From: a virus
Taxonomy: Duplodnaviria > Heunggongvirae > Uroviricota > Caudoviricetes
Strand: one strand, 5' to 3'
Length of the DNA: 4,738 bases
IMG/VR virus record: IMGVR_UViG_2703718784_000012
Coordinates: 1 to 4,738 of that record
Part shown: piece by piece, positions 1 through 4,738 of the stretch
How positions within the stretch are numbered: position 1 is the first letter of the stretch
How the letters are laid out: the number at the start of each line of letters is the position of its first letter
Notes under the pieces: model-generated
Seen by the model: the letters and a program-made list of their open reading frames with translations, nothing else
Databases searched by the model: none
Told to the model about the DNA's origin: nothing
Made by a program: the position numbers and the translations under genes

Positions 1-158
1 TGAGGATGAAATAATCCCGTTCAGCGGTGTCTGCCAGTCGGGGGCCGGTTGCATTATCCACGCCGGAGGTGCCGGTGGCTTCACGCACGGTACCGTGGCA
101 GGTGGCGTTGATCCGCAGGCGCTTACGACCAGCGGCAACATCAGCACGCAGAGTTTCA
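1..158 (-). CDS. Rz1: Rz1-type o-spanin (outer-membrane lipoprotein) embedded in the +1 frame of Rz; last few codons outside the window
   Basis: ATG at 158..156 inside Rz in an alternate frame; translation MKLCVLMLPLVVSACGSTPPATVPCVKPPAPPAWIMQPAPDWQTPLNGIISSS shows a lipoprotein signal with lipobox VSAC and a proline-rich mature part, matching the remembered lambda Rz1 pattern (PPAWIMQPPPDWQTPLNGII). Confidence 0.8.
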
Positions 159-394
159 TTTTCAGCTCTCGCATCGGCTAATTCCCTCGAGTATTTTGCA
201 TCGAGCGCAGCAACATCGCGCTGGCGCACCTGCATATCAGTAATGGTTGCGTTCGCCAGCTTCAGTTCACTGGCTTTGTTATCGCGCTGCGCTTTGTAGG
301 TAATCGCGTTATCACGGTAATGGTCTGTTGCCATCCACATCGCTCCACAGGCCACCAGCAGGACAATAATCACCACACACAGAACACGGTTCAT
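1..394 (-). CDS. Rz: Rz-type i-spanin (inner-membrane spanin subunit); C-terminal end lies outside the window
   Basis: Not in the ORF track because it has no stop inside the window. Reverse complement of 2..394 translates without stop as MNRVLCVVIIVLLVACGAMWMATDHYRDNAITYKAQRDNKASELKLANATITDMQVRQRDVAALDAKYSRELADARAENETLRADVAAGRKRLRINATCHGTVREATGTSGVDNATGPRLADTAERDYFIL. N-terminal TM helix then helical periplasmic region; closely resembles lambda Rz as I remember it (HYRDNAITYKAQRD, AERDYF). ATG at 394..392 preceded by GAGGGGG SD. Confidence 0.85.
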   Translation of the reverse strand, partial: MNRVLCVVIIVLLVACGAMWMATDHYRDNAITYKAQRDNKASELKLANATITDMQVRQRDVAALDAKYSRELADARAENETLRADVAAGRKRLRINATCHGTVREATGTSGVDNATGPRLADTAERDYFIL

Positions 395-534
395 ATCCCC
401 CTCACCCCAGCATCCCCGACGAAGACAACATCATCCAGCCCAGGGAAAGAAAAATAGCAACCAGCATTAGTGAAAATGAAATGCCGACGATTACACAGAG
501 GATCTTCGCCAGCGTTATGACGCTTGTCTGACAT
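391..534 (-). CDS. Hypothetical 47-aa ORF translationally coupled to Rz (possibly only a coupling leader ORF)
   Basis: Below the size cutoff of the supplied track. ATG 534..532 preceded by AAGAGGA (541..547) with a 6-nt spacer; translation MSDKRHNAGEDPLCNRRHFIFTNAGCYFSFPGLDDVVFVGDAGVRGI; stop TGA (393..391) overlaps the Rz ATG as ATGA. Signals are good but the protein has no recognisable features. Confidence 0.3.
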   Translation of the reverse strand: MSDKRHNAGEDPLCNRRHFIFTNAGCYFSFPGLDDVVFVGDAGVRGI

Positions 535-546
535 GCTTAATCCTCT

Positions 547-729
547 TCACGATTTCAACGCAATGACCAGTTTTGCTAGTCCATACAGCATCGGAGACAC
601 AGCAATACCGACCGCCACCCACTTAATAGCAAAAGCCAGCGCTCTGCTGATGTCATCAGTTACAGGCGCTTTCAGTTCAAGGCCGTTTTTCATAGTCAAC
701 CTCAACAGAATTCGTTTATACTTTTCCAT
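547..729 (-). CDS. Hypothetical 60-aa protein with basic N-terminus and one C-terminal hydrophobic helix
   Basis: Track ORF 547..762 starts at a GTG inside the terminator hairpin with no SD. The internal ATG at 729..727 has AGGGAG 3-4 nt upstream, giving MEKYKRILLRLTMKNGLELKAPVTDDISRALAFAIKWVAVGIAVSPMLYGLAKLVIALKS. No family recognised. Confidence 0.45.
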   Translation of the reverse strand: MEKYKRILLRLTMKNGLELKAPVTDDISRALAFAIKWVAVGIAVSPMLYGLAKLVIALKS

Positions 730-762
730 GTTCTCCCTTGCCTTATCCAAGGTCAGAAACAC

Positions 763-803
763 AAAACCCCGCTTGCTGCCAACAAACGGGGTTTTTACTT
801 TTA
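763..803. terminator. Bidirectional intrinsic-terminator-like hairpin between endolysin and downstream small ORFs
   Basis: Stem 767..775 CCCCGCTTG pairs with 783..791 CAAACGGGG (one mismatch), 7-nt loop; flanked by AAAA (763..766) and TTTTTACTTTT (792..802), so a U-tract follows the hairpin on both strands. Confidence 0.5.
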
Positions 804-885
804 TTCACTTAGGTTTTGCCAGTTCGCAGGATTTCGTGTTATCCGTCCGCGTTGGCCAACGTCATTTTTCAGCAAAATATTCTGC

Positions 886-1419
886 TTATCTGTCGATTCC
901 CCAGCACGCCAGCGCGCTCTCCTGGTCACGACGGGATATCTGGCCGTAACAGTTGTTTGAGCGGATACGGCAGTCTCTGCCACCGTCCTTAATCCACCAG
1001 CGAATCGCTTCACACGCTCCCCTGCGATCGCCTGCATTAATTCGTTTATAAAACGTCGACGGGAAACACTTACCGGGGCCAATGTTATACGGGCAGAATG
1101 ACGCGATCCCCGCTTTCTGGGGTTCAGTCAGTGGCACCCGGATGTTTTTCTCCACCCATGCCAGCGCCTTATCACGCTCAATGGCGTTAACCTGGTCGCA
1201 TTTTTTCTTCGACAACTTCATGCCCGGGACGACAGGTTTGCCATCCACCCTGGTGGCACCACGACAAATGGTCCAGATCCCCGCACCATCACGGTATGCC
1301 GTGGTGTGGTTACCTTCTTTTTCATCCAGAAACTGGTCGAGAATATCAGGCGCAGGCGCCCCTGCGGCAATCAGCGCCAGAACGGCAGCCGACAGGCCGT
1401 ATTTGATTTTGGTGTTCAT
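886..1419 (-). CDS. R: SAR endolysin (signal-anchor-release lysozyme, T4-lysozyme-like glycoside hydrolase)
   Basis: 177-aa ORF MNTKIKYGLSAAVLALIAAGAPAPDILDQFLDEKEGNHTTAYRDGAGIWTICRG. Weakly hydrophobic Gly/Ala-rich N-terminal segment typical of a SAR domain, then E35-x8-D44-x5-T50, the catalytic triad spacing of phage 21 R21-type lysozymes as I recall it. Partnered with a pinholin upstream, as expected for this lysis type. No canonical SD upstream of ATG 1419. Confidence 0.9.
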   Translation of the reverse strand: MNTKIKYGLSAAVLALIAAGAPAPDILDQFLDEKEGNHTTAYRDGAGIWTICRGATRVDGKPVVPGMKLSKKKCDQVNAIERDKALAWVEKNIRVPLTEPQKAGIASFCPYNIGPGKCFPSTFYKRINAGDRRGACEAIRWWIKDGGRDCRIRSNNCYGQISRRDQESALACWGIDR

Positions 1420-1549
1420 GGATATTTATCAGGATTTATCGGTTCCGAATCCCTGGATATGTTAAGCCTTCACCCCACCAGTGGTGGGCACTGGCGGGTT
1501 CTTAATTTCCCCGGATGATCGTGGATTACATTCCACCAGGAGATTACTT

Positions 1550-2182
1550 ATGCTTATCTATCCAGCGGCAGACCTCCGTTTACAGGGACGCAGAGCACAA
1601 CCATGGGATAAAACAACCACTCATAAATATCGTCCCGGTCAATATTATGACTTTCGTAAACACCCGGAACTGATCGAGACACACCTTGAGGATTTTGTTG
1701 AATATTCAGACAGACAAGCGATTCAGACCTTTTTTTCTTTTGTTAAGTGGATCAACAGCAATTCATCTGCATTCGAGAGCACGGACTGCATGTTTTCAGG
1801 AACACCAAAGGTTGATGAATACGCCCCGGTATTTGGTTGCACCCATGCGTCATCTGGCCGCTTCGAATTTTTGTTTCGCGATACGAAAATAAACCAAAAT
1901 GAGCGAGCTGTCGGATGGGTACTTAACAAACTATCGCTCTACCTTCAGAAAGAACGGCCCGATTTTTGTAAAGGAACCTTTGGCATCGTTCCCCTCATGA
2001 CGGAATATACCGACTCCGGCAGTAACGAGTTCACCGGTTATCGTATTTGTGTCTATTTCGATGCTTACGGGAATGGAACAGAGGATACCTGGACTTCTCT
2101 CAACATCATGTTTGATGGCCTCATGAAAGCCACCAAAAGAATGAGCAATGAAACAATCACTGGCGAGATGCGTCCCCTTTAA
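1550..2182 (+). CDS. Hypothetical ~210-aa protein, opposite strand to the lysis genes (moron-like cargo)
   Basis: ORF open from 1481; ATG at 1550 chosen because AGGAG (1538..1542) sits 7 nt upstream. Stop TAA 2180..2182 is followed 26 nt later by a hairpin plus T7. Sampled 60-nt blocks are about 35-45% GC versus about 55% in the endolysin. No motif I can assign. The 3' 252 nt overlap minus ORF 1931..2722 in the codon-aligned antisense frame, so one of the two may be a shadow. Confidence 0.5.
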   Translation: MLIYPAADLRLQGRRAQPWDKTTTHKYRPGQYYDFRKHPELIETHLEDFVEYSDRQAIQTFFSFVKWINSNSSAFESTDCMFSGTPKVDEYAPVFGCTHASSGRFEFLFRDTKINQNERAVGWVLNKLSLYLQKERPDFCKGTFGIVPLMTEYTDSGSNEFTGYRICVYFDAYGNGTEDTWTSLNIMFDGLMKATKRMSNETITGEMRPL

Positions 2183-2722
2183 AAAATTATCCAGAATTTC
2201 ACTATTTGCAGAGCGCTCTCTGTTTTTTTGAATACGGAAACACTCTGCGAGATTTCTGCTCATCACTTTCCGGCAATAATCGTAAAACGCCGCGAACTGC
2301 TCATCACGGCGTTTTTTTTCACCTTCGGAAGGGATCTGCACCGACAGTTTTTTATTCAGTTCAACGACGCTGTTCTCCAGTTTTTCAATGCGTGATTCGA
2401 TATCATCTTTTTCTGACTGTATCGTGTTATATGCATTGTTAATTTGTATGGTATACCGCTCTTCTGAACAAAGGCGCTTTTCCGGCAACGGTTCGTTCCC
2501 TTCACATAACCCGGCAGCAATATCCATGAAAAACTGCTTCGCCTTCTTTTTCGCCTCAGCTTCGTAAAACTCCAGCGGGGCACCTTCAACACGATCAAGA
2601 TCAATCACCACATTTGGCAACAACAGTGACGTATACCCACCAGTTTCCAGCGCCACAGTAACAGTAATCTTATCCGGGTAAATATTTATCCCTTTAACAA
2701 CCAGTTCGTATTGTTTATTCAT
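1931..2722 (-). CDS. Hypothetical 263-aa protein translationally coupled to the pinholin; central coiled-coil-like segment
   Basis: ATG 2722..2720 lies 3 nt after the holin stop TAG (2728..2726); SD GGAG at 2734..2731 with 8-nt spacer lies inside the holin 3' end. Translation MNKQYELVVKGINIYPDKITVTVALETGGYTSLLLPNVVIDLDRVEGAP..., heptad-like middle (DIESRIEKLENSVVELNKKL). The C-terminal 84 codons are antisense to the plus-strand ORF 1550..2182. No family recognised. Confidence 0.5.
   Translation of the reverse strand: MNKQYELVVKGINIYPDKITVTVALETGGYTSLLLPNVVIDLDRVEGAPLEFYEAEAKKKAKQFFMDIAAGLCEGNEPLPEKRLCSEERYTIQINNAYNTIQSEKDDIESRIEKLENSVVELNKKLSVQIPSEGEKKRRDEQFAAFYDYCRKVMSRNLAECFRIQKNRERSANSEILDNFLKGTHLASDCFIAHSFGGFHEAIKHDVERSPGILCSIPVSIEIDTNTITGELVTAGVGIFRHEGNDAKGSFTKIGPFFLKVER
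2208..2229 (+). terminator. Intrinsic-terminator-like hairpin plus T7 after the plus-strand cargo ORF
   Basis: CAGAG (2209..2213), loop CGCT, CTCTG (2218..2222), then TTTTTTT (2223..2229). Short 5-bp stem, so moderate at best. It lies inside the minus-strand 263-aa ORF. Confidence 0.4.
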
Positions 2723-2725
2723 CGT

Positions 2726-2941
2726 CTACTCTCCCCGCGCCGCCTTACGCCGGTCTTCTTTAATTTTGAAATACAGGTTCGTCAGATATGTCAGCAGACC
2801 AAACAGCAGACTCCCCAGCACGCCTATTGCCGCCCACTGAGACGGGGAAACCCTGTCCAGCAACTGCAGGAACCAGTAGCCCGTTCCCACCGCTGACGTG
2901 GTGTATGACACACCTGTTGTGATTTTTTCCATCTGGTACAT
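2726..2941 (-). CDS. S: Pinholin, phage 21 S21-type class II holin with dual-start (antiholin/holin) motif
   Basis: 71 aa [71 protein letters not shown]: two TM segments (first Gly/Ser/Thr-rich), charged C-terminus, Met1 and Met4 as alternative starts. Very close to my memory of S21 ([36 protein letters not shown]). SD GGGAG (2953..2949) 7 nt upstream of ATG 2941. Confidence 0.9.
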
Positions 2942-3016
2942 ACCCCGTCTCCCGCAATCCGGAAGCTCACAACAACAAGTGGGGCATCAGCTCACACCGA
3001 CACCCCCTGCGCATGG

Positions 3017-3286
3017 TTACATCATCATTTCGCCGTCAGGCTGAGGCTCTTCACTACCGTCAGGCTGAGACCCGACGCCATCTGAAACAGCACTGTCATC
3101 CGCAATGCCTTCCGGCTCCGGAACAGTCGGTGCGCCCAGCAGTTCATCCAGAATGGCATCCACTTCTGCATCAAGACGCGCCTCAAGGTTCTGCCGAAGT
3201 TGCTGTTTCAGTGCGCTTCTGACTTCTTCAGAGCGCAGGACTTCCTTCACTGCCTCAGCAGTGACCAGCGATTTTATTTCTGACAT
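3017..3286 (-). CDS. Hypothetical 89-aa acidic helical protein
   Basis: Track ORF 3017..3439; the N-terminal extension would overlap the upstream small ORF and looks non-protein-like. Internal ATG at 3286..3284 gives MSEIKSLVTAEAVKEVLRSEEVRSALKQQLRQNLEARLDAEVDAILDELLGAPTVPEPEGIADDSAVSDGVGSQPDGSEEPQPDGEMMM; weak SD (GAGAAAA). No family recognised. Confidence 0.5.
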   Translation of the reverse strand: MSEIKSLVTAEAVKEVLRSEEVRSALKQQLRQNLEARLDAEVDAILDELLGAPTVPEPEGIADDSAVSDGVGSQPDGSEEPQPDGEMMM

Positions 3287-3311
3287 AGGATTTTCTCGTT
3301 GAAAGGGGTTA

Positions 3312-3506
3312 TTAAGAAGGTTGTTCCGGAATGAGTGGGGCTTCTGTTTTTGCTCCGGCTGACTGACTGGCGCTGATTTTCTCTGCGGCCCTTTTATCAA
3401 TCTGCCTGCGCCAGGAATCGCGCACTGCCCTGTACCCACCCGAAAGAAGATACAGCACGCATACCACCGTACAGAAGTACAGCATCACCTGATGAACAAA
3501 TGTCAT
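3312..3506 (-). CDS. Hypothetical 64-aa small membrane protein
   Basis: MTFVHQVMLYFCTVVCVLYLLSGGYRAVRDSWRRQIDKRAAEKISASQSAGAKTEAPLIPEQPS: one N-terminal TM helix then a basic tail. Weak SD. An alternative overlapping ORF (3397..3579) cannot be excluded. Confidence 0.4.
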   Translation of the reverse strand: MTFVHQVMLYFCTVVCVLYLLSGGYRAVRDSWRRQIDKRAAEKISASQSAGAKTEAPLIPEQPS

Positions 3507-3524
3507 AGTTTCTTACCGTTATGG

Positions 3525-3554
3525 TTGACTCTGGAAGCAGTTTTCGTTTAAAAA
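3525..3554 (+). promoter_or_regulatory. Weak sigma70-like promoter candidate on the plus strand
   Basis: TTGACT (3525..3530), 18-nt spacer, TAAAAA (3549..3554). The -35 is near consensus but the -10 lacks the conserved final T, so this is weak. Confidence 0.15.
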
Positions 3555-3609
3555 ATACCAGTGACGAAAGTGATATCATCTTTCCCTGATTCTCACCATG
3601 AATCTCACA

Positions 3610-3645
3610 CCGCCAGGGGTTTCAGGCCAGCTGGCGGTTTTTTTT
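3610..3645 (+). terminator. GC-rich hairpin followed by T8 (plus-strand intrinsic-terminator-like element)
   Basis: CCGCCAG (3610..3616) can pair with CTGGCGG (3631..3637); an internal 10-nt palindrome GCCAGCTGGC (3626..3635) offers an alternative stem; followed by TTTTTTTT (3638..3645). On the minus strand the hairpin is preceded by A8 and not followed by a U-tract, so it is oriented for plus-strand transcripts only. Confidence 0.45.
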
Positions 3646-3650
3646 GCCGG

Positions 3651-4738
3651 TTATGCTGATTCCCGGTTTTCGTTAACTTTGACTGTGACCGTATCAAGCA
3701 GTACCGGATACGTCGCTTTTGCCCCCGTGATATCTGTCAGCGTCAGCGTATCTGCTGTAAAGCCATCATTTGTCCACATCACAAGGTCAAATGCCGTCTG
3801 CTCTGCACCATCAATCACCGGAACAACTCTTTCGCTGTTATTTCCCGCAAAGCGGAAAACAACCGTATGCCAGTTATGGTCAAACGTACCAAATGTACCC
3901 AGTTGTGCATTCGAGGAGCCCTTCTGGTGCATCAGATTAAGATTTGATGTATCCGTCTGAAGGAAGAATGATGCCAGCATACTGTTTGCTGTCGCGCCTG
4001 ACGCCCACTGCGACACCGGCCAGTAGATACCAAAGACAAACTGTCCGTTCACCAGCTCGCTTCCATCCGGAATTTTGAACCGTACGGCAATTTCCCCCCC
4101 CTTGCTGAGAAGATTTTTTGCCTCCTCCACTGCAATAGTACGGAACATTTTCCAGGACGTCAGTTTACCGGGCTGTTTTTCCAGTCGCAGCGCTTTCCGT
4201 CCACCGTCATCAGTCACAGTGCCTTTGCCGCCGGAAGCGCCCCACTGCTGCTCTGTCAATGCACCATTTCCACTGTTCGCATCATATTCAGCCACCGTCC
4301 TGGTACTGCTCACGGCCTCATCATGACCAGTACCAGCAACACCGCCATCCTGCGGTTTCTCAACATCCGGTGTCCCCGGACTGACAGGCGTTGTACCACC
4401 CGACTGCGGTGCGCTCTGCCCGGTAAGGAACGATAATGTCCGCCCGGCGTACTGCAAAATGGCACCTGCCAGGCGGTCTGAAACAAGGCCTCTTCGCGCC
4501 CATGAACTGAAGTGCGTTTTACGATCGGCTGCCGTCCAGTTACTGGCAGTGCGTGACGCAGCGCCATAGTATCCCGCCGGGATAATGTCCGGATCTTCTG
4601 ACGGCTCGTTTGTCGGCACATTCACACCATGCTCATCCGTCATCAACGGCACAAAGTGAATATTCTGCGCAGCTTTTCCTTTATACCCACCGTAAACCGC
4701 CTCATACGGCACTGCATACCTTTCCTTCCAGTAGTACG
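3651..4738 (-). CDS. Large hypothetical protein, 3' portion only (ORF continues upstream beyond the window end)
   Basis: Track ORF 3651..4712 starts at a GTG, but the frame stays open to the window edge (upstream codons read YYWKERYA), so the true start is outside. Stop TAA at 3653..3651. Has a Gly/Ser/Thr/Pro-rich linker (GQSAPQSGGTTPVSPGTPDVEKPQDGGVAGTGHDE) between two globular-looking parts. It occupies the slot upstream of the holin where Stx phages carry stx and a large esterase-like ORF, but I see no diagnostic motif. Confidence 0.7.
   Translation of the reverse strand, partial: YYWKERYAVPYEAVYGGYKGKAAQNIHFVPLMTDEHGVNVPTNEPSEDPDIIPAGYYGAASRTASNWTAADRKTHFSSWARRGLVSDRLAGAILQYAGRTLSFLTGQSAPQSGGTTPVSPGTPDVEKPQDGGVAGTGHDEAVSSTRTVAEYDANSGNGALTEQQWGASGGKGTVTDDGGRKALRLEKQPGKLTSWKMFRTIAVEEAKNLLSKGGEIAVRFKIPDGSELVNGQFVFGIYWPVSQWASGATANSMLASFFLQTDTSNLNLMHQKGSSNAQLGTFGTFDHNWHTVVFRFAGNNSERVVPVIDGAEQTAFDLVMWTNDGFTADTLTLTDITGAKATYPVLLDTVTVKVNENRESA

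Follow-up and report, generated by a model that had tools for sequence, protein, structure and literature searches.

Small membrane proteins have been linked to host lysis in several phages. Shewanella phage LambdaSo, which carries a pinholin/SAR-endolysin/Rz-Rz1 system, encodes Lcc6, a 65-aa single-pass transmembrane protein that acts at the holin level and is harmless when produced alone (bioRxiv 10.1101/2024.01.23.576932). In phage Mu, the membrane-tethered small protein gp25, or releasin, belongs to a SAR-endolysin lysis cluster and controls endolysin release (PMC9239132). In addition, holin/antiholin pairs such as P21 S68/S71 and extra holin-like proteins such as LydA-D of phage P1 (PMC9025707) are small, late-expressed membrane proteins that adjust when lysis occurs. 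The recent findings on Lcc6 and releasin show that lysis can hinge on small factors of this kind.

We analyzed a stretch of 4,738 nucleotides from the Caudoviricetes record IMGVR_UViG_2703718784_000012 (positions 1 to 4,738; here called the window). It represents part of the late region of an Escherichia coli lambdoid prophage, read on the minus strand. Among complete genomes, its nearest matches are from E. coli, with up to 98.4% identity across the whole window. On the minus strand, the lysis cassette is organized as P21-type pinholin, DUF1327, SAR endolysin, hairpin, A, B, and Rz/Rz1, where A and B are the two small genes discussed here. The P21-type class II holin (2941..2726, minus; PF04971, E=7e-33) is followed by a truncated DUF1327/YdfR-like gene (from 2722, minus). 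The SAR-type endolysin of the T4-lysozyme family (886..1419, minus; PF00959, E=1.5e-24), named "lysozyme" in relatives, has the Gly/Ala-rich N-terminal anchor typical of SAR endolysins. Between these genes lies an unrelated 210-aa ORF (1550..2182) on the strand opposite to the lysis genes. Rz, the i-spanin (1..394, minus; PF03245, E=1.8e-38), starts at ATG 394..392 and is cut by the end of the window; the embedded o-spanin Rz1 (from ATG 174, minus) was recognized from its translation, with the lipobox LVVSAC.

A terminator-shaped hairpin (763..795, minus; folding energy -23.2 kcal/mol, z=-3.4) separates the endolysin stop codon from ORF A. The sole match of the window in an Rfam search, a sub-threshold rimP-leader, falls on this hairpin. 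A G+C-rich hairpin with a T run is also legible by eye 3' of the endolysin gene in other A-carrying cassette types (L208 and L213), where simple terminator scans listed no coding-strand hairpin at these positions.

ORF A (547..729, minus) comprises 60 codons, from ATG 729 to TGA 549..547, and is preceded by the Shine-Dalgarno (SD) sequence GGGAG (737..733). A second in-frame start (ATG 693..691), with GAGG upstream, would give a 48-aa core form. A preliminary description, made from the sequence alone, had reported this ORF and a second, 47-codon ORF downstream of it; the coordinates and SD sequences of both, as well as the ATGA overlap of the latter with Rz, are all present in the sequence. 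It had also assigned a C-terminal hydrophobic helix to the 60-aa product, and this is confirmed by the best 19-residue Kyte-Doolittle window (1.90, residues 38-56) and by the AlphaFold model, which contains helices at residues 2-15 and 23-59 (mean pLDDT 77), with a loop between the basic N-terminal helix and the C-terminal one. Eight Lys/Arg residues lie on the N-terminal side of the hydrophobic helix versus one on its C-terminal side. The topology is probably N-in, with a cytoplasmic basic N terminus and a single C-terminal transmembrane helix in the inner membrane.

At the family level, A matches PHROG 1115 (E=1.4e-42, residues 1-60) and PHROG 4493 (E=4.8e-30) over its full length, and no Pfam (E<=1) or NCBIfam family. 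A search of 5.8 billion proteins returned 121 homologous clusters; each of them comes from Escherichia or Salmonella and is labeled "hypothetical." When 1.8 billion cluster representatives were searched with a profile, only 16 were found, which indicates that the A family, one of Enterobacteriaceae phages, is narrow. No relative was confirmed when genome contigs were scanned with the A alignment, and Foldseek found nothing for the A model in BFVD. Within the family, conservation is pronounced. The alignment contains 17 invariant columns, residues ~30 to 60 form a nearly invariant core, and this core (AFAIKWVAVG..SP.LYG.A.L..A.K) is retained across genera together with the reading frame. Distant relatives at ~50% identity still carry MKNGLExDAPVTxEI and YG(I/V)AKL. 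Compared to the Salmonella copies, at ~50% synonymous divergence, dN/dS equals 0.13-0.25. In addition, A is intact, as 60 or 48 aa, in >95% of sampled IMG/VR contigs. ORF A is thus a genuine, conserved small membrane-protein gene under selection.

The 47-codon ORF (391..534, minus), which is missing from the annotation, has a different origin. It runs from ATG 534, preceded by the SD sequence AGAGGA (546..541), to TGA 393..391, and it overlaps the Rz start in an ATGA that spans 394..391. When aligned with 99%-identical relatives, the window and E. coli STEC17-183 carry one extra G after GACAAGC (position 521, minus; column 263 of the alignment). This insertion turns GACAAGC-TCATA into GACAAGCGTCATA, at a site outside any homopolymer run. 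The ORF uses the true ATG and SD of a separate gene, B, and its frame is shifted at codon 5, so that the whole transmembrane segment of B is lost. The resulting product has a best 19-residue hydropathy of 0.94 and a GRAVY of -0.20, without a transmembrane segment. Apart from the insertion, the B locus of the window resembles that of intact alleles, with the same SD, ATG, and place 5' of Rz and 99% nucleotide identity. The remainder of the B frame is present at 402..518 (minus) as ITLAKILCVIVGISFSLMLVAIFLSLGWMMLSSSGMLG, followed by its stop codon and without an ATG, GTG, or TTG start.

Intact B, MSDKLITLAKILCVIVGISFSLMLVAIFLSLGWMMLSSSGMLG, comprises 43 codons and is encoded in L005, with variants in L001-L003 and L207. 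It is present in STEC2018-607 (99% identical), PhiR12_1, PhiR12_3, vB_EcoS-569R3, and LZSFT34. The L005 peptide is very hydrophobic and single-pass (best 19-residue Kyte-Doolittle window, 2.93), and it matches PHROG 4906 (E=3.5e-22) and no Pfam family at E<=1. Even copies with no more than 60-67% identity, also those of Citrobacter and Cronobacter, still have a length of 43-44 aa. Pairwise dN/dS values range from 0.24 to 0.44, and the pairs include a copy at 63% identity that stems from a different type of cassette. Among 17 distinct intact alleles, pN/pS equals 0.51 in the B frame versus 1.27 in the frame of the 47-aa product; these values, like the dN/dS values of A and B, were computed on sets without indel alleles. 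Selection on B is thus only moderate.

The length of the 47-codon ORF is no more than expected by chance. In 22 of the 38 B codons, the second position is T, which becomes the third position in the 47-aa (+2) frame and gives NNT codons, which are never stops. When codons were shuffled, this frame was free of stops in 76% of cases versus 0.5% for the third frame. The 47-aa frame is therefore open because the hydrophobic NTN codons of B read as NNT there. The 47-aa translation matches PHROG 3246, a family that appears to have been built from out-of-frame ORF calls; in phages with the arrangement of L003, it is such a call, and the frame there enters a truncated copy of A. This family, along with a frame that runs into Rz in some phages, had raised the idea of dual coding. 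The pN/pS of the 47-aa frame and the codon structure described above led us to reject both programmed and dual coding.

The ATGA overlap is likewise a consequence of the insertion. The stop codon of intact B is TGA 404..402, which leaves 7 nt to the Rz ATG, and the overlap with Rz exists only because the frame was shifted; it is incidental. An independent allele with an 11-bp deletion reaches the frame and the ATGA of the +1G allele.

Taken together, the 47-aa ORF is a +1 frameshift pseudogene product of B, a separate gene for a 43-aa membrane peptide. We are highly confident in the overall genetic and structural account, in which A is intact, B is frameshifted, and the 47-aa ORF is a by-product. 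The ORF missing from the annotation is thus a frameshift artefact of a real gene, and its ATGA coupling to Rz is incidental. This divides several proposals of the preliminary description between the two ORFs. It had suggested small membrane proteins that might be lysis regulators or toxin-like peptides; a small membrane protein holds for the 60-aa ORF and not for the 47-aa ORF, given the hydropathy of the latter. Its alternative, remnants of a disrupted gene that now serve only to couple Rz, fits the 47-aa ORF, as a +1 allele of B, and is wrong for the intact 60-aa ORF. Of the follow-ups it had named, conservation of the reading frame is found for the 60-aa ORF, as judged by dN/dS, and not for the 47-aa ORF, as judged by pN/pS. 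The search for small-protein families placed A in PHROG 1115/4493 and gave no PHROG 4906 match for the 47-aa product.

A and B occur in a limited number of recurring contexts. A is located 3' of the endolysin gene in three cassette types, each time after a terminator-shaped hairpin. The first is the E. coli P21-type pinholin/SAR cassette, as in the window. In the second, a Salmonella cassette with a pinholin-like protein and a SAR endolysin, A abuts Rz and B is absent. The third, in E. coli and Citrobacter, combines holin_8 and holin_3_7 with a GH108 endolysin. Outside these, Salmonella L211 carries a variant of A after a tail-fibre assembly gene, with terminators on both sides.

B, in turn, always lies directly 5' of a spanin gene, in Stx phages as well: Rz in the window, Rz in L219 and L221, and a lipoprotein gene in the GH108 cassettes. 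In L219 and L221, the order is endolysin, antirepressor, B, and Rz, without A; one cluster alone, P0256, is found on 832 contigs. The GH108 cassettes have no Rz, and B is located directly 5' of a gene for a 60-aa lipoprotein (PHROG 7528); the B-like peptide there matches PHROG 4906 (E=4.2e-18). Of 50,697 phage records, 276 contain B-like ORFs; most of these records are Stx-converting phages, and the ORFs often lack an annotation. Viable PhiR12 and PhiR5 isolates, which were grown on K-12 and E. coli C, have A together with an intact B. In the Qin prophage of K-12, rrrQ abuts rzpQ, and neither A nor B is present. As A without B and B without A both occur, the two are no obligate pair. Two unnamed small membrane-protein families thus hold fixed places in lysis cassettes, A after the endolysin and B before the spanin. 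In the wider pattern, most Stx phages have a 43-aa peptide linked to the spanin gene, and a tail-anchored protein comes after endolysins.

A and B were compared with known systems. Every source names both "hypothetical protein," and a full-text literature search for their peptide strings found no paper. Searches of NCBIfam, PADLOC (E<=0.1), and Rfam gave no family hit for either. PHROG 1115 and 4493 for A and PHROG 4906 for B are strong, full-length matches to families of unknown function. A and B are members of existing PHROG families and of a known kind, small accessory membrane proteins in the lysis cassette.

Lcc6 offers the kind of role that we infer for A, a likeness by description. In Lcc6, the transmembrane domain is N-terminal and precedes a cytoplasmic tail of 43 aa; A has its transmembrane helix at the C terminus. 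Moreover, the lcc6 gene is distant from the lysis genes and lysis requires it, whereas A and B adjoin the lysis genes and are dispensable. Releasin, a DUF2730 protein with an N-terminal transmembrane segment and a cytoplasmic domain, differs similarly: no DUF2730 match was found in A or B, neither has any Pfam match, and the helix of A is C-terminal. Mu also lacks a pinholin, in contrast to the phage of the window.

The resemblance to holins is partial. Like the P21 S68/S71-type holin/antiholin, A has two in-frame starts, each with its own SD, and its longer form adds a basic N terminus reminiscent of dual-start motifs. However, A and B have one transmembrane helix each, without a charged C-terminal tail, and neither A, B, nor the 47-aa ORF matched a holin Pfam family, including P21 class II PF04971 (E<=1). 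A and B also accompany a non-SAR GH108 endolysin and other holin types. As for spanins, an i-spanin combines an N-terminal transmembrane domain with a periplasmic coiled coil of ~100 aa, and an o-spanin has a lipobox; A and B extend by no more than ~14 residues beyond the transmembrane helix and contain no lipobox, and Rz and Rz1 are separate genes downstream. B shares its size of ~43 aa and its hydrophobic, single-pass composition with membrane-depolarising type I toxins (Hok, Ldr, Ibs, and TisB). These toxins occupy stand-alone loci with an antisense RNA, whereas B is tightly coupled within an operon, and the locus yielded neither a Pfam toxin nor an Rfam antisense RNA.

We tentatively propose, with slightly less than even confidence, that A and B are dispensable inner-membrane modulators of lysis that are expressed late. 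That each has a constant place, next to the endolysin or the spanin gene, suggests that they assist the membrane steps of lysis, for which Lcc6 and the Mu releasin are precedents, and the repeated position of A next to endolysin genes would fit a lysis-associated role. The late transcript would supply both proteins, and their site of action would be the cytoplasmic membrane, where A would serve the step of the holin or of endolysin release and B the spanin step or the moment just before it. Late expression is the simplest assumption, since A and B are tightly packed on the late strand and a scan of the window found no sigma-70-like promoter on the coding strand between the endolysin gene and A. 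The terminator hairpin upstream of A is odd for an integral late gene. In lambdoid late transcription, the Q-modified polymerase should read through it.

Any such role is dispensable, as B is broken in ~10% of sampled contigs and K-12 Qin lacks both genes. Among 116 IMG/VR contigs anchored on the B start, 104 encode the intact 43-aa peptide and 11 carry four other kinds of indel or extension, the remaining one being the +1G allele. At least five different indels break B in total. The 11-bp deletion is common in O157:H7-type genomes, with up to ~283 genomes, and its product keeps the transmembrane segment and has a replaced tail that ends on the ATGA. The frameshift allele of the window is itself ordinary. 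In this allele, ribosomes starting from the normal SD and ATG of B read 42 out-of-frame codons and stop at the ATGA of the Rz start; the allele is null for the peptide, yet still delivers ribosomes to Rz.

A further reading, which we consider rather doubtful, is that A and B are unrecognised lysis factors. B, as a membrane peptide of 43-44 aa that accompanies the spanin gene in most Stx-converting and many other enterobacterial lambdoid phages, and a bare 60-aa lipoprotein in the GH108 cassettes without Rz, would act with or gate outer-membrane disruption, and A would serve as a tail-anchored partner of the holin or endolysin. If true, the window would represent a natural B-null, A-positive allele.

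The main alternative, possible although on balance improbable, is that A and B are instead moron-type cargo, that is, small inner-membrane proteins that benefit the lysogen, for example by superinfection exclusion or some other effect on the membrane. They would then merely ride in a recombination-tolerant spot beside the lysis genes. Their patchy presence (the absence of both from K-12 Qin and the occurrence of each without the other) is in line with this, as is the neighboring opposite-strand 210-aa gene, which shows that the region takes insertions. The hairpin of terminator shape directly before A in all cassette types and the moron-like position of the L211 copy, downstream of a tail-fibre assembly gene and between terminators, point in the same direction. 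However, the coding strand showed no promoter-like site 5' of A in the window or in L213, and PADLOC returned no match. In addition, A and B follow the strand and the tight packing of the late operon, with 12-14 nt between A and B and 7 nt or an overlap between B and Rz, and three arrangements that have nothing else in common all place B directly 5' of a spanin gene. If lysis proves to be unaffected by A and B, the two would be further small membrane morons. The natural nulls (+1G and the 11-bp deletion), together with viable PhiR12 carriers, make the question of lysis directly testable.

We regard it as very unlikely that the B allele of the window still functions, through a start at ATA 518 or through ribosomal frameshifting back into the B frame. 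The B-frame remnant is otherwise undamaged, PGAP annotates it as a 38-codon CDS with an ATA start in the identical allele of STEC17-183, and the allele persists in seven genomes from three countries. However, the sole SD (AGAGGA) is set for ATG 534, 16 nt upstream of the ATA, and no slippery heptamer was seen around position 521. ATA is a very poor initiator, which counts against a B-frame start at 518; this start is unlikely to be used. The rarity of the allele (7 of ~992) is also as expected of a neutral or mildly deleterious null.

Even less credible is that the extra G represents a sequencing or assembly error and that the source carries a normal 43-aa B. The change is a single-base indel, and LZSFT34, the best match across the whole window (98.4%), has B intact, both of which would suit an error. 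Against this, the insertion lies outside a homopolymer run, and an identical 81-nt stretch containing it was found in seven independently finished genomes and an IMG/VR contig. Exact copies of this stretch are present in 7 of ~992 complete E. coli genomes with a full-length locus, the seven originating from Switzerland, China, and Japan. Among 116 usable IMG/VR contigs, one (L124) has it. The absence of a homopolymer and the recurrence in independent genomes indicate that the +1G allele is real, inherited, and rare.

The reading that neither ORF is a gene, and that the stretch is a spacer or what is left of a single larger gene and is conserved as nucleotides only, could appeal to the lack of Pfam and NCBIfam families and to the frame that both ORFs share in the window, but it is refuted, barring evidence that neither frame is translated, by the low dN/dS of A relative to Salmonella, the survival of its two motifs at ~50% identity, the constant length of B in distant copies, and the unlinked frames of A and B. 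This last point concerns the spacing of the genes. As positions 729 and 534 are both multiples of 3, the two ORFs of the window are in the same frame, with a TGA and four codons between them. In relatives, 14 nt separate the A stop from the B ATG at 80 loci and 12 nt do so at 31, and this alternation leaves the two frames unlinked. Judged from these sequences, the shared frame in the window is accidental. The same spacing contradicts a single larger disrupted gene spanning both ORFs, since B is a separate gene, and it led to the rejection of a single gene with TGA read-through. A split YdfR/DUF826 gene was also rejected: Pfam found nothing in either ORF or in their fused translation, and the YdfR/DUF1327 and DUF826 genes sit elsewhere in the cassette.

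A last observation concerns the neighboring pinholin. The transmembrane helix of A shares 6 of 16 identities with pinholin TMD2 (single-comparison E=0.006), a weak resemblance at the level that would be expected between transmembrane helices. The idea of A as a mimic of TMD2 had this 16-residue similarity and one chimeric 554-bp contig (P0120) as its sole support. It was rejected because A also occurs in non-pinholin cassettes, and it is kept as a weak lead.

Phage vB_EcoS-569R3 carries a rearranged set of small ORFs between its endolysin and Rz genes (612..1176 of its locus). From endolysin to Rz, the set comprises a peptide resembling A (the 60-aa small membrane protein encoded 3' of the endolysin in the window) that ends in LIVAIKG, followed by B (the 43-aa hydrophobic single-pass peptide), a 38-aa truncated A with a GTG start codon, and a paralogue of 28 aa (MSAELIRAMAFAIRIVAIAVLVWAIRWW) with a match to PHROG 4493. 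At this locus, recombination shuffles the small transmembrane ORFs. PHROG 3246, represented here at 805..1077, corresponds to the unconstrained +2 frame of B joined to the C-terminus of A. This family seems to rest on out-of-frame ORF calls and is probably artefactual.

Related small ORFs were also found 3' of the GH108 endolysin in the cassettes of four other loci, at 2807..3461 in L213 and at approximately 2296..2822 in L216 to L218. These cassettes (holin_8 and holin_3_7) lack an Rz-type i-spanin. Their endolysin is followed by small transmembrane ORFs (one of 65 aa, then either A or a shortened 38-aa form of it, and a B-like ORF) and then by a 60-aa lipoprotein with an LVGC lipobox (PHROG 7528). 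In addition, L216 and L217 encode the A and B subunits of an LT-II-like enterotoxin (positions 1..859; PF01375 and PF06453) directly 5' of the holin of the GH108 cassette, the same position as that of stx in Stx phages.

In every type of cassette bearing A, a strong terminator-shaped hairpin directly follows the endolysin stop codon and precedes A, inside the Q-antiterminated operon. In the window, it lies on the minus strand (763..795). The hairpins of the Salmonella pinholin-like/SAR cassette (L208, approximately 2915-2945) and of L213 (approximately 2715-2745) were read by eye; the simple scan had not reported them on the coding strand. The tail-region copy of A in Salmonella locus L211 is bracketed by two terminators (2897-2918 and 3229-3242).

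Upstream of the endolysin gene in the window, a 210-aa ORF (1550..2182, plus strand) has the orientation opposite to that of the lysis genes and is flanked by the endolysin gene and a truncated DUF1327/YdfR gene. It had no matches in Pfam, PHROG, PADLOC, or PDB sequences, and L207, the closest RefSeq genome, has no annotation for it. A copy with 99.5% identity is present in eight Stx1a/Stx2a phage records, where it is named "hypothetical protein." This ORF is a candidate moron. The flanking DUF1327/YdfR-like ORF (263 aa; 1931..2722, minus strand) resembles this family only within its first ~170 residues (PF07041; PHROG 2091, residues 1 to 168), and its remainder is antisense to the 210-aa ORF. 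PGAP labels its homologue in L207 and in compared locus L004 a truncated pseudogene.

A hydrophobic 32-codon ORF in L208 (MAAMICFVAAFMLACDGRSGWGWFLLVGLIVM; 2715..2813) overlaps the Salmonella SAR lysozyme gene at its 3' end and continues beyond it; its sole match is a weak one to PHROG 14810 (E = 0.003). Finally, the protein predicted from a 554-bp ENA contig (P0120) consists of the N-terminal half of a P21-type holin and the C-terminal 23 residues of A, joined at the common SQW/KW-VAVG motif. This fusion is either a microhomology recombinant or an assembly chimera.

Follow-up and report, generated by a model that had tools for sequence, protein, structure and literature searches.

The window analysed in this work (4,738 nucleotides, positions 1 to 4,738 of the Caudoviricetes record IMGVR_UViG_2703718784_000012) carries, in the lysis cassette of a Shiga-toxin-type prophage, a DUF1327 gene fused in frame to one member of a mobile pair of overlapping genes, A and B, which occupy the two strands of one stretch of DNA. 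Judging from the comparison of homologues, the antisense of the last 83 codons of gene A is a conserved second gene, B, and many lambda-like phages keep this arrangement. We have assembled these features into an account in which a DUF1327 gene received a mobile A/B sense-antisense unit, fused to it, and A would be switched off on induction; taken as a whole, we consider this account about evenly balanced between right and wrong.

The holin-lysozyme interval and its fused DUF1327 gene

The cassette consists of a phage-21-type class II holin, S (71 aa, 2726..2941, minus strand; PF04971, 112.8 bits), and a SAR-type endolysin, R (177 aa, 886..1419, minus strand; PF00959 Phage_lysozyme, 87.1 bits), labelled 'class II holin family protein' and 'lysozyme' in the RefSeq annotation of identical loci. 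The translation of R begins with a hydrophobic stretch (GLSAAVLALIAAGAPA), and its SAR behaviour is predicted. An S21-family holin is thus combined with a lysozyme bearing an N-terminal SAR-like segment, as in phage 21, but the two genes are not adjacent: the ORF table and Pfam place 1306 bases between them (1420-2725), the 1.3 kb noted in a previous sequence-only reading of this DNA. The AT-richness described there is also borne out, with a GC content of 0.41-0.47 over 1400-2700 and of 0.52-0.58 in the lysozyme and holin (200-base windows). An Rfam scan of the window found no RNA family. Two long ORFs occupy the interval, one of 263 aa on the late strand (1931-2722, minus), which begins 4 bases beyond the stop of the holin gene, and a convergent one at 1481-2182 (plus), which probably initiates at the ATG at 1550, giving the 210 aa of gene A (1550..2182, plus). 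They overlap by 252 bases (1931-2182). Parts of the interval are matched in 1401 of 5426 complete E. coli genomes, and the whole 1.3 kb at an identity of at least 99% in 119 of them.

Residues 1-96 of the 263-aa ORF (2435..2722, minus strand) are a DUF1327 domain homologous to K-12 YdfR (PF07041, E = 7.5e-34; 116.3 bits for a cut-off of 25), and phrog_2091 matches it end to end over residues 1-168 (E = 2.4e-85). The gene also sits where this family is found in lambdoid prophages, between class II holin and lysozyme, as ydfR does in Qin. The sequence-only reading had assumed that pinholin and SAR endolysin are normally adjacent, and this does not hold for the present phage group, in which DUF1327/YdfR is the usual occupant of the S-R junction (essQ-ydfR-rrrQ of K-12 Qin, the PhiR12 phages such as PhiR12_1, and Stx2_95). 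That reading could place neither ORF in a family; this remains correct for A, which has no curated family, and is wrong for the minus-strand ORF. It had counted matches of both proteins to well-characterised families, or a standard layout already described for a phage group, as arguments against its proposal, and these arguments now apply in part, one of the ORFs belonging to a known though uncharacterised family. Literature searches on DUF1327 and ydfR returned nothing functional.

Downstream of the domain, residues 97 to about 165 (2226..2434, minus strand), ending in ...RKVMSRNLAECF, form the coiled-coil-like middle of the long DUF1327 proteins, common to the 169-aa protein of PhiR12_1 and the 329-aa protein of Stx2_95. 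A joint of 31 bases follows (2195..2225) that lies outside both similarities, since that to DUF1327 stops at 2226 and that of A/B to the loci L045-L048 stops at 2194; its minus strand encodes the linker ...IQKNRERSAN and its plus strand contributes most of a terminator-like hairpin. The remaining residues, 174-263 (1934..2203, minus strand), align with free-standing B proteins, with 86% and 76% identity to the 104-aa P0213 and P0215, respectively, and 33-56% to B proteins of 89-90 aa. No Met, GTG or TTG start is present inside this portion, and its stop (1931-1933) is the antisense of the CTA codon for Leu128 of A. The alignments show that the 263-aa ORF is a DUF1327 protein with B as its C-terminal module. 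It shares with the 103-aa YdfR the N-terminal domain and the position after a phage-21-type holin and before a lysozyme, and differs from it in the long middle region and in the B module, which is unique to the window protein. Since DUF1327 proteins come in forms of 103, 169 and 329 aa with naturally exchangeable C-terminal modules, an added C-terminal domain fits the habit of the family. With its start removed and its frame joined to DUF1327, B could be produced here solely as the last 90 residues of the 263-aa late protein.

Database annotation of this locus gives a different picture. The 263-aa ORF is a hypothetical protein in the DDBJ entry (Stx1_14040), and for the two RefSeq loci examined PGAP restricts its call to the first 83 codons, which it labels a pseudogene, and leaves A unannotated; nor, with one exception, does any feature underlie the A match in the other complete E. 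coli genomes listed. Taken at face value, the PGAP annotation of identical loci describes a truncated DUF1327 pseudogene followed by some 1 kb of non-coding debris. We find this extremely improbable, because both ORFs are intact, A is conserved at full length across phyla, and the similarity to DUF1327 reaches residue 168 rather than residue 83.

Gene A and the conserved gene on its antisense strand

Gene A has full-length homologues at 29-65% identity, all of approximately 205-220 aa, and its family comprises 251 cluster representatives at E <= 1e-3, spread over Enterobacterales, Pseudomonas, Myxococcota, Planctomycetota and others. The AlphaFold2 model is confident (pLDDT 83.6, pTM 0.83). 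With its length kept down to 29% identity, this number of representatives and such a model, A is a real gene. Scans of A and 90 of its relatives against Pfam, PHROGs, NCBIfam and PADLOC gave no family match, and PDB sequence profiles returned only noise (E >= 0.4). The structure prediction and fold search proposed by the sequence-only reading have thus provided a confident model of A and no fold match, and the profile searches it proposed left A and its relatives without a Pfam or defence match and identified DUF1327 in the opposite ORF. A conserved family of about 250 clusters is therefore missing from Pfam, PHROGs and PADLOC, and one of its unannotated copies is part of the late operon in Shiga-toxin-converting phages.

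The last part of A appears to be double-coding, over 252 bases (1931..2182) in which codons 128-210 and their codon-for-codon antisense would both be translated. Among 18 A representatives below 80% identity, codons that generate an antisense stop (TTA, CTA, TCA) make up 113 of the 343 Leu and Ser codons in the 5' part of the gene and 3 of 199 over the final 80 codons (Fisher p = 4e-22), all three of the latter coming from one Salmonella prophage remnant. When synonymous codons were shuffled gene by gene, an open frame of this kind had P values of 0.00015-0.04 in eight of ten genes, the value for the window's own overlap being 0.04. The B frame is open for exactly 81-95 codons from the 3' end of A in all 32 distinct IMG/VR copies, thus across divergent homologues, as expected of an overprinted gene, and the Leu128 codon is TTA or CTA, i.e., the stop of B, in nine out of ten. 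A itself is under extra synonymous constraint there: within the overlap, its fourfold sites have a third-position identity of 0.437, versus 0.275 outside it, at equal amino acid identity (Wilcoxon p = 1.5e-13, the sequence pairs not being independent). Low-GC, non-phage homologues of A have antisense stops throughout, which argues that the open B frame is not a by-product of the protein sequence of A, and no further conserved antisense ORF is found in the 5' part of the gene.

In the relatives B begins at an ATG or GTG located 3-11 codons past the stop of A, behind GGAGG- or GAGG-type sites, and encodes 89-100 aa (89-104 aa over all B proteins). B is intact in L045 and L046, although A suffers there an internal deletion of 200 bases, and in L047 and L048 it follows the S21 holin directly, with a gap of 4 bases. 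The 83 shared codons are retained across clades only 38% identical in A. Part of this conservation is forced by A; nevertheless, going by comparative evidence, we rank A/B among the better-supported cases of long antisense overlap between genes of bacteria or phages, and the pair would make a clean test case for the origin and maintenance of overprinted genes. The sense/antisense pairing of the two genes was absent from the sequence-only reading.

It might be argued that what matters about B is only that it is translated, i.e., that ribosomes travelling along the late mRNA keep Rho, RNase III or duplex formation away from the region antisense to A, with a peptide that has no function of its own, and that in the window the ribosomes of DUF1327 simply read on. 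B has indeed no match in Pfam, PHROGs, NCBIfam or PADLOC, and when modelled alone by AlphaFold2 with nine sequences it shows no confident fold (pLDDT 44.8). It is always found in a late operon, in two loci it starts inside the preceding late gene, with an overlap of 4 or 14 bases, suggesting translational coupling, and the loss of its start by fusion is tolerated in the window. However, translation alone does not need a length and a stop position kept within a few codons over clades so divergent in A, and it would leave 380-510 bases of antisense A beyond the stop of B untranslated. Besides, the non-overlapping N-terminus of B retains an amphipathic pattern (M-x-L-x-x-L-L-E-x-L-P-L-R), and amino acid identity in the B frame is 0.35, versus 0.26 for the same frame in the 5' part of A. 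We hold this explanation to be unlikely, though worth keeping in mind.

B looks less secure in the E. coli/Salmonella subclade than elsewhere, being devoid of a start in the window, interrupted by stops in the Salmonella remnant L004, and shifted in both start and stop in L007. Another view, to which we assign a similarly low probability, is that only A is functional in the window and that the 90-residue tail of DUF1327 is an accidental read-through relic of recombination, with no role. In favour of this, B has lost its start in the window and is decayed in L004; a stop-free, in-frame joint of 11 codons has a chance of about 1 in 5 and is not improbable; there is a single allele in E. coli, and in strain ECA64 a deletion of one base breaks both ORFs. 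Yet the frame of B in the window is still fully open (with the shuffle P already given), it remains 86% identical to a free-standing B that adjoins an S21 holin, and a new C-terminal domain is in keeping with the modular DUF1327 proteins. The E. coli copies do not help here, since all 132 of them are at least 99% identical and thus uninformative on selection for the fusion.

Embedded antisense genes have been described in EHEC (asa, ano, laoB, oloz0137/4542/5029) as Ribo-seq-supported, protein-coding ORFs mostly confined to Escherichia/Shigella (PMC6294744, PMC5960689, PMC5810103, PMC9927249). B resembles them in being embedded antisense and in being the younger gene, with a narrower taxonomic range than its 'mother' gene, and differs in its apparent conservation across distant clades of A. 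These genes are at other loci and were ruled out as B itself.

Extent, mobility and signals of the A/B unit

The sequence-only reading took the whole 1.3 kb as inserted cargo. Aligning the S-R junction with its relatives, as it had suggested, did map boundaries, and they enclose a smaller insert; by this alignment the real cargo is about 0.75 kb long (approximately 1496-2225), because a DUF1327 gene between holin and lysozyme is the ordinary layout and hence native. PhiR12_1 lacks the mobile part and has 303 unrelated bases in place of 1496-2272, which sets the left junction of the unit at 1495/1496, while in 617 further E. coli genomes the match to the cargo query is confined to 2226-2272, which places the right-hand junction there. 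An alternative plus-strand ORF of PhiR12_1 carries the label 'DUF1823', which has no Pfam support. The inner 777 bases are present in the 132 E. coli genomes mentioned above and in eight records of Stx1a/Stx2a-converting phages.

Outside this junction, gene A separates tail genes I and J in Klebsiella, Enterobacter and Yersinia, and K and I in another clade. In Moellerella it belongs to an Arc/Ant island, and a Salmonella P22-like prophage has it upstream of the holin. Its orientation is antisense to the late genes in all of these phage contexts, and B is always co-oriented with them, mostly with the K/I/J tail genes. Present or absent in close relatives, with a GC content of 0.45 against about 0.55, and found in at least four genome positions, the A/B unit is, on these comparisons, mobile in the manner of a moron. 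Like phage morons (lambda bor/lom, HK97-type inserts with their own promoter and terminator), it is discrete, AT-richer and variably present between late genes, at several positions. Classical morons are single, non-overlapping transcription units, and A/B is unlike them in having a second gene embedded antisense, on the strand of the host operon.

Several candidate signals accompany gene A. An AGGAG ribosome-binding site (1538..1542, plus strand) is read 7 bases before its ATG. Further upstream, the block ATCAGGAT-N22-TATGTT (1428..1463, plus strand) recurs with identical 22-base spacing upstream of A in L009, L010 and L011, where the context is that of tail genes, and L045 has the version ATCAGGGT with one mismatch; it is a candidate promoter or operator of A, although a sigma-70 consensus scan finds no promoter at this block. 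The leader of A also contains a perfect 15-base palindrome, CCCACCAGTGGTGGG (1474..1488), next to the left junction, which is not a terminator because a T-run is absent on both strands. A terminator-like hairpin with T7 lies 26 bases after the stop of A (2208..2230, plus strand), the sole such site in 1300-2900; it is weak evidence, since shuffled sequence gives on average 1.5 such sites per region. The earlier picture of a convergent gene with its own Shine-Dalgarno site and terminator is thus confirmed in the former element and doubtful in the latter.

The proposal that went with that picture, a single 1.3-kb insert of two genes acting as a defence, exclusion or toxin-antitoxin module, appears very unlikely to us. 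The interval is lower in GC, the genes are convergent, and Kiwa adjoins A in one Salmonella prophage. Against this, its extent is already contradicted by the native DUF1327 part, and neither A nor the 263-aa ORF matches any of the 5027 defence models of PADLOC-DB v2 at E <= 1, the 90 relatives of A giving only three single matches at E of about 0.008. Convergence with an overlap of 252 bases is also far from the type II toxin-antitoxin layout, in which the genes are adjacent, co-directional and co-transcribed. In 17 distant genomes the neighbours of A include no conserved partner gene, and apparent 'families' among them proved to be antisense shadows of A in GC-rich DNA. Overall, nothing in PADLOC matches or neighbour conservation links A to defence.

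A possible switch on prophage induction

In our preferred account, a mobile unit of about 0.75 kb has taken the place of the 3' end of the DUF1327 gene and of what lay past it. The unit is found in most phages among the tail-tip genes K/I/J, with B having its own start; in the window recombination has taken this start away and joined B in frame to DUF1327. In the lysogen, gene A is probably transcribed from a promoter of its own and yields an accessory ('moron') protein. On induction, Q-antiterminated late transcription would run head-on through A and counteract its expression, through antisense RNA and transcriptional interference. B would come from this late transcription as well, and may act on A or replace its activity. 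In this way the phage could silence the function of A while it grows lytically itself.

The nearest parallel among known systems is the Tha/Ith pair of S. aureus prophages, in which the defence protein Tha, an HEPN RNase, is expressed in lysogeny and a small gene on the opposite strand encodes the inhibitor Ith, made on induction (Rostol et al. 2024, PMC11087260). There, overlapping antisense transcription units are mutually exclusive and the small protein inactivates its larger partner, which spares the phage self-harm; ith belongs to the lysogeny module and has its own constitutive promoter (PMC11087260). The likeness to A/B, known here from sequence, is one of architecture. There is no sequence relationship between the two systems, A has no known fold and its conserved residues do not contain the HEPN Rx4-6H motif, B lies in a late tail or lysis operon rather than in a lysogeny module, and the coding sequence of the small gene is wholly within that of the large one (83 codons), unlike in Tha/Ith. 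Lysogeny-strand and lytic-strand genes that overlap in antisense are also found in the temperate Pseudomonas phage Fc02, where olg1 and gene 10 are both reported to give superinfection exclusion (PMC9936078). These belong to the lysis-lysogeny control region of a Mu-like phage and their proteins are unrelated to A and B.

A more specific version, which we put forward tentatively and think improbable as it stands, is that Gram-negative lambda-like phages carry in A/B a self-limiting accessory system, A being an effector of the lysogen (e.g., of abortive infection or exclusion, with a new fold) and B a protein inhibitor made only late, an antidote grafted onto DUF1327 in Stx-type prophages. With B written inside the antisense of A, effector and antidote would be inseparable by recombination. 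If the Tha/Ith-like reading were true, prophage functions that need to be shut off on induction would extend to Gram-negative lambdoid phages, with the off-switch physically embedded in the gene under its control. Any gene finder that disallows ORFs nested in other genes will continue to overlook A in E. coli, and B in all other settings.

Gene content of the late region and extent of the cargo

The window comes from the late region of a lambdoid prophage of Shiga-toxin type. All its recognisable phage genes lie on the minus strand (ORF table), with Pfam matches to DUF6645 (3651-4712), DUF1378 (3312-3506), DUF826 (within 3017-3439), the phage-21-type holin S (2726-2941) and the endolysin R, a lysozyme with a hydrophobic N-terminus (886-1419). 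The flanks are matched by megablast in hundreds of Stx phages. Of 5426 complete E. coli genomes, 119 carry the S-R interval at ≥99% identity, and most of these are STEC O26, O145, O157 and O103; the interval is also present in eight records of Stx1a/Stx2a-converting phages. The DUF6645 gene is probably disrupted: its ORF (353 aa) starts just past an in-frame stop near the window end, the homologue in phage PhiR12_1 has 661 aa, and PGAP marks the gene as "frameshifted" at the near-identical CP55_Sichuan locus. A mechanical 140-aa ORF at 3017-3439 (-) overlaps the DUF1378 gene, and as only its residues 52-124 match DUF826, an internal ATG near 3286 is probably where the true DUF826 gene begins. 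Between R and Rz there is a 71-aa ORF (547-762, -) with a hydrophobic C-terminal half, which matches a family of unknown function (phrog_1115, E = 6e-47).

The gap of 1306 bases between the holin and lysozyme genes is genuine and AT-richer (GC 0.41-0.47 vs. 0.52-0.58), as the sequence-only reading had noted. That reading also took the layout as unusual, but it is ordinary for a class II holin and a lysozyme to flank a DUF1327 gene, as they do in K-12 Qin (essQ-ydfR-rrrQ), the PhiR12 phages (S-DUF1327-R) and Stx2_95. Of the two ORFs that it could not place, the minus-strand one (263 aa, 1931-2722), which begins 4 bases past the holin, matches DUF1327 (PF07041, E = 7.5e-34, Pfam), with phrog_2091 aligned end to end with residues 1-168; only the plus-strand gene, here called A, matches no family. 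DUF1327 proteins are modular, with forms of 103 aa (YdfR, L025 6055-6366, -), 169 aa (PhiR12_1, L001 3235-3744, -), 263 aa and 329 aa (Stx2a phage Stx2_95, L042 1134-2123, -) that have in common an N-terminal domain and carry exchangeable C-terminal parts. The YdfR, PhiR12_1 and Stx2_95 proteins diverge past a common ...FAAFYDYC... segment, and the 125-residue C-terminus of the last is without family match.

In pairwise BLAST, the window is collinear with PhiR12_1 at 1-1495 and 2273-4738, and the 777 bases left stand opposite 303 unrelated ones. Since 617 further E. coli genomes match just 2226-2272 of this segment, corresponding to the Stx2_95-type DUF1327 middle region, the cargo spans only ~1496-2225. 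Aligning the junction with related phages mapped the insert boundaries: the supposed 1.3-kb insert proved smaller, half of it being native DUF1327.

A family without annotation

Gene A (+), which has AGGAG ahead of its ATG at 1550, ends after 210 codons at 2182, with a weak hairpin followed by T7 at 2208-2230 (+) on its 3' side. Full-length homologues of 205-220 aa in a large protein collection show identities of 65% (Salmonella), 49-54% (Klebsiella/Enterobacter, Yersinia, Photorhabdus, Xenorhabdus, and Moellerella), 36% (Pseudomonas) and 30% (metagenome). An exhaustive profile search gave 251 cluster representatives, and a genome scan extends the family to Myxococcota, Planctomycetota, Verrucomicrobia, Heliomicrobium, and Leptospirales. 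Profile searches with 90 family members gave no Pfam or PHROGs match in any (0/90) and nothing significant in PADLOC. AF2 gave a confident alpha/beta model of A (pLDDT 83.6, pTM 0.83), to which neither PDB nor BFVD offers a meaningful counterpart. Among the almost invariant positions are R15, E47, D48, E76, D79, R104, R110, and N115; that they might make up an active site is no more than an impression.

PGAP annotates no A in the complete genomes carrying the locus and calls DUF1327 a truncated pseudogene. In two RefSeq loci (L002 6001-7054 and L003 4001-5054, identical to window 1420-2473) just the first 83 DUF1327 codons are called, as a pseudogene, while in DDBJ records of Stx phages the long ORF of 263 aa is annotated and A is not. 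E. coli A appears in protein databases solely as "partial" entries at contig ends. Something undescribed is present, as had been suspected, and the point of interest is an embedded sense/antisense gene pair overlooked by annotation pipelines.

Gene B, antisense to the end of A

Two conserved genes lie on opposite strands with 250 bases in common, A running against the late operon and B along it; in the window, A and the 263-aa ORF overlap by 252 bases. Both overlapping frames are very probably real. The codon-for-codon antisense of the last 82-95 codons of A is stop-free in nine of ten enterobacterial homologues and all 32 distinct IMG/VR copies, compared to 2-15 antisense stops per gene in the 5' two-thirds. 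Pooled over 18 representatives (<80% identity), TTA, CTA and TCA make up 113/343 Leu/Ser codons in the 5' part and 3/199 in the last 80 codons (Fisher p = 4e-22), all three of these in a Salmonella remnant (L004). Within-gene synonymous shuffles gave P values of 0.00015-0.04 for eight genes (0.039 for the window). The codon for Leu128 of A is TTA or CTA, an antisense stop, in 9/10. B starts at an ATG or GTG 3-11 codons past the stop of A, outside its coding sequence, with GGAGG, AGGAG or GAGG upstream. Its start lies inside the preceding late gene in L104 (4 bases of overlap) and L091 (14 bases); depending on the clade it has 89-90, 95 or 100 aa. Fourfold-degenerate third positions of A are 44% identical in the overlap vs. 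28% outside, with equal amino-acid identity (0.49 vs. 0.50), and identity in the B frame is 0.35 vs. 0.26 for the same frame in a control region. Three low-GC non-phage homologues of A (L017, L030, and L032) have antisense stops throughout, so the open B frame is not forced by A. B has the look of a gene overprinted on A within the lineage carried by phages.

Called B proteins are occasional in databases (P0207-P0215). A 104-aa B, 86% identical to that of the window, lies 4 bases after an S21 holin in L047/L048. B is retained without A in L045 (5001-5607) and L046, where it is intact and A is short of ~200 internal bases. The order there is a DUF1327-like 181-aa gene, free-standing 104-aa B and the A copy with the deletion, followed by another kind of lysis cassette (holin_8, holin_3_7, and GH108).

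In the 263-aa ORF, it is residues 174-263 that can be aligned with B proteins of the free-standing kind, and the DUF1327 end (...RKVMSRNLAECF) is joined to these residues by an 11-residue linker, RIQKNRERSAN, whose DNA contains on the opposite strand the terminator-like hairpin of A. There is no ATG, GTG or TTG start at or inside this B part, so B could be made here only as the C-terminal domain of the late DUF1327 protein. The fusion may be under selection or may be an accident: the E. coli copies are all nearly identical, one strain has a 1-base deletion breaking both frames, and the E. coli/Salmonella subclade is where B looks least secure. The deletion in E. coli ECA64 (L044 1501-2276) leaves a 113-aa ORF of A and a 161-aa ORF of the fusion, and this is the sole E. 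coli genome in the hit table with any PGAP annotation across the unit.

Genomic positions, possible switch, and flanking signals

Gene A is mobile, and in all of its phage settings it runs antisense to the late genes. Tail genes I and J flank it in Klebsiella, Enterobacter, Yersinia, and a divergent IMG/VR clade, and a clade of ~50% GC has it between K and I. In Moellerella it is part of an Arc/Ant/Bro island (in one case directly after a cI-like repressor), and in a Salmonella P22-like prophage (L007) it is found upstream of the holin, near Kiwa; one copy adjoins sodC in a prophage remnant. In L007 (9618-11257), Kiwa (KwaA/KwaB) is 3 kb from A, between the Q antiterminator and the holin. No recurring neighbour was found for distant members in non-phage contexts.

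This arrangement could act as a switch, in which A would be made in the lysogen and, upon induction, late transcription would collide with that of A, pair against its transcript and at the same time yield B. Among systems already worked out, the nearest is Tha/Ith of S. aureus prophages, where a defence protein expressed in lysogeny would block the phage's own growth (PMC11087260), and an antisense arrangement with exclusion activity has been reported in Pseudomonas phage Fc02 (PMC9936078). In the main alternative it is translation of the B frame that matters, rather than its peptide, which would fit the failure of AF2 to fold B (pLDDT 44.8), but an intrinsically disordered young protein would fit this too. 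While we hold the anatomical claims on A and B with high confidence, the switch/inhibitor model built on them is doubtful, and the two combined stand at about even chances.

In the I-J contexts a strong late-strand intrinsic terminator (AGCCACCTTCGGGTGGCT and a T-run; L011 5866-5883 and L098 3855-3872, both -) follows the antisense of A and precedes J. It is conserved between clades just 40% identical in A, which suggests a discrete B/anti-A transcript while late antitermination is off; the window has no late-strand terminator of this type. The block ATCAGGAT-N22-TATGTT at 1428-1463 recurs, identically spaced, ahead of A where A sits among tail genes. It is a candidate for a promoter or an operator, although a consensus scan gave no sigma-70 site. 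In PhiR12_1 a different 86-aa ORF (L001 3027-3287, +) stands at the place of A downstream of the same block, and its "DUF1823" label is without Pfam support. Cassettes may be exchanged at the A site, behind a candidate promoter that they share. The leader of A also contains a perfect 15-base palindrome, CCCACCAGTGGTGGG (1474-1488), at the left recombination junction (1495/1496), which lacks a T-run and is thus ruled out as a terminator; a protein might bind there, or recombination might use it as a site.

Follow-up and report, generated by a model that had tools for sequence, protein, structure and literature searches.

Comparative evidence for a maintained antisense dual-coding segment in a mobile two-gene module of lambdoid phages, found in the late region of an Escherichia coli Stx-type prophage

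Gene content of the late region

The 4,738-bp stretch of DNA analysed here, referred to throughout as the window, lies in the late region of a lambdoid prophage of the Stx type from E. coli, and is 99.9% identical to chromosomal prophages and 98% identical to Stx1a- and Stx2a-converting phages. On the minus strand it carries the C-terminal part (DUF6645) of the NanS-p-type 9-O-acetyl sialate esterase of Stx phages (3651-4712, continuing past the window end), DUF1378 (3312-3506), DUF826 (3017-3286), a P21-type holin S (2726-2941; PF04971, E=7e-33), a 263-aa ORF (1931-2722; ATG at 2722, stop at 1931-1933), the endolysin R (886-1419; PF00959, E=1.5e-24, and annotated as such in near-identical Stx phages) and the start of Rz (at or below 390). 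The sole convincing plus-strand ORF in the window, at 1550-2182, is situated between the endolysin and the 263-aa ORF and is here called gene A.

Approximately 500 bp (391-885) separate endolysin R from Rz, and this segment resembles a further moron-type insert in the lysis cassette. It contains two small minus-strand ORFs, one of 71 aa at 547-762 with no Pfam match and one of 47 aa at 391-534, and a strong two-way terminator-like hairpin, AAAACCCCG..CGGGGTTTT, at 763-795; in related Stx phages an antirepressor or other small genes are found at this position. A weak Rfam match to the rimP leader at 731-805 on the plus strand (25.6 bits against a gathering score of 47, E=0.49) coincides with this hairpin and is almost certainly due to chance.

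The 3' ends of gene A and the 263-aa ORF converge and share positions 1931-2182, a candidate dual-coding segment that corresponds to plus codons 128-210 with the stop and to minus codons 181-263 with the stop. The sequence-only reading had described this as a 252-bp, 84-codon overlap with coinciding codon boundaries, and the ORF coordinates (1550-2182 on the plus strand, 1931-2722 on the minus strand) bear this out; the codons coincide because both grids begin at positions 2 mod 3. It had also noted that plus codons reading as antisense stops are found only early in gene A, which is correct: TTA, CTA or TCA are located at codons 11, 53, 72, 83 and 101, codon 128 (CTA) is itself the minus stop, and there are none beyond it. 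From the Leu/Ser usage in codons 1-128, the probability of finding no antisense stop in the last 82 plus codons is approximately 0.009, so that for the window sequence alone a chance opening is, as had been proposed, possible but not expected.

The plus-strand gene

Gene A encodes a 210-aa protein of an uncharacterised family and is a moron oriented against the late operon (ATG at 1550, TAA at 2180-2182). The expression signals claimed for it were all located. A Shine-Dalgarno sequence, AGGAG, can be read at 1538-1542, 7 nt before the ATG, and an intrinsic-terminator-like hairpin, GCAGAGCGCTCTCTGT, followed by seven T residues is present at 2208-2230 (hairpin 2208-2223, T run 2224-2230), inside codons ~165-172 of the minus ORF. 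Upstream is a promoter-like block at 1427-1463, composed of TATCAGGAT (1427-1435), a spacer of ~22 nt and TATGTT (1458-1463), whose conservation was established by alignment and whose function is presumptive; it is kept in the window and in lineages L009, L010, L036 and, partly, L060, which have differing genomic contexts. A strict sigma-70 consensus scan gave no promoter for gene A; what travels with the gene is this conserved, weak promoter-like block. A near-direct repeat, GGATATTTATC / GGATTTATC, at 1420-1441 overlaps the conserved TATCAGGAT block and may be an operator-like site.

Homologues of the gene A protein with 53-65% identity are 209-219 aa in length, are full-length rather than ending well before 1931, and are found in unrelated contexts: in a decayed prophage of Salmonella with sodC as neighbour, upstream of the holin in a Salmonella phage, and in metagenomic phages with tail genes I and J on either side. 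A profile search matched 251 clusters at E<=1e-3, nearly all of 200-215 aa, with matches running end to end and the profile extending to position ~200. AF2 predicted a single alpha/beta domain with a pLDDT of 90.1 and a pTM of 0.88, in which residues 129-204, from the overlapped part, are placed in the core (pLDDT block means of 80-98 over residues 131-200). In the plus frame pN is far below pS, including in the overlap. Because of the full-length homologues, the 251 clusters and the predicted fold that takes in the overlap, gene A is real through its last codon. PGAP, in the 119 complete E. coli genomes that have the whole locus, annotates the 263-aa minus ORF alone, as do the deposited records of Stx phages; that the plus ORF might be spurious since PGAP omits it is ruled out by the same three lines of evidence. 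No match to the protein was found in Pfam, PHROG, NCBIfam, PADLOC or PDB, and its remote relatives likewise gave no hit in PADLOC, Pfam, PHROG or NCBIfam.

The minus-strand ORF

The 263-aa ORF has the Shine-Dalgarno sequence GGGGAGAG and is coupled to the holin as previously claimed, with the 3 nt ACG lying between the holin stop and the ATG. Its DUF1327/YdfR part (2232-2722) consists of a PF07041 match over residues 1-96 (2435-2722; E=7.5e-34, 116.3 bits against a cut-off of 25) and a coiled segment, conserved in the family, to F162. An alignment of DUF1327 proteins showed three alternative C-termini past ..DYC(R/I)(K/E)V, namely a short one ending in ..TRRNFVKIFEEGKSLQ followed by the stop (proteins of 169-183 aa), an unrelated domain of ~130 aa, and the type found in the window. 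In the window the family-typical C-terminus is absent, and after ..AECF162 there is instead a segment at 1931-2231 (minus residues ~164-263 and the stop), without a start of its own, that is homologous to free-standing ORFs of 89-107 aa. These ORFs and this segment, which includes the peptides SPGILCSIPVSIEIDTNTITGELVTAGVGIFR and IGPFFLK, are referred to below as the antisense partner, or gene B; among the DUF1327/YdfR members aligned, this tail is restricted to the lineage of the window.

A search with the tail alone retrieved two free-standing 104-aa proteins, P0128 (86% identity) and P0129 (76% identity), each with its own Shine-Dalgarno sequence and ATG, 63 nt past the plus stop. One of these begins 4 nt after a holin, with no DUF1327 gene present; the other has a separate DUF1327-like gene upstream, across a gap of 98 nt, and the Shine-Dalgarno sequence AGGAGG. 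Codon-by-codon homology between the window and the free-standing partner extends back to approximately residue 164-166; only the Shine-Dalgarno sequence and the first ~4 codons of the partner are replaced in the window. By homology, then, the 263-aa ORF is a chimera, with residues 1 to ~163 derived from DUF1327/YdfR and residues ~164-263 from the antisense partner, joined in frame at about residues 163-166. Five different N-termini precede the tail in E. coli, always in frame with it, in proteins of 110, 161, 263, 264 and 305 aa.

The sequence-only reading had offered two alternatives, a genuine long antisense overlap or an artefactual C-terminus, and held that minus-strand homologues ending near the border of the overlap would expose a shadow ORF. 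Most DUF1327 homologues do end before the overlap, at approximately 2213-2216, but the tail is nonetheless no shadow ORF; that test was misleading because the tail is a separate conserved ORF, free-standing elsewhere. The free-standing homologues likewise rule out that the tail is simply read-through from a DUF1327 gene whose homologues end earlier. The artefact alternative was thus right in part, the 263-aa ORF being a fusion, but neither C-terminus is artefactual; the genuine overlap is the alternative that stood, because selection acts on both frames (see below).

The 3' end of DUF1327/YdfR is a mosaic, with three unrelated C-termini following ..EQFAAFYDYC in the alignment (L051, L053, L054, L055). 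The short form provides another convergent overlap at this genomic position, a shorter one: its final ~53 nt are shared with an 86-aa ORF annotated as DUF1823 in phage PhiR12_1. Two homopolymer runs lie inside the fused minus ORF, A6 at 2181-2186 (after the plus stop) and T7 at 2224-2230; in L029 each is one base shorter and the fusion frame is broken, which could reflect sequencing error or slippage-prone sites.

The antisense partner in other phages

Partner ORFs of 89-107 aa, each with a Shine-Dalgarno sequence and an ATG, were found in L009, L010, L036, L043, L048, L049, L050, L059, L060 and L062-65. In 12 of the 14 lineages sampled no stop interrupts the partner frame opposite the last 82-98 plus codons, and down to 38% identity of the plus protein every lineage fetched except L004 keeps it open. 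The open-frame lineages include enterobacterial phages with the pair between tail genes I and J, L048, L049, L050, L060, and Pseudomonas phages and a Pseudomonas chromosome (L059, L062-66). The partner ORF ends opposite plus codon 114-132, or 114-128 once L007 is set aside. In the lineages measured its ATG lies 9-33 nt past the plus stop, with the exceptions of L007, which has an open antisense frame without a convincing start, and of the fused window copy, which is served by the Shine-Dalgarno sequence and ATG of the holin-coupled DUF1327 gene. The ATG is mostly behind a recognisable Shine-Dalgarno sequence (GGAG, GAGG or AGGAGG), often directly after a hairpin, and a hairpin at the place equivalent to the gene A terminator precedes the partner Shine-Dalgarno sequence in L036, L043, L048, L050 and L057. 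The partner always has the orientation of the late genes on either side of it (tail K/I, holin, tape-measure-like).

The commonest site of this two-gene module is from tail genes I (or K/I) to J in lambdoid siphophages of Enterobacteria and Pseudomonas (L009, L010, L036, L048, L060, L059, L062, L064). The position between holin and endolysin in the window appears, from this distribution, to be a secondary relocation.

Amino-acid conservation of the partner is weak between clades (27-55%), and AF2, given an alignment of only 4 sequences, produced a model with a pLDDT of 35. Our searches found no partner homologues outside the antisense context, and the partner and plus families are both absent from Pfam and PHROGs. 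Scans for remoter DNA loci with P0136, P0137, P0139, P0142 and P0149 found nothing, and tblastn of phage and plasmid collections added only a Nitratireductor locus.

Three relatives in which the antisense frame is closed, L004 (65% identity), L067 (33%) and L068 (27%), served as controls and show that an open frame is not imposed by the plus protein. In L004 gene A is intact and the antisense frame contains three stops, in a decayed prophage without a late operon; L004-L006 are Salmonella loci beside sodC. The reverse was seen in L055/L056 (GCA_002232215.1), where the 210-aa gene has a deletion and a frameshift and the 104-aa partner is intact. Judging from L055 and L004, each gene can outlast the decay of the other. 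On the pattern of open and closed frames, the partner looks like an overprinted addition in one sub-clade that is lost along with late transcription.

Selection on the overlap

Avoidance of the three plus codons that form antisense stops was assessed across the lineages compared. Stop-forming Leu/Ser codons (TTA, CTA, TCA) accounted for 73/194 in the N-terminal part of the plus gene against 1/128 in the overlap (Fisher p=4.5e-18), and TCA, the commonest Ser codon of the TCN family upstream of the overlap, is absent inside it. At conserved Leu/Ser columns in the overlap all synonymous codons alternate freely except those ending in A. On these lineage comparisons a chance opening of the frame across independent lineages is excluded.

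The synonymous-site analysis that had been suggested for the overlap gave a clear signal. At plus codon ~128, pS dropped from 0.84 to 0.51 in an enterobacterial clade and from 0.73 to 0.37 in a Pseudomonas clade (column-permutation p=0.0002 in each of the two), and the change was sharp. Recombination or recent shared ancestry as the cause of the lower divergence in the C-terminal part was ruled out, since pN remained flat while pS was halved. Sites that are synonymous in the plus frame and altering in the minus frame were approximately twofold less diverged in the overlap, and an OLGenie-like dNN/dNS for the partner was 0.45-0.65 there against 0.86-0.91 in the N-part control. The composition of partner first positions, read from plus third positions in the overlap, was G.34, A.29, C.21 and T.17; such a gene-like first-position composition was found in the overlap and not in the N-terminal part or in the closed lineages. 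A-ending four-fold plus codons fell from 32% to 17% in the overlap, which indicates that stop avoidance alone is insufficient as an explanation.

Of the two frames the plus frame is under the stronger constraint, because plus third positions are still more variable than first positions in the overlap. Among the closest relatives (the window, L058 and L055), substitutions in the overlap are mostly synonymous in gene A and altering in gene B. When substitutions were polarised on the L055 branch, where gene A is a pseudogene, only 11 changes could be classified, and these still looked A-synonymous; the few changes on this branch would weigh mildly against strong recent constraint on the partner. 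Judged by codon use and site divergence, both reading frames are shown to be under selection in the overlap. For a shadow ORF, conservation of start, stop and openness, or added synonymous constraint, would not be expected, and in the lineages compared these were found. The pair has the sequence features of antisense overlapping genes, namely a shared stretch of at least 90 nt, an open frame, a depressed synonymous rate and initiation signals.

Alternative explanations

The arrangement in the window might have arisen if a moron cassette had replaced the 3' end and stop codon of the DUF1327 gene, leaving a meaningless tail that is open only by permissiveness. Such a shadow ORF or stop loss would agree with the early ends of most DUF1327 homologues and of the PHROG profiles, which stop at residues 168-171, and with chance ORFs arising most easily in the codon-aligned antisense frame; in the window the partner also lacks its own start codon and a confident fold, and recent substitutions mostly alter the amino acids of the tail. 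We consider this quite improbable, since the tail ORF is free-standing with an ATG, and mostly a Shine-Dalgarno sequence, in at least ten other lineages and in other genomic contexts, and since the stop avoidance, the drop in pS exactly at the end of the partner ORF in two independent clades and the gene-like first-position composition all speak against a shadow ORF. The opposite artefact, in which the last 84 codons of the plus ORF are spurious and the true plus gene ends near codon 128, would account for the annotation of the minus ORF alone in PGAP and the Stx-phage records, but it is hardly credible and is refuted by the 200-215 aa length of the family, the placement of residues 129-204 in the predicted core and a pN far below pS in the overlap.

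A different possibility accepts translation of the partner and denies a role to its peptide: ribosomes would shield the late mRNA where it is complementary to the 3' end of the moron mRNA, protecting it from duplex formation, RNase III cleavage or polarity. The partner is always embedded in, and co-oriented with, late operons, it is weakly conserved between clades, it has no fold and no outside homologues, and gene A is the dominant constraint, all of which this explanation would accommodate. It is nevertheless unlikely, as the constraint exceeds stop codons: the A-synonymous, B-altering sites are less diverged, four-fold codons ending in A, whose antisense reading specifies Cys, Trp, Tyr or Ser in B, are depleted, and the first-position composition is protein-like; moreover, ~500 nt antisense to gene A and its promoter region would be untranslated on the late transcript regardless. 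Finally, a conserved RNA or DNA element could be responsible, such as a regulatory cis-antisense RNA, a structured 3' region or a site bound by a protein, as lowered pS alone does not distinguish coding from non-coding constraint and convergent transcription is inherent in the geometry. An RNA or DNA element of this sort is very improbable, in that it leaves unexplained the frame-specific avoidance of three codons, the conserved ATG and Shine-Dalgarno sequence at a fixed distance, the conserved stop position and the codon-position-specific composition; no Rfam family matched.

Proposed explanation

We favour, with a probability of roughly 80% as judged from comparative sequence data, the reading that the overlap is a genuine, maintained antisense dual-coding segment of a mobile two-gene module. 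In this module, gene A would be a stand-alone moron with its own promoter-like block, Shine-Dalgarno sequence and terminator, always set against the late operon, and gene B would run antisense on the codon grid of A through its last ~83 codons, with a stop opposite codon ~128. In the Stx-type prophage of the window the module would have come to lie between holin and endolysin, where recombination probably swapped the Shine-Dalgarno sequence and first ~4 codons of B for the 3' end of the upstream DUF1327/YdfR gene, so that B would now be translated as the C-terminal 100 residues of a holin-coupled 263-aa fusion.

The geometry and general lambdoid biology suggest when each gene is expressed. In a lysogen only A would be transcribed, with transcription ending at 2230. 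After induction, Q-modified polymerase from pR' would read the holin, the fused ORF, the antisense of A and then the endolysin, and B would be made only from this Q-antiterminated late transcript, which is necessarily antisense to A. Late transcription to the endolysin must cross gene A in the antisense direction, and the potential for transcriptional interference between the strands that had been pointed out earlier therefore follows from the geometry. Convergent transcription and RNA duplex formation would shut A off in lytic growth, and we infer that A and B are expressed reciprocally, in the lysogenic and lytic states respectively.

It is possible, by analogy with embedded self-immunity elements (see below), that the product of B counteracts or replaces A during the lytic growth of the phage itself, and that the overlap keeps a cognate pair inseparable; we offer this tentatively. 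Tentative too is the full picture, drawn from the same analogy, of a late-operon protein overprinted on a lysogeny-expressed moron as its cognate antagonist or switch, in a deeply conserved and horizontally mobile module. If true, co-inheritance and reciprocal expression in the lysogenic and lytic states would both be imposed by the antisense arrangement, and the module would be a protein-coding analogue of embedded self-immunity elements.

Comparison with known systems

Antisense overlapping genes are a known, contested kind (PMC7457138, PMC9927249, PMC8850804), and the A/B pair is new to it; no published description of the pair was found. Comparable antisense overlapping genes in E. coli O157:H7 include pop/ompA, laoB, ano and three in EDL933, and an overprinting origin has been proposed for them (PMC7103648, PMC5810103, PMC5960689, PMC9927249). 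As in those cases, annotation pipelines pass over a protein-coding ORF that lies antisense within an annotated gene. The O157:H7 genes rest mainly on RNA-seq, Ribo-seq and phenotypes, whereas the A/B pair has comparative support down to 38% identity of the host gene; it spans phages of Enterobacteria to Pseudomonas as a mobile cassette and has no homology to the O157:H7 genes, which are reportedly taxonomically young and restricted to Escherichia/Shigella. In Pseudomonas aeruginosa, long antisense overlapping genes are translated and under purifying selection (PMC8850804). There too the argument combines purifying selection with a frame that is open in an ORF embedded antisense, but those genes are chromosomal, with overlaps of 957 and 1536 nt, are described as evolutionarily novel and have Ribo-seq support (PMC8850804), whereas the A/B overlap is of 252 nt, in a phage moron, with an ORF conserved across host genera.

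Rz1, in the same lysis cassette, is embedded in the +1 frame of Rz, both being read from one strand, and its product joins that of Rz in a single spanin complex. This embedded dual coding shows that such phages tolerate and make use of overlapping genes; the A/B genes differ in being antisense on one codon grid. The minus ORF itself resembles DUF1327/YdfR (PF07041) of other lambdoid prophages in its residues 1-96 and in its position between holin and endolysin, and differs in that the usual members end at 169-183 aa or carry the C-terminal domain of ~130 aa. The pair does not group with type I toxin-antitoxin systems or cis-antisense RNAs: gene A is predicted to encode a soluble alpha/beta protein of 210 aa, and the antisense strand carries a conserved ORF with a Shine-Dalgarno sequence and ATG and has no Rfam match.

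Two phage systems are closer in logic. In the temperate P. aeruginosa phage Fc02, olg1 and gene 10 are a lysogen-expressed gene and a lytic-operon gene antisense to each other (PMC9936078), which is the expression logic that the A/B pair would share; the Fc02 pair, however, is in the lysis-lysogeny control region and both products give superinfection exclusion, whereas A and B are in the late region and unrelated in protein sequence to the Fc02 products. In BstA/aba, a prophage defence system, self-immunity is encoded inside the defence locus (PMC8585504). The likeness is that an element acting in the lytic cycle is embedded in a lysogeny-expressed gene and the two are inseparable, and this was the model for the speculative step above. 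The aba element, however, consists of 63 bp of DNA at the 5' end of bstA, whereas partner B is a protein-coding ORF, and gene A resembles neither BstA nor any PADLOC model and has no match in Pfam, PHROG or NCBIfam.

Significance

The omission of gene A from annotation is probably due to the long overlap on the opposite strand. Gene callers cannot report both genes, and under the overlap limit of Prodigal the two would not be called together; a family of ~250 clusters has been left out. Antisense cases proposed so far are for the most part young, limited to a single genus and backed chiefly by expression data. The A/B pair adds the type of evidence that was missing: the partner ORF keeps a start, a stop and an open frame in phages from different host genera, the synonymous-site footprint begins exactly at the partner stop codon, and lineages that have lost either gene provide natural controls. 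It is unusual in its depth of conservation, the mobility of the cassette and these built-in controls. Whether long antisense ORFs of bacteria and phages yield functional proteins is still disputed (reviewed in PMC7457138), and the A/B pair is a clean and tractable test case because it is located in inducible E. coli Stx-type prophages. As the plus gene is a moron of Shiga-toxin phages, its function may matter for the biology of the host.

Follow-up and report, generated by a model that had tools for sequence, protein, structure and literature searches.

A YdfR-family gene at the holin-embedded start site of a pinholin/SAR-endolysin cassette, its 3' end probably overwritten by an antisense insertion

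In Qin of Escherichia coli K-12 (essQ-ydfR-rrrQ-rzpQ), an S21-type holin is followed by a DUF1327/YdfR gene, a SAR-type lysozyme and a spanin. The ydfR ATG lies 4 nt past the holin stop, and the closing codons of the holin contain AGAGGAGAG; YdfR is 103 aa long, its stop overlaps the rrrQ start (ATGA) and rrrQ in turn overlaps rzpQ. In cassettes of the phage 21/DLP12 type (essD-rrrD), the Shine-Dalgarno (SD) sequence likewise lies at the very end of the holin gene, and the following gene starts at the stop codon (GAGGTGAATAATG), but there the endolysin itself comes next. Annotated YdfR-family genes stand right after S in two functional or induced lambdoid phages, the Stx phage BP-4795 (ORF47, 114 aa) and PhiR12_1 (a 'DUF1327 containing protein' of 169 aa).

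Residues 1-72 of Qin YdfR bind the N-terminal catalytic half of RNase E in two-hybrid and co-purification experiments, RNA is pulled down by the protein, and its overproduction causes little change to the transcriptome (PMC13232886). The gene was also a match in an earlier screen for cell-envelope integrity, as cited in the same study. Our literature search returned functional data on the YdfR family from this one paper, and most of the matches to ydfR referred to a melanoma cell line that shares the name. A survey of lysis cassettes in Stx phages (PMC8136144) does not mention the intervening gene, and the holin-ydfR arrangement, while present in annotated records, is not discussed in the searchable literature.

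The window, that is, the whole 4,738-nt stretch analysed here (positions 1 to 4,738 of IMG/VR record IMGVR_UViG_2703718784_000012, Caudoviricetes), comes from a lambdoid (Stx-type) prophage and is its late/lysis region, which runs on the minus strand (Table 1). Over 3000..1400 it matches E. coli SCU-106 at 99.9% identity and five Stx1a-converting phages at ~98%. The holin ORF matches the Pfam family 'Bacteriophage P21 holin S' (E = 7.2e-33), is named 'class II holin family protein' by PGAP in the 99.9% identical genome and has a possible dual start (M1/M4, MYQMEK...). In the endolysin, which we take to be like R21, residues 8-24 form a Gly/Ala-rich hydrophobic stretch (YGLSAAVLALIAAGAPA), and E35/D44/T50 can be read from the translation. 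Judged by these features, the two genes encode a predicted pinholin and SAR endolysin of the phage 21 type.

Table 1 Features of the lysis region in the window and the evidence on which each was assigned
Feature	Position	Strand	Basis
SASA/DUF6645 esterase	4712..3651	-	
DUF1378	3506..3312	-	
DUF826	3286..3017	-	
S21-type class II holin (pinholin), 71 aa	2726..2941	-	ORF list; Pfam PF04971; PGAP name
SD GGGGAGAG within the final holin codons (Arg-Gly-Glu)	2736..2729	-	Sequence, anti-SD pairing, codon choice
Holin stop TAG	2728..2726	-	Sequence
263-aa ORF	2722..1931	-	ORF list
ATG of the YdfR-family ORF, 3 nt past the holin stop	2722..2720	-	Sequence, Pfam, homologues
Genuine YdfR-family part, aa 1-165	2229..2722	-	Pfam, PHROG, alignment, DNA homology to L015, AF2
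Non-native tail, aa 166-263	1931..2228	-	Breakpoint mapping, frame analysis, pLDDT, PGAP
Terminator-like hairpin GCAGAGCGCTCTCTGT + T run	2208..2229	+	Terminator scan
Inserted cassette (putative antisense moron), 732 bp	1497..2228	+	BLAST vs L015, L003, L002 and others
210-aa protein gene	1550..2182	+	Homologues, substitution pattern, SD
Conserved SD-less endolysin leader, ...GATAAATCCTGATAAATATCC-ATG	1420..1496	-	In all ydfR-bearing loci
R21-type SAR endolysin (lysozyme), 177 aa	886..1419	-	Pfam Phage_lysozyme PF00959, E 1.5e-24
Small ORF, phrog_1115	762..547	-	
Rz start	downstream of 547	-	

On the minus strand of 2760..2700 (AAGAAGACCGGCGTAAGGCGGCGCGGGGAGAGTAGACGATGAATAAACAATACGAACTGGT), the end of the holin gene and the following start read GGGGAGAG-TAG-ACG-ATG, or by codon ...GCG GCG CGG GGA GAG TAG ACG ATG AAT AAA..., where ACG (2725..2723) is the spacer between the two genes and the GGAG core of the SD occupies 2734..2731. 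The first-pass annotation had placed the stop at 2728..2726, the start at 2722 and a GGAG in the last holin codons, and all of these coordinates are exact; a detail absent from it is that the holin TAG shares its reading frame with the 263-aa ORF. Pairing of GGGGAGAG with the 3' end of 16S rRNA is predicted at -8.5 kcal/mol compared to a background mean of -2.5, and only ~4% of 20-mers from the window reach -7 kcal/mol or lower.

We compared this junction across 80 viral loci with the same holin and across annotated phage and E. coli loci, to which we added eight more divergent YdfR loci from genomes plus K-12 Qin and DLP12; junction statistics are based on 42 distinct holin-end sequences from 96 loci. 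Sampling beyond Escherichia/Shigella is thin, because a profile search of genome contigs with the YdfR alignment gave only the eight loci. The next start lies 3-4 nt past the holin stop in every complete case (42 of 42 distinct junctions), and in DLP12 it overlaps the stop (TAATG). Third from the end of the holin, the codon is CGG in 38 of the 42 sequences and AGA in 4; the second-last is GGA in 39 and the last GAG in 40, and the third positions of nearby Arg, Ala, Thr and Gly codons are free to vary. Even the divergent loci (38-55% identity) retain the layout of stop, 4 nt and ATG together with a purine-rich SD. Loss of the start or SD from homologous loci had been proposed as grounds for doubting that ATG 2722 is used; what we found is that every junction keeps the start, with the SD codons near-fixed. 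This near-fixation is suggestive rather than decisive of selection on the SD, and is weaker evidence than the counts imply because Arg-Gly-Glu is itself conserved and the loci are related.

Genes downstream of the holin were classified in 85 viral loci and in the window. About 62 loci (~73%) carry a gene of the YdfR/DUF1327 type (M-x-K/Q-x-Y-E-L-V/I-V-K-G...), with lengths from 86 to 328 aa. A variant beginning 'MNHEEMNQR...', with the DUF1327 domain swapped out and the downstream part of the family retained, is found in 11 loci, and in 12 the SAR endolysin directly follows the holin (GGGGAGAG-TAA-GCTG-ATG-AGC-AGG). All three classes share the start context, and the S-R interval is highly mosaic among the sampled loci. 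The holin-end start site acts as a fixed docking point for a next gene that varies greatly. The junction had been described as having the geometry normally used by the endolysin gene, a likeness borne out by these 12 of 85 viral loci, which read GGGGAGAG-TAA-GCTG-ATG-R, and by essD/rrrD of DLP12 (GAGGTGAATAATG).

Residues 1-96 of the 263-aa ORF (2722..2435) match Pfam DUF1327 (PF07041) at E = 7.5e-34, scoring 116.3 bits where the cut-off is 25. The match spans model positions 1-90 of 93, with model position 1 aligned to residue 1, and all homologues begin at the same Met. Following the domain is a helical/coiled-coil region that ends in ...MSRNLAECF, and coverage by phrog_2091 is limited to aa 1-168. 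Homologues have in common the N-domain, a helical SEKDDIESRIEKLE segment and ...EKKRRDEQFAAFYDYCRKVMSRNLAECF, past which they diverge into at least three unrelated C-termini. AF2 predicts three strands and a helix with confidence for aa 1-73, and a helical structure for aa 87-168. The ORF lies in the slot between an S21-type holin and a SAR endolysin, and because its family holds that same slot in BP-4795, PhiR12_1 and Qin, we classify it on this evidence as a resident of the pinholin/SAR-endolysin cassette type and not as foreign cargo.

The first-pass annotation had called the ORF cargo. Taken furthest, that reading makes it a foreign gene between S and R that displaced R, took over the endolysin start context, is strictly coupled to the pinholin and has a lysis-related function. 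We consider this account improbable. It correctly anticipates a start context that R also has in DLP12 and in loci where it directly follows S, a displaced R without an SD and a highly mosaic S-R region, but the family to which the N-terminal 165 aa belong is the usual occupant in ~73% of loci, including Qin with its four abutting or overlapping genes. Furthermore, the DNA specific to the window is an antisense cassette (see below) and not the 5' part of the ORF, no structure ties the ribosome-binding site (RBS) to translation of S, and such functional data as exist point towards RNase E and RNA rather than the envelope.

The annotated extent of the ORF also needed revision, since only aa 1-165 are family sequence. 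The protein alignment departs after ...AECF (aa 162), DNA homology to the long-form locus L015 stops at 2229 (codon 165), and the native C-terminus of the recurrent family forms is missing. Beyond this point, the tail consists of read-through over a terminator and then of the codon-aligned antisense of a plus-strand gene. Because the ydfR frame and the plus-strand ORF are codon-aligned antisense to each other, the frame stays open until a plus-strand Leu codon (CTA 128) gives, as its complement, the TAG at 1931. AF2 pLDDT is below 50 across aa 164-263, and PGAP treats the ydfR gene here as a pseudogene ('incomplete... missing C-terminus'). The length of 263 aa is, by this sequence comparison, an artefact of read-through into the antisense insert, and the 263-aa and 305-aa "proteins" in databases are chimeras. 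A resemblance between the end of the tail ('...LKVER') and that of the long form ('...LKVRI') was dismissed as a coincidence of alignment, DNA homology returning only at ~1496/1425.

The cassette responsible is missing from related S-ydfR-R loci, including L015, L003 and L002. Its breakpoints are at 2229/2228, where homology to L015 ends, and at ~1496, where short-form homology resumes. The 210-aa gene that it carries is preceded at a distance of 7 nt by its own SD (AGGAG, 1538..1542; pairing -7.4 kcal/mol), with only 53 nt of insert sequence ahead of the ATG. The terminator-like hairpin lies 26 nt past the gene's stop, at the edge of the cassette, and coincides with the left breakpoint. Full-length homologues of the 210-aa protein (53-65% identity) occur in other prophage contexts, adjoining sodC in Salmonella and elsewhere antisense among lambda-like tail genes, and an exhaustive HMMER search yielded 228 cluster representatives (E <= 1e-3), the majority of them full-length at about 205-215 aa. 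Across four lineages, differences rank pos3 > pos1 > pos2 in the plus frame in both halves of the gene, and sense identity is above antisense identity in every lineage comparison. It is well supported by these patterns that the plus-strand gene is real and represents the true foreign cargo of the locus. As a discrete insert with its own translation signals and a terminator-like site, the cassette would qualify as a moron.

We found the cassette at >=99% identity in 133 of 5,426 complete E. coli genomes (200 places), mostly STEC, and the 210-aa protein matches eight Stx1a/Stx2a phages at >=99% identity (tblastn). PGAP usually leaves the cassette without any annotation, and the antisense position of the gene within a lysis operon explains why RefSeq for the most part lacks it. 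The protein and its distant relatives had no match in Pfam, NCBIfam, PHROGs or PADLOC, fold searches gave nothing usable for either this protein or the YdfR-family protein, and a promoter scan of 1300..3100 revealed no sigma-70 consensus match for the plus-strand gene.

Could the tail itself (aa 166-263) be a selected coding region, forming a true antisense overlapping pair with the 210-aa gene? In the window, L089 and L090, which are three of the four lineages, the antisense frame runs free of stops across the final 82 codons of the plus-strand gene, an openness that simple chance explains only marginally. TTA, CTA and TCA account for none of the 10-14 Leu/Ser codons there, compared to 5-13 of the 16-21 that precede them among codons 1-128. 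Substitutions in this part nevertheless obey the plus frame (pos3 > pos1 > pos2), with sense identity again above antisense identity. In addition, three stops interrupt the antisense frame of the Salmonella homologue, the antisense ORF of L089 and L090 lacks a conserved start and upstream part, and the tail's pLDDT is low (<50). Based on the substitution pattern and the comparison with L089 and L090, we rejected a genuine overlapping antisense gene, which we judge very unlikely.

A loss of the native C-terminus might instead mean that the ydfR-like gene is dead, its junction a relic and its product unstable and irrelevant. The PGAP call of an incomplete gene, the replaced C-terminus, a frameshifted 140-aa derivative in L063 and the predicted disorder of the tail are all in keeping with decay. 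However, the start, the SD and residues 1-165 are intact, the last being 76-98% identical to full-length family members, and the same chimeric tail is found in the abundant 263-aa and 305-aa variants. Natural short forms of the family also exist (103-116 aa, with little beyond the N-domain), and so losing the long C-terminus need not abolish function. We therefore regard a dead gene as unlikely, if less so than displacement of R by foreign cargo.

The explanation that we favor, and consider probable, is that the holin gene embeds a standard RBS for whichever gene is downstream, that a YdfR-family gene comes next and that the antisense cassette took the place of this gene's original 3' end. CGG GGA GAG, the final three codons of the holin, would serve also as the SD, with the following gene starting 3-4 nt past the stop, and ydfR would be transcribed together with S on the Q-dependent late transcript. 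Initiation at ATG 2722 may involve ribosomes newly recruited to the SD inside S or ribosomes fresh from termination at the TAG 3 nt upstream. The 732-bp cassette, entering in the opposite orientation (2228..1497), would have displaced the native 3' end, leaving the ydfR frame to continue for 98 codons through the complement of the 210-aa gene to a TAG. The predicted product would retain the N-terminal domain and gain a non-native, probably disordered tail, and the endolysin, stranded 511 nt past the stop of the 263-aa ORF, would initiate unaided on its own A/U-rich leader.

Both translation from ATG 2722 and its late timing are inferred from geometry and conservation. That ydfR is made with the holin late in infection is a reasonable inference, given that the endolysin uses the same start context where nothing intervenes, and the earlier suggestion of late production alongside the holin accordingly stands as probable. 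Whether translation of the two genes is really coupled is a separate matter. The spacing expected of a coupled pair, with stop and start a few nucleotides apart and the SD inside the upstream ORF, is present in the window and across the 42 distinct junctions. Folding of 2800..2670 gave a minimum free energy of -24.1 kcal/mol (z = 0.34 vs shuffles) with the SD and ATG largely unpaired, and we dropped coupling via a masking mRNA structure because the junction has no significant structure. As the site is not sequestered by RNA structure, ribosomes could equally well initiate there independently, and strict dependence on translation of S is not required with an RBS this strong and unstructured. 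From sequence, we put real coupling of ydfR to the holin at about an even chance.

The leader of the endolysin gene has no SD (A/T-rich, anti-SD pairing of +0.6 kcal/mol), as is the case in all ydfR-bearing loci, and includes a palindrome, CCCACCAGTGGTGGG, at 1474..1488. The endolysin begins MNTKIK... in the window and MSRKLR... in direct S-R loci. The inserted cassette raises the question of how an SD-less SAR endolysin gets translated once it has been severed from the upstream ORF.

A second question concerns the role of a conserved RNase E-binding domain made alongside the holin. The late-acting function first suggested for the ORF is compatible with the data on Qin YdfR, while the lysis-associated function proposed with it has no direct support. 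RNase E binding may not transfer to the protein of the window, because its N-domain is only 38% identical to Qin YdfR. Speculatively, and in our view doubtful at present, cassettes of this type could have a fourth, translationally linked member in the YdfR-family protein, whose conserved N-domain engages RNase E late in infection, protecting late transcripts or tuning the timing of lysis, and whose C-terminal half is a hot spot of recombination, time and again exchanged or overwritten by antisense passengers. If so, the SD-less endolysin of the compact ancestral form would depend on translation of ydfR via the ATGA overlap, and because of this dependence insertions such as the 732-bp cassette would rewire endolysin dosage.

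What is new here is the corrected gene model for ydfR and the overlooked antisense gene. The gene that follows the pinholin in many Stx and lambdoid prophages should be read as a member of the YdfR family with a fixed start context and not as random cargo. Compared to the phage 21/DLP12 type, the window has the same embedded SD and close start, but a YdfR-family gene fills the slot that the endolysin occupies there. It shares with Qin the order of the four genes and the position of the ydfR start and SD, and differs in its 263 codons, 38% N-domain identity, foreign tail, 511-nt distance to R and intervening antisense gene. The genes of BP-4795 and PhiR12_1 hold the same position right after S but differ from that of the window in length and C-terminus; PhiR12_1 even has an antisense gene at the same insertion site, the 3' end of ydfR, although its passenger is another one (DUF1823). 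Unlike the lambdoid morons, passenger genes with independent transcription such as bor, lom and sodC, the cassette lies antisense inside a late lysis operon, has overwritten part of a resident gene and has no recognised promoter. Like them, it is a single-gene cassette that has an SD of its own and a terminator at one edge, is missing from collinear relatives and has homologues at other prophage positions, by sodC in Salmonella and beside tail genes.

The plus-strand 210-aa gene (1550..2182) has 228 distant relatives and a coding-type substitution pattern, and on this evidence its status as a real gene is well supported. The protein had no family match in Pfam, NCBIfam, PHROG or PADLOC, and of the 133 E. 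coli genomes bearing the gene, most have no PGAP annotation for it; in one genome (locus L005, 2637..2924), PGAP called a 95-aa ORF inside the gene on the opposite strand.

The codon-aligned antisense frame is stop-free across the last 82 codons of this gene in three of four lineages (the window and two compared loci, L089 and L090), and in all three the open stretch ends at the same CTA codon, codon 128. TTA, CTA or TCA accounts for none of the 10–14 leucine and serine codons in the last 82 codons compared with 5–13 of 16–21 in the first 128, and chance is a marginal explanation for the stretch. The Salmonella copy of the gene has three stops in the antisense frame over the last 82 codons. 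Beside the antisense cassette that carries the gene lies a perfect palindrome, possibly an operator, or else a 5'-UTR hairpin of the plus-strand gene; no T run follows it on either strand.

Sequence features in the window and compared loci
Feature	Position	Strand	Description
Palindrome	1474..1488		Perfect, GC-rich, CCCACCAGTGGTGGG; conserved segment between endolysin start and inserted cassette
Endolysin leader	1420..1496	minus	A/T-rich, ...GATAAATCCTGATAAATATCC-ATG
Stop-free antisense stretch, window	1931..2182
Stop-free antisense stretch, L089	1010..1258
Stop-free antisense stretch, L090	1079..1327
Terminator-like hairpin	3006..2981	minus	11 pairs, GGGGTGTCGGTGTGAGCTGATGCCCC; between DUF826 and holin start

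At the site of the cassette, PhiR12_1 has another antisense gene (locus L003, 2728..2988, annotated as DUF1823), which overlaps the 3' end of ydfR and abuts the same conserved endolysin leader. Because a different antisense gene is found at the same place, antisense passenger genes seem to land recurrently at the ydfR 3' end. A variant of 161–213 aa beginning 'MNHEEMNQR...' (L045, 2717..3274; L034; L006; and eight further viral loci) has lost the DUF1327 domain, together with the initial portion of the helical region, to a replacement of ~19 residues, while retaining the start 3 nt past the holin stop and the downstream part of the YdfR family. In L034, this N-terminus is joined with the window's antisense cassette.

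The ydfR-like ORF and the TAG that ends the holin share one reading frame (TAG ACG ATG, 2720..2728), and therefore amber read-through or suppression would yield a holin–YdfR fusion. Both domains (PF04971 and PF07041) occur in one metagenomic protein of 184 aa (P0119); in most other loci the holin–ydfR gap is 4 nt, placing the two genes out of frame. The terminator-like hairpin precedes the holin ATG by ~40 nt and may influence holin translation or transcription.

The holin N-terminus (2930..2941) reads MYQMEK... compared with MKSMDK... in Qin/P21-type holins; the two-Met motif is common to both, but the longer form in the window lacks the extra Lys to which the antiholin role of the longer product is attributed. 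The start of the SAR endolysin at 1419 (minus strand) has no Shine–Dalgarno sequence (anti-SD pairing, +0.6 kcal/mol), and its leader is conserved in every ydfR-bearing locus compared. In the E. coli K-12 cryptic prophage Qin, the ydfR stop and endolysin start overlap (ATGA). This overlap suggests an ancestral arrangement with reinitiation at the endolysin start, which would be broken in the window.
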